From assembly GCA_902792295.1 (NCBI GenBank), contig CADAZC010000001.1, positions 290-64,289 on the forward strand: a DNA stretch of 64,000 nucleotides, in the 5' to 3' direction. The position numbers were made by a program, and so were the translations under genes. The number at the start of each line of letters is the position of its first letter. The stretch's first letter is position 1. Source of the DNA: an uncultured Eubacteriales bacterium. GTDB taxonomy: Bacteria; Bacillota; Clostridia; Christensenellales; CAG-138. Shown one piece after another: positions 1 to 64,000 of this stretch. The notes beneath the pieces were generated by a model. That model made no database searches and was not told the origin of the DNA. It saw only the letters and a program-made list of their open reading frames with translations.

Positions 1-130
1 GCTTTACGCTGGGCTTTTCGTAATGCTCACGTCTGCGGACCTCCGCGAGGACGCCGCTGCGAGCGCACTTTCTCTTCCATCTCTTGAGAGCGCTTTCCAG
101 GGATTCGTTTTCACCGACTCTGATTTCCAT
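1..130 (-). CDS. rpsU: 30S ribosomal protein S21, first 43 codons (gene continues past window start)
   Basis: Reverse-strand ATG at 130 translates to [43 protein letters not shown], the S21 signature. It is not in the ORF track because no stop lies in the window. Confidence 0.85.
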
Positions 131-179
131 TTTTTTCCCTCCCCTCTTGAGCAACAACTTGTCTTTCGACGCTTTTGCT

Positions 180-209
180 ATTATACTCGCGGTTTTTGCT
201 TTTTGTCAA
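180..209 (-). promoter_or_regulatory. sigma-A-like promoter for rpsU
   Basis: On the minus strand, TTGACA (209-204), an 18-nt spacer, then TATAAT (185-180), about 50 nt upstream of the rpsU ATG. Confidence 0.5.
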
Positions 210-237
210 TCCCGAAATGTAAAATTTGCGGTTTTTT

Positions 238-266
238 TTGACAAGCAGCGATCCTTTCGGTATAAT
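238..266 (+). promoter_or_regulatory. sigma-A-like promoter for tdk
   Basis: Perfect TTGACA (238-243), 17-nt spacer, TATAAT (261-266). Divergent from the rpsU promoter. Confidence 0.6.
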
Positions 267-286
267 AATGCCAAAGGGGGATGGGT

Positions 287-877
287 ATGGCAAAGCTGTA
301 TTTTCGTTACGGAGCGATGGGCTCATCTAAGACCGCGAACGCGATCATGGTCAAGTACAACTACTGGGAACGCGGCAAAAACGCGATCCTCATCAAGCCG
401 TCGATCGACACACGCAACGGCAGCCGCCGTATCTGGTCGCGCTGCGGGCTCGAAGATACCTGCATCTCGATGGAAGAGCTCGACATGAACAAGGTCAAGG
501 CGGGCGTATACGACTGTCTGATCGTCGACGAGGCACAGTTTTTAACGAAGGATCAGGTGGAGCTTCTGGTGAAGATCGTCGACGATTACAACGTCCCGGT
601 CATCTGCTACGGGCTTCGCACCGATTTTCAGGGGAATTTCTTTGAGGGGAGCCATTGGCTTCTGGCCCGCGCGGACGCGATCGAGGAGGTCAAAACGATC
701 TGCTGGTGCGGCAGAAAGGCAACGAACAACGCCCGGCTGGACGGCAAGGGCGGCATCACGAAGGTCGGCGAACAGGTGGTTTTGGGCGCGAACGACAAGT
801 ACATCGGACTTTGCCGCAAGCACTTCAATCTCGGTGATCCGGGACCGGAACTCCGGACGCCCGACAAGCCCGAATAA
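287..877 (+). CDS. tdk: thymidine kinase
   Basis: MAKLYFRYGAMGSSKTA P-loop, VDEAQFL, C-terminal Zn-site CWCGRKA...LCRKH. ATG at 287 is preferred over 281 because of AAGGGGG RBS spacing. Confidence 0.9.
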   Translation: MAKLYFRYGAMGSSKTANAIMVKYNYWERGKNAILIKPSIDTRNGSRRIWSRCGLEDTCISMEELDMNKVKAGVYDCLIVDEAQFLTKDQVELLVKIVDDYNVPVICYGLRTDFQGNFFEGSHWLLARADAIEEVKTICWCGRKATNNARLDGKGGITKVGEQVVLGANDKYIGLCRKHFNLGDPGPELRTPDKPE

Positions 878-895
878 TGCGAAGGGAGTAAGGAT

Positions 896-1285
896 ATGGA
901 ACAGGCATTGCAGATTGTCCAGCATTATTTTGAACTCGTCATTGAATGGGCGGTCATTCTGTGCGACGTCATCGGCGTGGTGATGATCGTTCTGACCGCG
1001 ATCCGCGGCGTAATCGCCTGGATCCGCAAGAAACCCGAGGCGCGTCTGATCGCGGCGGAGGGCATCGCGATTGCGCTGACGTTCAAGATGGGCGGCGAGG
1101 TTCTGCGTACGGCGATCGTCCGTGAATGGCAGGAACTGTTGATCCTCGGCGCGATCGTTCTGCTTCGCGCGATCATGGCGTTCATCATTCACTTTGAGAT
1201 TCGCAGCGAGAGAAAGCTGCGCGGCGATCTGCCGGAGAAGGACGGGACGGAGTCCAAAAAGAAAATCGTGATTTCCAGGCAATGA
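896..1285 (+). CDS. small membrane protein, DUF1622-like
   Basis: 129 aa with hydrophobic helices and a pattern recalled for DUF1622. RBS GGGAGTAAGGA lies upstream. Confidence 0.55.
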   Translation: MEQALQIVQHYFELVIEWAVILCDVIGVVMIVLTAIRGVIAWIRKKPEARLIAAEGIAIALTFKMGGEVLRTAIVREWQELLILGAIVLLRAIMAFIIHFEIRSERKLRGDLPEKDGTESKKKIVISRQ

Positions 1286-1345
1286 ACCATCGCCCCGGTT
1301 TCGGGGCTTTTCCATTATCGGGCGGATCAGAAAACGGAGTGTTAT

Positions 1346-1606
1346 ATGGGAAGAACGGTAAAGATTACGGTCACGGAGAGCAGATGCCGATCCGGGTTCC
1401 ACACAAAAGGACAGGAATTCATCGTTGATGCGGATCGGACGGTCTGCCCGCCGATGTGCATGGAGCTGTGGCATTATGCCTATCCGTATGTCTGGGCGCT
1501 TTTGAATGGCGCGGAGGATGACAAAGCCGACGGCGGCACGGGAAAGGGAACGACGGTCGTCTGCCCCGACGAGGGCAGGGTGCGTCTGCACATTGAGACG
1601 ATGTAG
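1346..1606 (+). CDS. TIGR04076-like small Cys-containing protein
   Basis: 86 aa; VKITVTESRC...CPPMCMELWH...VVCPD resembles the TIGR04076 family. Confidence 0.55.
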   Translation: MGRTVKITVTESRCRSGFHTKGQEFIVDADRTVCPPMCMELWHYAYPYVWALLNGAEDDKADGGTGKGTTVVCPDEGRVRLHIETM

Positions 1607-1614
1607 GAGCTTAT

Positions 1615-2517
1615 ATGGAAAACGAGAAAGAAAAGAGCGTTTCACCGGGCGGAATCAACTGGTACCCCGGGCACATGGCGAAAGCCAAAAGGATGCTCGA
1701 GGACAATCTGAAGCTCATCGACGTGGTTGTGGAGCTGGTCGACGCGCGCGCGCCGCTTGCGTCGAGAAATCCGGATTTCGACCGGCTGTTTTCCGGCAAA
1801 TCGCGCGTTCTTTTGCTGAATAAGAGCGATCTCGCGGACCCCGCAACCAACAAGCGCTGGATCGGGTATTATAAACAACAGGGCATTGAGGCGGCGGGCG
1901 TCACGGCAAGCGCGCAGAACGCAAAGACGCAGGCGATCCGCCTGATCGAACGCGCGACGGCGGAACAGGTGAAGCGGCTGGAGGAAAAGGGCGTGAAAAA
2001 GACCGTCCGCGCGCTGATCGCGGGGATCCCGAACGTCGGCAAATCCACGCTGATCAACCGCATCGCGGGTGAAAAACGCGCGCAGACGGGCGATAAGCCG
2101 GGCGTCACAAAGGGCAAGCAGTGGGTGAAGATCACGCCGCATCTGGAGCTTTTGGACTCACCGGGGCTTTTGTGGCCGAAGCTCGGCGACGAAACGCTTG
2201 CCGAGCATCTGGCGTTTCTGGGCTCGATCAACGACGAGATTCTGAACATCGAGGAGCTTGCAGAGCATCTTCTTTCCGCATTGCGGACGCTTGCGCCGGA
2301 CGCGCTCTTTGAACGCTATAAAAAACTGGACGCCGAAACGCCGGAGGGCGAGCTTTTGAAGGCGGTTGCAAAGAGCCGCGGGTTTATTCTGAAAGGCGGC
2401 GTATACGATACCGAGCGCGCGGCGCGGATCGTGCTGGACGAGTTCCGCGCGGGCAGGATCGCAAAGGTAACTCTGGAACAGCCGCCGAAGGAGGAAGACG
2501 ATGGCGAAGCGGAATGA
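1615..2517 (+). CDS. rbgA: ribosome biogenesis GTPase A (YlqF/RbgA)
   Basis: INWYPGHMAKAKR, circularly permuted GTPase motifs LNKSDL and GIPNVGKSTLINRI. Confidence 0.9.
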   Translation: MENEKEKSVSPGGINWYPGHMAKAKRMLEDNLKLIDVVVELVDARAPLASRNPDFDRLFSGKSRVLLLNKSDLADPATNKRWIGYYKQQGIEAAGVTASAQNAKTQAIRLIERATAEQVKRLEEKGVKKTVRALIAGIPNVGKSTLINRIAGEKRAQTGDKPGVTKGKQWVKITPHLELLDSPGLLWPKLGDETLAEHLAFLGSINDEILNIEELAEHLLSALRTLAPDALFERYKKLDAETPEGELLKAVAKSRGFILKGGVYDTERAARIVLDEFRAGRIAKVTLEQPPKEEDDGEAE

Positions 2518-3127
2518 GGCGGAGCGGCTTTTGACGCTGTCCGAACGCGATCGCGCGTTCTGGACACAGGACGGTGTAATTCTTGCGGGCATGGACGAAG
2601 TCGGGCGCGGACCGCTTGCCGGTCCGGTCGTCGTCTGCTGCATCGTGATGCCGCCGGAGCCGCTTTTGGAATACGTCAACGACTCGAAAAAGGTTTCCGA
2701 GGCGCGGCGGGAGGCGCTGTACGACCGGATCCTGAACACCTGCGTCGAGGCGCAGACCGCGTGGGTGGATCAGACCGTGATCGACGAGATCAATATTCTG
2801 GAGGCGACGAAGCGCGCGTTCAACGAGGCGTTTCAAAAGATGAAAACGCCGGTCACGGACGTGCTGATCGACGCGCTGACGGGATTGAAGATCCCGGCGC
2901 GGCAGCATGCGCTGATCCACGGCGACGCGCTGAGCTATTCGATCGCGGCGGCTTCGATCGTCGCAAAGGTGGAACGTGACCGCTACATGCGCGAGCAGGA
3001 TCGGCTCTACCCGATGTACGGGTTTGCGCAGAACAAGGGCTACGGAACCAAACAGCATACGGACGCGATCAAAGAATTCGGTCCGTGTCCGCTGCACCGG
3101 CGCTCGTTCCTCAAAAACCTGCTATGA
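2501..3127 (+). CDS. rnhB: ribonuclease HII
   Basis: GMDEVGRGPLAGPVV catalytic motif and DSKK; 208 aa; 17-nt overlap with rbgA. Confidence 0.9.
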   Translation: MAKRNEAERLLTLSERDRAFWTQDGVILAGMDEVGRGPLAGPVVVCCIVMPPEPLLEYVNDSKKVSEARREALYDRILNTCVEAQTAWVDQTVIDEINILEATKRAFNEAFQKMKTPVTDVLIDALTGLKIPARQHALIHGDALSYSIAAASIVAKVERDRYMREQDRLYPMYGFAQNKGYGTKQHTDAIKEFGPCPLHRRSFLKNLL

Positions 3128-3474
3128 ATACGGCGGAAACGGGAGAATCGGGCGAACGCCTTGCCGCGCGGTATCTGAAGCGGAACGGGTATCGGATCCT
3201 GGAGCGGAACTATCGCGCGCACCGGCATGAGATCGACGTGATCGCGCGGGAGAAGCGCACCGGCACGGTCGTGTTCGCGGAGGTCAAGACGCGCACGCCG
3301 GGAAGCTACGGGCGACCCGCGGACGCGGTCGACGCAGACAAGCGGCGTTTTCTGCGGCTCGCCGCCGAAAGCTGGCTGCTCCATAACGGCGGACCGGAGC
3401 AGCCCGCGCGGTTTGACGTGATCGAGGTGTTTCTCCCCGAAAAACGCGTCAATCATCTGATCAACGCATTCTGA
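3124..3474 (+). CDS. yraN: YraN family (UPF0102) endonuclease-like protein
   Basis: GERLAARYLKRNGYRILERNYR...HEIDVIA...VFAEVKTR. ATGA overlap with the rnhB stop favours a start at 3124. Confidence 0.8.
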   Translation: MNTAETGESGERLAARYLKRNGYRILERNYRAHRHEIDVIAREKRTGTVVFAEVKTRTPGSYGRPADAVDADKRRFLRLAAESWLLHNGGPEQPARFDVIEVFLPEKRVNHLINAF

Positions 3475-3539
3475 CGGTTGCCCGGAAAGGGCTTCCGTGA
3501 TATACTTTCCGATAACACGGAGATCGGAGGATCGGTATT

Positions 3540-6065
3540 TTGCAAAAGTTTCATCGGATTTGGACCGTCGTACTGGCGATGCTGCTGCTCGCCGGGCTTT
3601 TTGCCTGCGGTCGGTCCGGATCCGCTTCCGGCGCAAACGCCGAAGCGCTCGATTTTGAATTGACGGCGGACGGGATTCCTGCCGGCTGGTACATGAACTC
3701 CTATGAGGGCGGGTACCGGATCCTGACGGAAAACGGCGTGTTCGGCTTTGCCGCGCAGAAAAAGGACGACTGCCGTCTGTGCCGCACGATCGACGTCGCG
3801 GCGGGCACGCACTATGTGCTCTCCGCCGAGGTCCGCACCGAAAACGTGCAGTCCGGGCAGGGCGCAACGCTTTCGATCGACAATTTCGCCGTCGACGGCA
3901 GCTACGTTTATTCCGACGCGCTGTTCGGCACCAATGACTGGACGACGGTCGTGCTGGCGTTCCGCACCGCAGGCTCGCAGGAAGCGGTGACGCTGGCGCT
4001 GCGGCTCGGCGGGTACTCCGCGGAATCGAGCGGCAGCGTGTGGTTTCGAAACGTCCGTCTCGAAGCCACCGACAATGCGCCGGTCGCGTTCAAAAACCTG
4101 CTGCCCGACGAGCCGTCGGAAAACGGCGCGGAACGGACGGCGGAGGATTACGGGAACGTCTTTACGGTCATCTTCTGGGCGGGCGCGATCGCCGCGATCG
4201 TGCTGCTGTCCGGCGTTTTTCCGAAGGGAAAGCGGATCGCGTTCTCGACGGAACCGCTGAAGCAGAAATATCTTTGGTTCGTTCTGCTCGTCGGGATCGG
4301 ACTCGTCGTGCGGTTCGTGCTCTGCGCAAAGCTCAAGGGGCATGCGACCGACATGCTCTGCTGGCAGGGCTGGGGATACCGCGTTGCCGAGGGCGGCACG
4401 CGCGCGTTCTATGTGGACAACTGGTGCGACTATCCGCCGGGATACATGCTTGTGTGCGCGGTGCTGTACCGCATCGCGTCGCTGTTCCCGGAGGGACCGT
4501 TCCGTCTGTTCGTATATATGGTCCCGGCGTTTCTGTGCGACGTGCTTTCGGGATGGCTGATCATAAACCGTGCAAAGCGGTTCAACCTCGGTGACAGACC
4601 CGCGCTGCTGCTTGCGGGGCTGATCGTTCTGAATCCCGCCGCGGTCTATCTTTCCGGCGCGTGGGGGCAGATCGACTCGATCCTTACCGTGCTTCTTCTG
4701 GGTGCGTTCCTGCTTTTGAATATGAGCCGCGAAAAGCCGTATTACCGGCTGTTTGCGGGGCTTCTGTACGGCGTTGCGATCCTGATGAAATGGCAGGCGC
4801 TGATCTTCGGACCGGTGCTTGTGCTGATGTATCTTATGACCGGCGCGGATCAGCTCGGCACGAAACGCTTTGCGGGACACGTGCTGTGGTCGTTTGCCGC
4901 GATGTTCGGCGCGCTCGGCGTGCTTGCGCTCGGTTCCCTTCTGTTCCGCGGCGAGGGCATGAGCTTCTTCTGGATGGTTGAGCGCTTCCGGAGCGCATCC
5001 GGCGGATACGATTACGCGTCGATCGAGGCGTACAACTTCTTTGCGCTGTTCGGCGGCAACTGGGCGGCCGCGGGGAACGCGCTGTTCGGCGGCGCGAACC
5101 CGGGCGAAATGCTGCTGCGGACCAACGAGCTGTTCTCGAAGACGGCGCTGGTCATCGGGTTCCCGGTGCTGATCGTTCGCGCGTGGAACGAAATGCGCGA
5201 ACGCAAAGAGGGCGAGCCGAACCGCGCGTTCTTTGAGTTTGTTTCCGCAGCCGTCATCACGGGGCTTCTGATGCTGATCGCGTTCGTTGCAAAGAGCGCC
5301 ACGGCGGATATGATCGGTGCAAACGGCGTGCTCAGAGCGCTTGCGCCGTTCCCGCTGCACGGACTTCTGATGCTCGTTCTGTTCGGGTATATCGCGCATC
5401 GCGAGCGCGGAGAAAAGGGGCTTTTTGACTGGATCAAAGCGGGCGGCGCAACGGTCGTCGGCGTGCTGACGCTGCTTGCTTCGCTGTGCGTGTTCCTGAT
5501 CACATATCTTCTGGGCGCGTTTATCCGGATGTTCGGCGGCACGCTGACGTGGCATACCGCCGGTGTGATCGGGATCGTTGCGGCGGGGGTCCTCACGATT
5601 GCGCTGTTCTTCCTCTACTGGTTCAAACAGAAGCGGGCACGGTATTCGCTGTACGTGAACCGCGGTCTGATCTTCCTGCTTGCCGCATGCTTCTGCGTAT
5701 GGGTGTTTACGTTCGGGCATTACATGCACGAGCGCTACATCTTCCCGGCGCTGTTCCTGCTGATCTTTGCTTATGCGTACGACCGCGATCCCGGAAAGCT
5801 CGCGGCGGTCTGCATGCTTTCGGTCACGACGTTTATGAACGAAATGATGGCGATGTTCGTCGTTTCCGACGGCGCGAAGGACCTGATCCGCGGCGGCGCG
5901 ATTCACAATCAGCTGATCGCGGTGATCTCGCTGCTCGAATTCTGCGCAGCGATGTATCTGACCGCCGTCGTGTTCCGGAAGGCGCTGGCATTTGATCCGT
6001 CCGATCCGACGGGCGTCGAAGCGGAGGAAAAACCGCTTCGCAAGAAGAACGGCGGAAGGAGGTGA
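3540..6065 (+). CDS. polytopic GT-C-type glycosyltransferase-like membrane protein with lipoprotein-type signal and CBM4/9-like N-terminal module
   Basis: TTG start 9 nt after GGAGG. Lipobox-like LFAC. About 160-aa beta-sandwich-like module (GTNDWTTVVLAF...VWFRNVRLE). Then many TM helices with CDYPPGYML, a Gpi18/ArnT-type loop motif. Confidence 0.6.
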   Translation: MQKFHRIWTVVLAMLLLAGLFACGRSGSASGANAEALDFELTADGIPAGWYMNSYEGGYRILTENGVFGFAAQKKDDCRLCRTIDVAAGTHYVLSAEVRTENVQSGQGATLSIDNFAVDGSYVYSDALFGTNDWTTVVLAFRTAGSQEAVTLALRLGGYSAESSGSVWFRNVRLEATDNAPVAFKNLLPDEPSENGAERTAEDYGNVFTVIFWAGAIAAIVLLSGVFPKGKRIAFSTEPLKQKYLWFVLLVGIGLVVRFVLCAKLKGHATDMLCWQGWGYRVAEGGTRAFYVDNWCDYPPGYMLVCAVLYRIASLFPEGPFRLFVYMVPAFLCDVLSGWLIINRAKRFNLGDRPALLLAGLIVLNPAAVYLSGAWGQIDSILTVLLLGAFLLLNMSREKPYYRLFAGLLYGVAILMKWQALIFGPVLVLMYLMTGADQLGTKRFAGHVLWSFAAMFGALGVLALGSLLFRGEGMSFFWMVERFRSASGGYDYASIEAYNFFALFGGNWAAAGNALFGGANPGEMLLRTNELFSKTALVIGFPVLIVRAWNEMRERKEGEPNRAFFEFVSAAVITGLLMLIAFVAKSATADMIGANGVLRALAPFPLHGLLMLVLFGYIAHRERGEKGLFDWIKAGGATVVGVLTLLASLCVFLITYLLGAFIRMFGGTLTWHTAGVIGIVAAGVLTIALFFLYWFKQKRARYSLYVNRGLIFLLAACFCVWVFTFGHYMHERYIFPALFLLIFAYAYDRDPGKLAAVCMLSVTTFMNEMMAMFVVSDGAKDLIRGGAIHNQLIAVISLLEFCAAMYLTAVVFRKALAFDPSDPTGVEAEEKPLRKKNGGRR

Positions 6066-8215
6066 ACGGCATGGATTTTAAGAAATTCCGCAAGGAGATC
6101 GGCGTCGAGGACGGACGCCGCATGACGAAGCACGATTATCTCGTGCTGCTTCTGCTGCTTGCCGTTTACTCCGTCGTCGCTTTTCTGAACCTCGGTTCGC
6201 TGCGTTCCCCGCAGACCGTCTGGACGGCGGAGGAAGGAACGACCGTGATCGTCGATCTCGGCGAGGCGCGGGACGTCACGGAGATCCGGTTTTTCGGCAG
6301 CATCGCCGAAGGCGATCTCGAACTGTATGACGAGAGCGCGTTCGTTGACGGCTATTTTACGCCCGGCGAGACCGATCCGCTTTCGACCTTCACGCAGGAC
6401 TACGGCGACATGTATAAGTGGAAGGAGCAGGAGTTTGCGTCCTTCACGCGCTACCTGATCCTGTACGTGTCGAACGGTACGGTTTCAATGAACGAAATGG
6501 CGGTGCTGGACGGTGATACGCTGCTTCCCGCAGTCGTGTATCAGCCGGTGAACGGTGCGGAAAAGCTCCTGGACGAACAGGACAAGATCGCTCTGGACCA
6601 TTCGTATCTCAACGAAATGTATTTCGACGAGATCTATCATGCCCGCACCGCCTACGAGATCGTGAAAAACGACGATCTGTTCCTTTCCGGCGGATCGGAA
6701 GCGGCGATGCGCGACGGATATGCGATCTATGAATGGACGCATCCGTCTCTGGGCAAGGTATTCATCGCAGCGGGCGTCCGCATCTTCGGCATGACGCCGT
6801 TCGGCTGGCGGTTCTCGGGCACGTTTTTCGGCGTGCTGATCCTTGCGGTGCTTTATGTGTTCGCAAAGCGCATCTTCCGCCGCACGGATTACGCGTTCGT
6901 CACGGCGGGGCTGTTCGCCGTCGACTGCATGCACTTTGCGCAGACGCGCATCGCAACGATCGACACCTACGCGCTGTTCTTCACGCTTCTGATGTTCCTG
7001 TTTATGGGCGATTATATCGCGGAGGACTTTGAAAAGCGTCCGTATTGGAAGAAGCTCGCGCTGCTGTGTCTGTCCGGCGTGATGTTCGGGCTCGGCGCGT
7101 CGTCGAAATGGACGTGTCTGTATTCCGGCGTCGGGCTTGCGGTGCTGTACTTCGGCGATCTGTTCTATAATCTCGTGCGGATGCTCGTAAAGCGGCATCA
7201 GCAGCCGAAGGAGGAACGCAGAAAGCTGCCGGTCAACGTGCTTGCATACGCGCCGGTGCTGTTTGTGTTCGCCGTGATCGCGCTGCATCTTTCGGGACGC
7301 TGGATCAAGCTGAGCAGCTACCGGCATCTTGTGTGGAACGGGACGGCGCAGGTCATGCGCACGGACGCGTCCTACGGCGTCGATACGATCAACAAGGTCC
7401 TGCTTGCGCCGTGGTTCTACGGCACGCTGCTGATTCTCACGGGCGTTGCGATCGCCTCGGCGGTCGTGTTCCGGCTGGCGTATAAAAAGCGCGGGGACGT
7501 CGATCTGAACCTCAACAATCTGTTGATGACGCCGGTCTGGTGCTGCCTGTTCTTCATTCTGATCCCGGTCGCGCTGTATGTGATCGCCAACTACTGCTAC
7601 TACATCACCGACGGCTGCAAAACGCTGTCCGCGGCGCTCGAAACGCTGTGGCGGAAACAGATCAGCATGTATACCTACCATGCGGACCTGACCGCGACGC
7701 ATATGTGCCAGTCGATGTGGTACCAGTGGCCGCTCATGCAGAAATCGGTGTGGTTCTATTCCGGCTATCCGACGGTCGGGGACGTCCGGCTTTTGTCGAA
7801 CATCTCCAGCACGGGCAATCCCGCGGTGTGGTACGTTTCGGCGTTCGGCGCGGTGCTCGCTCTGGTCGAGTGGTTCAAAAATCCGGCGTGCAGAAAGGAC
7901 CGCGCGTTCATCGTCGTCACGGTCGGCATCCTTGCGGGGCTTTTGCCGTGGGCGCTCGTTACGCGGTGCGTGTTCCTGTATCATTATTTCTCCACGATCC
8001 CGTTCATGCTGCTGATGACGGTCCTGCTCCTTTTCTACGTCGAAAAGAAGCATCCGCGCACGGCGTGGTTCAAGTGGGCGTGGCTCATCGCCGCCGCGGT
8101 CATATTCTTCCTGATGCTGCCGGCGGTCTCCGGCATTCCGGTGCCGTACGGCTACGCGAAATTCATCGAGAACGTGCTTGCACCGTTCGGAAAGGTCTAT
8201 TATGTCGGTGTCTGA
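6062..8215 (+). CDS. PMT/GT39-family phospholipid-carrier-dependent glycosyltransferase with discoidin-like insert
   Basis: YFDEIYHARTAYE (PMT loop-1 DE motif) and more than 10 TM helices. After TM1 there is a segment TVIVDLGEARDVTEIRFFG...YLILYV resembling an F5/8-type-C module. GTG start at 6062 overlaps the upstream stop; ATG at 6071 is an alternative. Confidence 0.75.
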   Translation: MNGMDFKKFRKEIGVEDGRRMTKHDYLVLLLLLAVYSVVAFLNLGSLRSPQTVWTAEEGTTVIVDLGEARDVTEIRFFGSIAEGDLELYDESAFVDGYFTPGETDPLSTFTQDYGDMYKWKEQEFASFTRYLILYVSNGTVSMNEMAVLDGDTLLPAVVYQPVNGAEKLLDEQDKIALDHSYLNEMYFDEIYHARTAYEIVKNDDLFLSGGSEAAMRDGYAIYEWTHPSLGKVFIAAGVRIFGMTPFGWRFSGTFFGVLILAVLYVFAKRIFRRTDYAFVTAGLFAVDCMHFAQTRIATIDTYALFFTLLMFLFMGDYIAEDFEKRPYWKKLALLCLSGVMFGLGASSKWTCLYSGVGLAVLYFGDLFYNLVRMLVKRHQQPKEERRKLPVNVLAYAPVLFVFAVIALHLSGRWIKLSSYRHLVWNGTAQVMRTDASYGVDTINKVLLAPWFYGTLLILTGVAIASAVVFRLAYKKRGDVDLNLNNLLMTPVWCCLFFILIPVALYVIANYCYYITDGCKTLSAALETLWRKQISMYTYHADLTATHMCQSMWYQWPLMQKSVWFYSGYPTVGDVRLLSNISSTGNPAVWYVSAFGAVLALVEWFKNPACRKDRAFIVVTVGILAGLLPWALVTRCVFLYHYFSTIPFMLLMTVLLLFYVEKKHPRTAWFKWAWLIAAAVIFFLMLPAVSGIPVPYGYAKFIENVLAPFGKVYYVGV

Positions 8216-8684
8216 AGGCAAAAAAAGCATTGTTCAGCTTCTGAAATTCGTGCTGATCGGCGCGTCGAATACGATCCTCGATCTTCTTGTGACGTTCGCG
8301 CTGAATGCGATCTTCGGCATCTACTACCTTGCCAAGATCATCGGCTACGCCTGCGGCATTGCGAACAGCTATTTCTGGAATTCGCGCTGGACGTTCCGCG
8401 AGGAGCGCAAAAGAGACGCGCGCGAGATCGTTACGTTCATCGCGGTCAACCTTGTGACGCTCGGACTTTCGCTGCTTTTGCAATGGGTATTTCGCGACAA
8501 GCTGCATCTCGATGCATGGTGGACGGGCTTTGCGGGCGAAAACTTCCTGACGAAGATTCTGAACGGCGATCGCTTCTGTCTGCTGCTCGCGTCCGGCATT
8601 GCGCTGCTGGTGAATTTTGCGGGCAATAAGCTGCTGGTATTCAAAAAACGCGAAACGGAACCGATCGAACAGACGGAGGAATGA
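8202..8684 (+). CDS. GtrA family membrane protein
   Basis: [16 protein letters not shown]...[13 protein letters not shown] with 4 TM helices, typical of GtrA. The start at 8202 overlaps the end of the PMT gene. Confidence 0.8.
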
Positions 8685-10213
8685 GCATGCTTGCAAAGGT
8701 GGAAAGCTACGGACTTCTGGGTCTGAACGGCTACCCGGTTACGGTCGAAACGGATATCACGGCGGGACTGCCGAACTACGATACGGTGGGGCTTCCCGAC
8801 GCGGCGGTCAAGGAATCGCGCGAGCGCGTGCAGGCGGCGATCCGGCATTCGGGATTCGCCTTTCCGACCGCGCGCATCACGGTCAATCTGGCGCCTGCCG
8901 ACCTCAAAAAGGAGGGTTCCGTCTACGATCTGCCGATCGCGCTTTCGATCCTGATCGCAAGCGGCTGCTTGAAACCCGTTCCGCACGGCGCGATCGTGCT
9001 CGGCGAACTCGCGCTCGACGGAGCCGTGCGCCCGATCTCCGGCATTCTGCCGATGCTGATCGACGCGTACCATAAGGGTTACTCGATCTTCTTTGTGCCG
9101 AAGGACAATGCGGCGGAGGCGGCGTACATCCGCGGGGCAAGGGTGTTTCCGGTGGAGAGCTTGTCCGCAATCGCAGCGCATCTGCGCGGCGAAGCGGCGA
9201 TCGCGCCCGCGGACGCAAAGCCGTTTACGGGCGGCACGCATAAAAACGCCGTCGACTTTTCCGAGATCCGCGGGCAGACCGCGGCAAAGCGCGCGGCGGA
9301 GATCGCGGTGGCGGGCAACCACAACATTCTGCTGTGCGGCACGCCCGGCAGCGGCAAAACCATGCTCGCCCGCGCCATTCCGTCGATTTTGCCGGACATG
9401 ACGTTTGAGGAAGCGCTGGAGACCACGAAGATCCATTCGGTCACCGGCGCCATGAAGGGCACCGAGGGGCTGATCACCGAGCGTCCGTTCCGTTCGCCGC
9501 ATCACGGCGCCAGCGCGGCATCCCTGATCGGGGGCGGCGGTTCGCGCATTCTGCCCGGCGAGATCAGTCTTGCGCACAACGGCGTGCTGTTTCTGGACGA
9601 GCTGCCGGAGTTTCACCGCGACGTTCTGGAAGCGCTCCGTCAGCCGCTGGAGGACGGGGAGGTCACCGTGAGCCGCGCGGCGGCGCGGGCGACGTATCCC
9701 GCGAAGTTTCTGCTGGTTGCGGCGATGAATCCGTGTCCGTGCGGCAACCGCGGTTCACGCACGAAGCCGTGCACCTGCACCGCAGCGCAGATCAAACGCT
9801 ATGCGGGACGCATCAGCGGTCCGCTTCTGGACCGCATCGACCTGCACATCGAGATGACCGAGGTGGGGTACCGCGAGATCACTGAGCGGAAACCCGCGGA
9901 ACGCTCCGAAACCGTGCGTGCGCGCGTGACGGCGGCAAGGGCGATCCAGCGCGAGCGGTTCAAAAACGCCGGCATCCGGACCAACGCCGAAATGAACGGC
10001 GAACTGATCCGGAGGTTCTGCAACCCGACCGGGGAATCCGAAAAGCTCCTGCACGACGCGTTCAAACGGCTGCAGCTTTCGGCGCGCGCATACCAGCGGG
10101 TTCTCAAGGTCGCGCGGACGATCGCGGACCTTGAAAACAGCGAAACGATCCGCCCCGAGCACTACGCCGAGGCGATCCAGTACCGCAGCATGACGATGCT
10201 TTCCGACCTGTAA
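8681..10213 (+). CDS. comM: YifB/ComM family Mg-chelatase-like AAA+ ATPase
   Basis: N-terminal Lon-protease-like domain, Walker [22 protein letters not shown]; 510 aa. ATGA overlap with gtrA. Confidence 0.9.
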
Positions 10214-10230
10214 ATCGACAGATTTTGACG

Positions 10231-10260
10231 CCGCACGGGGTTTCCGTGCGGTTTTTGTTT
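10231..10260 (+). terminator. intrinsic terminator after comM
   Basis: CCGCACG / CGTGCGG stem followed by TTTTTGTTT. Confidence 0.7.
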
Positions 10261-10360
10261 CGGAATTGTCACATTTGCATATATAAATAGGATTGAAATC
10301 CGTAAAAGTTCATGCTATGATATGTTCCGAAGTATTTTCGAAAGGGGAGACGGTGCGCCG

Positions 10361-11503
10361 ATGGACGAAACGACGAGAAACTATTTGTGGCTGAACTACG
10401 CGACAAACACGAATCCGCGTCTGTTCTATGAGCTGCTTTCGCGCTTCGACGATCTTTCGGAAGCGCGCGAAGCGATCCTCAAAAAGGATTTCGAATCGTT
10501 CTCCGACGTGTCCGAAACCGTGCGCGATCGTCTGATCGCCGCGGCGGACGAGCGGTTTCTGGATCGCTATTGCGGGTGGCTTGAGCGGAACGATGTGAAG
10601 GTCGTCACGCCCGAAAGCGACGAATATCCCGCCCTGCTGTCGGAAATCTACGATCCGCCGTCGGTGCTGTTCTGTAAGGGCACGCTTCCGAAGGAACTGC
10701 CGCTGCCGATCGCGATGGTCGGCGCGCGCAACTGCACCGATTACGGACGCGAGGTTGCGGAGCTTCTCGGCGAGCAGCTTGCGGAGCGTGGGGCGACGGT
10801 CGTAACCGGGCTTGCGGCGGGGATCGACTCCGCTTCCGCAAAGGGCGCGCTTTCCGCCGGGTCGTCGAACTGTCCGGTGATCGGCGTGCTGGGCTGCGGG
10901 ATCGACGTCGTTTATCCGCAGGGGAGCGGCAAGCTGTATGAGCAGGTGATCGAGCGCGGGGCGCTCATCACCGAGTTTCTTCCGAAAACGCCTCCGCTTC
11001 AGCAGAACTTCCCGATCCGCAACCGCATTGTGTCCGGCATTTCCCGCGGCGTCGTGGTGATCGAGGCGGGCGAACGCAGCGGGACCTCCATCACGGCGGA
11101 CTGCGCGCGCGAACAGGGCCGCGAGGTGTTCGCGGTGCCGGGGCGGATCACCGATCCGATGAGCGTCGGCACGAACCGCATGATCGTCCGGGGAGAGGCA
11201 AAGCCCGTGACCTGTGCGGCGGAGATCCTGACGGAGTTTACGGACGACGCGGGCGACGACGTTCTGAACGGCGCGGCGAAGAAGGTGACGTTCACCTCGC
11301 TCGGCGCGATCGGACAGGAGATCTACATGGCGCTTTTGCAGGGCGAAAAGGATGCGGATGAGCTGCTCGAATGGATCGACTGCTCCGCGCAGGACCTTAA
11401 CGCGGCGCTGACGCGTCTGCTCTTTTCCGAGGTCATCAAACAGCTTCCGGGCCGTATCTACGCGCTCGATACCATCCACACGGTCGTAACGTTCGACCAA
11501 TAA
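10361..11503 (+). CDS. dprA: DNA-processing protein DprA
   Basis: GLAAGIDSASAKGAL and FPIRNRIVSGISRGVVVIEAGERSGTSITA. A TTGAAA-17-TATGAT promoter ends at 10321, so the ATG at 10361 (RBS AGGGGAG) is preferred over the ORF-track start at 10322. Confidence 0.85.
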   Translation: MDETTRNYLWLNYATNTNPRLFYELLSRFDDLSEAREAILKKDFESFSDVSETVRDRLIAAADERFLDRYCGWLERNDVKVVTPESDEYPALLSEIYDPPSVLFCKGTLPKELPLPIAMVGARNCTDYGREVAELLGEQLAERGATVVTGLAAGIDSASAKGALSAGSSNCPVIGVLGCGIDVVYPQGSGKLYEQVIERGALITEFLPKTPPLQQNFPIRNRIVSGISRGVVVIEAGERSGTSITADCAREQGREVFAVPGRITDPMSVGTNRMIVRGEAKPVTCAAEILTEFTDDAGDDVLNGAAKKVTFTSLGAIGQEIYMALLQGEKDADELLEWIDCSAQDLNAALTRLLFSEVIKQLPGRIYALDTIHTVVTFDQ

Positions 11504-11521
11504 TCAAAGGGGAATATCCAT

Positions 11522-13624
11522 ATGGCAGAAACGAAAAACACGCTGGTGATCGTCGAGTCGCCGGCAAAGGCAAAAACGATCGGAAAGTTTTTGGGCAGCA
11601 AGTTCAAGGTCGTGGCGAGCAACGGCCACGTCCGCGATCTGCCGAAATCGCAGCTCGGCGTCGACACCGAGCATGCGTTTGAACCGAAATATATCACGCT
11701 CCGCGGACGCGGAGACGTGCTGGAACGCATCAAGAAGGAAGCGAAGGAAGCCGACCGCGTCCTTCTCGCAACGGACCCTGACCGCGAAGGCGAAGCGATC
11801 TCCTGGCATCTTGCGCAGATTCTGAAGCTCGACACGGCGTCGAAGTGCCGCATCGAGTTCCACGAGATTACGTCCAACGCGGTGAAGAATGCGATCAAAA
11901 ACCCGCGCACGATCAACATGGACCTCGTCGACGCGCAGCAGGCAAGGCGCGTGCTGGACCGCATCGTGGGCTATAAGATCAGCCCGATCCTGTGGGTCAA
12001 GATCCGCAAGGGTCTGTCCGCGGGACGCGTGCAGTCGGTTGCGACGCGCATCGTATGCGACCGCGAGGACGAGATCAACGCGTTCGTGCCCGAGGAATAC
12101 TGGATCCTGACCGCAAAACTGCGTGCCGGCGCCAAAAAGACGTTCGATGTGCGCTTCTACGGTACGGACGGCAATAAGGTCGATCTCAGGACCGAGGCGC
12201 AGACCAACGCGATCATTGCACGCGTCGGCGACGCCGAGTTTACCGCAACCGAGGTCAAGAGCAGCGAAAAGCACAAGCATGCCGCGCCGCCGTTCACGAC
12301 GTCGAGCATGCAGCAGGACGCGTCAAGAAAGCTCGGATTCACCACCAAGCGCACCATGATGGTTGCGCAGCAGCTCTACGAGGGCGTGGAGATCGGCAAG
12401 AAGGGCGCGACGGGTCTGATCACCTATATCCGTACCGACTCCGTCCGCGTTGCCGACGAGGCGCAGAAAGCGGCGCGCAGCTATATCCTCGGGAACTTCG
12501 GCGAAGCGTATCTGCCGAAGACGCCGAACGTGTACCGCGGACGCCGCAACGCGCAGGACGCGCACGAAGCGATCCGTCCGACGGACATCAAGAATGATCC
12601 GAAGACGCTGAAGCCGTTTCTTTCCAGCGATCAGTACAAGCTCTATAAGCTGGTGTACGACCGCTTCCTCGCAAGCCAGATGAGCGATGCGGTTCTGAGC
12701 CAGACCGTCGTAACGTTCGACGCGAACGGCGTGCAGTTCAAGGCAACCGGCTCCCGCGTGAAGTTTGCGGGCTTTTCCGCGGTGTATACCGAGGGCAAGG
12801 ATCTGGATGACGAAGACGTCGTGCAGCTTCCGCCGATCGCGGAGGGCGACCGGTTCAAGAAGGACAAGTTTGATCCGCAGCAGAAGTTTACGCAGCCGCC
12901 TGCCCGCTATACCGAGGCGACGCTCGTAAAGACGCTCGAGGAGAAGGGCATCGGCCGTCCGTCCACCTATTCGCCGACGATCTCGACGATCGTCGACCGC
13001 GGCTACATCATGCGCGAAAAGAAATCGCTGGTGCCGACCGACCTCGGCTTTGCGGTGACGGGACTGATGAAAACGAGCTTCCCGGACATCGTGGACATCG
13101 CGTTCACGGCGAATATGGAAGAGGAGCTGGACTCCGTTGAGGACGGCACCGACAAATGGCAGGACGTTGTGGGCGAGTTCTACGGTCCGTTCATGAAGAC
13201 GGTTGCGACCGCCGAGAAGAGCACCGAAAAGATCAAGATCCCGGACGAGGTGTCCGACGTGCCCTGCGACAAGTGCGGCGCGATGATGGTCTACAAGGTC
13301 GGACGCTTCGGCAAGTTCCTCGCCTGTCCGAACTTCCCGACCTGCCGCAACACCAAGTCGATCATTGAGAAGGTCGAGGGCGTTCCCTGTCCGAAGTGCG
13401 GCGCGGCGATCATCAAAAAGCACGGCAAGAAAAAGGTCTTTTACGGCTGCGAACGCTATCCGGAATGCGACTTCACCAGCTGGGACCTGCCGGTCAAGAC
13501 CAAGTGCCCGAAGTGCGGCGGACTGATGGTGCAGAAGCACGGTCAGAACGGCACGTTCGTGCAGTGCGCGGACCCGAACTGCAGGGAGATCCTGCGCAGA
13601 GGCAGCAAAAAGAACGATGACTGA
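11522..13624 (+). CDS. topA: DNA topoisomerase I
   Basis: TOPRIM LVIVESPAKAKTIGKFLG, and three C-terminal CxxC...C zinc ribbons; 700 aa. Confidence 0.95.
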   Translation: MAETKNTLVIVESPAKAKTIGKFLGSKFKVVASNGHVRDLPKSQLGVDTEHAFEPKYITLRGRGDVLERIKKEAKEADRVLLATDPDREGEAISWHLAQILKLDTASKCRIEFHEITSNAVKNAIKNPRTINMDLVDAQQARRVLDRIVGYKISPILWVKIRKGLSAGRVQSVATRIVCDREDEINAFVPEEYWILTAKLRAGAKKTFDVRFYGTDGNKVDLRTEAQTNAIIARVGDAEFTATEVKSSEKHKHAAPPFTTSSMQQDASRKLGFTTKRTMMVAQQLYEGVEIGKKGATGLITYIRTDSVRVADEAQKAARSYILGNFGEAYLPKTPNVYRGRRNAQDAHEAIRPTDIKNDPKTLKPFLSSDQYKLYKLVYDRFLASQMSDAVLSQTVVTFDANGVQFKATGSRVKFAGFSAVYTEGKDLDDEDVVQLPPIAEGDRFKKDKFDPQQKFTQPPARYTEATLVKTLEEKGIGRPSTYSPTISTIVDRGYIMREKKSLVPTDLGFAVTGLMKTSFPDIVDIAFTANMEEELDSVEDGTDKWQDVVGEFYGPFMKTVATAEKSTEKIKIPDEVSDVPCDKCGAMMVYKVGRFGKFLACPNFPTCRNTKSIIEKVEGVPCPKCGAAIIKKHGKKKVFYGCERYPECDFTSWDLPVKTKCPKCGGLMVQKHGQNGTFVQCADPNCREILRRGSKKNDD

Positions 13625-14918
13625 CCGGAACGTCACCGTCGTCGGCGCGGGACTTGCCGGCGCAGAGGCCGCCTACCGGCTGCTTTCGCGCGGGTATGCC
13701 GTGACGCTGTACGAGATGAAACCGAAGAAGCGCACGCCCGCGCACAAGGGCGACGGGTTTGCGGAGCTTGTCTGCTCCAATTCGCTGCGATCCGACCGGA
13801 TCCAGAACGCCGTCGGGCTTCTGAAAGAGGAGATGCGCGCGCTCGGCTCGCTGATCATGCGGGCGGCGGATGCGACGCGCGTTCCCGCGGGCGGCGCGCT
13901 TGCCGTCGATCGGGAGGGATTCTCCGCATATGTGACGGAAACGCTTCGTTCGTTCCCGAATCTCACGACCGTCGGGGAGGAGCTGACGGAGCTTCCCGAC
14001 GCGCCCGCGATCGTTGCGACGGGACCGCTGACGAGCGACGCCATGAGCGAGGCAATCGAGCGGAGATTCGGCAGGAGTCTGCACTTTTACGACGCGGCGG
14101 CGCCGATCGTGACCTATGAATCGCTCGACCGTGACAAGGTCTTTGCGGCGTCGCGGTACGACCGCGGCGCGGACTATCTGAACTGTCCGATGACGCGCGA
14201 GGAGTACTTTGCGTTTTACCGCGCGCTCGTCGATGCGGAGACCGCGCCGCTGCACACGTTTGAAACGCCGCGCGTGTTCGAGGGCTGCATGCCCGTTGAG
14301 GTTATGGCGAAGCGCGGCGAGCTGACGCTTGCCTACGGGCCGTTAAAGCCCGTCGGGCTGGAAGTGAACGGCAAACGGCCGTTTGCGGTGGTGCAGCTGC
14401 GGCGCGACAACGCCGACGGCACGCTCTACAACATCGTGGGCTTCCAGACGAACCTGAAGTTTTCCGAGCAGAAGCGTGTGTTCGGCATGATCCCGGGACT
14501 TCTGCATGCGGAGTTCGCGCGTTACGGCGTGATGCACCGCAACACGTTTCTGGAATCTCCGAAGCTTCTGAACTTCGATTATTCGCTGCGGTCCGATCCG
14601 CTGCTGTTCTTTGCCGGACAGATGACCGGCGTGGAAGGGTACGTGGAATCCGCGGCAAGCGGGCTTCTCGCCGCGATCGAACTGATCGAAAAGCTTGAAG
14701 GCAGACCTGCGATCGACTTTACGTCCGAGACCGCGATCGGCGCGCTCGGACATTACGTTGCCGGATACAACGGCGGCGATTTCCAGCCGATGAACGTGAC
14801 GTTCGGCATTATGGATCCGCTTTCGGAACGCGTGAAAGGCAAGCAGGAGCGCTGCGAGCGGATCGCGCAGCGCGCGCTTTCGAAGGTGCGCGCGATCACG
14901 GACACTTACGGTTTATGA
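13617..14918 (+). CDS. trmFO: methylenetetrahydrofolate--tRNA-(uracil-5)-methyltransferase TrmFO
   Basis: [20 protein letters not shown] motif, [28 protein letters not shown]. Confidence 0.9.
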
Positions 14919-14931
14919 GGAGGTATTTCCG

Positions 14932-15474
14932 ATGGAACAGTTGAAAGGCACAACCATCGTTGCGGTCAAGCGCGACGGCGTAACCGCGATCGCGGGCGAC
15001 GGTCAGGTCACGATGGGACAGCAGGCGGTCATGAAGGCGCATGCCAAAAAGGTACGCCGGCTTTTTCACGACCGCGTGGTCGTCGGGTTTGCGGGCTCGG
15101 TTGCGGACGCGTTCACGCTGTGCGACCGGTTCGAGGCAAAGCTTGAAATGCACGGCGGCGCGCTGAAGCGCGCGGCGATCGCGCTGGCGCAGGACTGGCG
15201 CAGCGATAAGATCATGCGGCAGCTTGAAGCCATGATGATCGTGGCGGACAAGGACGATCTTCTGATCCTGTCCGGCACGGGCGAGGTCGTGGAGCCGGAC
15301 GACGGCATTGCGGCGATCGGTTCCGGCGGACTGTATGCGCTGTCCGCGGCGAAGGCATTGAAACAGCATACCGACATGGATGCGGAACAGATCGTGAAGG
15401 AAGCGATGGCGATCGCGGGCTCGATCTGCATCTTTACCAACGGCAATATCAACGTGGAGGTGATCCGTCCGTGA
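14932..15474 (+). CDS. hslV: ATP-dependent protease subunit HslV
   Basis: N-terminal [10 protein letters not shown] (Thr nucleophile) and GSGG; 180 aa. Confidence 0.9.
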
Positions 15475-16847
15475 CGCCGAGAGAGATCGTAAACGCACTG
15501 GACCGGTACATCATCGGTCAGGACGAGGCAAAGCGCGCGGTGGCGATCGCGCTCAGAAACCGTTACAGAAGGAGCTGTCTTCCCCCGGAGCTCCGGGAGG
15601 AGATCACGCCGAAGAATATCATCATGCTCGGACCGACGGGCGTCGGCAAAACGGAGATCGCGCGGCGGCTTGCAAAGCTTGTCGAAGCGCCGTTTGTGAA
15701 GGTCGAAGCGTCGAAGTACACCGAGGTCGGCTATGTCGGCCGCGACGTGGAGAGCATGGTCCGCGATCTTGTGGAGGAGTCGATCCGGCTCACCAAGCAG
15801 AAGCGGATGGAGCTTGTGAAGGATGCGGCGGCGGCAGCCACCGAGCAGCGCCTTGTGGAACTCTTGCTTCCGCAGCAGAAGCGGGCGGCAAGACCCGTGA
15901 ACCCGCTGCAGTTTTTGCTCGGCAGCGGACAGGCGGAGCCGGAGGAGCCGAAGCCCACGGAGGAGGAGCAGCAGGCGCGCAAAACGCTGCGTGAACAGAC
16001 GCTGGAACGTCTGCGTGCGGGACTGCTCGAGAAGGAGATCGTGGAGATCGAGGTCGAGGAGAGCATCAACGCCATGATGTTCGGTGCAAGCGGCATGGAG
16101 GTCGACATGGGCGGCATGCTCGGCGACTTGCTCCCGAAAAAGAAAAAGTCCAAGCGGATGCCGGTCGAGCACGCGCGGTCGATCCTCATGCAGCAGGAAT
16201 CCGAAAAGCGCATCGATCCGGACGACGTGAACCGCGAGGCGCTGTATAACGCCGAGCAGAACGGAATCATCTTTCTGGACGAGATCGACAAGATCGCGGG
16301 CAGCGCGAACCAGATGGGCGCGGACGTATCGCGCGAGGGCGTTCAGCGCGACATCCTGCCGATCGTCGAGGGCACCACGGTTTCCACAAAATACGGTCCC
16401 GTCAAAACGGACTTCATCCTGTTCATCGGCGCGGGCGCGTTCCATGTGGCAAAGGTTTCCGATCTGATCCCGGAGCTGCAGGGACGTTTCCCGATCCGCG
16501 TGACGCTGAAGGACCTCAGCGAGGATGATTTCTATGCGATCCTCACGCAGCCGGACAACGCGGTGACCAAGCAGTACGCCGCGCTTTTAAAGCCCGACAA
16601 CGTGAACCTGAGCTTTACCGAAGACGCGCTGCGCGAAATTGCAAAATTCGCGTTCCGCGCAAACGAACAAAATGAGAATATCGGCGCACGCCGCCTGCAT
16701 ACGGTAATGGAGAATCTGTTGAACGACATCTCCTTCAACGCGAACGGTCAGCATCCGATGATCGACGTCGTCGTGGACGGCGCCTATGTCGATGCGCATC
16801 TGTCCGCCGAGTGGGGTGAGGACAACATTTCGAAGTACATACTGTAA
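15471..16847 (+). CDS. hslU: ATP-dependent protease ATPase subunit HslU
   Basis: [22 protein letters not shown], Walker [29 protein letters not shown] start overlaps the hslV stop. Confidence 0.9.
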
Positions 16848-16880
16848 CGGGCGGCGCGGTCCGCCCGGAAAGGACGGACT

Positions 16881-17492
16881 ATGAAGCGCATCCTCATCGT
16901 TGTTTTGTGTACCCTTTTGCTTCCGTTTGCCGCGGTGCAGGCGGAAACCGAACTTCCCGAAGACGAGTCGAACGGAACCGAAGCGTGGGATCCGAACTGG
17001 GTCCTGTGGGAGGAACCGGACGAGACCGTCGAGGCGTTTGCGGAGGACGGGCAGGAGACTGCCGGATTCCTCGGCATGCGTCCGCTTTCGCGCTATGCGC
17101 AGACGTTCGACGTGACGGAGGAGGACCTGAACCTCGCCGCGCGCGTCGCATACTTTGAAGCGGGCTGGTGGAACGAAAAGGCCTACCGCGCCGTGCTGTG
17201 CGTGCTGTATAACCGGTGCGTTGCAACGCGGTTCGGCGGAAAGGTGACGAGCATTTCCACCGAAGCGTACCGAAAAGGACAGTTTTCGGTCATACACAAC
17301 AAGAAATTCAAGAAACAGGTACCGCCGCAGGAGATCATGGACGCCGCGCGGGACATCTTCGTCTACGGCAACCTCGATCTGCCGGAGAGCATTCTGTTCT
17401 TCTGCAGTCAGTCGCTCGGCAAGAGCTGGGGCGGACGCAGGTTCTATAAGAACATCGGCGGCAACCTGTTCTTCTACGGAAAAACCGAATAG
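16881..17492 (+). CDS. secreted cell wall hydrolase, SleB-domain-like
   Basis: Signal peptide MKRILIVVLCTLLLPFAAVQA, and LAARVAYFEAGWWNEKAYRAVLCVLYNR typical of Hydrolase_2/SleB. Confidence 0.7.
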   Translation: MKRILIVVLCTLLLPFAAVQAETELPEDESNGTEAWDPNWVLWEEPDETVEAFAEDGQETAGFLGMRPLSRYAQTFDVTEEDLNLAARVAYFEAGWWNEKAYRAVLCVLYNRCVATRFGGKVTSISTEAYRKGQFSVIHNKKFKKQVPPQEIMDAARDIFVYGNLDLPESILFFCSQSLGKSWGGRRFYKNIGGNLFFYGKTE

Positions 17493-17502
17493 AAAGGACT
17501 TT

Positions 17503-19149
17503 ATGCAGCATAAACTCAGAATCATCCCGCTGGGCGGGGTGGGAGAGATCGGCAAAAACATGACGGTGATCGAGTATCAGAACGATATTCTCATCATCGA
17601 CTGCGGCCTGATCTTTCCGGACGAGGAGATGCCGGGGATCGACGTGGTCATCCCCGACATGACTTACCTCGAACAACACGCGGATCGCATTCGCGGCATG
17701 TGCGTCACGCACGGTCACGAGGACCATATCGGCGCGATCCCGTATGCAATGGAACGGTTCCGCTGCCCGATCTACGGCACGCGGTTTACCAACGCGCTTA
17801 TCCGGCACAAGCTGGACGAGCATCATCTTTCCGACGTCGAAGTGATCGACGTCGATCCGGGACAAGCCGTTACGCTCGGCTGTTTCCGTGTGGAGTTCAT
17901 CAAGACGGGACACTCGATCGCGGGCGCGGTGGCGTTTGCGATCCGCACGCCGATCGGCACGCTGATTCACACGGGCGACTTCAAGATCGACATGACGCCG
18001 ATCGACGGCGAACCGATCGACATCAACCGGTTCGCGTATTACGGATCCAGGGGCGTTCTTGCGCTTTTGTCGGATTCCACGAACGTCGAGCACATGGGCT
18101 TTACGCAGAGCGAAAAGGAAATTGGCAAGACTTTCGAGCAGTGCTTCTCCAAGGCGCAGGGACGCGTGATCGTGGCGACGTTCGCGTCGAACGTGTACCG
18201 CATCCAGCAGGTCGCCGACGTGGCGATCGAGCACGGACGCGTCATCTGCTTCCAGGGCAGAAGCATGGAGCAGATCGTGAAATACGCGCAGGAGCTCGGC
18301 TATCTGCACATCCCGAACGACAGGATCGTGCGGGTCGAGCACCTCAAAAACCTGCCGGACAGCATGGTCTGCGTGATGACGACGGGCAGCCAGGGCGAGC
18401 CGATGAGCGGACTCTTTCGCATGGCGAACTCCACGCACAAGCTGAACGTCGGCGCGGGCGATACGGTGATCATCTCGGCGAGCGCGATCCCCGGAAACGA
18501 GCGCGGCGTGGCGCGCGTGATCAACGCGCTGTACGTAAAGGGCGCGGATGTGGTGTACGACCGGATGGCGGACGTCCACGTTTCCGGACATGCCTGCGCG
18601 GGCGAACTCCGGCTCATGCTCGGCATTACGAAGCCGAAGTACTTTATTCCGGTGCACGGCGAGGCGCGTCACCTTAAAATGCACGCCGACCTTGCGAAGG
18701 AGCAGGGCGTCAGCCCGGAGCGCATCTTCATCGCGCACAACGGCGCGGTGATCGAGCTTTCCGCGCGGAAGGGCGTTATGAACGAAACCGTGCAGGCGGG
18801 CAGCTTAATGGTGGACGGGCTTAGAAACATCGAGGCGATCGTGCTGCGCGACCGGAAAAACCTGTCCGTGGACGGGCTCGTGTCGGCGGTGATCGTGATC
18901 GACGCGGAGACCGGACGGCTTCTCAATCCGGTCGAGCTCTACTCGCGCGGGTTCATCTACATGCGCGAAAACGAGCCGCTGATTCAGGAGGCGAGCGCGC
19001 TCGTGTACGAGACCGCGAAGCGCTTTGAGGGGGTCGGCAGGGATGAGTATGCAAACGTCAAGAACACGGTGAAGAGCAAGCTCAAATCGTTCCTGTACGA
19101 CAAGACCGGCAGAACGCCGATGATCCTGCCGATCGTGATCGAAATATAA
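17503..19149 (+). CDS. rnj: ribonuclease J
   Basis: LRIIPLGGVGEIGKNM and the metallo-beta-lactamase motif HGHEDHIGAIPY; 548 aa. Confidence 0.9.
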   Translation: MQHKLRIIPLGGVGEIGKNMTVIEYQNDILIIDCGLIFPDEEMPGIDVVIPDMTYLEQHADRIRGMCVTHGHEDHIGAIPYAMERFRCPIYGTRFTNALIRHKLDEHHLSDVEVIDVDPGQAVTLGCFRVEFIKTGHSIAGAVAFAIRTPIGTLIHTGDFKIDMTPIDGEPIDINRFAYYGSRGVLALLSDSTNVEHMGFTQSEKEIGKTFEQCFSKAQGRVIVATFASNVYRIQQVADVAIEHGRVICFQGRSMEQIVKYAQELGYLHIPNDRIVRVEHLKNLPDSMVCVMTTGSQGEPMSGLFRMANSTHKLNVGAGDTVIISASAIPGNERGVARVINALYVKGADVVYDRMADVHVSGHACAGELRLMLGITKPKYFIPVHGEARHLKMHADLAKEQGVSPERIFIAHNGAVIELSARKGVMNETVQAGSLMVDGLRNIEAIVLRDRKNLSVDGLVSAVIVIDAETGRLLNPVELYSRGFIYMRENEPLIQEASALVYETAKRFEGVGRDEYANVKNTVKSKLKSFLYDKTGRTPMILPIVIEI

Positions 19150-19162
19150 GCGGAGGAGCGAA

Positions 19163-19504
19163 ATGCTGTTAGACGACGCAAAGATTCTGGCGGACAAGCT
19201 CCGTTCATCCGAAGAATATCAGACTTATCGCGAGACGAAGGAACGCGCCTATGCGCAGCCCGCAACGGCGGCGCTGCTGGATGAGTTTTACGCGCTTCGC
19301 ATGAAGGCGCAGGCGGCTTCGGTCGCCGGAACGCCGGACGCGGAGACGACCGAAAAGCTGCAGAAACTCGGCGAGCTTCTGCAGTTCGACACGGCGGCGG
19401 CGGAGTACCTCCTTGCGGAGTACCGCCTGAACGCGCTTGTCGGCGATATCTATAAGATCCTTGCGAAGGCGGTGGATCTGGACCTCGGCGCGCTCGAAGC
19501 GTGA
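19163..19504 (+). CDS. YlbF/YmcA-like regulatory protein
   Basis: 113-aa helical protein; its position and pattern (LADKLRSSEEYQTY...LLDEF) resemble UPF0342/YlbF. Confidence 0.55.
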   Translation: MLLDDAKILADKLRSSEEYQTYRETKERAYAQPATAALLDEFYALRMKAQAASVAGTPDAETTEKLQKLGELLQFDTAAAEYLLAEYRLNALVGDIYKILAKAVDLDLGALEA

Positions 19505-19543
19505 GCGCTTGAAATCCGAAGCCGGACATGGTATACTGACGGT

Positions 19544-20695
19544 ATGAAGCGAATGGACAAAACCGAATTGAGCGCCGTGCGCCTGAGATGGCAGCGGTTC
19601 TGGCATTATGCGCGGCCGATCGCCACATGGCTTATGAGCATCGGTCTCGTTGCCGTGATCGCGATCGTCACCGTCCGGTTTGTGCTGTCGCATTATATTT
19701 CCGCCGTCGATCCGGACGACGCCACGCCGTATGAGGTCGTGATCCCGCAGAACGCGTCTGCGGGCAAGATCGCCGATCTTCTGTATCACGCGTGCGGCGA
19801 GGGCGAAAAGGGACTGATTGCGTCGAGTGCGTCGTTCAAGGTATACGTCGACTTCGTCGGCAAGGCGAACAGCTTAAAGGCGGGGACGTACCGGCTTTCG
19901 AAAAACATGACGATCCCGGAGATCGTCGACGTGCTTGCCGAGGGCAATCCCGCGCGCAGGACCGCGCGTCTCGTCGTCATCGAGGGAAAGACGGTCGAGG
20001 AGATCGCGAGATCGCTTCGTGAGAACGAATCGATCAAGACCGATCCGGAAGCGTTCCTTGCAATGTGCCGCGACGCGTCGGCGTTCTCGAAGTATCCGTT
20101 TATTGCGGAGCTCAGCAACGCTTCGGACCGCCGCTATGCGCTCGAGGGATATCTGTTCCCGGATACGTACGAGATCTATGCCGATTCCGCGCCGGAGGAG
20201 ATCATCGACAAGATGCTCACGCGCTACTATGAAATCTACACGGGCGAGTGGGTGAACCGCGCCGAGGAGCTCGGCATGACGCGCGATCAGGTCATGACGC
20301 TTGCGTCGATCATCGAACGCGAAGCAAGCGTGCCGGAGGATCTTGCGCGGGTATCCGCCGTGTTCCATAACCGGCTTGCAAGGGATATGAAGCTGGAATC
20401 CTGCGCGACGCTGAACTACATCACCGGACAGGACCGCTATACGTTCACGACGGACGAGATGGCGATCGTATCGTCCTATAACACCTATCTCAACGCCGGT
20501 CTTCCGATCGGACCGATCTGCAATCCGGGCGCCGCGGCGATCTATGCCGCGCTGTATCCGGACGAGGAATACCTGGAAGAAGGTTATCTCTATTTCTGCA
20601 ACGCAAACCCGAACGAGACGCGCGCGCTGGTCTTCTCAAAGACCTACGAGGAGCATCAGGAGAACGTCGAAAAATACAGACCGTTCTGGGGCTGA
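19544..20695 (+). CDS. mltG: endolytic murein transglycosylase MltG (YceG-like)
   Basis: N-terminal TM helix, LEGYLFPDTYE signature, ASIIEREA, NTYLNAGLPIGPICNPG. Confidence 0.9.
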   Translation: MKRMDKTELSAVRLRWQRFWHYARPIATWLMSIGLVAVIAIVTVRFVLSHYISAVDPDDATPYEVVIPQNASAGKIADLLYHACGEGEKGLIASSASFKVYVDFVGKANSLKAGTYRLSKNMTIPEIVDVLAEGNPARRTARLVVIEGKTVEEIARSLRENESIKTDPEAFLAMCRDASAFSKYPFIAELSNASDRRYALEGYLFPDTYEIYADSAPEEIIDKMLTRYYEIYTGEWVNRAEELGMTRDQVMTLASIIEREASVPEDLARVSAVFHNRLARDMKLESCATLNYITGQDRYTFTTDEMAIVSSYNTYLNAGLPIGPICNPGAAAIYAALYPDEEYLEEGYLYFCNANPNETRALVFSKTYEEHQENVEKYRPFWG

Positions 20696-20745
20696 CGTTC
20701 TGATTCTTCAGAATTCGACATACCCTTTCCGTGGGAGGAGAGGGT

Positions 20746-21444
20746 ATGTTTTCTTTTTTATGGCTGTTGTTTCAGTCGATCGCGTTTATCGGTGCGATCG
20801 GATCGAACGGTTCGTTTCCGCAGCCGCTTTCGGCGGAAGAGGAGCAAAAATGGGTACGGCGGCTGATTGCGGGCGACGAGGAGGCGCGGGAAAAGCTGAT
20901 CGTGCACAACCTGCGGCTTTGCGCGCACATTGCAAAGAAGTATCAGAAGGCGGAACGCGACCGCGAGGATTTGATCTCGATCGGCACGATCGGGCTTATA
21001 AAAGCGGTTTCGACCTTTTCGGAATCGAAGGGAACGCTGTCCGCCTACGCGGCACGGTGCATCGAAAACGAGATTCTGATGAGCTTGCGGCGTGAACGGA
21101 AGCTCGTCGAGACCGTGTCGATCGAGGAACCGGTCGGCGCGGATAAGGAGGGAAACGAGCTTCGGCTTGCGGACCTCGTCTGCACCGAGGAGGACACGAT
21201 CTTCGAACAGGTGCAGGGACGGCTCGACGCGGCGATCATCACGGAAACGATGCGAAAGGTGCTGACGAAACGCGAACGCGTCGTGCTGACGCTCCGTTTC
21301 GGGCTTTCCGGCGATGCGCCGATGCCGCAGCGCGAGGTCGCGAACGTGCTGGATATCTCGAGAAGCTACGTTTCCCGCATCGAAAAGAAGGCGGTGGAGA
21401 AGATGCGCGCGGCGTTGGAGGTCAAGGACCGGGCGGAAACATAA
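20746..21444 (+). CDS. sigK: RNA polymerase sporulation sigma factor SigK (pro-sigma-K), uninterrupted
   Basis: Pro-sequence then GSFPQPLSAEEE..., HNLRLCAHIAKKY, DLISIGTIGLIKAVSTF, ARCIENEILMSLR. The FPQPLS motif matches SigK rather than SigE. ATG at 20746 lies 7 nt after GGAGG. Confidence 0.85.
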   Translation: MFSFLWLLFQSIAFIGAIGSNGSFPQPLSAEEEQKWVRRLIAGDEEAREKLIVHNLRLCAHIAKKYQKAERDREDLISIGTIGLIKAVSTFSESKGTLSAYAARCIENEILMSLRRERKLVETVSIEEPVGADKEGNELRLADLVCTEEDTIFEQVQGRLDAAIITETMRKVLTKRERVVLTLRFGLSGDAPMPQREVANVLDISRSYVSRIEKKAVEKMRAALEVKDRAET

Positions 21445-21568
21445 ACCGGCAAAGCCGGTGCGGAAAACGTCGAAAAAAGACGCGGAAACGGTTGCCCTTT
21501 TTTATCGTGTGTGGTATACTTATCTTGCTATAGGCAAATACAACGAAAAAGGGGCATGGGGAACAAAA

Positions 21569-22576
21569 ATGTATACGGGATCCGGAATCATCAAGATCTT
21601 TGCAGGCAGAACGGGCAAGCCGTTTGCACAGCGTATGTGTGATTATCTCGGTGCGCAGATGGGCAGCGCGACGACGATCATGTTTGATGAGGGCAACATT
21701 TTCGTCCGCATCAATGAATCAATCCGCGACAAGGACGTTTATATCGTACAGCCGATCGGCCGTGAGCCGAACGACGAGTTCACCGAGCTGCTCTTCTGGA
21801 TCGACGCGTTCAAGCGCTCCAGCGCAAACTCCGTTACCGCAATTATTCCGTATTTCTCCTACGCAAAGGGCGATAAAAAGGACGAACCGCGCGTTTCCAT
21901 CCGCGCCCGCGTCTGCGCGGACTGCATCGAAACGATTGGCGTCGACCGCGTGCTGTTCATGGACCTGCATGCGGATCAGGTCGTGGGCTTCTTCAAGAAG
22001 CCGGTCGACCATCTGTCCGCCCGTCCTCTGCTCATCGAATATGTCAAGCGTCAGGGCATCGTGGACGACGATCTCGTCGTGGTATCCCCGGACGCGGGCA
22101 GCGCAAAGCGCGCGCATGCGTTTGCGACCGCGCTCGGCGCAAGCGTTGCGATCGGCGACAAGACGCGTTACGACCATAAGAGCGACGCGAAGGTGCTGAA
22201 CATCATCGGCGACGTAAAGGACAAGAACTGCCTTGTCGTCGACGACTTTTCCATCACGGGCGGTACGCTCGTCGACGTGGCGCGCGCACTGCGCGAGAAC
22301 GGCGCGAAGCACGTATACGGCGCGCTCTCCCACAACGTCATGACGCAGAAGGCGGTCCGCCGCATCGAGGAAAGCGACTATGAATGGCTGGTTTCCACCG
22401 ATACGCTCGAATGTCCGTTCATGAACGAGAGCACGAAGCTCCGTACGATTTCGGCGGCGCCGATGTTCGCACAGGCGGTCAAGACGATCCACGACCGCGC
22501 GCCGATGAGCTCGATGTTCGATCACCGCGTGCTGAAGCGGCTGATGGACATGAGCATCGAAACGCCGGAAGACTGA
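21569..22576 (+). CDS. prs: ribose-phosphate pyrophosphokinase
   Basis: IKIFAGRTGKPFAQ, DLHADQVVGFF, PRPP loop VVDDFSITGGTL. The upstream part of ORF 21314 overlaps sigK and is not coding. Confidence 0.85.
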   Translation: MYTGSGIIKIFAGRTGKPFAQRMCDYLGAQMGSATTIMFDEGNIFVRINESIRDKDVYIVQPIGREPNDEFTELLFWIDAFKRSSANSVTAIIPYFSYAKGDKKDEPRVSIRARVCADCIETIGVDRVLFMDLHADQVVGFFKKPVDHLSARPLLIEYVKRQGIVDDDLVVVSPDAGSAKRAHAFATALGASVAIGDKTRYDHKSDAKVLNIIGDVKDKNCLVVDDFSITGGTLVDVARALRENGAKHVYGALSHNVMTQKAVRRIEESDYEWLVSTDTLECPFMNESTKLRTISAAPMFAQAVKTIHDRAPMSSMFDHRVLKRLMDMSIETPED

Positions 22577-22592
22577 TCCGAATGAAACGAGA

Positions 22593-22623
22593 GGGAAACG
22601 AAGAAATCGTTTCCCTTTTTGCA
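22593..22623 (+). terminator. intrinsic terminator after prs
   Basis: GGGAAACG / CGTTTCCC stem followed by TTTTTG. Confidence 0.75.
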
Positions 22624-22679
22624 ACCTTTTTTCGTTCCGTGCGGTATTATTGGCGTAGAACACAAAGGGAGAAGCGAGT

Positions 22680-22958
22680 ATGAAACAGCAAAAGCTTTCC
22701 GGCTACGCGCCGAAATATCCGAAAAAAGTCGCAGCGCTCGCCGCAGCGGCGCTGGTTGCGCTCGGCGCCGCGACGGGATGCCGCTATATTGAGCCGCAGA
22801 TCATGGGCGACATTGCGATCGAGGAGCCGACGCCCGACGAGGATGTGCAGCTTGAGGGCTACATGATGCCGGAAGAAACGCCGGTCGAGGAGCCGACGCC
22901 GGATCCGGAGGAGGTTATGCTTTCGGGCGACGTTATGATCATTGATGATATGCCGTAA
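22680..22958 (+). CDS. small acidic lipoprotein-like protein, paralog 1 (candidate rSAM substrate)
   Basis: 92 aa. RBS AAGGGAG. Basic N-terminus with YAPKYPKKV, a hydrophobic stretch ending ATGC, and an Asp/Glu/Pro/Thr-rich tail with repeated h-x-G-x-hhh motifs. Confidence 0.65.
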   Translation: MKQQKLSGYAPKYPKKVAALAAAALVALGAATGCRYIEPQIMGDIAIEEPTPDEDVQLEGYMMPEETPVEEPTPDPEEVMLSGDVMIIDDMP

Positions 22959-22969
22959 GGAGAAACGAA

Positions 22970-23260
22970 ATGAAACGGGATCAGGTCAAAGAATACCGTC
23001 CGAACTATCCGAAAAAAGTGTTGTGCGGCGCGATCCTCACGACTGCGGCCGCAGTGGCGCTGATGGGCACGACCGGCTGCGAACTGCTTCGCACGGGCGG
23101 CATGCCGGAACCGGTGCCGACCGATGAGCTTGTTCTGGACGGCGAAGTGGCATATGACGACACCGAGCTGCTCCCCGAGGGCGAGCCGGACGGATCGGGT
23201 GAAGGAGAGCCCGCGCTGATGGGCAAGATCGTCGTGCCGGAAGACACGCCGGAACCGTAA
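22970..23260 (+). CDS. small acidic lipoprotein-like protein, paralog 2 (candidate rSAM substrate)
   Basis: 96 aa. RBS AAGGAG. YRPNYPKKV, a hydrophobic stretch ending TTGC, and an acidic Pro-rich tail. Shares the 14-mer TATCCGAAAAAAGT with paralog 1. Confidence 0.65.
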   Translation: MKRDQVKEYRPNYPKKVLCGAILTTAAAVALMGTTGCELLRTGGMPEPVPTDELVLDGEVAYDDTELLPEGEPDGSGEGEPALMGKIVVPEDTPEP

Positions 23261-23269
23261 GGAGCGATT

Positions 23270-24349
23270 ATGAACTTTACTTTACATCTGACGGCAGACT
23301 GTAATTTGGCCTGCCGTTATTGTTACGAAACACACGGAAAACAGCACATGACGGAGGAGACGGCGAAAAAAGCCGTCGATCTTGCGTTCTCGTTCGGACA
23401 CGAAAAGAACGGGTTTTCGCTGTTCGGCGGCGAGCCGCTTCTGGAGCGCCCTTTGGTCGAAACGATCTGCCGGTATGCGGCGCAGAAGGCAGAGGAGACG
23501 GGAACGGAGCTCCGGTTCAAGATGACGACGAACGGAACGCTTCTGGACGAGCCGTTTCTGCGGTTTGCAAACGAACATAAGCTCGATATCGCGCTGTCAC
23601 ACGACGGGCTTTTGCAGGACGTACAGCGCGTCACGCGCGACGGAAGCCCGACCGCGGCGCGGCTGGAGCCGATCGTCGATCTGCTGCTCCGATATCAGCC
23701 GAACGCGGTCGCGATGCAGACGGTGATGCCGTCGACGGTCGACCGGATGGCGGAGTCGGTCGAATGGCTGTATCGGCGCGGGTTTTCACGGATCAACACG
23801 GCGATCGACTATCGCAGGGACGCCGGATGGGACGACGCCTCAATGGCGGTTTTGAAGACGCAGTACGAGCGGATCTCCGATCTGTGCGACAAACACTTCG
23901 ACGACGCGCGCCCTTTGCAGTATCTGAACTTCTGGTCCAAGATCGCGGCGTACCTGAACGACCGTCCGTGCCTGGAATGCAAGCTCGGCATGCGGCAGCC
24001 CTCGGTTGCGCCGGACGGGGCGATCTATCCGTGCAACCAGTTTCTGGACGATCCCGATTACCGCATGGGCGACGTAAGAAACGGGATCGACAAAGAAAAG
24101 CAGCGATCGATCTATCTCGCTTCGCTGGCCCCCGAACCGGACTGTGAGGGCTGCGCGATCGCCGATCGCTGCCGTCACCACTGCGCCTGTCTGAACTATT
24201 CGCTGACCGGCAGGATGCACGAGGTCGCGCCGGTGCAGTGCGAGCACGAGCGGATTTTGATTCCGATCGCGGACGGACTTGCGGAGCGGCTGTATGCGCG
24301 CAGCAGCGCACGGTTTCTTTTGAACTACCGCGACGATCCGCTGGATTGA
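23270..24349 (+). CDS. radical SAM enzyme with full SPASM domain
   Basis: CNLACRYC at residues 11-18 (CX3CX2C). C-terminal CKLGMRQPSVAPDGAIYPC (C-X12-G-X4-C) and CEGCAIADRCRHHC (C-X2-C-X5-C-X3-C). 359 aa with no N-terminal RRE-sized extension. Confidence 0.85.
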   Translation: MNFTLHLTADCNLACRYCYETHGKQHMTEETAKKAVDLAFSFGHEKNGFSLFGGEPLLERPLVETICRYAAQKAEETGTELRFKMTTNGTLLDEPFLRFANEHKLDIALSHDGLLQDVQRVTRDGSPTAARLEPIVDLLLRYQPNAVAMQTVMPSTVDRMAESVEWLYRRGFSRINTAIDYRRDAGWDDASMAVLKTQYERISDLCDKHFDDARPLQYLNFWSKIAAYLNDRPCLECKLGMRQPSVAPDGAIYPCNQFLDDPDYRMGDVRNGIDKEKQRSIYLASLAPEPDCEGCAIADRCRHHCACLNYSLTGRMHEVAPVQCEHERILIPIADGLAERLYARSSARFLLNYRDDPLD

Positions 24350-24360
24350 ACGGCTTTCCC

Positions 24361-24388
24361 GCGCCGGATGCGTTCCGGCGCTTTTTTT
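24361..24388 (+). terminator. intrinsic terminator after the rSAM gene
   Basis: GCGCCGGA / TCCGGCGC stem followed by TTTTTTT. Confidence 0.8.
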
Positions 24389-24508
24389 CTGTCGAAAAAA
24401 GCACTTGACAGAGAAAGTTTCTTATGATATTGTAATTTTTTCATTTGACAGGACGCCGTTTTTTCCGTTATAATATATTTGTTGATAAGACGGGAAGGAG
24501 GGAGTCCG

Positions 24509-24982
24509 GTGTTTCAGATCGGGGATCTCGTCTGCTATCCGATGCACGGCGTCGGCGTGGTGGAAGCGATCGAAGAACAAACCATACTCGGCGAAACGGC
24601 GCAGTATTACCGGCTGCGGTTCACCATCGGTCGGATGACGGCGATGGTTCCCGTGGAGCGGGCACAGGAAGTCGGACTCCGTGCACTCGCGGACGAAAAG
24701 ATGTGCGAAAAGGTCGTCGGTTTTCTGCAGACGGACGAGTGCTCCGCGGAAAGCGACAACTGGAATCAGCGGTACCGTGACAATCTGGACAAGCTGCGCG
24801 GCGGCGATATCATGGTTGTGGCGGATGTGGTCAAGTGCCTGATGCGGCGCGACCGCGAACGCGGACTTTCCGCGGGCGAGCGCAAGATGTATCTGACCGC
24901 GCGTCAGGTGCTGGTCGCGGAGCTTGCCGCGGCAACCGAAACGGACGAATCGAACTTTCTTCCGCTGGTCGGCGCGAAATAA
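24509..24982 (+). CDS. CarD/CdnL family transcriptional regulator
   Basis: FQIGDLVCYPMHGVGVVEAIEE...YYRLRF. GTG at 24509 follows GGAGGGAG. Two TTGACA-type promoters lie upstream at about 24405-24470. Confidence 0.8.
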   Translation: MFQIGDLVCYPMHGVGVVEAIEEQTILGETAQYYRLRFTIGRMTAMVPVERAQEVGLRALADEKMCEKVVGFLQTDECSAESDNWNQRYRDNLDKLRGGDIMVVADVVKCLMRRDRERGLSAGERKMYLTARQVLVAELAAATETDESNFLPLVGAK

Positions 24983-25107
24983 AAGCGCATCGGCGGTCTG
25001 AGCGCGGAAGCGCTCCTTTTTCTTTTCGGGCGAAGGTTTTTCTTGACAAATGCGCCGGATTCCCGTATTATATATTTTGTTTTTCAAGGCGAAAGGAGAA
25101 CGATATT

Positions 25108-26286
25108 ATGGCAGGTACGATTTCAAGAGGCATCAAAGCGCCGATCATCCGCCAGGGCGACGACATCGTAAAAATCGTTGCGGATTCGGTTCTGACCGCG
25201 GCGAAGGAAGACGGCTTTACGCTGCATGACCGCGACGTGATCGCGGTGACGGAAGCAGTCGTCGCGCGTGCGGACGGCAATTACTGCACGGTGGACGACA
25301 TCTCCGCGGACGTACGCGAAAAGCTCGGCGACACGCTGGGCGTCGTGTTCCCGATCATGAGCCGCAACCGCTTCGCGATCTGCCTTCGCGGCATCGCGCG
25401 CGGCGCAAAGAAGGTCATCGTTCAGCTGTCCTATCCGGCGGACGAGGAGGGCAACCACCTGATCGACGAGGACGCGCTTTTCGACGCGGGTGTAAACCCC
25501 TATTCGGACGTATTCACGGAAGCGGAATTCGTCGAAAAGTTCGGCGATCCGTGCCATCCGTTCACGGGCGTGAACTACCTTTCGTATTACCGGTCGCTGA
25601 TCGAGGAGGAGGGCGCGGAAGCGGTGATCCTGCTTGCAAACGATCCGACGGCGATCCTGAGCCATACCGACAGCGTGCTGTGCTGCAACATCCACGAGCG
25701 CGAACGTACCGCGCGCAGGGTGAAGAAAGCCGGCGCAAAGCGCGTTCTGACCCTGTGCGACATCATGAACGTCTCCCGGAACGGCAGCGGCTATCAGCCG
25801 GATTACGGTCTTCTGGGTTCGAACAAGGCGACGGAAAACCTTGTCAAGCTGTTCCCGAAAAACGCGCGTGAGGTTGCGGAAGCGATTCAGAAGGAAGTCA
25901 TCGCACGTACCGGCGTGCACGTCGAAGCGATGGTCTACGGCGACGGCGCGTTCAAGGATCCGGTGGGCAAGATCTGGGAGCTTGCCGATCCGGTGGTTTC
26001 TCCGGGCTATACCGACGGGCTCATCGGGCTTCCGAACGAGCTGAAGCTCAAGTATCTTGCGGACAACGAATTCAAAGCGCTTTCGGGCGAGGAACTGACC
26101 GCTGCGATCCGCGCGCGCATCCGCGAAAAGGAAAAGAATCTGAAGGGACAGATGGATTCCCAGGGCACGACGCCGCGTCGGCTGACCGACCTTATCGGCT
26201 CGCTGTGCGATCTGACGAGCGGCAGCGGCGATAAGGGAACCCCGATCGTGCTGGTGCAGAATTACTTTAACAACTACGCAGACTGA
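25108..26286 (+). CDS. F420-0:gamma-glutamyl ligase (CofE)-like domain protein, long form
   Basis: ISRGIKAPIIRQGDDIVKIV...DRDVIAVTEAVVARADGNY resembles the F420_ligase fold. 392 aa from the ATG at 25108 (RBS AAAGGAGAA). Promoter TTGACA-17-TATTAT at about 25043. Confidence 0.5.
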   Translation: MAGTISRGIKAPIIRQGDDIVKIVADSVLTAAKEDGFTLHDRDVIAVTEAVVARADGNYCTVDDISADVREKLGDTLGVVFPIMSRNRFAICLRGIARGAKKVIVQLSYPADEEGNHLIDEDALFDAGVNPYSDVFTEAEFVEKFGDPCHPFTGVNYLSYYRSLIEEEGAEAVILLANDPTAILSHTDSVLCCNIHERERTARRVKKAGAKRVLTLCDIMNVSRNGSGYQPDYGLLGSNKATENLVKLFPKNAREVAEAIQKEVIARTGVHVEAMVYGDGAFKDPVGKIWELADPVVSPGYTDGLIGLPNELKLKYLADNEFKALSGEELTAAIRARIREKEKNLKGQMDSQGTTPRRLTDLIGSLCDLTSGSGDKGTPIVLVQNYFNNYAD

Positions 26287-26342
26287 GCTGCGGACCGTCC
26301 CGTGCGCATAGAAGCGCGGCAGGGAAAAACACCGCAAACAAA

Positions 26343-26366
26343 AGGACCGCTCATTTGAGCGGTCCT
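26343..26366. terminator. bidirectional hairpin terminator
   Basis: AGGACCGCTCA-TT-TGAGCGGTCCT between convergent genes. Confidence 0.7.
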
Positions 26367-26380
26367 CTGACGTTTTGGGA

Positions 26381-26755
26381 TTACGCCTGCTTTGCCGCCT
26401 TCCTTGCGGCTTTGCGCTGCTCGAGACGGGAGACCCAGATCGCGCAGGTTGCGTCGCCCGTGATGTTCAGCGTGGTACGGCCCATGTCGAAGATCTTGTC
26501 GACGCCGATGATCAGCGCGAGCGAGCCGATGATCATCGGACCGTTGACCGCGACGACGTTTGCCATCAGGCAGAAGACGCCGATCGGCTTCAGCCAGTTC
26601 GTCGTGAAATTGACCATCGGCTCCTTCCACTCGGGATGGTTGACCCAGCCCGGGAGCCAGAGACACATGAGCCCCACAAGGATTCCGGCGAACATGCCGA
26701 TCAGAATTCACAGCGGCAGCAGAGAACGTTTCTTTTTCGGTTGGTTTGTCTCCAT
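26381..26755 (-). pseudogene. decayed dicarboxylate/amino acid:cation symporter (DAACS) relic
   Basis: ATG at 26755 with a GGAGGAA RBS gives METNQPKKKRSLLPL, then an in-frame TGA (26710-26708), then ILIGMFAGILVGL...GVDKIFDMGRTTLNITGDA. Only the N-terminal TM1 region and the C-terminal HP2/TM8 signature remain, about 124 codons versus about 420 expected. Confidence 0.7.
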
Positions 26756-26989
26756 AGTATTTCCTCCGTTATCATTTTGCGGCGGATCGATCCATACTTT
26801 CCCCAAAGCGCGCGGCTATCCTCCGAAAAGGAACGACCTACCGACATTATTATCTCATAATCATACGGAAAAATCATGAAAAAAACGGGATGATTATGCA
26901 GAAACTGTATAAAATGATCGGGTCGCCGAATATTTTGGGACAATAAAAGCGGTACGGTGTTCTTTCCGTGCCGCTTTTATCCGGAGGAA

Positions 26990-27691
26990 CTACACAAGCG
27001 CGGGGTTCGTATCCGCCGCGTTTGACAGAACTTCATGGATCAGTCGCTGACCGGCATCGTTCGGGTGGATGCCGTCGGCGCAGAGGTAGGGGAGCAGGGC
27101 GCGCTTTTCGAGGAACGCGCTGCGAAGGTCGACAAGGAAGCATCCCGTTTCCGCAGCGAGCCGTTCGATCGCAAGCGAGTATTTCTCCTGATAGCGATAG
27201 ATCGCGTTCGCGTCGCCGAGCCACAGCAGGATGTTTTCCTTGGACAGCCCGTCGCGCGTGATCCAGTCGAGGTAGCGCTCCGAGGAGATCGGCGGGAGCG
27301 TGGAGAGCACCGGCTTCACATGATGTGCGCGCAGCGTTTCGATCATGCGGCGCAGCGTTTCCGTAAAGACCGGCAGCGGCGTGTTCGGCTCGTGTTCGTC
27401 GAACGGATGCGCCGCGACCTCCGCCCAGCGAAAGTCCGCGTCGTTGCCGCCGTACTCCAGAAGCACCGCGGCGGGCGTCTCGCCCTTTTCGAGCTGGCGG
27501 TTCAGAAGCAGCTCGCCTTTTTGGATCGTACAGCCGAAGCGGGAACGATTGTCGAGGATCCAGTCATGGCGTTCTGCAATGGATTCCAGCCCGATATCGT
27601 CCGTTGTGCCGTAGCGCGTCGTGCCCGAGAGCATGCGCACGCCCTTCAGGATCGAGTCGCCGAAAATGGAAATGACACGTTTTTTTTGCAT
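26990..27691 (-). CDS. SGNH/GDSL-family hydrolase
   Basis: Block I FGDSILKG, block III GGND, block V DGIHPN; 233 aa. Confidence 0.75.
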   Translation of the reverse strand: MQKKRVISIFGDSILKGVRMLSGTTRYGTTDDIGLESIAERHDWILDNRSRFGCTIQKGELLLNRQLEKGETPAAVLLEYGGNDADFRWAEVAAHPFDEHEPNTPLPVFTETLRRMIETLRAHHVKPVLSTLPPISSERYLDWITRDGLSKENILLWLGDANAIYRYQEKYSLAIERLAAETGCFLVDLRSAFLEKRALLPYLCADGIHPNDAGQRLIHEVLSNAADTNPALV

Positions 27692-27720
27692 TTGAGACCT
27701 CCGTATGACGCAATTCGCTC

Positions 27721-27749
27721 TTGCAATAAAACCGTTCTGCCATTATAAT
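27721..27749 (+). promoter_or_regulatory. sigma-A-like promoter with about 128-nt structured leader
   Basis: TTGCAA-17-TATAAT. The leader contains hairpins CGGGC/GCCCG and GGTAGAG/CTCTACC. Confidence 0.5.
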
Positions 27750-27883
27750 AGACACATCGTTATAAAATTGCACCCTATTCGGAAGGACCGGGCGTCTATT
27801 GCCCGAAAACGGTTCGGTAGAGACGGAGAATGACAGCTCTACCGGGAGTAGAGTCCGGACAATCAGGGCGTTTTGAGGGTTAT

Positions 27884-28513
27884 ATGGAAGAAAACAGAAT
27901 TCGTACCGTGCTTGCGGAAAAGCTGACCGCGTATCGGAAACGCGCCGGAATGACGCAGGCGGAGCTTGCCGAAAAGCTGAATTATTCGGATAAATCCATC
28001 TCAAAGTGGGAGCGCGGGGACGGCATGCCGGACCTTTTGGTGCTGTGCCGCCTTGCCGATCTCTATGACGTACCGCTCGACGCGTTTTTGCGCGAAGGAC
28101 CTTTGGTCCGGTCACAGGCGGAGCAGAAAAGCCGTCACATCATCATCACGCTGATCTCGATCGGGCTCGTGTTTTTCATTGCCGCGATCGGGTTCTTCGT
28201 GTGCTATCTTTTGAAGGTTCCGGTGCGCTGGCTGGCGTTCGTCTATGCCGTGCCGGTGAGCATGATCCTGCTCGTCGTTTTCAGCCATAAGTGGAGTACG
28301 CTGCTGTGGCAGGCGCTTTCGGTGTCCGGGCTTGTCTGGACGCTGTGCGCGGCGGTCTATATCTCCTTCGTTGCGATCGGCGGCATCCAAAAGGTCGCCA
28401 TGCTGTTCATGGTCGCCGCCGTCTTTCAGGTGCTGATCATCCTCTGGTACGTGCTGATGCTGGTCCGCAAGCGCAACAAGGCGCGAAAGGAAGCCGATCA
28501 TGTTCTGTCCTGA
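27884..28513 (+). CDS. XRE-family HTH regulator fused to a 4-TM membrane domain
   Basis: LAEKLTAYRKRAGMTQAELAEKLNYSDKSISKWERG followed by hydrophobic helices. ATG at 27884 follows GAGGG. Confidence 0.75.
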   Translation: MEENRIRTVLAEKLTAYRKRAGMTQAELAEKLNYSDKSISKWERGDGMPDLLVLCRLADLYDVPLDAFLREGPLVRSQAEQKSRHIIITLISIGLVFFIAAIGFFVCYLLKVPVRWLAFVYAVPVSMILLVVFSHKWSTLLWQALSVSGLVWTLCAAVYISFVAIGGIQKVAMLFMVAAVFQVLIILWYVLMLVRKRNKARKEADHVLS

Positions 28514-28910
28514 ATGCGGACGTCCGCTGCCGGACGAAACGGTCCGGACCTGTCCGGTCTGCGGAACGGCGTTCGAGATCCCCGAACAGCCGGCGGTTTC
28601 GGAGCCGGAGCATAAAAGCTCCAAGCGCAGCAGAGCGGCGCTGCTCCTGGGCGCGGGCACGTTCGTGTTCGGCATGCTGACGCTGCTCGGAAAACTTATG
28701 CGGTTCGATCTCCGGATTATGTACGCAACCGCTGCAATGACGTTTTTCTTTGCGCCGCTTGCCTGCGTGCTCGGCATCCTCGGGATCGCCGCGCGCGTCA
28801 AAAGCCCCGAAAAGCGCGGTCTGCCCTCGGCGATCATCGGACTCGTTCTCGGGCTCGTGTTCGGACTTCTTGCGGCGTACTGCCTGTTCCTCAGAATCTT
28901 CCGCGCATAA
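28500..28910 (+). CDS. zinc-ribbon domain membrane protein
   Basis: MFCPECGRPL...CPVCG followed by 3-4 TM helices. Overlaps the upstream gene by 14 nt. Confidence 0.65.
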   Translation: MFCPECGRPLPDETVRTCPVCGTAFEIPEQPAVSEPEHKSSKRSRAALLLGAGTFVFGMLTLLGKLMRFDLRIMYATAAMTFFFAPLACVLGILGIAARVKSPEKRGLPSAIIGLVLGLVFGLLAAYCLFLRIFRA

Positions 28911-28932
28911 GCAAATCATTCATCGCGAAAAC

Positions 28933-28962
28933 AAACTCCCGATCAAAAAACGGGAGTTTTTT
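28933..28962 (+). terminator. intrinsic terminator
   Basis: ACTCCCG / CGGGAGT stem followed by TTTTT. Confidence 0.75.
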
Positions 28963-28975
28963 ATGATTGCAGATT

Positions 28976-29052
28976 TTTTACGATAAACGTAAAAAATATG
29001 TTGACAAACGCAAAAACGTGTGTTATCCTATATTCGAAAGATAACGATAAAC
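28976..29052 (+). promoter_or_regulatory. promoter with flanking operator-like repeats for the DUF2975/YozG pair
   Basis: Inverted repeat TTTTACG-ATAAA-CGTAAAA (28976-28994). TTGACA (29001)-17-TATCCT (29024). The 9-mer ACGATAAAC occurs at 28980 and 29044. Confidence 0.45.
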
Positions 29053-29083
29053 ATTAAATAATTAACGAAAATAGGAGGTACAT

Positions 29084-29950
29084 ATGAACACTTCTATCAA
29101 AAAGAAAGTTAACCTTCTCGGCCTGATCGGTATGATCATCGCGATCATTATGGCCATCACCGGAATCTTTTACGGGGCACAGATCATCAAAGAGAACATC
29201 ATTGTCATTCGTGACAGTCACAAGAGCAGTATAGATGCACTCATCCTGGACAATCTGGGAATGGGTCTGGAACCTTATGTATTTGTTCAGGAAGGCAACA
29301 CGTTCTATTTCTATGATATCCCGGAGGATGCAGAACCTGTCGATCTGCAGGACGGTAATACTGAAATTCCGGAAAATGCAACACTAATTCATGCATCGGA
29401 TGGAACAACATATTTAACTTATCAGATCACTGATGATGATCATCCGGCTTTTTCGCGGGAAGACAACACGTTTACTTTTGAACCCTCGAAAAACTGCTAT
29501 TTCTCTACAACGGTGGATGATCCGGAGGCGTATGTTGCAGAATTAAAATCAAAAGTCACTTATTCCAATTTTCTCGCGATTGGGCAGATTATTGGGTCCC
29601 TGAACGCGATTGCAGTCTATGTATTTCTTATCCTTGCCGCGGATGCCTTCCGTCGCTGCGACAATCCGTTTGAAGAACGGGTAATCCGCCGCTTGAGAAT
29701 CTTTGCCTGGGTCCTGCTCGCACATTATCTGATCAGCGCACTTTTCTCGCTGGCAGGGACGTTCTTCCCTTATCTATTCCACTATGGCTATGAAATTGTG
29801 TATCCTGTCACGAAAAGCGGTTCACTGGAACTGCTCATGTCCGTGGTTTCAACGTTTACATCGCTTCTTATCCCGATGATCATGCTGTTCATAGTTCGCG
29901 TCTTCCGACATGGCGCGGAACTGCAGAAGGAATCCGACGAAACGCTGTGA
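29084..29950 (+). CDS. DUF2975-like polytopic membrane protein (low-GC gene)
   Basis: 288 aa with TM helices at the N-terminus and in the C-terminal third. Lies directly upstream of a YozG-type HTH gene, the usual DUF2975 context. RBS AGGAGG. Confidence 0.55.
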   Translation: MNTSIKKKVNLLGLIGMIIAIIMAITGIFYGAQIIKENIIVIRDSHKSSIDALILDNLGMGLEPYVFVQEGNTFYFYDIPEDAEPVDLQDGNTEIPENATLIHASDGTTYLTYQITDDDHPAFSREDNTFTFEPSKNCYFSTTVDDPEAYVAELKSKVTYSNFLAIGQIIGSLNAIAVYVFLILAADAFRRCDNPFEERVIRRLRIFAWVLLAHYLISALFSLAGTFFPYLFHYGYEIVYPVTKSGSLELLMSVVSTFTSLLIPMIMLFIVRVFRHGAELQKESDETL

Positions 29951-29959
29951 GGTGATCGT

Positions 29960-30181
29960 ATGGGAAGAATTATTCTGCGGCTTGACCGCGTCATGGCGGA
30001 TCGAAAGATGAGCTTGAACGAGCTGAGCGAACGCGTCGGCGTTGCGAACGTCAATCTCAGCAAACTGAAGAACGGACATATCAGCGCGATCCGGTTTTCG
30101 ACGCTGATCGCGATCTGCGAGGCGCTCAACTGTCAGCCGGGCGACATTCTGGAATACGCGCCGGACGAACCGGAAGAATAA
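29960..30181 (+). CDS. YozG-like XRE-family HTH transcriptional regulator
   Basis: ILRLDRVMADRKMSLNELSERVGVANVNLSKLKNG...LNCQPGDILEY; 73 aa. Confidence 0.85.
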   Translation: MGRIILRLDRVMADRKMSLNELSERVGVANVNLSKLKNGHISAIRFSTLIAICEALNCQPGDILEYAPDEPEE

Positions 30182-30187
30182 GGAATC

Positions 30188-30220
30188 AAAAAAGAAGCGA
30201 CCTTTTCGGTCGCTTCTTTT
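30188..30220. terminator. bidirectional terminator
   Basis: AGAAGCGACC / GGTCGCTTCT stem flanked by an A-run and a T-run, between convergent genes. Confidence 0.8.
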
Positions 30221-30233
30221 GCGTTTCGGTTGT

Positions 30234-31199
30234 TTAGGACTGCTTTTCCGCGTTTTTCTTTTCGCGGTTCTTTCTGACGCGGCGCTTGATGCCCTTGACG
30301 ATGAGGATGACGATCAGCACCTGAATGCCGATGATGACGAGGACCACGATGATCTCCGGCGCGTTGCCGAGGAACCATGCGGCGAAGTTCTTTAAGCCGT
30401 CGCCGACGTCTTCCAAGCTCTCGCGGAAGCGGCGGGAGACCTCCTCGCCGAAGGTTTCTTCGACGACCGGCGTTTCGCGCTCGACTTCATTGACGGAAAG
30501 CGATACGGAGGAAAGCGCGATCTGATCGTCGTAGGTGCGCAGGATCGCTTCATAGGATTCGATCTCATAGCTCACATAGGTCAGACGGTCCTGCACGGTG
30601 ATGATGTCCTCGACCGTGGTGGCTTTCGAAAGGATTTCCAAAAGTGCGGTCTGCTCGGTGCGCAGCGCTTCAAGGTGCTTTTCGGAATCGACATAGCTCG
30701 TGGTGACGTCGCGGAGTCCCGTGCTGACGGAGGTGACGTTGCCGAGACCGGACACGGTGTTCAGAAACTCGTCGAGCCGGTCGGCGGGAATACGGACGGT
30801 GTAGCGCGCGTAGCGGAGCGGATGATCGCTGCGATAGCTGCGCGTGCCGACGCTGCTCGATTCGATGTAGCCGCCGAACCCTTCGACGGAGCCCGTGAGC
30901 TGTTCGACGAACGTGTCGAACACGAGCGTTTCCACGGACATATCCGCATTGCGGATGATCTTGCGGTTGGAAAGAGCGGTCGACGGATTCGACGCAGGCG
31001 CGGCGGCGGTATTGCCTTCATATCCGTAGGCGGTGTCCGCCATTTCCATCGGCGCCTCAGGTTCGTCGTATGCGTAATCCGCTTTGGCCTGAGAGGAATA
31101 GTATACGCCGTTTTCGGGGGCTGCGGCTTTGCCGGAGCAGCCGAACGCCATGGCGACTGCCAGCAGGAAAACAAGTGCGATCGGGATAATCCGTTTCAT
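30234..31199 (-). CDS. DUF4349-like lipoprotein with C-terminal TM anchor
   Basis: MKRIIPIALVFLLAVAMAFGC lipobox. RKIIRNADMSVET...RIPADRLDEFL...DVTTSYVDSEKHLEAL pattern. The ATG at 31199 is preferred over the ORF-track start at 31322. Confidence 0.7.
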   Translation of the reverse strand: MKRIIPIALVFLLAVAMAFGCSGKAAAPENGVYYSSQAKADYAYDEPEAPMEMADTAYGYEGNTAAAPASNPSTALSNRKIIRNADMSVETLVFDTFVEQLTGSVEGFGGYIESSSVGTRSYRSDHPLRYARYTVRIPADRLDEFLNTVSGLGNVTSVSTGLRDVTTSYVDSEKHLEALRTEQTALLEILSKATTVEDIITVQDRLTYVSYEIESYEAILRTYDDQIALSSVSLSVNEVERETPVVEETFGEEVSRRFRESLEDVGDGLKNFAAWFLGNAPEIIVVLVIIGIQVLIVILIVKGIKRRVRKNREKKNAEKQS

Positions 31200-31293
31200 A
31201 GTGATTTCTCCTTTTTTTGTGATTTCATATGGAATACCGCACGGCACGCCGTTCGGTTGCAAAAAGTCCGCGTTTTTTGCGGGCTTTTGTTGC

Positions 31294-32124
31294 TCAGCCG
31301 TTCCAGACGCCGGAGAAGACAATCTCCGCCGGTCCGGTCATATAGACGCGGTTGTCGGTCTCTGACCATTCGATCAGCAGCGTGCCGAGCGTAAGCTCGA
31401 CCGTGACTTTGCGTCCGGTCTTGCCGCCCAGCACGCAGGCGACCGCCGCGGCGCAGGCGCCCGTTCCGCAGGCGAGCGTACAGCCGCAGCCGCGTTCCCA
31501 GGTGCGCATTCTGATGCGGTCATCGGACAGGACCTGCACGAAATCAACGTTTGTGCGCTCGGGGAACAGCGGGTCGTTCTCGATCAGCGGACCGTACTTC
31601 GACACGTCCGCTTCGATCAGCGGATCGACGAATACAACGGTGTGCGGTACGCCGATGCGAACGGAGGAGAACGGGAACGTGCGATCCTCTGCAGTCAGAA
31701 GCATGCCGATCGCGCGGCCGTCGACCTTGACGGGCACGTCCTTCGCCTCGATCTTCGGTTCGCCCATATCCACGCGAACGCCGTCCACGCGTCCGTTTTT
31801 CAGGACGATGCGCGGTTTCATGACGCCCGCGCCGGTTTCGACCGTGAATTCCGTGCCGCGTACGACGCCGTTCTCGAAAACATACCGTGCGAACGCGCGA
31901 ATGCCGTTGCCGCACATCTCGGCTTCGCTGCCGTCGGCGTTGATGATGCGCATGCGCACGTCGGCGACCGCCGAGTTCAGGAGGATCAAAGCGCCGTCTG
32001 CGCCGACGCCGGTGTGCCGGTTGCAGATCTTCACGGTCAGCGCGTTCCAGTCGACGCCCATCACTTCTCTGCCGTCGAACAGCACGAAGTCGTTTCCGAG
32101 GCCATGCATCTTATAAAACTTCAT
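31294..32124 (-). CDS. dapF: diaminopimelate epimerase
   Basis: MKFYKMHGLGNDFVLFD, with catalytic Cys contexts MCGNG and ACGTGA. Confidence 0.9.
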   Translation of the reverse strand: MKFYKMHGLGNDFVLFDGREVMGVDWNALTVKICNRHTGVGADGALILLNSAVADVRMRIINADGSEAEMCGNGIRAFARYVFENGVVRGTEFTVETGAGVMKPRIVLKNGRVDGVRVDMGEPKIEAKDVPVKVDGRAIGMLLTAEDRTFPFSSVRIGVPHTVVFVDPLIEADVSKYGPLIENDPLFPERTNVDFVQVLSDDRIRMRTWERGCGCTLACGTGACAAAVACVLGGKTGRKVTVELTLGTLLIEWSETDNRVYMTGPAEIVFSGVWNG

Positions 32125-32471
32125 TCCGAATCCTCCCCGAACATGTCCTCGAAGATCTCGTCCGCGTAGGCGTGCACGACCGATTCAAACCTGCGGTACG
32201 CGGTAAGAAACCGCCTGCCGCGTTCGGTGAGATGCGCGCTGCCGCCGCCCTTGCCGCCCACGGTGGAATCCAGAAGCGGAAAGCCCAGCGCGTTTTCCGC
32301 GGTCTTGACGATGCGCCACGCCTTACTGTATGCCATGCCCATGTCCTGCGTGGCTTTTCGCAGCGAGTGCGTCTGTTCGACACGCTCCAGAAGCTCGGCA
32401 ATGCCCGGTCCGAAAATCTTTTCCTCGCCGTACACGCGCAGCATCAGCGTATAGCGCAGCTTCTCCGCCAT
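32121..32471 (-). CDS. ModE-N-terminal-like winged-helix regulator
   Basis: GPGIAELLERVEQTHSLRKATQDMGMAYSKAWRIVKTAE...GGKGGGSAHLTERG resembles the ModE/LysR-type wHTH. Overlaps the dapF start by 4 nt. Confidence 0.55.
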   Translation of the reverse strand: MAEKLRYTLMLRVYGEEKIFGPGIAELLERVEQTHSLRKATQDMGMAYSKAWRIVKTAENALGFPLLDSTVGGKGGGSAHLTERGRRFLTAYRRFESVVHAYADEIFEDMFGEDSE

Positions 32472-32590
32472 CGGTCGTACCTCCGTGCAACTTTTTCCGT
32501 ATATCATTATAGCCCGCGGACGGGAAAAACGCAAGTTTTGGTTGTATTGTGCATATTCTTTGCCGAGAAGATCAAAAAGGAGTGTTCGAC

Positions 32591-34060
32591 ATGGAGATAC
32601 GAAAAACGACGCTTATGACGGAAACGCTGTTCGGAGAAACGACGGCGCAGGCACAGATGGAAAGCGCGATCCCGCTGCCGCAGGGGAAGACGCTGGAACG
32701 CGTGCTGTCGGCGGAGAGCGAAGCGACGGTCGACGAGATCAGCTGCCGGGACGGCGCGATCGTCGTGACGGGGACGATGACGCTGCGTCCGACGGTGGAA
32801 AGCACCGAGCGGCTTCCGTACGCGTTCGAGGCGGCGGCGGAGTTTTCACACACGATCCGCATGGAGGGCGTGACGCCAGAAATGACGGCGCGCGTTTCCG
32901 CGGAGATCCCGGCGTGCAGCGTGAAGCGCGAGGACGGAGGACTCCGGATGCAGGCGACGGTGCAGCTTCGCGCCGCGGTGTTCCAGCCGGAACAGATCGA
33001 CTGCATCACGGGACTGGACGACGCGAAGGACGCGGAAACGCTGACGGCTTCGGTCACGTTGAAAAAACGTACGCTGCTCGGCGCGCACAGTCTGCGGATG
33101 AATGAGGAGATCGACGCGCCGCGCGGCATGACGGTGATCAAGGCGACCGCAACGCCGCTCGTCAACGGGCTTGTCAAGGGCACGGAGGGCATGCTGCCGC
33201 AGGGCGAGCTGAAGCTGTGCGTGCTGTACGGCGCGGCGGACGGCGGCATTCGCAGAGAGCAGTATTCGCTGCCGTTTTCCGACGTGATCGCCTGCGAGCC
33301 GGGGGAGAACGCGTTTGCGACCGCGACGCTGACCTCGCTTTCGGTCACGGTCGAGGAGGAGGGGGCGGCGACGGTCGACGCGGCGATGTCGATCGGCGTG
33401 TACGGCTGTACTTCGGAAACGCTGCGGATCCTGACCGACGCGTACGACGCGGCGAGCGATTTCTCCTGCGGCGTCCGGCACGCGCGGGCGCTGAACTACG
33501 AGGGCGCATGGAGCCAGAACGTACAGATGACCGAAAACATCCCCGTACCGTCGCACATGAAGGATGCGTACCTGCCGCTGTATGCCGCGCTGCGCCCCGC
33601 CGTGACGCGCGCCGCGGTCGAGAACGGCAAGGGCATGATCGAAGGCGTGCTGGCCGCAACGGTCGTCTATCGCGACGACGACGGCATGAAGCAGAGCTTC
33701 ACCTACGAACTGCCGCTGTCGTTTGAAACGGAGGCGAAGGGCACGCTGCCGGTCGTGCGCATCCGCGCGTTCGACGCGTCGCTTTCCGGCGGCGGGCGCA
33801 CCGTTGCGCTCACAATGACGGTGTCGGTCGAAACGGAGTGGTACCGCGCGTTTACGTTCGACCACGTGCCGGAGCTCGGTCCGGGTGTTCCGTGTGAGAC
33901 GGACTGCGGTATGCTGGTCTGGTTTGCCGATCCGGACGAAACGGTGTTCTCGATCGGCAAGCGTTTCGGCGTGTCGACGGAACGCGTGAAGTCCTGCAAC
34001 CCGACGCTGTCCGAACCGATCAGGGAGGGCACGCCGGTGCTGCTGATCCGCTCGAACTGA
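32591..34060 (+). CDS. SPOCS (DUF3794) domain protein with C-terminal LysM, SipL/SpoVID-like
   Basis: Long beta-rich repeats, then a C-terminal LysM-like segment VWFADPDETVFSIGKRFGVSTERVKSCNP...GTPVLLI. ATG at 32591 follows AAAAGGAG. Confidence 0.55.
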   Translation: MEIRKTTLMTETLFGETTAQAQMESAIPLPQGKTLERVLSAESEATVDEISCRDGAIVVTGTMTLRPTVESTERLPYAFEAAAEFSHTIRMEGVTPEMTARVSAEIPACSVKREDGGLRMQATVQLRAAVFQPEQIDCITGLDDAKDAETLTASVTLKKRTLLGAHSLRMNEEIDAPRGMTVIKATATPLVNGLVKGTEGMLPQGELKLCVLYGAADGGIRREQYSLPFSDVIACEPGENAFATATLTSLSVTVEEEGAATVDAAMSIGVYGCTSETLRILTDAYDAASDFSCGVRHARALNYEGAWSQNVQMTENIPVPSHMKDAYLPLYAALRPAVTRAAVENGKGMIEGVLAATVVYRDDDGMKQSFTYELPLSFETEAKGTLPVVRIRAFDASLSGGGRTVALTMTVSVETEWYRAFTFDHVPELGPGVPCETDCGMLVWFADPDETVFSIGKRFGVSTERVKSCNPTLSEPIREGTPVLLIRSN

Positions 34061-34077
34061 ATCCGGAACGGTTTACG

Positions 34078-34109
34078 GGATCCGTTTTTCGAAAGCGGAT
34101 CCTTTTTTT
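34078..34109 (+). terminator. intrinsic terminator
   Basis: GGATCCG / CGGATCC stem followed by TTTTTTT. Confidence 0.7.
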
Positions 34110-34243
34110 CCGTGTGCGGCAAACCGAAAAATATATTCTGTTTTTGACGGTGAAAACGCGGGTCGCTCGGTTGACTTTTATCCGCAAAGTGATATCATAT
34201 TTTTGTTGGGAAATTCCCAAAATAAACTATTATCGGAGGAGCT

Positions 34244-35590
34244 ATGAACAGCTATATCGAACGTGTCCTCGCGGACGTCGAACGCCGCGACAAGAACGAG
34301 CCGGAATTCCTTCAGACCGTTGAAGAAGTTTTGAAGTCCCTCGAAGTCATCGTTTCCCGTCATCCCGAGTATGAGGCGAACGGCCTTCTCGAGCGCATGG
34401 TGGAGCCGGAGCGCGTCATCGAGTTCCGCGTACCGTGGGTGGACGATCAGGGCGTTGTCCGCATCAACCGCGGCTTCCGCGTACAGTTCAACAGCGCGAT
34501 CGGACCGTACAAGGGCGGCATCCGTTTCAACAAGAACGTCAACCTGTCCGTTATGAAGTTCCTCGGCTTCGAGCAGACCTTCAAAAACAGTTTGACCTCC
34601 CTCCCGATGGGCGGCGGCAAGGGCGGCGCGGACTTTGATCCGACCGGCAAGAGCGATCGTGAGATCATGCGTTTCTGCCAGAGCTTCATGACCGAGCTCT
34701 ATCGTCACATCGGCCCGAACGTGGACGTTCCGGCAGGCGACATGGGCGTCGGCGGTCGTGAGATCGGCTACATGTTCGGTCAGTACAAGCGCATCCGCAA
34801 TGCGTATGAGAACGGCGTTCTCACCGGCAAGGGTCTTTCCTTCGGCGGTTCCCTCATTCGTCCGGAAGCAACCGGCTACGGTGCGGTCTACTATCTCTGC
34901 GAAGTTTTGAAGCATGAGAACGACACCATCAAGGGCAAGACCATCGCGGTCTCCGGCTTCGGCAATGTTGCATGGGGCGTCACCAAGAAGGCAGCCGAGC
35001 TCGGCGCAAAGGTCGTCACGCTCTCCGGCCCGGACGGCTACATCTACGATCCGGACGGCGTCGTCACCGAGGAGAAGATCAACTACATGCTCGAGATGAA
35101 CGCATCCCGCCGCAACCGCGTGCAGGACTATGCGGACAAGTTCGGTGTTGAGTTCTTCCCGGGCGAGAAGCCCTTCGGCCGCAAGGTCGACATCGTCATG
35201 CCCTGCGCAATGCAGAATGACGTGCACATGGATTCCGCGCAGAAGATCGTTGCGAACGGCATCAAGTACTACATCGAAGTCGCGAACATGCCGACGACCA
35301 ACGACGCGCTGTTCTATCTGATGGATCAGGGTCTCGTCGTTGCTCCGTCCAAGGCGGTCAACGCGGGCGGCGTCTCCGTCTCCGGTCTCGAAATGAGCCA
35401 GAACTCCGAGCGTCTCTCCTGGACGGCGGAGGAAGTCGATGCGAAGCTCCACAACATCATGATCAACATCCACAAGGCATCCGTCGAAGCGGCGGAAGAG
35501 TGCGGACTCGGCTACAACCTGGTTGCCGGCGCGAACATCGCGGGCTTCAAGAAGGTTGCGGACGCTATGCTGGCACAGGGCATCGTCTGA
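34244..35590 (+). CDS. gdhA: NADP-specific glutamate dehydrogenase
   Basis: GPYKGGIRF, LPMGGGKGGADFDP, GFGNVAWG; 448 aa. Confidence 0.9.
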   Translation: MNSYIERVLADVERRDKNEPEFLQTVEEVLKSLEVIVSRHPEYEANGLLERMVEPERVIEFRVPWVDDQGVVRINRGFRVQFNSAIGPYKGGIRFNKNVNLSVMKFLGFEQTFKNSLTSLPMGGGKGGADFDPTGKSDREIMRFCQSFMTELYRHIGPNVDVPAGDMGVGGREIGYMFGQYKRIRNAYENGVLTGKGLSFGGSLIRPEATGYGAVYYLCEVLKHENDTIKGKTIAVSGFGNVAWGVTKKAAELGAKVVTLSGPDGYIYDPDGVVTEEKINYMLEMNASRRNRVQDYADKFGVEFFPGEKPFGRKVDIVMPCAMQNDVHMDSAQKIVANGIKYYIEVANMPTTNDALFYLMDQGLVVAPSKAVNAGGVSVSGLEMSQNSERLSWTAEEVDAKLHNIMINIHKASVEAAEECGLGYNLVAGANIAGFKKVADAMLAQGIV

Positions 35591-35617
35591 TCCCGAACGA
35601 TCACAATCTCCCAATCG

Positions 35618-35647
35618 AAAAGGACTTCCGAAAGGAAGTCCTTTTTT
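35618..35647. terminator. bidirectional terminator
   Basis: AGGACTTCC-GAAA-GGAAGTCCT flanked by an A-run and a T-run, between convergent gdhA and the Na/Pi transporter gene. Confidence 0.8.
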
Positions 35648-35691
35648 GATGCACGATCGACGGCGATTCGTTTTTCGTCAGACCGAAGGCG

Positions 35692-37329
35692 TTACGCCTG
35701 TCCCGCCTCCGCGATGTTCAGCGCGTGGTCGCTGATACGTTCGAGGTCGGTCAGCGCTTCCACATAAAGCATGCCGATCTCGGCAGAGCACTTGCCCTCG
35801 GAAAGACGCTTGATGTGGTTGTCTTCGTACAGATCGACGAGATCGTCGACCTCCTGCTCGCGTTCGGCAATGTTCGAAAGCGGCATTGCCTTGGGCGTTC
35901 TCATGCAGGTGTGCGCGTCCTCAACGATGGTCAGTACCTTGAGGAACAGCGGCGCGATCTCATCCATGGCGGCTTCGGAGAACTGCATCTTCCGCTCGCG
36001 CATGTGCTGGATATAGCCCGCAATATTGTTTGCGTGGTCGCCGATGCGCTCGTAGTCGACGATGACGTGATGCATGCGGTCGACCGAACGCGCATCGGAT
36101 TCGCCGAGGCCGTTGCGGTTGATCTCAACAAGGTACTTCGAGATCTCGGAATTCAGCCAGTCGAGCGTTTCTTCGTTTTCGGCGATGCCGTCGAGATCGC
36201 CCTTTCTGGGCGCGGTCATGGCGGCATAAACCTTTTTGAGATTCTCGTGCGCGATATCGTACATGCGCTCGGTCTCCTTTTCGACCGAAGCGACCGCGGT
36301 GACGGAGGAACCGAAGTCCTTGCCGCCGACAATGTGGATGAGGCGGCGTCCGTCAAGCTTGTCTTCACCGCGGATGATGAGCCGCGAGAGCTTGATGAGC
36401 AGCGACGAGAGCGGGAACATGAGGACGGTCGCCGCGATCTTTAAGAACGTATTGGCGTTCGCAAGCTGCTGCGCATAGTTGGGCGTACCGTTGACGCTGC
36501 CGGAAATGCGCGCGATGAAATCAAGCACGCCGGGGAAGAGTTGCAGAAGGATGACGCAGATGATGCAGGCGAACACATTGAACAGCACGTGGATGCAGGC
36601 GGTGCGCTTTGCGTCCTTTGTGCCGCCGACCGAGGCGAGCACCGAAACGGTGGTGCAGCCGATGTTCTGTCCGCAGATCAGGTATACCGCAATGCCGAGC
36701 GGGTTCGTGCCGAGCGCCCCGGACATCGCCATCGCCTGCAGTACGCCGACCGAAGCCGAAACGCTCTGCAGAAGCATCGTCATGACCGTACCGACGAGCA
36801 CCGCCAGAAGCGGATGGTTGTCGAGACTGAGGATCAGGTTTTTGAACCATTCAACTTCGGCAAGCACCTTCATGTGTTCCTTCATAAGCGTCATGCCCAT
36901 GAACAGAAGACCGAGACCGGTCAGCGCGTACAGAATGTCGCTCCACGGACGCTTTTTCAGGAATGTCATCGCCATGACGCCCGCGAACGCAATGATCGGG
37001 GCGTAGGCGTCGATGTTGAACGCAATGAGCTGACCGGTGATCGTGGTGCCGATGTTGGCGCCCATGATGACGCCGACGGCATTTTCAAGGGGCATCAGGC
37101 CCGCGTTGACAAAGCCGACGGTCATGACGGAGACCGCGTTCGAGCTTTGGATGATACCCGTGATCACCGTACCGACGAGCAGCCCCAAAAACCGGTTTGT
37201 CGTCAGCTTTTCGAGGATCGACTTGAGCTTTGCACCCGCCAGCCGCTCGATGCCGTTGCCCATGATTTTGATGCCGAACAGGAAAATCGCGATGCCGCCG
37301 ATGATCCCGAGCACATTTTCGAATGGCAT
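35692..37329 (-). CDS. Na/Pi cotransporter family protein with C-terminal PhoU-like domains
   Basis: GIAIFLFGIKIMGNGIERLAG and IQSSNAVSVMTVGFV repeats, with a C-terminal ERIGDHANNI / ERISDHALNI PhoU signature. The ATG at 37329 is preferred over the ORF-track start at 37470. Confidence 0.85.
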   Translation of the reverse strand: MPFENVLGIIGGIAIFLFGIKIMGNGIERLAGAKLKSILEKLTTNRFLGLLVGTVITGIIQSSNAVSVMTVGFVNAGLMPLENAVGVIMGANIGTTITGQLIAFNIDAYAPIIAFAGVMAMTFLKKRPWSDILYALTGLGLLFMGMTLMKEHMKVLAEVEWFKNLILSLDNHPLLAVLVGTVMTMLLQSVSASVGVLQAMAMSGALGTNPLGIAVYLICGQNIGCTTVSVLASVGGTKDAKRTACIHVLFNVFACIICVILLQLFPGVLDFIARISGSVNGTPNYAQQLANANTFLKIAATVLMFPLSSLLIKLSRLIIRGEDKLDGRRLIHIVGGKDFGSSVTAVASVEKETERMYDIAHENLKKVYAAMTAPRKGDLDGIAENEETLDWLNSEISKYLVEINRNGLGESDARSVDRMHHVIVDYERIGDHANNIAGYIQHMRERKMQFSEAAMDEIAPLFLKVLTIVEDAHTCMRTPKAMPLSNIAEREQEVDDLVDLYEDNHIKRLSEGKCSAEIGMLYVEALTDLERISDHALNIAEAGQA

Positions 37330-37428
37330 AAATACCGAACCTCCCCATACTCTCCTGCCTGTATCGTAACAGAAACACGTTGCGTTTGCAACCGGATTCC
37401 GTAAACTATTTACGTAAAATCTGTGTAA

Positions 37429-37454
37429 GAAAAAACGGACCGTTTTCCGGTCCG
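37429..37454 (-). terminator. intrinsic terminator after the ABC exporter gene
   Basis: On the minus strand, CGGACCG-GAAAA-CGGTCCG followed by TTTTTT. Confidence 0.7.
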
Positions 37455-37470
37455 TGACGGATAGATGCAT

Positions 37471-39318
37471 TTATTCGGTTTTTTCGGATTCCCTGTCGAT
37501 GATCTTCCGGAACTGCGTCTCGTACAGCTCGCGGTAGATGCCGTTTTTCTGCAAAAGCTCGTCGTGCGTGCCCTGCTCGGAGATCGTGCCGTTTGCAACG
37601 ACCAGAATGCGGTCTGCCTTGAGGATCGTCGAAAGCCGGTGCGCGATGACGATGGAGGTGCGCCCCTTCATCAGCGCTTCGAGCGCGTCCTGGATCGCGT
37701 TTTCCGAGATGGAGTCGAGCGCGGACGTCGCCTCGTCGAGGATCAGGATGCTCGGATTTTTGAGGATGATCCGCGCGATCGAGAGCCGCTGCTTTTCGCC
37801 GCCGGACAGCTTCAGCCCGCGGTTGCCGACGACCGTGTCGAGCCCGTCGGGCTGGTTTGCGATAAACTCGGTCAAGCTCGCCGTTTCGAGCGCCGCCATC
37901 AGTTCCTCGTCGGTCGCGTCCTCCTTTGCGTAGAGCAGATTGTCGCGGATCGTGCCGTTGAAGAGGTACGAATCCTGCGTGACGACGCCGATGCTCTGAC
38001 GAAGATACACAAGGTCGATCGCGCGCACGTCGGTCTGTCCGATCCGCACGCCGCCCGCGTTCACGTCGTAGAGACGGGGGAGGAGATTTACGATCGTACT
38101 CTTGCCGGAGCCGGACGGTCCGACGATGGCGTACATCTTTCCGGCGGGCACGGTGAAGTCGATGTCGCTCAGAAGCGGCTTTTCCGGCGAATAGGAGAAC
38201 GCCACGTGATCGTAGCGGATGTCGGCGCCGTCGATGGCGGGCTTGCGCGGCTGTTTGGGCGCCTGGATTGCCGGAACCATGTCGAAGTAGTTGAAGATGC
38301 GCGTGAACAGCGCAAGCGAGCGCGTGAAGTCCACGTGGATGTTGAGAAGTGACTGGACCGGGCGGTAGAGCCGGTTGATCAGCATGACGGTGGACGTGAT
38401 AACGCCGACGTCGAGGGTGGGATCGGTTTTTTTGATGATGAACCAGCCGCCGGCGAAGTAGATCAGAAGCGGACCGATCTCGGTGAACATGCCCATCAGG
38501 ACCATGAACCATTTGCCGCTGCGCTGTTCCTTCATGGAAAGCTTCGTCACCTCGTCGTTGACGGTTTCAAAGCGCTGCATCTCGCGCTTTTCCCGCGCAA
38601 ACAGCTTGACGAGCAGCGAGCCGGAAACGGAAAGCGTTTCGTTGACGAGCTGATTCATCTCGTCGTGCTTCGCCTGGCTTTCGCTCGCCAGCTTCCAGCG
38701 CGTTTTGCCCGCGGAACGCGTCGGCAGGATCAGAAGCGGGATAATGAGAATGCCGACAAGCGCAAGCTGCCAGCTCATGACGAACAGCGCGACGAGCGTG
38801 GAAACGACGATGACGATGTTGCGCACGATGCTGGTGAGCGTTCCGGAGATCACGCTGGAAACGCCGCCGATGTCGGAGTTCATGCGCGTGATGATGTCGC
38901 CCTGTTTTTCGGTGGTAAAGAACGCGTGCGGCATGGACAGCAGATGACCGTACATCTGGTTCTTCATGTCATAGATGATCTTGTTCGAGATCCACGCGTT
39001 GATATAGCTTTCCAGCACGCCGATGACCTGCGACGCCGTCAGCGTGACGAACGCCGCGATCAGCAGCTGAACGAGCAGCTTCATGTTCTTGCCGACCAGC
39101 GCCTCGTTGACGATCCGCCCCGTAATGATGCTCGGCAGAAGTCCGACGCCCGCGGAGACGAGGATCGTGACGAACACGAGCAAAAACTGCAGCCAGTACG
39201 GCTTCAGATAGGAGAGGATCCGTTTGATCAGCGATCCGGTCACTTTCGGAACGTTCTGTTTTTCTTCATCGGTCAGAAAACCGCGCGGTCCCATCGGTCC
39301 GCCCATCGGTCCCGGCAT
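37471..39318 (-). CDS. ABC exporter, fused permease/ATPase (MsbA/LmrA-like)
   Basis: Six N-terminal TM helices, Walker A GPSGSGKST, signature LSGGEKQR, Walker B ILILDEATSALD. Confidence 0.9.
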   Translation of the reverse strand: MPGPMGGPMGPRGFLTDEEKQNVPKVTGSLIKRILSYLKPYWLQFLLVFVTILVSAGVGLLPSIITGRIVNEALVGKNMKLLVQLLIAAFVTLTASQVIGVLESYINAWISNKIIYDMKNQMYGHLLSMPHAFFTTEKQGDIITRMNSDIGGVSSVISGTLTSIVRNIVIVVSTLVALFVMSWQLALVGILIIPLLILPTRSAGKTRWKLASESQAKHDEMNQLVNETLSVSGSLLVKLFAREKREMQRFETVNDEVTKLSMKEQRSGKWFMVLMGMFTEIGPLLIYFAGGWFIIKKTDPTLDVGVITSTVMLINRLYRPVQSLLNIHVDFTRSLALFTRIFNYFDMVPAIQAPKQPRKPAIDGADIRYDHVAFSYSPEKPLLSDIDFTVPAGKMYAIVGPSGSGKSTIVNLLPRLYDVNAGGVRIGQTDVRAIDLVYLRQSIGVVTQDSYLFNGTIRDNLLYAKEDATDEELMAALETASLTEFIANQPDGLDTVVGNRGLKLSGGEKQRLSIARIILKNPSILILDEATSALDSISENAIQDALEALMKGRTSIVIAHRLSTILKADRILVVANGTISEQGTHDELLQKNGIYRELYETQFRKIIDRESEKTE

Positions 39319-39351
39319 ATCGTAATCCTTTCCGCGGTCAATTCCGCTGTT

Positions 39352-40080
39352 TTAATGGTTTCGACTGATTCCGCAAAGATCGCGAACGATCTCGCCCGCC
39401 ATCATGAGCCCCGCAACGGAGGGGACGAAGGCGCAGCTTCCCGGCGTCTGCCGCTTTGCATGCAGAAGGGTCTCCTCCGGTTCGCCGTTCGGCTCGATCG
39501 GCGGTTCCGTGGAGTAAACGACCTTGAGATGATCGATCCCGCGCTTTCTGAGCTCGCGCCGCATCACGCGCGCCAGCGGACATACGCTCGTTTTCGAGAT
39601 ATCCGCGACTTCGAGCGCCGTCGGGTCGAGCTTGTTGCCCGCGCCCATGCAGCTGATGACCGGCACGTTTGCGGCGTTTGCCTGAATAACGAGCTGCAGC
39701 TTTCCGGATACGGTGTCGATCGCGTCCGCGACGTAATCGTACTTTGAAAAATCGAACCGGTCTGCGGTTTCGGGCAGGTAGAAACAGCGGTGCGCAAAAA
39801 CGGTCGTTTCGGGACAGATCGAAGCGATGCGCGCCTTTACGACCTCCGTTTTCGGTTGACCGATATTGTCATGCGTTGCGTACAGGAGCCGGTTCAGATT
39901 GCTTAAAGCGATCACGTCGTCGTCGATGATGTCCAGCGTGCCGACCCCGCTCCGCGCAAGCGCTTCCGCAACGTAGCTTCCGACGCCGCCGAGTCCGAAC
40001 ACGGCGACACGCGCCTTTTGCAGCCGTTCGATCCCGTCGTCGCCGATCAAAAGTCTTGTTCTTGCAAACTGATCTCCCAT
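39352..40080 (-). CDS. tcdA: tRNA threonylcarbamoyladenosine dehydratase (ThiF/TcdA family)
   Basis: VAVFGLGGVGSYVAEALARSGVG Rossmann motif, NLNR, CMGAGNK; 242 aa. Confidence 0.8.
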   Translation of the reverse strand: MGDQFARTRLLIGDDGIERLQKARVAVFGLGGVGSYVAEALARSGVGTLDIIDDDVIALSNLNRLLYATHDNIGQPKTEVVKARIASICPETTVFAHRCFYLPETADRFDFSKYDYVADAIDTVSGKLQLVIQANAANVPVISCMGAGNKLDPTALEVADISKTSVCPLARVMRRELRKRGIDHLKVVYSTEPPIEPNGEPEETLLHAKRQTPGSCAFVPSVAGLMMAGEIVRDLCGISRNH

Positions 40081-40112
40081 GTTTCGTTCCCGTTTCGATC
40101 AATATATATAAA

Positions 40113-40142
40113 ATTATACGCCGTCAAAAGACGGCGTGTCAA
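40113..40142 (-). promoter_or_regulatory. tcdA promoter whose spacer is the terminator hairpin of the upstream gene
   Basis: On the minus strand, TTGACA (40142-40137), an 18-nt spacer, TATAAT (40118-40113). The spacer contains ACGCCGTC-TTTT-GACGGCGT. Confidence 0.45.
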
Positions 40143-40173
40143 GGAATCGGGAGAAGAAAACCCCGTTGTGTTC

Positions 40174-40773
40174 TTACTTGTCCGTGTCGATTTCCAGCGT
40201 GTAGCGCTGATATGCGTTGATGATGCGCGTTTCGCCGTACGAGAGCTCGCGCTTGATGTCGCCGTAGTTCATATGCACATGCCCGTGCACAAGCGCTTTC
40301 GGTTTCCACCGGTCGAGCATCGGCAGAAACGCTTCGAATCCGCGGTGCGCGTAGTCGTCCGCGTCGCCGTACCCCTTCGGCGGGCAATGCGTCAGAACGA
40401 TATCGACGCCGCGCGCCTTCCAGACCGCAAAGCGCAGCCGGGCGATGCGCCGCCGCATTTCGCGCTCGGTGTACTGGTACGGTTCGCGGCTGTAGAGCGC
40501 GCTGCCGCCGAGCCCGAGGATGCGCAGTCCCCGATAGGTGACGAGCCGGTCGTCGATGCATTCGCATCCTTCCGGCGGATAATGATCGTACGCCGCGTTG
40601 TGATTGCCGTGCACGTAGAACACCGGCAGGTTCGACATCGTTACCAGAAAAGTCAGGTACTCCGCCTTGAGATCGCCCGCGGCAAGGATCAGGTCATAGC
40701 CCTTCACGCGGTCCGGCGAGAAGTAATCCCAGAGCGCCGTATCCTCGATGTCGGCAAGCAGCAGGATCTTCAT
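40174..40773 (-). CDS. metallophosphoesterase-family protein (variant first motif)
   Basis: AAGDL, HGNHN and GHVH motifs are present. The first motif is LADIED instead of the canonical D-x-H. Confidence 0.65.
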   Translation of the reverse strand: MKILLLADIEDTALWDYFSPDRVKGYDLILAAGDLKAEYLTFLVTMSNLPVFYVHGNHNAAYDHYPPEGCECIDDRLVTYRGLRILGLGGSALYSREPYQYTEREMRRRIARLRFAVWKARGVDIVLTHCPPKGYGDADDYAHRGFEAFLPMLDRWKPKALVHGHVHMNYGDIKRELSYGETRIINAYQRYTLEIDTDK

Positions 40774-42725
40774 AGGATCGGTCCGTCCTTGACCGGCGGG
40801 ATCTCTTCGCGGTAAACGCCGAGCAGCCGTACGATGTTCTGCGCGACCGGCATGAGCTCGTCAAACGTCGGGATACTGCCCTCGATCGTATCGGAAAGCC
40901 AGTCCATATGCAAAATCTCGGACGGCGAAAGCCAGCGGTCGCCCTCGTTTCTGACGATGCCCTCCTGATCGGACATAACGCGGCGGAACGGATCGAGCCG
41001 CCCTTCCGCGATCGAGTTTTTCAGCGCTTCGACGAGCGCCTTGACGCCCTCCGGCAGCTTTTCCGAGGGCGTGACGCCGATGACGCCGCTCTGCATGCCC
41101 CACCAGTAATTGATGGCGGCGGCGCTGCGGTTCGCGCTTTCGTCCTCCCAATGTCCGAGCAGCAGATCGCTCAGGAGTTTTTGATAGAACGCGCCCCAGT
41201 TCCAGTAGGTTGCGGCAAGCGGTTCCGGCGAACCGTCGTTCCGGATGCGGATCAATCCGTAGGGCGGCTGCGGCGCTTCCGGCGCAAACCATTCCCGGTT
41301 GCTGACGACGTCCACGCCGTCCTTGATCAGGGCGGCAAGCGGATCGGGTTCCGTGCAGGACCAGCGGAGCTTGACCACCGCGCGCGGATTGACGAGGCGC
41401 GCGCCGAGCGCAAACGCGTTGACGCTTGCCGGAACGCCGAAGATCGGGGCGGCGGCAACGTAGCCGAGCCGGTCGCTGTGCGAGCACGCGCCCGCGATCA
41501 CGCCTGCAAGGAACTTCGTTTCATAGATGCGGCTGTAATAGGTGCGGACGCCGGGGTAGGGCATCGCGACCGAGCAGTTGAGCACCTTGACGTTCGGGTA
41601 TGCGGCGGCGGCGCGGCGGCATGCGTCGATCAGCGAAGGGGTTGTGGCAAAGATGACCTGCGCGCCGTCCTTGACCGCCTCGGCAAAGAGCGTGTCGGCA
41701 TTGGTCTCCGCATCGGCGATATACGCGCGCGTCGTGATCTTTCCCGCAAGCTGTTCTTCGGCGAACAGCCGTCCCTGCTCGTGCCCGCGCACCCAGTTCG
41801 ATTGCTCCGGCGCAAACTCGTGAATGAACGCCGCGTTGATGTGCGTCGGCAGGAACATGGCGTTGTAGATGCGCGAAAGGATCCCGGCAGGTTCCGCGTC
41901 GTCCTTCGGCGCGTCCGATTCGGTCGCGACGGTCACGTCCGCTTCGATGTCGGTCACGCTCGCGTTCAGCGAGGCGAGCATCGTTTCGGAAGAGAGCGCA
42001 TTGAGATCGTCGAGCGAGTACACAGAGACCCACGCCAGAAACGCGTCGGACAGGTCGACGCCGTCCGGAAGCTTTATGCGCGCCGCGGCGTCCGAAAAAT
42101 ACGTGTATGCGGAAACGACCTTTCGACGCTGTTCCTCGGTCCAGACCTCGTCCGGCTCGAAGCCGAGCGCCGCGACGAGCTTGCGATAGCTGCCGGGCTT
42201 CGAAAAGCGGAACGCATAGGTGCGGGAAAGATGATAGAATTCGAGAAACTCATAGTACAGCCGCGTTTCGGGATCGTCCGAGTACGCGGGCACGATGCGC
42301 AGCACCGAGGCGGGGACCGTCGGCGCGTCGAAGTACCGGAACACGGACAGGCGCTTATTGCCTTCCTGCACGTAGAAGTTTCCGTAGTATTCGTAGCAGC
42401 GGATCGGATCGCGGATGCCTTCGGCGTCGAGGTGCGCTTCGCAAAGTGAGATCCATTTCGTGCCGAACTCGGTGTTCGGTTCCGGCAGCGGCATGAAATC
42501 GCGGGTGAAAACGGTGCGCCGTCCGTCGCTGACGGTTCCGACGACCCGTTCGATCGGAACGTTCAGAACGCCGAGCTCGATGCGTCCGGCAATGCGGTGA
42601 TTGTCCAGAATATCGTCCAGCACCTTCGGATACGGCCAGCGTCCGCGCTCCGTATCTTCCCGGTAGGTTTTCAATGCTTTTTTGTGTGCCGAGCGGTATG
42701 CTTCAACGGCTTCGGTTCTGCTCAA
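40770..42725 (-). CDS. ParB/Srx-like N-terminal domain fused to a signal-less BMP (PnrA/Med-like) domain
   Basis: N-terminal GIRDPIRCYEYYGNFYVQEGNKRLSV (ParB-type G-x-x-R region). The C-terminal half is BMP-like (VIFATTPSLIDA...GYVAAAPIFGVPASVNAFALGAR). No signal peptide or lipobox. TTG start after AGGAAG. 4-nt overlap with the downstream gene. Confidence 0.55.
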   Translation of the reverse strand: MSRTEAVEAYRSAHKKALKTYREDTERGRWPYPKVLDDILDNHRIAGRIELGVLNVPIERVVGTVSDGRRTVFTRDFMPLPEPNTEFGTKWISLCEAHLDAEGIRDPIRCYEYYGNFYVQEGNKRLSVFRYFDAPTVPASVLRIVPAYSDDPETRLYYEFLEFYHLSRTYAFRFSKPGSYRKLVAALGFEPDEVWTEEQRRKVVSAYTYFSDAAARIKLPDGVDLSDAFLAWVSVYSLDDLNALSSETMLASLNASVTDIEADVTVATESDAPKDDAEPAGILSRIYNAMFLPTHINAAFIHEFAPEQSNWVRGHEQGRLFAEEQLAGKITTRAYIADAETNADTLFAEAVKDGAQVIFATTPSLIDACRRAAAAYPNVKVLNCSVAMPYPGVRTYYSRIYETKFLAGVIAGACSHSDRLGYVAAAPIFGVPASVNAFALGARLVNPRAVVKLRWSCTEPDPLAALIKDGVDVVSNREWFAPEAPQPPYGLIRIRNDGSPEPLAATYWNWGAFYQKLLSDLLLGHWEDESANRSAAAINYWWGMQSGVIGVTPSEKLPEGVKALVEALKNSIAEGRLDPFRRVMSDQEGIVRNEGDRWLSPSEILHMDWLSDTIEGSIPTFDELMPVAQNIVRLLGVYREEIPPVKDGPIL

Positions 42726-42855
42726 AAACGCCGCTTCCTTTCTCTGTTTGATGGATTCATTTTAGCATCTCTCCGCCGGCAAAGTCAAGCGGACGGAGCG
42801 GCCGGCAGGCGATTCGACACGATGATTCTTTTTTCGGGAACAAGCCGTTTTTTTC

Positions 42856-42884
42856 TTGCAATTCGCGCGTGCGTGGCGTATAAT
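42856..42884 (+). promoter_or_regulatory. sigma-A-like promoter of the riboswitch-xpt operon
   Basis: TTGCAA (42856)-17-TATAAT (42879). Confidence 0.6.
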
Positions 42885-42899
42885 AAAACAAATATTTTG

Positions 42900-42963
42900 C
42901 CGATATAGGTCCGGATGGATGGCCCGGACGTTTCTACCGCGGCGCCGCAGCTGCGACTATTGG
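42900..42963 (+). promoter_or_regulatory. purine riboswitch aptamer, guanine/xanthine class
   Basis: CCGAUAUAGG-UCCGG-AUGGAUGGC-CCGGAC-GUUUCUACC-GCGGC-GCCGCA-GCUGC-GACUAUUGG aligns with the B. subtilis xpt aptamer: P1, P2, conserved J2/3 GUUUCUACC, P3, and J3/1 GACUAU with the discriminator C. Confidence 0.8.
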
Positions 42964-43013
42964 GAGATCGGGTGTGCGCAGGGCGTTTCGCCTTGCGTGT
43001 GCCTGCGATATTG

Positions 43014-43042
43014 GCAGCAGACTTCTCTGCTGCAATTCTTTT
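43014..43042 (+). terminator. riboswitch expression-platform terminator
   Basis: GCAGCAG-ACTTCT-CTGCTGC followed by AATTCTTTT, 17 nt before the xpt RBS. Confidence 0.7.
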
Positions 43043-43058
43043 ATACAGGAGGGGAAAA

Positions 43059-43637
43059 ATGAAGGAACTGAAAGAACGGATCCTCAAAGAGGGCAGGGTG
43101 CTTCCGGGCGACATCATCAAGGTCGACGGGTTTCTGAACCACCGCGTGGACTGCGAGCTGATGAGCCACATTGCGGACGAGTTTATGAAGTATTTCAATG
43201 TCGACGACGTCGATCTTCTTCTGACCGCCGAGGCAAGCGGCATCGCGCTGACCGCAATCTGCGCGCTGCGCTACGGAAAGCCGATGGTCTATGCCAAGAA
43301 GGCAAAGAGCGACAACATCGAGGGCGGTCTTTTCAAGAGCGAGATCTTCTCCTATACTTATAAAAAGAAGGTCACGCTGCTCGTTGCAAAGGATTGGATC
43401 AAGCCCGGCACGCGCGTGCTGGTCGTGGACGATTTCCTTGCCCGCGGCGAAGCGCTGCGCGGTCTTTGCGAGATCGTCGAGCAGGCGGGGGCTCAGCTCG
43501 TCGGCATCGGCTGCGCGATCGAAAAGGGTTTTCAGGGCGGCGGCGACCGCTTGAGAGAGCGCGGCGTGAACCTCAAATCGCTGGCGATCATCGAGAAGGC
43601 GGAGCCCGGCAACATTGTGTTCCGGGACGACGAATAA
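43059..43637 (+). CDS. xpt: xanthine phosphoribosyltransferase
   Basis: MKELKERILKEGRVLPGDIIKVDGFLNHRVD..., PRPP motif VLVVDDFLARGEA. Close to B. subtilis Xpt along its length. Confidence 0.9.
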   Translation: MKELKERILKEGRVLPGDIIKVDGFLNHRVDCELMSHIADEFMKYFNVDDVDLLLTAEASGIALTAICALRYGKPMVYAKKAKSDNIEGGLFKSEIFSYTYKKKVTLLVAKDWIKPGTRVLVVDDFLARGEALRGLCEIVEQAGAQLVGIGCAIEKGFQGGGDRLRERGVNLKSLAIIEKAEPGNIVFRDDE

Positions 43638-43668
43638 GCGATCATTTGATGCAGGGGAGGTACAGAAT

Positions 43669-44652
43669 ATGCCGATTCTTACAAGACCGGAAAACATGGA
43701 ACGCATCACGACGTCCGCGCTTGCGCAGCGGTTCATTGACGAACAGATCGCCGATATCCGCGCGCAGGTCGGCGGCAAAAAGGTTCTTCTTGCATTGTCC
43801 GGCGGCGTCGATTCTTCCGTCGTCGCGGCGCTTCTGATCCGTGCGATCGGAAAGCAGCTTGTCTGCGTGCACGTCAACCACGGTCTTCTCCGGAAGGGCG
43901 AACCCGAGCAGGTCATCCGCGTGTTCCGGGGCGAGATGGACGCCAACCTGATCTATGTCGACGCCGTGGATCGCTTCCTCGACAAGCTCGCGGGGGTCTC
44001 CGATCCCGAAACGAAGCGCAAGATCATCGGCGGCACGTTCATCGACGTTTTTGCGGAGGAAGCGCGCAAGCTCGAGGACATCACCTTCCTCGCGCAGGGC
44101 ACGATCTGGCCCGACATTCTTGAGAGCGAGCAGGGCATCAAGGCGCATCACAACGCCGGCGGTCTGCCCGAGGACCTGAAGTTTGAACTTGTCGAGCCCG
44201 TCCGCATCCTGTTCAAGGACGAAGTCCGCGTCGTCGGCAAGACGCTGGGTCTGCCGGACAACATGGTCTACCGTCAGCCGTTCCCCGGTCCCGGTCTCGG
44301 CGTGCGCTGCCTCGGCGCGATCACGCGCGACCGGCTTGAAGCGGTCCGGGAATCCGACGCGATCCTCCGCGAGGAGTTTGCAAACGCCGGTCTTGCCGGA
44401 AAGGTCTGGCAGTACTTCACGATCGTCCCCGATTTCCGCTCCGTCGGCATCAAGGACGGTCGCCGCGTCGACGAATGGCCCGTCATCCTGCGTGCCGTCA
44501 ACACGCGCGACGCAATGTCCGCAACGGTCGAGAACGTTCCGTTTGAACTGCTTGCGCGCATCACCGACCGCATCACGCACGAAGTCAAGGGCGTCAACCG
44601 CGTGCTCTACGACCTCACGCCCAAACCCACCGGCACGATCGAGTGGGAATGA
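43669..44652 (+). CDS. stand-alone GMP synthase ATP-pyrophosphatase/dimerisation domain (GuaA C-terminal paralog, no GATase domain)
   Basis: P-loop [35 protein letters not shown]-terminal TIEWE. 327 aa. Colinear with residues from about 190 to the end of the full-length GuaA at 51009. Confidence 0.8.
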   Translation: MPILTRPENMERITTSALAQRFIDEQIADIRAQVGGKKVLLALSGGVDSSVVAALLIRAIGKQLVCVHVNHGLLRKGEPEQVIRVFRGEMDANLIYVDAVDRFLDKLAGVSDPETKRKIIGGTFIDVFAEEARKLEDITFLAQGTIWPDILESEQGIKAHHNAGGLPEDLKFELVEPVRILFKDEVRVVGKTLGLPDNMVYRQPFPGPGLGVRCLGAITRDRLEAVRESDAILREEFANAGLAGKVWQYFTIVPDFRSVGIKDGRRVDEWPVILRAVNTRDAMSATVENVPFELLARITDRITHEVKGVNRVLYDLTPKPTGTIEWE

Positions 44653-44683
44653 CCCGGTTTGCGTAAACAGAATCATTCTCACG

Positions 44684-44709
44684 GAGAGCCCTTTCCGGCT
44701 CTCTTTTTT
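44684..44709 (+). terminator. intrinsic terminator after the xpt operon
   Basis: GAGAGCC / GGCTCTC stem followed by TTTTTT. Confidence 0.75.
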
Positions 44710-44734
44710 GTTGTCCGGGGCTTGAAAAAAACTA

Positions 44735-44763
44735 TTGACAAATGAATCGGACATGGGTATAAT
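44735..44763 (+). promoter_or_regulatory. sigma-A-like promoter of pyrG
   Basis: TTGACA (44735)-17-TATAAT (44758), giving a leader of about 180 nt. Confidence 0.6.
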
Positions 44764-44864
44764 TTTTAACGTGTTTTTTATATATCATATATCGCTGACG
44801 CGAACCGCGAGGCGAACAAAACCGAATATGCATCATTCCGATGATATGAATGAAGATGAACGTC

Positions 44865-44915
44865 AGGCGTCCATCCGCAGGGGAAACACCCCTCGGGCGG
44901 GCGCCTCTCTCTTTT
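44865..44915 (+). terminator. attenuator-like hairpin in the pyrG leader
   Basis: Nested stems AGGCG..CCGC..GGGG-AAACA-CCCC..GCGG..CGCCT followed by CTCTCTCTTTT. Confidence 0.4.
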
Positions 44916-44924
44916 GAATAAAGA

Positions 44925-44956
44925 ATGAGGAAATGAAGGAATGAAGAAATGAAGAA
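44925..44956 (+). repeat. four tandem 8-nt units ATGARGRA ending in the pyrG start codon
   Basis: ATGAGGAA ATGAAGGA ATGAAGAA ATGAAGAA. Each ATG opens a 3-codon ORF that ends in a TGA overlapping the next ATG. Confidence 0.9.
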
Positions 44957-46556
44957 GTACATTTTTGTGACCGGCGGCGTGGTTTCCGGTCTCGGCAAGG
45001 GCATTACGGCGGCGTCCTTGGGACGGCTTCTGAAGGCGCGCGGGTTCAAGGTCGCGGCGCAGAAGCTCGATCCGTACATCAACGTCGATCCCGGCACGAT
45101 GAGCCCCTATCAGCACGGCGAGGTCTACGTCACGGAAGACGGTGCGGAGACCGACCTCGATCTCGGGCATTACGAGCGCTTCATCGACGAGGATCTGAAC
45201 CGCTATTCGAATCTGACGACCGGAAAGGTCTATGCAAACGTGCTCGCCCGTGAACGACAGGGCGGATATCTCGGCAAGACGGTGCAGACGATCCCGCACA
45301 TCACCGACGAGATCAAGCGCTTCATTTACCGCGTCGGCGAAAAGACGGACGCGGACATCGTGATCACCGAGGTCGGCGGCACGATCGGCGACATCGAGGG
45401 GCAGCCGTTTCTGGAGGCGATCCGTCAGGTCGGACGCGAGGTCGGACGCGAAAACGCGATCTACATCCACGTCACGCTCGTCCCCTATCTCAGGGCAAGC
45501 GGCGAGCACAAGTCCAAGCCGACGCAGCATTCGGTCAAGGAGCTGCAGGGCATGGGCATCTCGCCGGATATTCTCGTGCTTCGCTGCGACGAGCCGATCA
45601 CGGACGACGGCATTTTCGAAAAGATCGCGCATTTCTGCAACGTCGACCGCGACTGCGTCATCGAAAACCTGACGCTCAACACGCTGTACGAAGCGCCGCT
45701 GTACCTCGAGCTGGCGCATTTCTCCGAGATCGTATGCAGGAAACTGCATCTTTCCGCGCCGGAGCCGGACCTTGAAAAATGGCGGGAGATGGTCGACCGC
45801 GTCAAGCATCCGACCGGTTCCGTTTCGGTTGCGATCGTCGGCAAGTATACGCAGCTGCACGACGCGTATCTTTCGATCGTCGAGGCGCTGAAACACGCGG
45901 GATATGCGCGCGGCGTTTCGGTCGATATCCGTTGGATCGATTCGGAGACGTTTACGCCGGACGACGTTTCCGGCGTCGACGGCATACTGGTGCCCGGCGG
46001 ATTCGGCAGCCGCGGAATCGAGGGCATGATCGAAGCGGCGGGCTTTGCAAGAACGCATCATCTGCCGTATTTCGGGATCTGTCTCGGCATGCAGATCATG
46101 TGCATCGAGTATGCGCGAAACGTCCTCGGCTGGACCGACGCGAACTCCGGCGAATTCGATTCCGAAAGCACGCACAAGGTCATCGACTTCATGCCGGGGC
46201 AGAGCGATGAGATCGACAAGGGCGGTACGCTGCGGCTCGGAAGCTATCCCTGCATCGTACAGCCGGGCACGACCATGCGGCGCTGTTACGCGCTTGATGC
46301 GATCGCGGAGCGGCACAGACACCGGTACGAGCTCAACAACGAATTCCGACAGCGACTTTCCGACGCGGGACTGACCTTCTCGGGCGTTTCGCCGGACGGA
46401 CGCCTCGTGGAAGCCGCGGAGATCACGGATATGCCGTTTTATGTCGGCGTGCAGTATCATCCGGAATTCAAGAGCAGACCCATTAAGCCGCACCCGTTGT
46501 TTCTCGGATTCGTCGAGGCGGCGCAACATCATAAAAACAAAGGAGAAAAACCATGA
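44949..46556 (+). CDS. pyrG: CTP synthase
   Basis: [19 protein letters not shown] and GATase region GICLGMQ; 535 aa. Confidence 0.95.
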
Positions 46557-47884
46557 AGCATTATACAAAAGAGGACATCGTCCGTATCGTCAATGAAGAA
46601 GACATCGAATTCATCCGCCTGCAGTTTTCCGACATTTTCGGACAAATGAAGAACGTCGCGGTTACGCGCTCGCAGATCGACAAGGTCCTGGACAACCGGA
46701 TCATGATCGACGGCAGCTCGATCGAGGGCTTTACGCGCATCCACGAATCCGATCAGTATCTGCGTCCCGATCTCAACACCTTCGCGATCCTGCCGTGGCA
46801 GCCCGCCATGCACAAGACGGCGCGGCTGATCTGCGACGTCTACAATCCCGACGGCACGCCGTTTGTCGGCGATCCGCGTTACATCCTGAAACGGACGCTT
46901 CGCCGCGCGGAGGAACTGGGGTACACATTCAACGTCGGTCCGGAGATGGAGTTTTTCCTCTTCGAAGCCGACGAAAAGGGCTTGCCGACGTCGCGCACGG
47001 CGGACGCTGCGGGCTACTTCGATATGGCGCCGATCGACCACGGCGGCAACGTGCGCCGCGAGATCTGCCTGATGCTTGAGGAGATGGGCTTCGAGATCGA
47101 GGCGAGCCACCACGAGGTTGCGGAAGGACAGCACGAGATCGACTTCAAGTACGAGGAGGCGCTGACCGCAGCCGACAACATTCTGACCTTCCGCATGGCG
47201 GTCAAGACGATTTCGCAGAACTACGGTCTTCATGCGACCTTCATGCCGAAGCCGGTGTTCGGCATCAACGGCAGCGGCATGCATACGAATATGTCGCTGT
47301 TCCGCGACGGCAAAAACATCTTCTTCGATCCGAACGGCGAAAAACAGCTTTCAAAGGAAGCGTACAGCTTCATTGCGGGCGTGCTCAGGCATGTGCGCGG
47401 CATGGCGGCGATCACGAATCCGCTCGTCAATTCCTACAAGCGGCTCGTGCCCGGCTATGAAGCGCCGTGCTACCTTGCATGGAGCGCGTCGAACCGCTCG
47501 GCGCTGATCCGCATTCCCGCGGCGCGCGGGAGCTCCACGCGCGTGGAGCTTCGCTGTCCCGACCCCGCCTGCAATCCGTATCTTACGATCGCGGTGTGCC
47601 TTGCCGCGGGACTGGACGGGATCGAGAAGGGCATGACGCCGCCTGCGGAGATCACCGAAAACATCTACCTGATGACCGAGGCGGAGCGCAAGGCGCACGG
47701 CATCGACAGTCTGCCCGGAAATCTCCTGGAGGCGGTCGAGTGTCTTTCCGCCGATCCGCTGATCGTGAACACGCTCGGGGAGCATGTGTTTACGCATTAC
47801 ACGGAAGGCAAGCGGCGCGAGTGGGACGAATACCGCACGCGCGTGACCGACTGGGAGCTGAAGAAATACATGCTGGTGTATTGA
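46553..47884 (+). CDS. glnA: type I glutamine synthetase
   Basis: [55 protein letters not shown] overlap with the pyrG stop. Confidence 0.9.
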
Positions 47885-47893
47885 GGAGGAACC

Positions 47894-49087
47894 ATGCGCG
47901 GAATCAATTCTGCCTACGGGCAGCTTCCGCCCGCCTTCTTCTTTTCCCGCCTGACGAAGACGGTTTCCGATTATGCGGCGGACCATCCCGACCGGCGTCT
48001 GCTGCGGCTGGGCGTGGGAGACGTTTCCGGACCGCTTGCTCCCGCAGTCATCGAAGCCCTGCATCGGGCGGTCGACGAGCAGAGCCGAAAGGAATCCTTT
48101 CACGGGTATTTGCCGGAGACGGGCACGGACTTTATGAAGGCGGCGGTGGCAAACTACTATCGGCGGCGGGACATGATCCTTTCCGCAAAGGAGATTTTCA
48201 TCTCCGGCGGGGCGGCCGATGACCTGGGCGCCATCGGAAACCTGTTTGCGCCCAACGCCCGGGTATTGGTGGCAGAACCTGCCTATCCCGCCTATGTGGA
48301 TACCAACCGCATGGCGGGACGGGAGATCCTTCCCCTCGCGGGAACCCGGGAAAACGGATTTCTGCCGCTGCCCGAAGCCGATACGGACGCCGACGTCGTC
48401 TATCTCTGTTCTCCGAACAATCCCACGGGCGCGGCATATACCCGGGCGCAGCTTCAACGGTGGGTAGACTGGGCAAATGCATGCGGGGCGGTCATCGTAT
48501 TTGACGCCGCCTATGAAGCTTTCGTTCAGGACGCGGACGTGCCGCACAGCATCTATGAACTCCCGGGCGCCGAAAAATGTGCCGTCGAAATCTGCTCCCT
48601 GTCCAAAACGGCGGGATTCACCGGCATGCGTCTGGGATACACCGTGGTGCCGGAAACGCTGGTGCGGGACGGCTGTTCCCTTCGGGATATGTGGACGCAG
48701 GATCGAACCACGCGTACCAACGGCGTTTCGTATGTTTTGCAGCGGGCGGGCGAAGCGGCCCTGTCCCCGGCGGGCGTCAGCCACAGCCGGGATGCCGTCG
48801 CCGTCTATCAGGAGAACGGACGCATTCTCTCCGAAGCGCTTATGAACGCAGGCGTCCGGTTCACCGGCGGCCGCAATGCCCCCTATATCTGGCTGCCCTG
48901 TCCGGAGGGGCAAAGCGGATGGTCCTTCTTCGATTATCTGCTGCGGACCGCGCAGATCGTCGTTACGCCCGGCGAGGGCTTCGGCGGCGGCGGAGAAAAA
49001 CACGTACGCCTCTCCTGCTTCGGAAGCAGGGAAGACACGGAGGAAGCCGCCGAACGGCTTCGGAGATTGTTTCAAAAAGGAATGTAG
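47894..49087 (+). CDS. dapL: LL-diaminopimelate aminotransferase
   Basis: N-terminal FFSRLTKTV...LRLGVGDVSGPL, fold-type-I aminotransferase, PLP-Lys context SLSKTAGFTGMRLGY; 397 aa. Confidence 0.75.
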   Translation: MRGINSAYGQLPPAFFFSRLTKTVSDYAADHPDRRLLRLGVGDVSGPLAPAVIEALHRAVDEQSRKESFHGYLPETGTDFMKAAVANYYRRRDMILSAKEIFISGGAADDLGAIGNLFAPNARVLVAEPAYPAYVDTNRMAGREILPLAGTRENGFLPLPEADTDADVVYLCSPNNPTGAAYTRAQLQRWVDWANACGAVIVFDAAYEAFVQDADVPHSIYELPGAEKCAVEICSLSKTAGFTGMRLGYTVVPETLVRDGCSLRDMWTQDRTTRTNGVSYVLQRAGEAALSPAGVSHSRDAVAVYQENGRILSEALMNAGVRFTGGRNAPYIWLPCPEGQSGWSFFDYLLRTAQIVVTPGEGFGGGGEKHVRLSCFGSREDTEEAAERLRRLFQKGM

Positions 49088-49130
49088 CGTAGCGTCATTC
49101 GTATAACGAATCGGAAGGGAGTATCGTAAT

Positions 49131-50999
49131 ATGTGCGGAATCGTCGGATATACCGGCTCGAAGCCGGCGGCGCCGATCCTGTTGGAAGGGCTGAAAAAGC
49201 TCGAATACCGCGGCTATGACTCCGCGGGCCTTGCCGTGCGCAGCGGCGACGCGCTTGCCGAGGTCGTAAAGGCGACCGGCAAGCTCAAGAACCTGATCGA
49301 AATGACCGATGAAGGAAGGACGATGCCGGGATTCTGCGGCATCGGACATACGCGCTGGGCGACGCACGGCGAGCCGAGCCGCGCAAACGCGCATCCGCAC
49401 GTTTCCGGCAACGCAACGGGCTCCGGCTCGGGACCGGTCGAATCGGACGTGGTCGGCGTGCACAACGGCATCATCGAGAATTTCGAGGAGCTCAAGCAGA
49501 AGCTTTTGAACAACGGCTACCGTTTTTACAGCGGCACGGACACCGAGGTGGTCATCAAGCTGGTCGACTACTACTACAAGAAGTACAAGATCGGCCCGAT
49601 CGACGCGATCAACCGCATGATGGTGCGCGTGCGCGGCAGCTATGCCCTTGCGCTGATGTTCAAGGACTTTCCGGGCGAGCTCTACTGCGCGCGAAAGGAC
49701 AGCCCGCTGATCATCGGCGTCGCGGACGGCGAAAGTTTTCTCGCCTCCGACGTGCCGGCGATTCTGAAGCACACGAGAGACGTCTATTACATCGACAATC
49801 TGCAGTCCGCACGACTCCTTCCGGGCGAAGCGCATTTCTTCGATCTGAACGGCGACGAGATTTCGCTGCCGCTTTCCCGCATCACATGGAACGCCGAGGC
49901 GGCGGAAAAGGGCGGCTACGAGCACTTCATGATCAAGGAGATTCACGAGCAGCCGAGAGCCGTTCGCGACACGCTGAACAGCATTCTGAAGGACGGCAGG
50001 ATCGACCTCTCCGCCGCAGGGCTTACGCCGGAGTTTTTACGCGGGATCAAGGACGTTCACATCGTCGCCTGCGGTTCCGCGTGGCATGTGGGAATGCTTG
50101 CGCAGTACGTGATCGAGGACCTTGCGGAGCTGACCGTTCGCGTGGAGCTTGCATCGGAGTTCCGCTACCGGAAGCTGCTGCTTTCAAAGGATTCTCTGGT
50201 GATCGTGGTGTCGCAGTCCGGTGAAACGGCGGACTCTCTCGCGGCGCTGCGGGCGGCAAAATCGCTGGGCGTGCCGACGCTTGCGATCGTCAATGTGATC
50301 GGCTCGACCATCGCGCGGGAAGCGGACCACGTGCTGTATACGCTCGCCGGTCCCGAGATCGCCGTTGCCACGACCAAGGCGTACAGCGCGCAGCTTGCGG
50401 CAATGTATACGCTTGCGATCGCGCTCGCCGACGTCCGCGGAAAGCTGGACGCCGCGCGTTACGCGGCGTATGTCAGGGAACTTTCCGAACTGCCGGACAA
50501 GATGGAACGCGCGTTTGAAAACAAGGAGCGCATCCAATGGTTTGCGTCGAAGCACGCCAACGCGCGGGACATCTTCTTCATCGGGCGCGGGCTCGATTAC
50601 GCGATCTGTCTTGAGGGCAGTCTCAAAATGAAGGAGATCTCCTACATCCACAGCGAGGCGTACGCGGCGGGCGAATTGAAGCACGGCACGATCTCCCTCG
50701 TCGAAAACGGCACGCTGATCATCGGCGTGCTGACGCAGCGGGACCGGATCGAAAAGACCGTCAGCAACATGGCGGAATGCAAGGCGCGCGGCGCATATCT
50801 CATGGGGCTGACCGGATACGGCAACTACAACGTTGAGGAGGCGGCGAATTTCACCGTTTACGTGCCGAACACCGATCCGCATTTTATCGGCAGCATCGCG
50901 ATCATTCCGCTGCAGCTTCTGGCGTACTACACGAGCGTCGCAAAAGGTTTGGATGTCGATAAGCCGCGCAACCTTGCAAAAAGCGTCACGGTGGAGTAA
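49131..50999 (+). CDS. glmS: glutamine--fructose-6-phosphate aminotransferase
   Basis: MCGIVGY N-terminal nucleophile, two SIS domains, C-terminal NLAKSVTVE. Confidence 0.95.
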   Translation: MCGIVGYTGSKPAAPILLEGLKKLEYRGYDSAGLAVRSGDALAEVVKATGKLKNLIEMTDEGRTMPGFCGIGHTRWATHGEPSRANAHPHVSGNATGSGSGPVESDVVGVHNGIIENFEELKQKLLNNGYRFYSGTDTEVVIKLVDYYYKKYKIGPIDAINRMMVRVRGSYALALMFKDFPGELYCARKDSPLIIGVADGESFLASDVPAILKHTRDVYYIDNLQSARLLPGEAHFFDLNGDEISLPLSRITWNAEAAEKGGYEHFMIKEIHEQPRAVRDTLNSILKDGRIDLSAAGLTPEFLRGIKDVHIVACGSAWHVGMLAQYVIEDLAELTVRVELASEFRYRKLLLSKDSLVIVVSQSGETADSLAALRAAKSLGVPTLAIVNVIGSTIAREADHVLYTLAGPEIAVATTKAYSAQLAAMYTLAIALADVRGKLDAARYAAYVRELSELPDKMERAFENKERIQWFASKHANARDIFFIGRGLDYAICLEGSLKMKEISYIHSEAYAAGELKHGTISLVENGTLIIGVLTQRDRIEKTVSNMAECKARGAYLMGLTGYGNYNVEEAANFTVYVPNTDPHFIGSIAIIPLQLLAYYTSVAKGLDVDKPRNLAKSVTVE

Positions 51000-51008
51000 A
51001 ATAGCAGT

Positions 51009-52544
51009 ATGGAACAGATTCTTATCTTGGATTTCGGCGGTCAGTACAAGCAGCTGATCGCCCGCCGCATTCGTGAATGCAATGTATACTGCGAAATTCT
51101 GCCGTATACGACGTCCCTTGAAACGATCCGCGCGCTGCAGCCGAAGGGCATCGTTCTGACCGGCGGTCCCGACAGCGTAAACGAGCCGCAGTCGCCTTCG
51201 TACGACGCCGGTCTGTTTTCGCTCGGCATCCCCGTGCTGGGCATCTGCTACGGCGCGCAGCTGACCGCAAAGCTTTTGGGCGGCGCCGTCGTTCCGGCGG
51301 GCGTCTCCGAATACGGGCATTCGGACCTGTTTGTCGATGTGCCGGACTCGGCGCTGTTCTCCGGCGTCCCGTCCGAAACGTCCTGCTGGATGAGCCACAC
51401 CGACCGCATCGAACGCGTGCCGGACGGATTTTTGATCACCGCGCACACGGGCAACTGTCCCGTCGCGGCGATGGAGGATCCGGACCGCCGTCTGTATGCC
51501 GTGCAGTTTCACCCGGAGGTCGTGCATACGCCGGAAGGCGCGGTGATGCTCCGCCGTTTCGTTCGCGAGATCTGCGGCTGCAGCGGGTCGTGGCACATGT
51601 CCGCATTCGCGCAGGAACAGATCGAGGCGCTCCGCAAAAAGATCGGTCCGGCGCGCGTACTGCTCGGTCTTTCGGGCGGCGTCGATTCCTCCGTTGCGGC
51701 AGCGCTGCTGTCGCGGGCGATCGGAAAGCAGCTCGTCTGCGTGTTCGTCGATCACGGACTGCTTCGCAAGAACGAGGGCGACGAAGTCGAGTCGGTATTC
51801 GGCGAAAACGGCGGCTTCGATCTGCAGTTTGTCCGCGTGCAGGCACAGGAACGGTTTTACCGCGCGCTGAAGGGCGTGACCGATCCCGAGCAGAAGCGGA
51901 AGATCATCGGCGAGCAGTTCATCCGCGTGTTTGAAGAGGAAGCGAACAAGCTCGGCGCGATCGATTATCTCGCGCAGGGAACGATCTATCCGGATGTGAT
52001 CGAAAGCGGCGTGGGCGGCGCGGTGATCAAGTCGCACCACAACGTCGGGGGTCTGCCGAAAACGTTGTCGTTTCGCGGGATCGTCGAACCGCTCAGACAG
52101 CTGTTCAAGGACGAAGTCCGCGCGGTCGGGCTGGAGCTCGGACTGCCCGCGTCCATGGTGTACCGTCAGCCGTTCCCCGGTCCGGGGCTCGGCGTCCGGA
52201 TCGTCGGCGAGGTCACGCCGGAAAAGGTGCGGATCGTGCAGGAGGCGGACGCGATCTTCCGCGAGGAGCTGACGCGTGCAGGCGTCGACGTCGGCAAAGG
52301 TCAGTTTTTCGCCGCGCTCACCAACATGCAGTCGGTCGGCGTCATGGGCGACGCCCGCACCTATGCGTATGCGGTGGTTCTGCGTGCCGTGATCACGGAG
52401 GACTTCATGACAGCGCGCGCCGCACGGCTCCCGTATGAGCTTCTCGATACCGCCATGAACCGCATCATCAACGAGGTAAAAGGCGTCAACCGCGTGTTCT
52501 ACGACCTGACGAGCAAGCCGCCTTCCACCATCGAACTCGAATAA
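51009..52544 (+). CDS. guaA: glutamine-hydrolysing GMP synthase (full length)
   Basis: GATase [10 protein letters not shown]...[11 protein letters not shown]-PPase [12 protein letters not shown]-terminal STIELE; 511 aa. Confidence 0.95.
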
Positions 52545-52580
52545 AAGGTTTAATTCAGGAAAGAAAAGGAAAGAAATCCC

Positions 52581-53558
52581 ATGAAACTGGCAATTTACGG
52601 ATACGGCAATCTCGGGCGCGGCGTGGAAGCCGCGATCGGAAAGAACCCGGACATGGAGCTTTTCGGCATTTTTACGCGGCGCGATCCCGCTTCCGTTCAT
52701 TCGGAAACCGGCGCGAACGTGTTTTCCGCCGGTGAGATCTTTCGCTTCAAGGATGAAATCGACGCGGTGATCCTCTGCGGCGGCAGCGCCACCGATCTGC
52801 CGGAGCTGACCCCGATGCTTGCAAAGGACTTCAACGTAATCGACAGCTTTGATACGCACGCCAACATCCCCAGGCACTTCGATGCGGTCGACGCCGCGGC
52901 AAAGGCGGGCGGAAAGCTCTCGCTGATCTCCTGCGGCTGGGATCCCGGCATGTTCTCCTTAAACCGGCTGTATGCGAACGCGATCCTGCCGGACGGGAAG
53001 GACTACACGTTCTGGGGCCGCGGCGTGAGTCAGGGACATTCCGACGCGATCCGCCGCATTCCGGGCGTCGTCGATGCAAGGCAGTATACGGTGCCGATTG
53101 AAGGAGTGCTGGATGCCGTGCGTTCCGGCAGACAGCCGGAGCTTACCGCAAGGCAGAAGCATCTGCGCGAATGCTACGTCGTCGCCGCGCCGGGTGCGGA
53201 CAAAGAAGCGATCGAGCGCGCGATCAAGACGATGCCGAACTATTTTGCCGATTACGATACGACGGTCACGTTCATTTCCGAAGAAGAAATGAAAAAGAAC
53301 CACAGCGCGCTGCCGCACGGCGGGTTCGTGATCCGCACCGGAACGTCGGGACTCCATGACGAGCATACGCACCGGATCGAGTATTCCCTGACGCTTGACT
53401 CCAATCCGGAGTTCACCGCGGGCGTGCTCACGGCGTTTGCACGGGCGATCGGGAGGATGGCCGACCGCGGCGAAACCGGCTGCCGCACCGTTTTCGATAT
53501 CGCGCCGGCGGACCTTTCGCCGCTCTCCCGCGAGGAACAGCGCCGCACGATGCTGTAA
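52581..53558 (+). CDS. ddh: meso-diaminopimelate D-dehydrogenase
   Basis: KLAIYGYGNLGRGVE, CGGSATDLPE, GWDPGMFSLNR, FWGRGVSQGHSDAIRRIPGV. Colinear with Corynebacterium Ddh. Confidence 0.9.
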   Translation: MKLAIYGYGNLGRGVEAAIGKNPDMELFGIFTRRDPASVHSETGANVFSAGEIFRFKDEIDAVILCGGSATDLPELTPMLAKDFNVIDSFDTHANIPRHFDAVDAAAKAGGKLSLISCGWDPGMFSLNRLYANAILPDGKDYTFWGRGVSQGHSDAIRRIPGVVDARQYTVPIEGVLDAVRSGRQPELTARQKHLRECYVVAAPGADKEAIERAIKTMPNYFADYDTTVTFISEEEMKKNHSALPHGGFVIRTGTSGLHDEHTHRIEYSLTLDSNPEFTAGVLTAFARAIGRMADRGETGCRTVFDIAPADLSPLSREEQRRTML

Positions 53559-53653
53559 GGCGTCAGTCCGCATCGCCGAAATCTTTTGACAGCGCATACG
53601 GAATCGTGAGTGCGGATTCCGGAAGCGAGGCGAGCGGAAAACCGATATTGCGG

Positions 53654-53693
53654 GCCGGTAAGATCGAAGCTTACCGGCTTTCTTCCGCTTTTT
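53654..53693 (+). terminator. intrinsic terminator ending the pyrG-ddh array
   Basis: 9-bp stem GCCGGTAAG / CTTACCGGC followed by a T-rich TTTCTTCCGCTTTTT. Confidence 0.7.
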
Positions 53694-53727
53694 ACGAAAA
53701 AAAGACGTTTTTTTGAAAAATCCCCCT

Positions 53728-53768
53728 GCGTCAGGTATTGCTCGTGACGCTGCGTCATGTGGTAAAGT
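53728..53768 (+). promoter_or_regulatory. MerR-type promoter/operator
   Basis: -35 TTGCTC (53738), 19-nt spacer, -10 TAAAGT (53763). The dyad TGACGC-T-GCGTCA (53745-53757) lies inside the spacer, with an extra GCGTCA half-site at 53728. Confidence 0.5.
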
Positions 53769-53792
53769 GACGGTGAAAGGAGGCGAAACGCT

Positions 53793-54518
53793 GTGTCGCA
53801 ATATACAACGGGTGAAATGGCAAAACTCTGCGGCGTGACCGTGCGCACCGTGCAGTATTATGATACGCGCGGCATTCTGACGCCCCATGCGCTGAGCGAG
53901 GGCGGTCGGCGGCTCTATGACGAGGACGACCTTCGGAAGCTGAAGGTCATCTGCTTTTTGCGTGAGATCGGGCTTTCGATCGATACCATCGGACAGCTGT
54001 TCATGGAGGAGGACCCAGCAAGCGTGATCGAGCTGCTTCTGGAACAGCAGGAGCAGGACCTGAAAACGGAACGCGGCGCGCTCGACGCAAAGCTCGAAAA
54101 GATCGCGGAGCTCAGAAAGACCGCTTCGGCGACCGATCATTTCACGGTTGAATCCATCGGCGATGTGGCGATCACCATGACAAACAAGAAAAAACACCGT
54201 CGCATGCTCCTGATCATGCTGCTGACCGCTTTGCCGGTCGCAGCGCTGGAATGCGCGGGCATCCTGCTGTGGGTGTTCAAAGGAATCTGGTGGGTATTTG
54301 CGTTGTCTGTCGCGATTGCGATCCCGTGGGGGATCCTGATCAGCCGGTATTATTACCGGCATGTCGCATACATCTGCCCGCAATGCCACCGGGTGTTCCG
54401 GCCTGCGTTCAGGGAGATGTTCTTTGCATCGCATACGGCAAAAACGCGCCGGCTGACCTGTCCGGAATGCGGACGCAAGGGCTTCTGCGTGGAGACGTGG
54501 GGCGGCGATCCCGAATGA
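53793..54518 (+). CDS. MerR-family regulator with two TM helices and a C-terminal zinc ribbon
   Basis: YTTGEMAKLCGVTVRTVQYYDTRGIL, a coiled coil, two hydrophobic helices, then CPQC...CPEC. GTG start after GAAAGGAGG. Confidence 0.8.
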   Translation: MSQYTTGEMAKLCGVTVRTVQYYDTRGILTPHALSEGGRRLYDEDDLRKLKVICFLREIGLSIDTIGQLFMEEDPASVIELLLEQQEQDLKTERGALDAKLEKIAELRKTASATDHFTVESIGDVAITMTNKKKHRRMLLIMLLTALPVAALECAGILLWVFKGIWWVFALSVAIAIPWGILISRYYYRHVAYICPQCHRVFRPAFREMFFASHTAKTRRLTCPECGRKGFCVETWGGDPE

Positions 54519-54608
54519 AACGCCGCGATCCGCTTTGCGGCTTTCCGTGGAAATCGCGAACGAGTTGTGATATAATCAATTAACCCGCCAAGAAGGAGGA
54601 AAACGGCA

Positions 54609-55529
54609 TTGGATGTTTTGACGACGAACGGTCTTTCCAAGGTCTACAAAGGCAACTTTGCGGTGAAAGACGTTTCGATGCATATTGAGAAGGGCGATAT
54701 TTACGGCTTTGTCGGCGAAAACGGCGCCGGAAAGACCACGCTGATTCGCCTGGTGACGGGACTTGCCGCGCCCACAAAGGGTTCGTACGCGCTGTACGGC
54801 GTGCCGAATACGTCGGGCGAGATCTTCGACGCCCGCAGACGCACCGGCGCGATCGTGGAGACGGCGACGATGAGCCGCAGCATGACGGCGATGGAAAACC
54901 TGAAGGTGCAGTGCTGCATTACGGGCGTCGAACGGACGGACGAGGAACTCGCCGCGCTGATCGGACGCGTGGGACTCGATTACGAATCGATCCGAAAGAA
55001 AAAGGCGGGCAAGTTCTCGCTCGGCATGCGGCAGCGCCTCGGTATCGCCATGGTCATGGTCTCCGATCCCGATTTCGTGATCCTCGACGAGCCGATGAAC
55101 GGTCTGGATCCGCAGGGATTCATCGAAGTCCGCGAAACGATCCTGAAACTGAACGCGGAGGGCGTCACGTTTCTGATCTCCAGCCACATCCTTTCGGAGC
55201 TTGAAAAAATCTGCACCAAGATCGGCGTGATCTCGCACGGTGTGCTGCTTGAGGAGATCCGGATGGACGATCTGCACCGGAACGCGCGGCGGCGGATCGT
55301 GATCGACGCGGAGAACATCGAAGCGGTCGAAGAAGCGCTGAAGGCGGACGGGAGTTTTTCCGAGATCGGACATGAGGAGGGAAAGCTTGCGGTCTTCGGC
55401 GATGCGGACCTGAACCGGATCATGCGGATTCTGGTCGAAAAGGATATCCGCGTGCGCTCCGTCAACACATTGGAGGAGACGATCGAGGACCACTACATTC
55501 GTCTTCTCGGAAGGGGGCGGATCGCATGA
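54609..55529 (+). CDS. ABC transporter ATP-binding protein (ABC-2 type)
   Basis: Walker A GENGAGKTT, signature FSLGMRQR, Walker B FVILDEPMNGLD. TTG start. Confidence 0.85.
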   Translation: MDVLTTNGLSKVYKGNFAVKDVSMHIEKGDIYGFVGENGAGKTTLIRLVTGLAAPTKGSYALYGVPNTSGEIFDARRRTGAIVETATMSRSMTAMENLKVQCCITGVERTDEELAALIGRVGLDYESIRKKKAGKFSLGMRQRLGIAMVMVSDPDFVILDEPMNGLDPQGFIEVRETILKLNAEGVTFLISSHILSELEKICTKIGVISHGVLLEEIRMDDLHRNARRRIVIDAENIEAVEEALKADGSFSEIGHEEGKLAVFGDADLNRIMRILVEKDIRVRSVNTLEETIEDHYIRLLGRGRIA

Positions 55530-56350
55530 AACGACTGCTGAAAGCGGACATCTACCGCGTGCTGAAAAGCCGTCTGACGCTGATCGCGCTGATCCTCGTG
55601 CTCGCGTTTCCCGTGCTGATCGTGTTCCTGTACGTCGGCATCCGCGCGTTGTCGGGACTCGATGCGGACATGGGCGGCATGGACATGCTGTTCAACGCCA
55701 ATTCCATCATCGGCTCCGCTTACTCGCTGACGAACAACATCGGTCTGGTGCTTCCGGCGTTCGCGGGGATCCTCGTATGCATGGACATTTCGAACGGCAC
55801 GCTCCGCAACAAGATCATTGCCGGAAACCGCCGTGCGGAGATCTATCTCTCGCATCTGATCGTTTCGATCCTGTTCTCGGTGGTCATGATCACGATCTAC
55901 ACGGCGATGACGGCGGGACTCGCACTGCTGTTCTTCCCGTTCAATACGGATCCGTCCATGGATCTCGGCAGAGAGATCCTGTACTTTATCGCAACCGGAA
56001 CGATGTCGTTTGTGTTCATCGCAACGGTTTCCACCCTGTTTGCAATGACGTTCCGGAGCGTTGCGCCGACGATCATCTTTACGATCGTGCTCTCGATCGC
56101 GCTGATGGCGATCAACTCCGTGCTCCTGCTCGTGGACTATCAGCCGTACCGGTACGCGGTCTATCTCATTCCGTCGTTTACCGGGAACTTCTTCAACCTG
56201 AACAGCTTCAGTCTGACCGGGCTGATCGCGCAGGGCGAGGAAACGTCGCGCGGACTGATGTTTGCGGAGGGCATGCTTTCCTATCTGTTCTTCGGGATCG
56301 TGAATACGGTGCTCGGACTGCTTCTGTTCAAAAAGCGCGATATCAACTGA
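55526..56350 (+). CDS. ABC-2 type transporter permease
   Basis: 274 aa with six hydrophobic helices. ATGA overlap with the ATPase gene. Confidence 0.65.
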   Translation: MKRLLKADIYRVLKSRLTLIALILVLAFPVLIVFLYVGIRALSGLDADMGGMDMLFNANSIIGSAYSLTNNIGLVLPAFAGILVCMDISNGTLRNKIIAGNRRAEIYLSHLIVSILFSVVMITIYTAMTAGLALLFFPFNTDPSMDLGREILYFIATGTMSFVFIATVSTLFAMTFRSVAPTIIFTIVLSIALMAINSVLLLVDYQPYRYAVYLIPSFTGNFFNLNSFSLTGLIAQGEETSRGLMFAEGMLSYLFFGIVNTVLGLLLFKKRDIN

Positions 56351-56364
56351 AATCAATACAGCGA

Positions 56365-56400
56365 AAGCCCTTTGCCGCAAATGCGGCGAAGGGCTTTTTT
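56365..56400 (+). terminator. intrinsic terminator
   Basis: AGCCCTTTGCCGC / GCGGCGAAGGGCT stem followed by TTTTTT. Confidence 0.75.
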
Positions 56401-56512
56401 CGGATTCCGGCCGGCTGCGCGAAACGACGAAAAAGCTTTCATCTTTTTTGAAAAAGTGCTTGACAAATATAATACATCGCGTTACGATGTATACCATGAA
56501 AGGAGGTATGGT

Positions 56513-56833
56513 ATGGACATTCAGTTGAAGCGCGGACTTCTGGACGTGTGCGTACTGGCGGCGATCCGGAACGAAGATTCCTACGGCTATAAGATCATCA
56601 AGGATATGAAACCGTATCTTGAGCTGTCCGAATCGACGCTGTATACCATTCTGAAACGTCTCGAAACGGCAAACATGCTGTCGGTGCGGACTGCGGAACA
56701 TGACGGCAGACTTCGCAAGTACTATCATATCACCGGCGACGGTATAAAACGCATCGAGGATTTCAAGGATGACTGGAAAGAGATCGAAACCATCTACCGA
56801 TTTGTAACCAAGGAGGAGCAGGAGCATGCTTAA
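56513..56833 (+). CDS. PadR family transcriptional regulator
   Basis: LLDVCVLAAIRNEDSYGYKIIKDM...STLYTILKRLE...RKYYHITGDG. ATG at 56513 follows AGGAGG. Confidence 0.85.
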   Translation: MDIQLKRGLLDVCVLAAIRNEDSYGYKIIKDMKPYLELSESTLYTILKRLETANMLSVRTAEHDGRLRKYYHITGDGIKRIEDFKDDWKEIETIYRFVTKEEQEHA

Positions 56834-57425
56834 GCAGGAGTTTTTGAACGCGTTGCGCGCCGGACTGTCCGGACTGCCGCAGGCGGATATTGAGGAGCGG
56901 GCGAATTTCTACGGCGAAATGATCGACGACCGTATGGAAGAAGGCGTTCCGGAGGAGGAAGCGGTCGCGGCGGTCGGTCCGGTCGACGAAATTGTCTCGC
57001 AGATCGTAGCGGAGACGCCGCTGACGAAGATCGTGAAGGAGCGCGTCAAGCCGAAAAGACGGCTGAAAGCGGGGGAGATCGTGCTGCTGGTGCTGGGTTC
57101 GCCCATCTGGCTTTCGCTTCTGATCGCGGCGTTTGCCGTCGTGTTTTCGCTGTATGTCGTGCTGTGGGCGCTGCTCATCTGCCTGTGGGCGGTTTTCGCG
57201 GCGTTTACCGTCTGTGCGCTTGTCTGCGTTGCGGCGGGGATTTCCTTTACGGTGCAGGGCAACGGTCTTTCGGGGCTTGCGGTGCTCGCGGCGGGACTCG
57301 TTCTCGCAGGGCTTGCGATCTTCCTGTTCTTTGCGTGTAAAGCCGCAAGCAAGGGCGTTGTAAAACTCACGGGAAAAATCGCGCGCGGCATCAAGAAGTG
57401 TTTTATGAAGAAGGAGGAAGCATAA
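56826..57425 (+). CDS. DUF1700-like membrane protein
   Basis: MLKQEFLNALRAGLSGLPQADIEERANFYGEMIDD... followed by TM helices. Typical partner of PadR. Confidence 0.65.
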   Translation: MLKQEFLNALRAGLSGLPQADIEERANFYGEMIDDRMEEGVPEEEAVAAVGPVDEIVSQIVAETPLTKIVKERVKPKRRLKAGEIVLLVLGSPIWLSLLIAAFAVVFSLYVVLWALLICLWAVFAAFTVCALVCVAAGISFTVQGNGLSGLAVLAAGLVLAGLAIFLFFACKAASKGVVKLTGKIARGIKKCFMKKEEA

Positions 57426-58390
57426 TGCGTACGGCAGCAAAAGTTTGGCTTATCATTGCGGCGGTTCTCGTCGTGGGGGGACTGGTTCTGTTCGGCATCG
57501 TCATGTCGGCAAAGCAGTGGGATTTTTCCGAATTGGGCGTCGGCGGTAAAAATCAGATCAAAACGTACCGGATCACCGAAGCGTTCCAAAGCATTTCAAT
57601 GGAAACGGACACCGCGGATATCTGCTTCGTCCCGTCCGCCGACGGAACATGCAGGGTCGAATGCTGTGAATCGGAACAGGAAAAGCACACCGTTGTCGTT
57701 CTGAACGGCGTGCTGACGATCCGGCATGTCGATGAAAGGGAATGGTTTGAGCGCATCTCGCTCTTTGCGGAAACGCCGAAGATCACCGTTTATCTGCCGG
57801 CAGGGGAATACGATTCGCTTGTGATCACGGAACATACCGGAGATATCGAGCTTCCGGAGGCGTTTTCGTTCCGGACCGCGGATATCACCGCAAGCACGGG
57901 CGACGTGAAGACCGCCGCGTCCGCGGAGCGCATTGCGATTCAGACGAGCACGGGGGATATTGCCGTCGAAAATGTGAAGGCGGACACGATGGAACTCTCC
58001 GTTTCGACGGGCAGAGTGACGGTGCAGTCCGTTGCATGCACGGGCGGGCTTTCGATCTGCGTCAGTACCGGAAAGACACAGCTCACAGACGTATCGTGCG
58101 GTTTGTTGATCTCGACGGGCAGCACGGGCGATCTTTCGATGAAGAATACGGTCGTCGCAACGATGCTCTCGATCGAGCGCAGCACCGGCGACGTGCGGTT
58201 CGACGGCTGCGACGCCGCGGAAATCACCGTGAAGACCGGCACGGGCGACGTCACGGGCACGCTGCTTTCCGACAAGGTGTTTCTCACCGAAACCGGCACG
58301 GGCAGGATCGACGTCCCGAAATCGACGGTCGGCGGCAGGTGCGAAATCAAGACCGATACCGGTGACATTAAAATCGACATTGTCGGGTAA
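57425..58390 (+). CDS. DUF4097-like beta-repeat protein with N-terminal TM anchor
   Basis: TM helix followed by repeated STGD(I/V)...(V/I) beta-strand units. The ATG at 57425 overlaps the upstream stop. Confidence 0.6.
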   Translation: MRTAAKVWLIIAAVLVVGGLVLFGIVMSAKQWDFSELGVGGKNQIKTYRITEAFQSISMETDTADICFVPSADGTCRVECCESEQEKHTVVVLNGVLTIRHVDEREWFERISLFAETPKITVYLPAGEYDSLVITEHTGDIELPEAFSFRTADITASTGDVKTAASAERIAIQTSTGDIAVENVKADTMELSVSTGRVTVQSVACTGGLSICVSTGKTQLTDVSCGLLISTGSTGDLSMKNTVVATMLSIERSTGDVRFDGCDAAEITVKTGTGDVTGTLLSDKVFLTETGTGRIDVPKSTVGGRCEIKTDTGDIKIDIVG

Positions 58391-58474
58391 TGGGGCTACC
58401 GCATCCGGGGGATTTGTGATGATACAGGAATAAACGATAACAAACAACAGCAGGATCAGTTCAAAAGGATAAAA

Positions 58475-58498
58475 GGAGCGGCTTTGCCGCTCCTTTTG
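58475..58498 (+). terminator. intrinsic terminator
   Basis: GGAGCGGC / GCCGCTCC stem followed by TTTTG. Confidence 0.75.
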
Positions 58499-58592
58499 TT
58501 CAAGTTAACAAGCGGGGAATTATTTTTTCTTGCTTTTTTTGACATGTTCTGGTAAGATACAATCAAATACAGTTCAATTTTTGATGAAATAG

Positions 58593-58616
58593 AAATGTTT
58601 TTGAACAAAAACATTT
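58593..58616. promoter_or_regulatory. perfect 11-bp inverted repeat (operator-like)
   Basis: AAATGTTTTTG-AA-CAAAAACATTT, downstream of the promoter-like TTGCTT-17-TAAGAT. It overlaps the ORF-track ATG at 58595. Confidence 0.45.
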
Positions 58617-59548
58617 GCTATACATCCGAAGGAATAAAAGGGGTTTTGAAATTGAAGCAGGAATTAACGAGAAAACAGTTTGATCTTTTGGAGGCGTTCG
58701 CAAAGAAAGGCAAGTCCTTGACACAAAGGGAACTGATGGCATGCACAGGATATTCACTGGGCTCAGTTAATCGCACGGTAAAGGAACTTGTTTCATTAGG
58801 TTACGCTGCAAACGGTATGATCACGGCATTGGGGCTTGAAGCGCTGGAGCCGTACCGTGCCAAGCGTGCAGTATTCATTGCAGCGGGATTCGGTTCCCGT
58901 CTTGTTCCGATCACATTCAACACGCCGAAACCGCTCGTCCGCGTACATGGCAAGCGTATTATTGATGGGCTGATCGATGCATGTCTCAAAGCCGGTATCA
59001 ATGAAATCTATATTGTACGAGGGTACCTTTCTGAACAGTTTGATCAGTTGCTCTATAAGTACCCCATGATCCGCTTTCTGGAGAATCCGCTTTATAACGA
59101 AGCGAACAATATTTCCAGCTCGCTCGTGGCGCGGTATCTGCTGTCGAACGCCTACGTGTTTGAGGCGGATCTCCTGATCAAGAACCCGGATATCATTACG
59201 AAGTATCATTACACTTCCGATTTTCTTGCAATCAAAAAAGACCGGACGGACGACTGGTGCTTCACTGTTAAGGATGGCATCATCGTCGAGGAGAAAGTCG
59301 GCGGGCTTGACTGCTGGCAGATGGTCGGCATCTCCTATTGGAATGAAGCGGACGGACACAAGCTGTCACAGGATATTCCGGACGTATACAGTTCCCCGGG
59401 CGGCAAGGAACGGTATTGGGAACAGGTTCCGCTTGTTTTCCGCAAGCAGAATTACGCCGTTGAGGTTCGCGAATGCTTCGACGAGGATATCGTTGAGATC
59501 GATACGTTCCGTGAATTGAAAGCAATCGATAAAACGTATGACGTTTAA
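58595..59548 (+). CDS. winged-helix domain fused to a LicC-family cytidylyltransferase
   Basis: N-terminal MarR-like LTRKQFDLLEAFAKKGKSLTQRELMACTGYSLGSVNRTVKEL. Then AVFIAAGFGSRLVPITFNTPKPLV...YWEQV...IVEIDTFRELKAID, colinear with pneumococcal LicC. The true start may be a TTG at 58646 or 58652, after AAAAGGGG. Confidence 0.7.
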   Translation: MFLNKNICYTSEGIKGVLKLKQELTRKQFDLLEAFAKKGKSLTQRELMACTGYSLGSVNRTVKELVSLGYAANGMITALGLEALEPYRAKRAVFIAAGFGSRLVPITFNTPKPLVRVHGKRIIDGLIDACLKAGINEIYIVRGYLSEQFDQLLYKYPMIRFLENPLYNEANNISSSLVARYLLSNAYVFEADLLIKNPDIITKYHYTSDFLAIKKDRTDDWCFTVKDGIIVEEKVGGLDCWQMVGISYWNEADGHKLSQDIPDVYSSPGGKERYWEQVPLVFRKQNYAVEVRECFDEDIVEIDTFRELKAIDKTYDV

Positions 59549-59583
59549 CGAAAGCAAAAGTTAGAGAGGGTCTATAAAACAGT

Positions 59584-61068
59584 ATGAAGAAGAATCTGGA
59601 AAAGAAACAGGCGGAGAACAAGAACGAACTGAAACGTATGCTCTCCCCGATGCATGTCTGGGCGATCGCGTTCGGCTGCGTCATCGGCTGGGGGTCGTTC
59701 ATCAATCCGGGCAAGAAATTCCTGCCCAATTCCGGCGTCGCGGGTACCGCGATCGCCATGTTCCTCGGCGCGCTGGTCATGATCATCATTGCATTCAGCT
59801 ACGCGTACATGGTTCCGAAACATCCGAAGGCGGGCGGCGAGTTTACGTTTACAAAAGCCTGCTTCGGCAAAACGATGGCGTTCGTCTGCGGCTGGTTTTT
59901 AGTGGTCGCGTATCTCACCAACGTTCCGATGAACAGCACGGCGATCGGTCTGATCGTAGACGGTCTTGACGGTTCCGCAGATATTCTGAAATTCGGGTTC
60001 CATTATACGATCGCAGGATTCGATATCTACATGGGCGAGATGATGCTTGCCATGGCGATTCTTATCCTGTTCGGGTGGCTGAATATCATCGGCGTCAAGA
60101 AAGCGGCGTTTGTGCAGACGATCCTTGCCTCCGTGCTTGTCATCTGCGTCTTCACGCTCTGCATCGCCGGCATCGTCAGCGCAAAGGCGAAGGGGATCAA
60201 TATGCAGCCGATCTGGGGCTTTGACAAGAAAGCGGCGATCGAAGCGAACGTGAACACCTCGGGGATCGGAGAATACGCGCATAAGGGGACTGCGGGCGTC
60301 CTTTCGGCGATCCTTGCGACCTTTGCGATCGCGCCGTGGGCATATGTCGGATTCGACGCGATCCCGCAGGCGGCGGAAGAGTTCAAGTTCTCGTATAAAA
60401 AGGTCAGCTTCATCATGGTCATCGCGATCGTGTTCGGCTGTTTTGTGTACATCTCCAACAACACCGTTGCCGCAGCTGCGCTGGAAAACTGGCCGGATCG
60501 CGTGATGGCGGGCGAATGGGTGCTTCTGATCGCAGCGGAAGAGCTTCTGGGAACCTTCGGCAAGGTATTGATCGGGCTCGGCGTTTCCTGCGCGGTTCTG
60601 TCCGGCATCATGGGATTCTATCTGGCGTCGAGCCGTTTGATGTATTCAATGAGCCGCGATGGCTACCTGCCGGAATGGTTCGGCAGAGTCGACAAGAAAT
60701 ACGGCACGCCGAAGAACGCGATGCTGTTCTGCATCCTTATCAGTCTTTCCGGTCCGATTCTCGGCCGTGAGGCGTTGGGCTGGTTTGTTGATATGAGCGC
60801 CATCGGCGCATCGATCGGTTATTTCTTCACCTGTTTGAGTACGCTGATCACGGCAAAGCGTGAGGGTGATGCAACTCCGTTCCTGAAAATCATGGCGACG
60901 ATCGGCGTCTGCTTCTCAGTCGCATTTATGATTTTGCAACTTATCCCGATTCCCGGCCTTTCCAGCGTCCATTTCGGCAAAGAGTCCTATATTATGTTGG
61001 CGGTCTGGGTTGTGCTCGGTTTGATCTTCTACGCGGTACAGTGGAAGCATTTTCGCGCAAATGACTGA
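59584..61068 (+). CDS. APC-superfamily amino acid/amine permease
   Basis: 494 aa with about 12 TM helices and N-terminal LSPMHVWAIAFGCVIGWGSF, typical of APC permeases. Confidence 0.75.
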   Translation: MKKNLEKKQAENKNELKRMLSPMHVWAIAFGCVIGWGSFINPGKKFLPNSGVAGTAIAMFLGALVMIIIAFSYAYMVPKHPKAGGEFTFTKACFGKTMAFVCGWFLVVAYLTNVPMNSTAIGLIVDGLDGSADILKFGFHYTIAGFDIYMGEMMLAMAILILFGWLNIIGVKKAAFVQTILASVLVICVFTLCIAGIVSAKAKGINMQPIWGFDKKAAIEANVNTSGIGEYAHKGTAGVLSAILATFAIAPWAYVGFDAIPQAAEEFKFSYKKVSFIMVIAIVFGCFVYISNNTVAAAALENWPDRVMAGEWVLLIAAEELLGTFGKVLIGLGVSCAVLSGIMGFYLASSRLMYSMSRDGYLPEWFGRVDKKYGTPKNAMLFCILISLSGPILGREALGWFVDMSAIGASIGYFFTCLSTLITAKREGDATPFLKIMATIGVCFSVAFMILQLIPIPGLSSVHFGKESYIMLAVWVVLGLIFYAVQWKHFRAND

Positions 61069-61091
61069 TGCGATTTATTGTGTGCTTGAAA

Positions 61092-61126
61092 CTCCTTTCC
61101 CGATTGATTCGGGAAAGGAGTTTTTT
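61092..61126 (+). terminator. intrinsic terminator
   Basis: CTCCTTTCCCG / CGGGAAAGGAG stem followed by TTTTTT. Confidence 0.8.
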
Positions 61127-61201
61127 ACAATAGCAGATGAAAATGGCGGAGTCACGGGACTGCCTTGACATCTTTTTTATGTGCAATCCGGCATTTTGTT
61201 C

Positions 61202-61231
61202 TTGCCAAGCATCGCCGGTTCTTAGTATAAT
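61202..61231 (+). promoter_or_regulatory. sigma-A-like promoter of the lipase-like gene
   Basis: TTGCCA-18-TATAAT. Confidence 0.5.
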
Positions 61232-61289
61232 AAATTAATATGCAAAGCATGTTTGTATCGAGAAATCGCCAAAGGAGAAATTGAGTATC

Positions 61290-64000
61290 ATGATGAACCG
61301 GAAGAGACTGCTTTCCCTGCTCACGGCAGTGCTGATGCTGCTTGCGACGCTGCTTACGGGACTGACGCCCGCGTTCGCGGAAGGAGAAGAACCTTCCGAG
61401 CCCGTTTCCGTATCCGGAGAAGAGGGCGACGGCGAGGGTGCAATCGAGCTTCCCGCCGATACATTCGATGATGAAGCGCTTTCTGCGGACGATACGCGCA
61501 CGGAGGAGCTTCCTGCGGAGGAGGAAGAGCCGCAGGAGGAGCCCGAACCGATCGATCCGGAAGCGGACACCGACAACGACGGGATAAAGGACATCGATGA
61601 GATCGAACTGTTCGGTACCGACCCCGAGAACGCGGATACCGACGGCGACGGGCTTTCGGATTACGATGAGCTGCATGATCTCGGCACGAATCCGCTCGAT
61701 CCCGATACGGACGGCGACGGCCTTTCCGACGGGGATGAGAAGAAGGTATACGGCACCGATCCGAAGAGCAGCGATACGGATGCCGACGGCATCTCCGACG
61801 GCGACGAGAAAAACAAATACGGTACCGATCCGTTGAATCCCGATACCGACGGCGACGGGGTTGCGGACGGCGACGAATTGATCCTCGGCATGGATCCCAA
61901 AAAGGCGGAGGATCTTTCCCGCGTGTTTCAGTCGTCCGACGGAATGGTCGACGGCGTCACGATCGAGGGCTATGCGCCGTTCGTGCTGTTCCGCGAGGGC
62001 GTCGTGATGCCCTACGGCGTGGATTCCTTCCTCAACAATCCGGCGCTTGTGGGCACACCGGCTGAGATCCGTTTGCCCGAAGGCGGCGATCTGACACTGA
62101 AACTCACGGTCGACAGCAAGGCAAAGCAAATCGGACTCTTTCTGCTGACCGAAAAAGGCGTCGTGCGTCTCGATGCAAAACAGGACGGCAAGACGTTTAC
62201 CGTGCCGCTTACGGAAAACGGCGTTTATTATGTCATGGATCTCGAAAAACTTGCCGGTCTTTTCGGTGCGAAAAGAAGCGAGGAGGAATCGGAAGATACA
62301 CTCGTTTTGGACGATTTTCATACCGTCACGCTGGCGGCGCCTTTGACTGCGGGCAGTGACACCGATACCGACGGCGACGGCATCCCCGACTGCGAGGAGG
62401 TCGGCGAGCCGTACGAGATCGACCTCGGCGACGGAACGACCGTAACGGTTTATGCGTTCCGCTCCGATCCAACGCTTGTTGACTCCGATTTCGACGGCAT
62501 CCGGGACGATATCGATACGCTGCCGAGAAGCAACAACTTCTCCGCCACGTACAAGAGCGGCAACTTTACGATCAACCTCACGTATTCCATGGACTACCGG
62601 GATTTCCTCGGCGACAACACGGTTTACAATACGGCGATCGCGAGCTTCTCGGTCTGGGCGGCGCAGCTTGCGTACGACAACGATATCACATTCACGCCGG
62701 GCGAGACGCTCTATGACAGCGACGGCAGCGTAATCACAAACGCGCGGCGCATCGACATGCTCATGCGTGCGCACGGCATGCAAAACGTCATCGACTACCA
62801 GCTGGAGAACGGCTACTTCGACAGCGACGTCAGCCTCGGCGCGTACAGCGACGACAACATCACCGAGGTCTTCTTCGGTCATCACAAGGTGGCGGACGAC
62901 GACGGCAAGGAGTATGAGATCATCACGGTCTTCGTCCGCGGCACGAACGGCACCGAAAAGGAATGGTGCTCTAACTTCGACGTCGGCGATCTGCACCGCT
63001 TCCTGGACGATTATGACTGTGTCGAAGGAAAGAATCCCCGTCAGCTCAACGCGGACTGGAACCGCAAGTCGAACCACCGCGGCTTCGACATCTGCGCGAC
63101 GCGCATCTACCGCGCGCTCGCGGCGTATATGAACAAATTCGTGGATTCCGAAGCGACGCCGATCTTCTGGCTTGCCGGTCACTCCCGCGGCGCGGCGATC
63201 GCGAACATCGTCAGCGCGTCCTGCATCGATGAGGGACATAAGATCTTTGCCTATACCTACGCTTCTCCGAACACCACGGCGAATACAGAGGCGTCGGCGG
63301 CGAAGTACGACTGTATCTTCAACCTCATCAACGGCGACGACTTCGTTCCGATGCTGCCGATGCCCGAATGGGGCTTCACCCGTTACGGCAGATCGGCGAC
63401 CATTGCCGCGCATAACGCGTCGAACAATCAGCGCAGCAGCATTCTGAACACGACGTCGTATTCGTATTCCAATGACCTCGCCACGTTGGTCAACAAATTT
63501 ACCGTCATGTCGACGGACGGCTGGCGCGACGTGTACGTCTATCACTGCTACGGCACGAGCGGCATCGATCACGTCGAGGTGCATCAGCATGCCGGCGAGA
63601 CCATCGGGGACTATATCGCCGGATCCAGAATGGACTTCGGCACGAACAGCAACTGGAACGACTACAACGAGCATACCAAGAAGTACAGCTACTGCGTCAA
63701 GGACAAGGACGGCGGCCTTTTTGGGCTCGGCAACAAGTGGTCCTGCTGCCAGACGCCCGCTTACGCGATGCAGATCCTGGCGATCACGATGGGCAACCTC
63801 GGTGTTTCCGCGGGTTGGAGCTTCCTGACGTCCTATAAGCTTGCGGACCGGTTCGACTTCGGCAAGACGAGCCTGATCACGAACTATGCGACCAAGATCG
63901 CCGACCCGCACTACATGGAGAACTACTACCTGATCCAGACGGCGCTGCTTTCGGATCCGGATTCGACGTTCAATACGAATAATTCGCTCTACACGAACGC
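61290..64000 (+). CDS. secreted thrombospondin-type-3-repeat protein with class-3-lipase-like alpha/beta hydrolase domain (3' end outside window)
   Basis: My own translation from the ATG at 61290 (RBS AAAGGAG). Signal peptide MMNRKRLLSLLTAVLMLLATLLTGLTPAFA. Five or more DTDGDGxSDxDE calcium-binding repeats. Nucleophile elbow WLAGHSRGAAIAN (63177-63191), then NGDDFVP. The frame is open to 64000, so it is absent from the ORF track. Confidence 0.75.
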   Translation, partial: MMNRKRLLSLLTAVLMLLATLLTGLTPAFAEGEEPSEPVSVSGEEGDGEGAIELPADTFDDEALSADDTRTEELPAEEEEPQEEPEPIDPEADTDNDGIKDIDEIELFGTDPENADTDGDGLSDYDELHDLGTNPLDPDTDGDGLSDGDEKKVYGTDPKSSDTDADGISDGDEKNKYGTDPLNPDTDGDGVADGDELILGMDPKKAEDLSRVFQSSDGMVDGVTIEGYAPFVLFREGVVMPYGVDSFLNNPALVGTPAEIRLPEGGDLTLKLTVDSKAKQIGLFLLTEKGVVRLDAKQDGKTFTVPLTENGVYYVMDLEKLAGLFGAKRSEEESEDTLVLDDFHTVTLAAPLTAGSDTDTDGDGIPDCEEVGEPYEIDLGDGTTVTVYAFRSDPTLVDSDFDGIRDDIDTLPRSNNFSATYKSGNFTINLTYSMDYRDFLGDNTVYNTAIASFSVWAAQLAYDNDITFTPGETLYDSDGSVITNARRIDMLMRAHGMQNVIDYQLENGYFDSDVSLGAYSDDNITEVFFGHHKVADDDGKEYEIITVFVRGTNGTEKEWCSNFDVGDLHRFLDDYDCVEGKNPRQLNADWNRKSNHRGFDICATRIYRALAAYMNKFVDSEATPIFWLAGHSRGAAIANIVSASCIDEGHKIFAYTYASPNTTANTEASAAKYDCIFNLINGDDFVPMLPMPEWGFTRYGRSATIAAHNASNNQRSSILNTTSYSYSNDLATLVNKFTVMSTDGWRDVYVYHCYGTSGIDHVEVHQHAGETIGDYIAGSRMDFGTNSNWNDYNEHTKKYSYCVKDKDGGLFGLGNKWSCCQTPAYAMQILAITMGNLGVSAGWSFLTSYKLADRFDFGKTSLITNYATKIADPHYMENYYLIQTALLSDPDSTFNTNNSLYTN
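61566..61897 (+). repeat. coding tandem repeats (TSP type 3 / calcium-binding D-x-D-x-D-G)
   Basis: DTDNDGIKDIDE, DTDGDGLSDYDE, DTDGDGLSDGDE, DTDADGISDGDE, DTDGDGVADGDE, spaced by (L/K)(F/Y)GTDP(x)3. Further copies lie near 62360 and 62480. Confidence 0.85.

Follow-up and report, generated by a model that had tools for sequence, protein, structure and literature searches.

A radical SAM/SPASM enzyme encoded directly downstream of two lipoprotein-like peptides

Organization of the cassette

The window analysed here is a stretch of 64,000 nucleotides from an uncultured Eubacteriales bacterium (contig CADAZC010000001.1), within which three co-directional genes on the + strand encode products of 92 aa (P1), 96 aa (P2) and 359 aa. 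The genes are separated by gaps of 11 and 9 nt, and each ATG is preceded at a distance of 8-9 nt by a ribosome-binding site. The features of the cassette are as follows.

22589..22632 (+), intrinsic terminator after prs (13-bp stem, loop AAGAA, T-runs), which separates the cassette from prs
22665..22671 (+), ribosome-binding site of P1 (AAGGGAG)
22680..22958 (+), P1, a 92-aa lipoprotein-like precursor, the upstream-type paralogue, whose C-terminus is ...L-x-G-D-V-x-I-I-D-D-M-P; orthologues are present in about 25 loci
22680..22730 (+), N-terminal module of P1, MKQQKLSGYAPKYPKKV, a candidate enzyme-recognition element
22731..22781 (+), hydrophobic stretch of P1 plus lipobox A-T-G-C (Cys34)
22791..22829 (+), P1 tail repeat 1, EPQIMGDIAIEEP (position weight matrix (PWM) score 26)
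22842..22880 (+), P1 tail repeat 2, DVQLEGYMMPEET (PWM score 17)
22911..22949 (+), P1 tail repeat 3, EVMLSGDVMIIDD, at the C-terminus (PWM score 21)
22957..22962 (+), ribosome-binding site of P2 (AAGGAG)
22970..23260 (+), P2, a 96-aa lipoprotein-like precursor, the downstream-type paralogue (...G-C-[DE]-x-x-R-T-G-G-x-P-E-P ... E-P-A-L-M-G-K-I-V-V-P-E)
22970..23020 (+), N-terminal module of P2, MKRDQVKEYRPNYPKKV
23021..23080 (+), hydrophobic stretch of P2 plus lipobox T-T-G-C (Cys37)
23126..23164 (+), P2 tail repeat, ELVLDGEVAYDDT (PWM score 27)
23207..23245 (+), P2 tail repeat, EPALMGKIVVPED, near the C-terminus (PWM score 23)
23259..23264 (+), ribosome-binding site of the enzyme gene (AAGGAG)
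23270..24349 (+), RRE-less radical SAM/SPASM enzyme, 359 aa
23300..23323 (+), CX3CX2C radical SAM cluster motif (residues 11-18)
23969..24241 (+), SPASM region with nine invariant Cys (234, 237, 255, 292, 295, 301, 305, 307, 324), including the clade-specific C305-x-C307
24361..24388 (+), intrinsic terminator of the cassette

The downstream terminator (24361-24381 plus its T-run) was detected in a terminator scan and folds at -17.5 kcal/mol, whereas the upstream hairpin (22589-22620) was not listed by the scan but folds at -17.8 kcal/mol (z = -4.8). No sigma-70-like promoter was detected upstream of P1 by a promoter scan. P1 and P2 are paralogues, with 34% identity by BLASTP (E = 8e-11), and their genes share the 14-mer TATCCGAAAAAAGT, which occurs exactly twice, at 22716 and 23006. 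This identity, which had been pointed out in the earlier note, does not reflect a DNA-level element: given the same peptide YPKKV and the codon usage of the window it is expected with P = 0.15, and across the family the KK codons split AAA:AAG 48:40. In every checkable detail, including gene structure and enzyme motifs, the description in the earlier note is confirmed.

The enzyme and its relatives

The 359-aa protein belongs to the radical SAM/SPASM superfamily. In addition to CX3CX2C at residues 11-18, it carries C-X12-G-X4-C at 237-255, C-X2-C-X5-C-X3-C at 292-305 and C324, and it matches the Pfam Radical_SAM domain (PF04055) with 60.7 bits against a cut-off of 29.5. While the Pfam SPASM score of 17.2 lies below its cut-off of 21.5, the AF2 model (pLDDT 91) matches CteB with a TM of 0.83 across the catalytic and SPASM domains only, and anSME with a TM of about 0.8, the full-length fold match to both including the SPASM domain. 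The protein starts 10 residues before CX3CX2C and its alignment to CteB starts at CteB residue 100, such that there is no N-terminal RRE domain. This contrasts with PapB, which has an RRE at residues 1-86 (PMC12715619).

By sequence the enzyme is closest to the thioether-forming maturases, but scores below every curated NCBIfam cut-off. The best hit is the PapB family of ranthipeptide maturases (NF047865; E = 1e-56), with 192.1 bits against a cut-off of 340, followed by the nif11-type family (155 bits), the SCIFF maturase (TIGR03974; 141.6 bits against 425), QhpD (TIGR03906; 128.6 bits against 453) and the CXXX-repeat maturase (123 bits). Ten wider-clade relatives score 187-229 bits against the PapB family. 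As in these systems, the proposed precursor genes sit directly upstream, and a short motif is repeated in a proposed substrate rich in Asp and Glu, which would imply repeated action. However, most of the tails have no Cys and none has a C-X3-D motif, the precursor carries a lipoprotein-type signal sequence, and SCIFF peptides were found only next to relatives at 24-28% identity. The SPASM region also has an extra conserved Cys (C-x-C) that SCIFF maturases lack. We infer that this residue could fill the Aux I site that is open in CteB (PMC6231123). The immediate neighbours that could be identified are MltG, SigK and prs, with no NCBIfam family for the carD-like, CofE-like or SGNH-like ORFs.

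Other SPASM systems resemble the enzyme in more limited ways. Anaerobic sulfatase-maturating enzyme (anSME/AtsB) is likewise a single-polypeptide, RRE-less enzyme of about 360-370 aa, and appears to modify an unfolded secretory protein in the cytoplasm before export. Nevertheless, sequence similarity is weak (TIGR03942; 75.6 bits against 349), there is no C/S-x-P/A-x-R motif in P1 or P2, no sulfatase-like motif and no second CX3CX2C protein in the 64-kb window, and the target here would be a repeated G-x-Φ-x-Φ motif rather than a single catalytic Cys or Ser. The cyclopropylglycine synthases TvgB and TigE act on a conserved Val or Ile next to Gly in a short motif repeated several times in one precursor (TVGG, TIGSVS; PMC10878394). 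The G-Y-W motif that defines that family, and supplies a Tyr ligand to Aux I, is absent here, the fold match to TigE is only moderate (TM 0.66) and sequence similarity is weak (E = 8e-6). The epipeptide epimerase EpeE/YydG acts on Val and Ile residues, uses an enzyme Cys as hydrogen donor and gives no mass change, and represents a candidate chemistry for Cys-free tails with conserved Val/Ile. The resemblance is, however, only at the level of possible chemistry, since the fold match is poor (TM 0.46) and there was no sequence hit at E < 0.001.

Conservation of the pairing and of the peptides

The pairing of enzyme and peptides is conserved. In 43 of 43 species-level genomes with upstream DNA, all from uncultured rumen and gut Clostridia (Christensenellales-like), 1-3 peptides with the Y-x-P-x-Y-P-K-K module end -4 to +55 nt from the enzyme start, with a median gap of 9 nt and some 4-nt overlaps. 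The small ORFs are conserved as intact reading frames with conserved motifs, and are also called as genes in public assemblies. By contrast, the surrounding genes differ: the pair sits in at least three different neighbourhoods (prs/carD, MFS/esterase and recA/rny), with no conserved protease or transporter. Because the genomes found are all from one broad lineage, some synteny could be inherited, and the small ORFs might be ordinary unmodified lipoproteins that happen to lie upstream of an orphan radical SAM gene. We consider this very unlikely, since the coupling is tight, the pair moves as a unit between unrelated neighbourhoods, and the pairing persists down to 31-43% enzyme identity with very different lipoprotein bodies but the same N-terminal module.

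A functional link without an enzyme-substrate relationship is harder to dismiss, but also appears unlikely. In this view the enzyme acts on a small molecule or another protein, and the lipoproteins bind or present the product, or anchor the enzyme to the membrane through an N-terminal module that serves as a docking site. Some SPASM/Twitch enzymes do act on non-peptide substrates (BtrN, DesII, AhbD), the DesII and BlsE structures appear among the weaker fold matches, and no protease or exporter accompanies the cassette. On the other hand, every close characterised relative modifies peptides or proteins, tandem precursor paralogues followed by the enzyme with 4-11-nt gaps are typical of RiPP-style organization (ribosomally synthesised, post-translationally modified peptides), and no other gene is conserved nearby that could supply a different substrate pathway.

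The peptides share an N-terminal module, in which P11, Y13 and P14 (P1 numbering) are invariant in 58 of 58 family members, followed by a hydrophobic stretch with a lipobox and a strongly acidic tail (net charge -9 to -33). The lipobox pattern {DERK}(6)-[LIVMFWSTAG](2)-[LIVMFYSTAGCQ]-[AGS]-C, after a basic N-terminal region, is matched by 54 of 58 peptides, including P1 and P2, although the Cys lies at position 34 in P1 and 37 in P2, with a family mode of 37 that is beyond the usual limit of 35, because the N-terminal region is extended. The tails contain 1-5 copies of the motif E-[LP]-x-[LT]-x-G-[EDK]-[VI]-A-[VI]-[DEP]-[EPD]-P, with 167 copies in 58 family tails compared with a mean of 0.35 in composition-preserving shuffles. 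As the PWM was trained on the same tails, the independent test is provided by distant peptides, where 4 hits were observed against 0.07 expected. We note that two paralogues, in the loci L016 and L018, have lost the hydrophobic stretch, the lipobox and all Cys, but retain the N-terminal module and the tail motif, which is the leader-plus-core pattern expected if those two elements are what the enzyme needs.

The Cys content of the peptides bears on whether the system forms thioethers. The tails of P1 and P2 have no Cys, with P2 having one extra Cys at residue 19 inside the hydrophobic stretch, and 39 of 54 family tails have none. The earlier note excluded thioether chemistry on this basis, but the exclusion rests only on the absence of Cys in the tails: the nearest enzyme families all make Cys thioethers, 15 of 54 tails do contain a Cys, and the larger cousin lipoproteins described below carry a near-invariant Cys inside G-C-V-x-V-x-P-P, at the matching motif position. 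It is therefore conceivable, although we think it unlikely, that the hydrophobic stretch is part of a leader rather than a signal peptide, and that the single conserved Cys is linked to a β- or γ-carbon of one of the many Asp/Glu residues of the tail, as by PapB, which links Cys to Asp or Glu (PMC9413430), and QhpD. Indeed, a Cys is present in 56 of 58 peptides. However, this Cys sits in a canonical lipobox context after an uncharged hydrophobic stretch (54 of 58), there is no conserved spacing from it to an acidic residue, one Cys cannot explain 1-5 repeated motifs, the L016 and L018 paralogues keep the motifs without any Cys, and some cousin lipoproteins lack the lipobox Cys.

Relatives of the enzyme at 36-43% identity sit behind larger lipoproteins that carry the same N-terminal module. 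The cassette is therefore one branch of a wide family of lipoprotein genes paired with an RRE-less radical SAM/SPASM gene, a family that is absent from Pfam, from NCBIfam and from the papers that we could search on radical SAM/SPASM systems with lipoprotein or signal-peptide precursors and on the comparator enzymes PapB, ChlB and CteB. Pfam and NCBIfam searches of P1, P2 and eight partner proteins gave nothing significant, the best being the strep_RK_lipo signal domain at E = 0.007, below its cut-off. A profile search of the peptide family in a set of 5.8 billion proteins gave 279 hits, all unnamed and without Pfam domains, and a Foldseek search of the predicted 280-aa cousin lipoprotein against the PDB gave no match at E < 0.1. 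In the larger cousin lipoproteins the strict tail PWM is mostly not found, and only a looser G-x-Φ-x-Φ-x-P-P resemblance exists, judged by eye.

The N-terminal module is the only element shared by all partner proteins across the wide family, namely acidic repeats, Thr-rich repeats and the 280-aa folded lipoproteins. Its retention in relatives whose exported parts are quite different supports the proposal of the earlier note that it is a recognition element, but would also be compatible with the module being itself the substrate, for example through a three-residue Tyr-Pro-Lys cyclophane as in triceptides, with the modified signal peptide or cytoplasmic tail of a membrane-anchored protein as the functional product and the tail repeats serving an unrelated extracellular role. 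The module would stay on the cytoplasmic side, where a radical SAM enzyme works, Y-P-K fits the aromatic-X-X pattern of triceptide cores, and triceptide enzymes such as ChlB lack a classical RRE and are similar in fold (TM 0.76). We nevertheless regard this as improbable, because the residue after Y-P is not conserved across the wide family (K, R, Q, D, E, A, T, L, M) and the enzyme is much closer by sequence to the PapB and SCIFF families than to cyclophane formers (47-52 bits). Moreover, strong conservation of a short repeated motif in otherwise fast-evolving disordered tails needs an explanation, and the enzyme is the only conserved partner.

A possible maturation pathway

Taken with moderate confidence, the evidence is best explained by a minimal maturation system in the style of RiPP biosynthesis, which supports the interpretation of the earlier note that the peptides resemble multi-core RiPP precursors or a modified exported lipoprotein. 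In this model, P1 and P2 comprise a cytoplasm-facing N-terminal module (M-K-x-x-K-Φ-x-x-Y-x-P-x-Y-P-K-K), a lipoprotein-type signal sequence ending in a lipobox Cys, and an acidic, Pro/Thr-rich, probably disordered tail with 2-3 copies of Φ-x-Φ-x-G-[E/D/K]-[V/I]-A-[V/I]-[D/E/P]-[E/P]-P. We propose that the enzyme binds the N-terminal module directly and, before Sec export, uses a 5'-deoxyadenosyl radical to abstract a hydrogen in each tail repeat and install the same modification repeatedly. The precursor would then be exported, lipidated on the lipobox Cys and cleaved by signal peptidase II, leaving a modified acidic peptide tethered to the outer face of the membrane. No modification has been observed, and the assignment of the peptides as substrates, of the tail repeat as the modified site, of modification before export, and of lipidation is inferred. 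The closest characterised enzymes all need a substrate Cys, which most tails lack, and the reaction therefore has no direct precedent. Because most tails lack Cys and the clade has an extra conserved Cys in the SPASM region (C-x-C), we favour a reaction that does not use a substrate Cys, such as Cα epimerisation or a C-H functionalisation/cross-link at the conserved Gly, Val/Ile or Asp/Glu positions.

More tentatively, the cassette may be the founding example of a new class of radical-SAM-matured, membrane-tethered surface peptides and proteins in gut Clostridia. Here, an RRE-less SPASM enzyme with a clade-specific C-x2-C-x5-C-x3-C-x-C signature would recognise a P-x-Y-P module placed in front of a lipoprotein signal sequence, and install a previously undescribed modification (for example epimerisation, or a new C-C or C-O link) at each Φ-x-G-x-Φ-x-Φ repeat. 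The same logic would extend to the about 280-aa lipoproteins, which have a confidently predicted domain. Nearly all known radical SAM/SPASM maturases are found through an RRE domain, a Cys-rich or aromatic core and a dedicated exporter or protease, none of which is present in this cassette. If confirmed, the system would add a substrate class and probably a reaction to the SPASM repertoire, and show that radical SAM modification can decorate cell-surface lipoproteins of abundant rumen and human-gut Clostridia. The P-x-Y-P module and the C-x-C signature would also provide a handle for mining an uncharacterised enzyme clade, which lies within the 1,500 representative clusters scoring at or below 1e-30 (a count that also includes known SPASM families) and of which ten sampled members all fall below every NCBIfam cut-off.

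Individual elements of the proposed pathway do have precedents. The ChlB radical SAM domain binds a leader without a classical RRE (cited in PMC12912966). Likewise, the precursors of bufferins carry Sec-type signal peptides in place of classical leaders, are modified in the cytoplasm and are then exported by the general pathway, which is described as highly unusual for bacterial RiPPs (PMC12452194). The bufferin enzymes are of an entirely different class (a multinuclear non-haem iron oxidase, MNIO, plus a DUF2063/RRE partner) and bufferin cores are Cys-based, whereas the tails described here are mostly Cys-free, but about 16% of Buf2 bufferins are predicted to have lipoprotein-type signal peptides.

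Genomic organization of the cassette

The three ORFs are exactly as described in the earlier note, lying in the same orientation and separated by gaps of 11 and 9 nt, with each ATG being preceded by AAGGGAG or AAGGAG:
22680-22958 (+), P1, 92 aa
22970-23260 (+), P2, 96 aa
23270-24349 (+), radical SAM/SPASM enzyme, 359 aa

P1 and P2 are paralogues, sharing 34% identity (E = 8e-11). The terminator following the enzyme gene was found by the terminator scan and folds at -17.5 kcal/mol, whereas the hairpin following prs was not listed by the scan, but nevertheless folds at -17.8 kcal/mol (z = -4.8). The 14-mer that the earlier note reported to be shared by P1 and P2 does occur twice, but is not a DNA-level feature: given the same five amino acids and the local codon usage, identity has P = 0.15, and across the family the two Lys codons are AAA 48 times and AAG 40 times. 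No sulfatase-like motif and no second CX3CX2C protein are present in the window.

The cassette is flanked upstream by MltG, a SigK-type sporulation sigma factor and prs, and downstream by a carD-like gene with its own strong promoters. The SigK-type gene (20731-21444) lies two genes upstream and scores 283 bits against the subfamily cut-off of 252, so that the organism is probably a spore former. Since no sigma-70-like promoter was found in front of P1, the cassette could have a non-sigma-70 promoter. By contrast, two overlapping near-consensus sigma-70-like promoters (24405-24474; 10 of 12 and 12 of 12 matches) lie just after the terminator of the cassette and drive the carD-like gene, confirming that carD is a separate transcription unit. 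In addition, we note a 391-aa ORF (25111-26286) that has only a weak N-terminal resemblance to coenzyme F420-0:L-glutamate ligase (CofE), at 46 bits against a cut-off of 274.

An RRE-less radical SAM/SPASM enzyme

The enzyme contains a Pfam Radical_SAM domain, with CX3CX2C located at residues 11-18 and the SPASM motifs at residues 237-255 and 292-305. The best NCBIfam hits are the PapB-family ranthipeptide maturase (192 bits against a cut-off of 340), followed by the nif11-type (155 against 519), SCIFF maturase (142 against 425), QhpD (129 against 453) and CXXX-repeat maturase (123 against 350) families, whereas anSME scores only 76 against 349. Thus, the enzyme sits nearest to the thioether-forming peptide maturases, but belongs to none of the curated families. 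The closest solved structure by sequence is CteB (E = 8e-37), where the alignment begins at CteB residue 100, after the RRE. Unlike PapB, which has an RRE at residues 1-86 (PMC12715619), this enzyme has none. An AF2 model (pLDDT 91) matches CteB with a TM of 0.83, anSME with about 0.8, the ChlB radical SAM domain with 0.76, TigE with 0.66 and EpeE with 0.46. The GYW motif that defines cyclopropylglycine synthases (PMC10878394) is absent.

All nine Cys of the SPASM region are invariant in the family. Residues 292-307 (window 24143-24190) carry the signature C-x2-C-x5-C-x3-C-x-C, which has one Cys more than in SCIFF maturases (C-S-G-G-C-x-x-N) and within the clade often reads R-C-R-H-H-C-A-C-L-N. 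The signature is present in 29 of 30 clade members extracted, down to about 26% identity, with the exception of the member from one locus (L096), which gave no match. While CteB has an open site on Aux I, the clusters of anSME, SuiB and PqqE are fully ligated (PMC6231123), and we infer that the extra Cys may close this site, such that Aux I may be fully ligated in this clade.

Conservation of the pairing and features of the peptides

A scan of one genome per species identified 46 loci (designated here by L numbers) with the enzyme at 58-95% identity, all of which are MAGs of uncultured Clostridia or Christensenellales and nearly all of which come from rumen or other gut samples. Two of these loci, L004 and L044, are both from MAG Tb.RUG.388 (contigs JAEESS010000019 and JAEESS010000034) and each carries an enzyme 86% identical to that of the window, reflecting either two loci in one genome or two strains binned together. 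In all 43 loci that include upstream DNA, one to three small ORFs with the N-terminal module end between -4 and +55 nt from the enzyme start, with a median of 9 nt. The surrounding genes differ, being sigK-prs / carD in the window and its close relatives, MFS / esterase in another lineage and recA / DUF4956-VTC-rny in a third, and no protease or transporter travels with the pair. We regard chance synteny as very unlikely.

The 58 distinct peptides share the N-terminal module M-K-Q-x-K-[LVI]-x-x-Y-x-P-x-Y-P-[KR]-K, within which P, Y and P are invariant. In 54 of 58, the module is followed by an uncharged hydrophobic stretch ending in a PROSITE-type lipobox, the Cys of which is typically at position 37, later than usual because the N-terminal region is long. 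The tails carry a net charge of -9 to -33 and contain 1-5 copies (usually 3) of E-[LP]-x-[LT]-x-G-[EDK]-[VI]-A-[VI]-[DEP]-[EPD]-P, with 167 copies being observed against 0.35 in shuffled tails. Within this motif the Gly is invariant and positions -2, +2 and +4 are hydrophobic, with +2 and +4 being mostly β-branched, and one copy always lies at the extreme C-terminus. Where two peptides are present, they form two orthologous types, matching P1 and P2. A profile search of 5.8 billion proteins found 279 relatives, all unnamed and without Pfam domains, and Pfam and NCBIfam have no family for them.

A thioether formed from the Cys at the lipobox position would be an alternative that we consider unlikely. 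Of the 54 tails, 39 have no Cys, and two loci carry a third peptide gene, located between the two lipoprotein-like ones, that keeps the N-terminal module and the tail motif but has no hydrophobic stretch, no lipobox and no Cys:
L016:3429-3689, third peptide gene
L018:2570-2818, third peptide gene

The third peptide is conserved between two species, which suggests a soluble substrate variant. Together with the extra Cys of the enzyme, the absence of Cys from most tails and the Cys-free paralogues argue against a thioether. We note, however, that in the more distant members (58-64% enzyme identity; L030, L031, L033, L035, L036, L037, L039, L040 and L043) the tail often holds one Cys in a P-[IA]-C-[TE]-[TE]-[EP] context, and that in L020, L022 and L028 a Cys replaces the acidic residue at motif position +5 (E-V-A-I-C-E-P), which may be a relic of, or a variant with, thioether chemistry.

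A wider family and a proposed mode of maturation

A profile search of 1.84 billion representatives revealed many RRE-less relatives of 350-390 aa, and the ten sampled members again score best, but below cut-off, against PapB. In metagenome loci, relatives at 36-43% identity to the window enzyme are also preceded by lipoprotein-like genes with a P-x-Y-P N-terminal module. In L072 (impala gut) these encode short acidic peptides, whereas in three human-gut contigs the tail is Thr/Pro-rich instead of acidic, but still carries repeats of the same shape, such as L-A-G-D-I-I-I-P-Q-E-T-T-T and M-F-E-G-A-L-T-T-P-Q:
L078:1939-2487
L081:1969-2487
L084:1927-2487

Most often, the enzyme gene is preceded by one to four tandem lipoproteins of about 280 aa:
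L055:1638-2498
L057:810-1706
L056:324-1166
L067:76-987
L128:7028-10532
L129:7133-8879

These lipoproteins comprise M-x-I-K-P-V-x5-P-x-Y-P, then P-x-R-W, a membrane segment that usually has a lipobox, A-P-L-F-x-H-G-x-G-x-G-x-x-G-C-V-x-V-x-P-P-x-F-L-S-E-x-E-A, and a C-terminal domain of about 170 aa. The domain is predicted confidently (block-mean pLDDT 73-98 over residues 100-292, mostly above 90), yet has no PDB fold match and no Pfam or NCBIfam family, and its 234 homologues are all unnamed ('hypothetical'). One locus links the two partner types within one cassette, since both a short repeat-type peptide of 112 aa (L070:360-698; with V-T-M-G-D-M-V-Q-M and I-T-M-G-V-P-P-M-P) and a 287-aa domain-type lipoprotein (L070:712-1575) lie upstream of the same enzyme gene. 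At 24-28% identity to the window enzyme the upstream gene becomes a SCIFF peptide, which serves as a positive control for the method. The strict tail PWM recurs in the independent L072 and L081 peptides (4 hits against 0.07 expected), but not in the 280-aa lipoproteins, where only a looser G-x-Φ-x-Φ-x-P-P resemblance is visible.

The only elements common to all partners are the N-terminal module and adjacency to the enzyme, while in the branch that includes the window the repeated tail motif is conserved as well. The simplest reading, which we hold with moderate confidence, follows RiPP logic adapted to a secreted lipoprotein, such that the module in front of the signal sequence serves as the recognition element for an enzyme that has no RRE, and the repeats serve as multiple cores. 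Modification would take place in the cytoplasm before Sec export, as appears to be the case for anSME and, among RiPPs, is known for bufferins (PMC12452194), and lipidation would then tether the product to the cell surface. Although the chemistry cannot be deduced, epimerisation or a new C-H functionalisation at the Gly, Val/Ile or Asp/Glu positions are the candidates. Modification of the N-terminal module itself appears improbable, as does a functional linkage of the proteins without an enzyme-substrate relation.

Radical SAM/SPASM maturases with adjacent precursor genes are already known, but on this reading the system differs in substrate class, mode of recognition, export route and probably the reaction, and none of it is in Pfam or NCBIfam, or in the papers that we could search. 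With respect to the export route, a distant partner protein (L101:603-1007) combines an R-P-E-Y-P N-terminal module with a twin-arginine-like R-R-S-F-L-R-K-L-G segment and a lipobox, which hints that some family members use Tat rather than Sec export.
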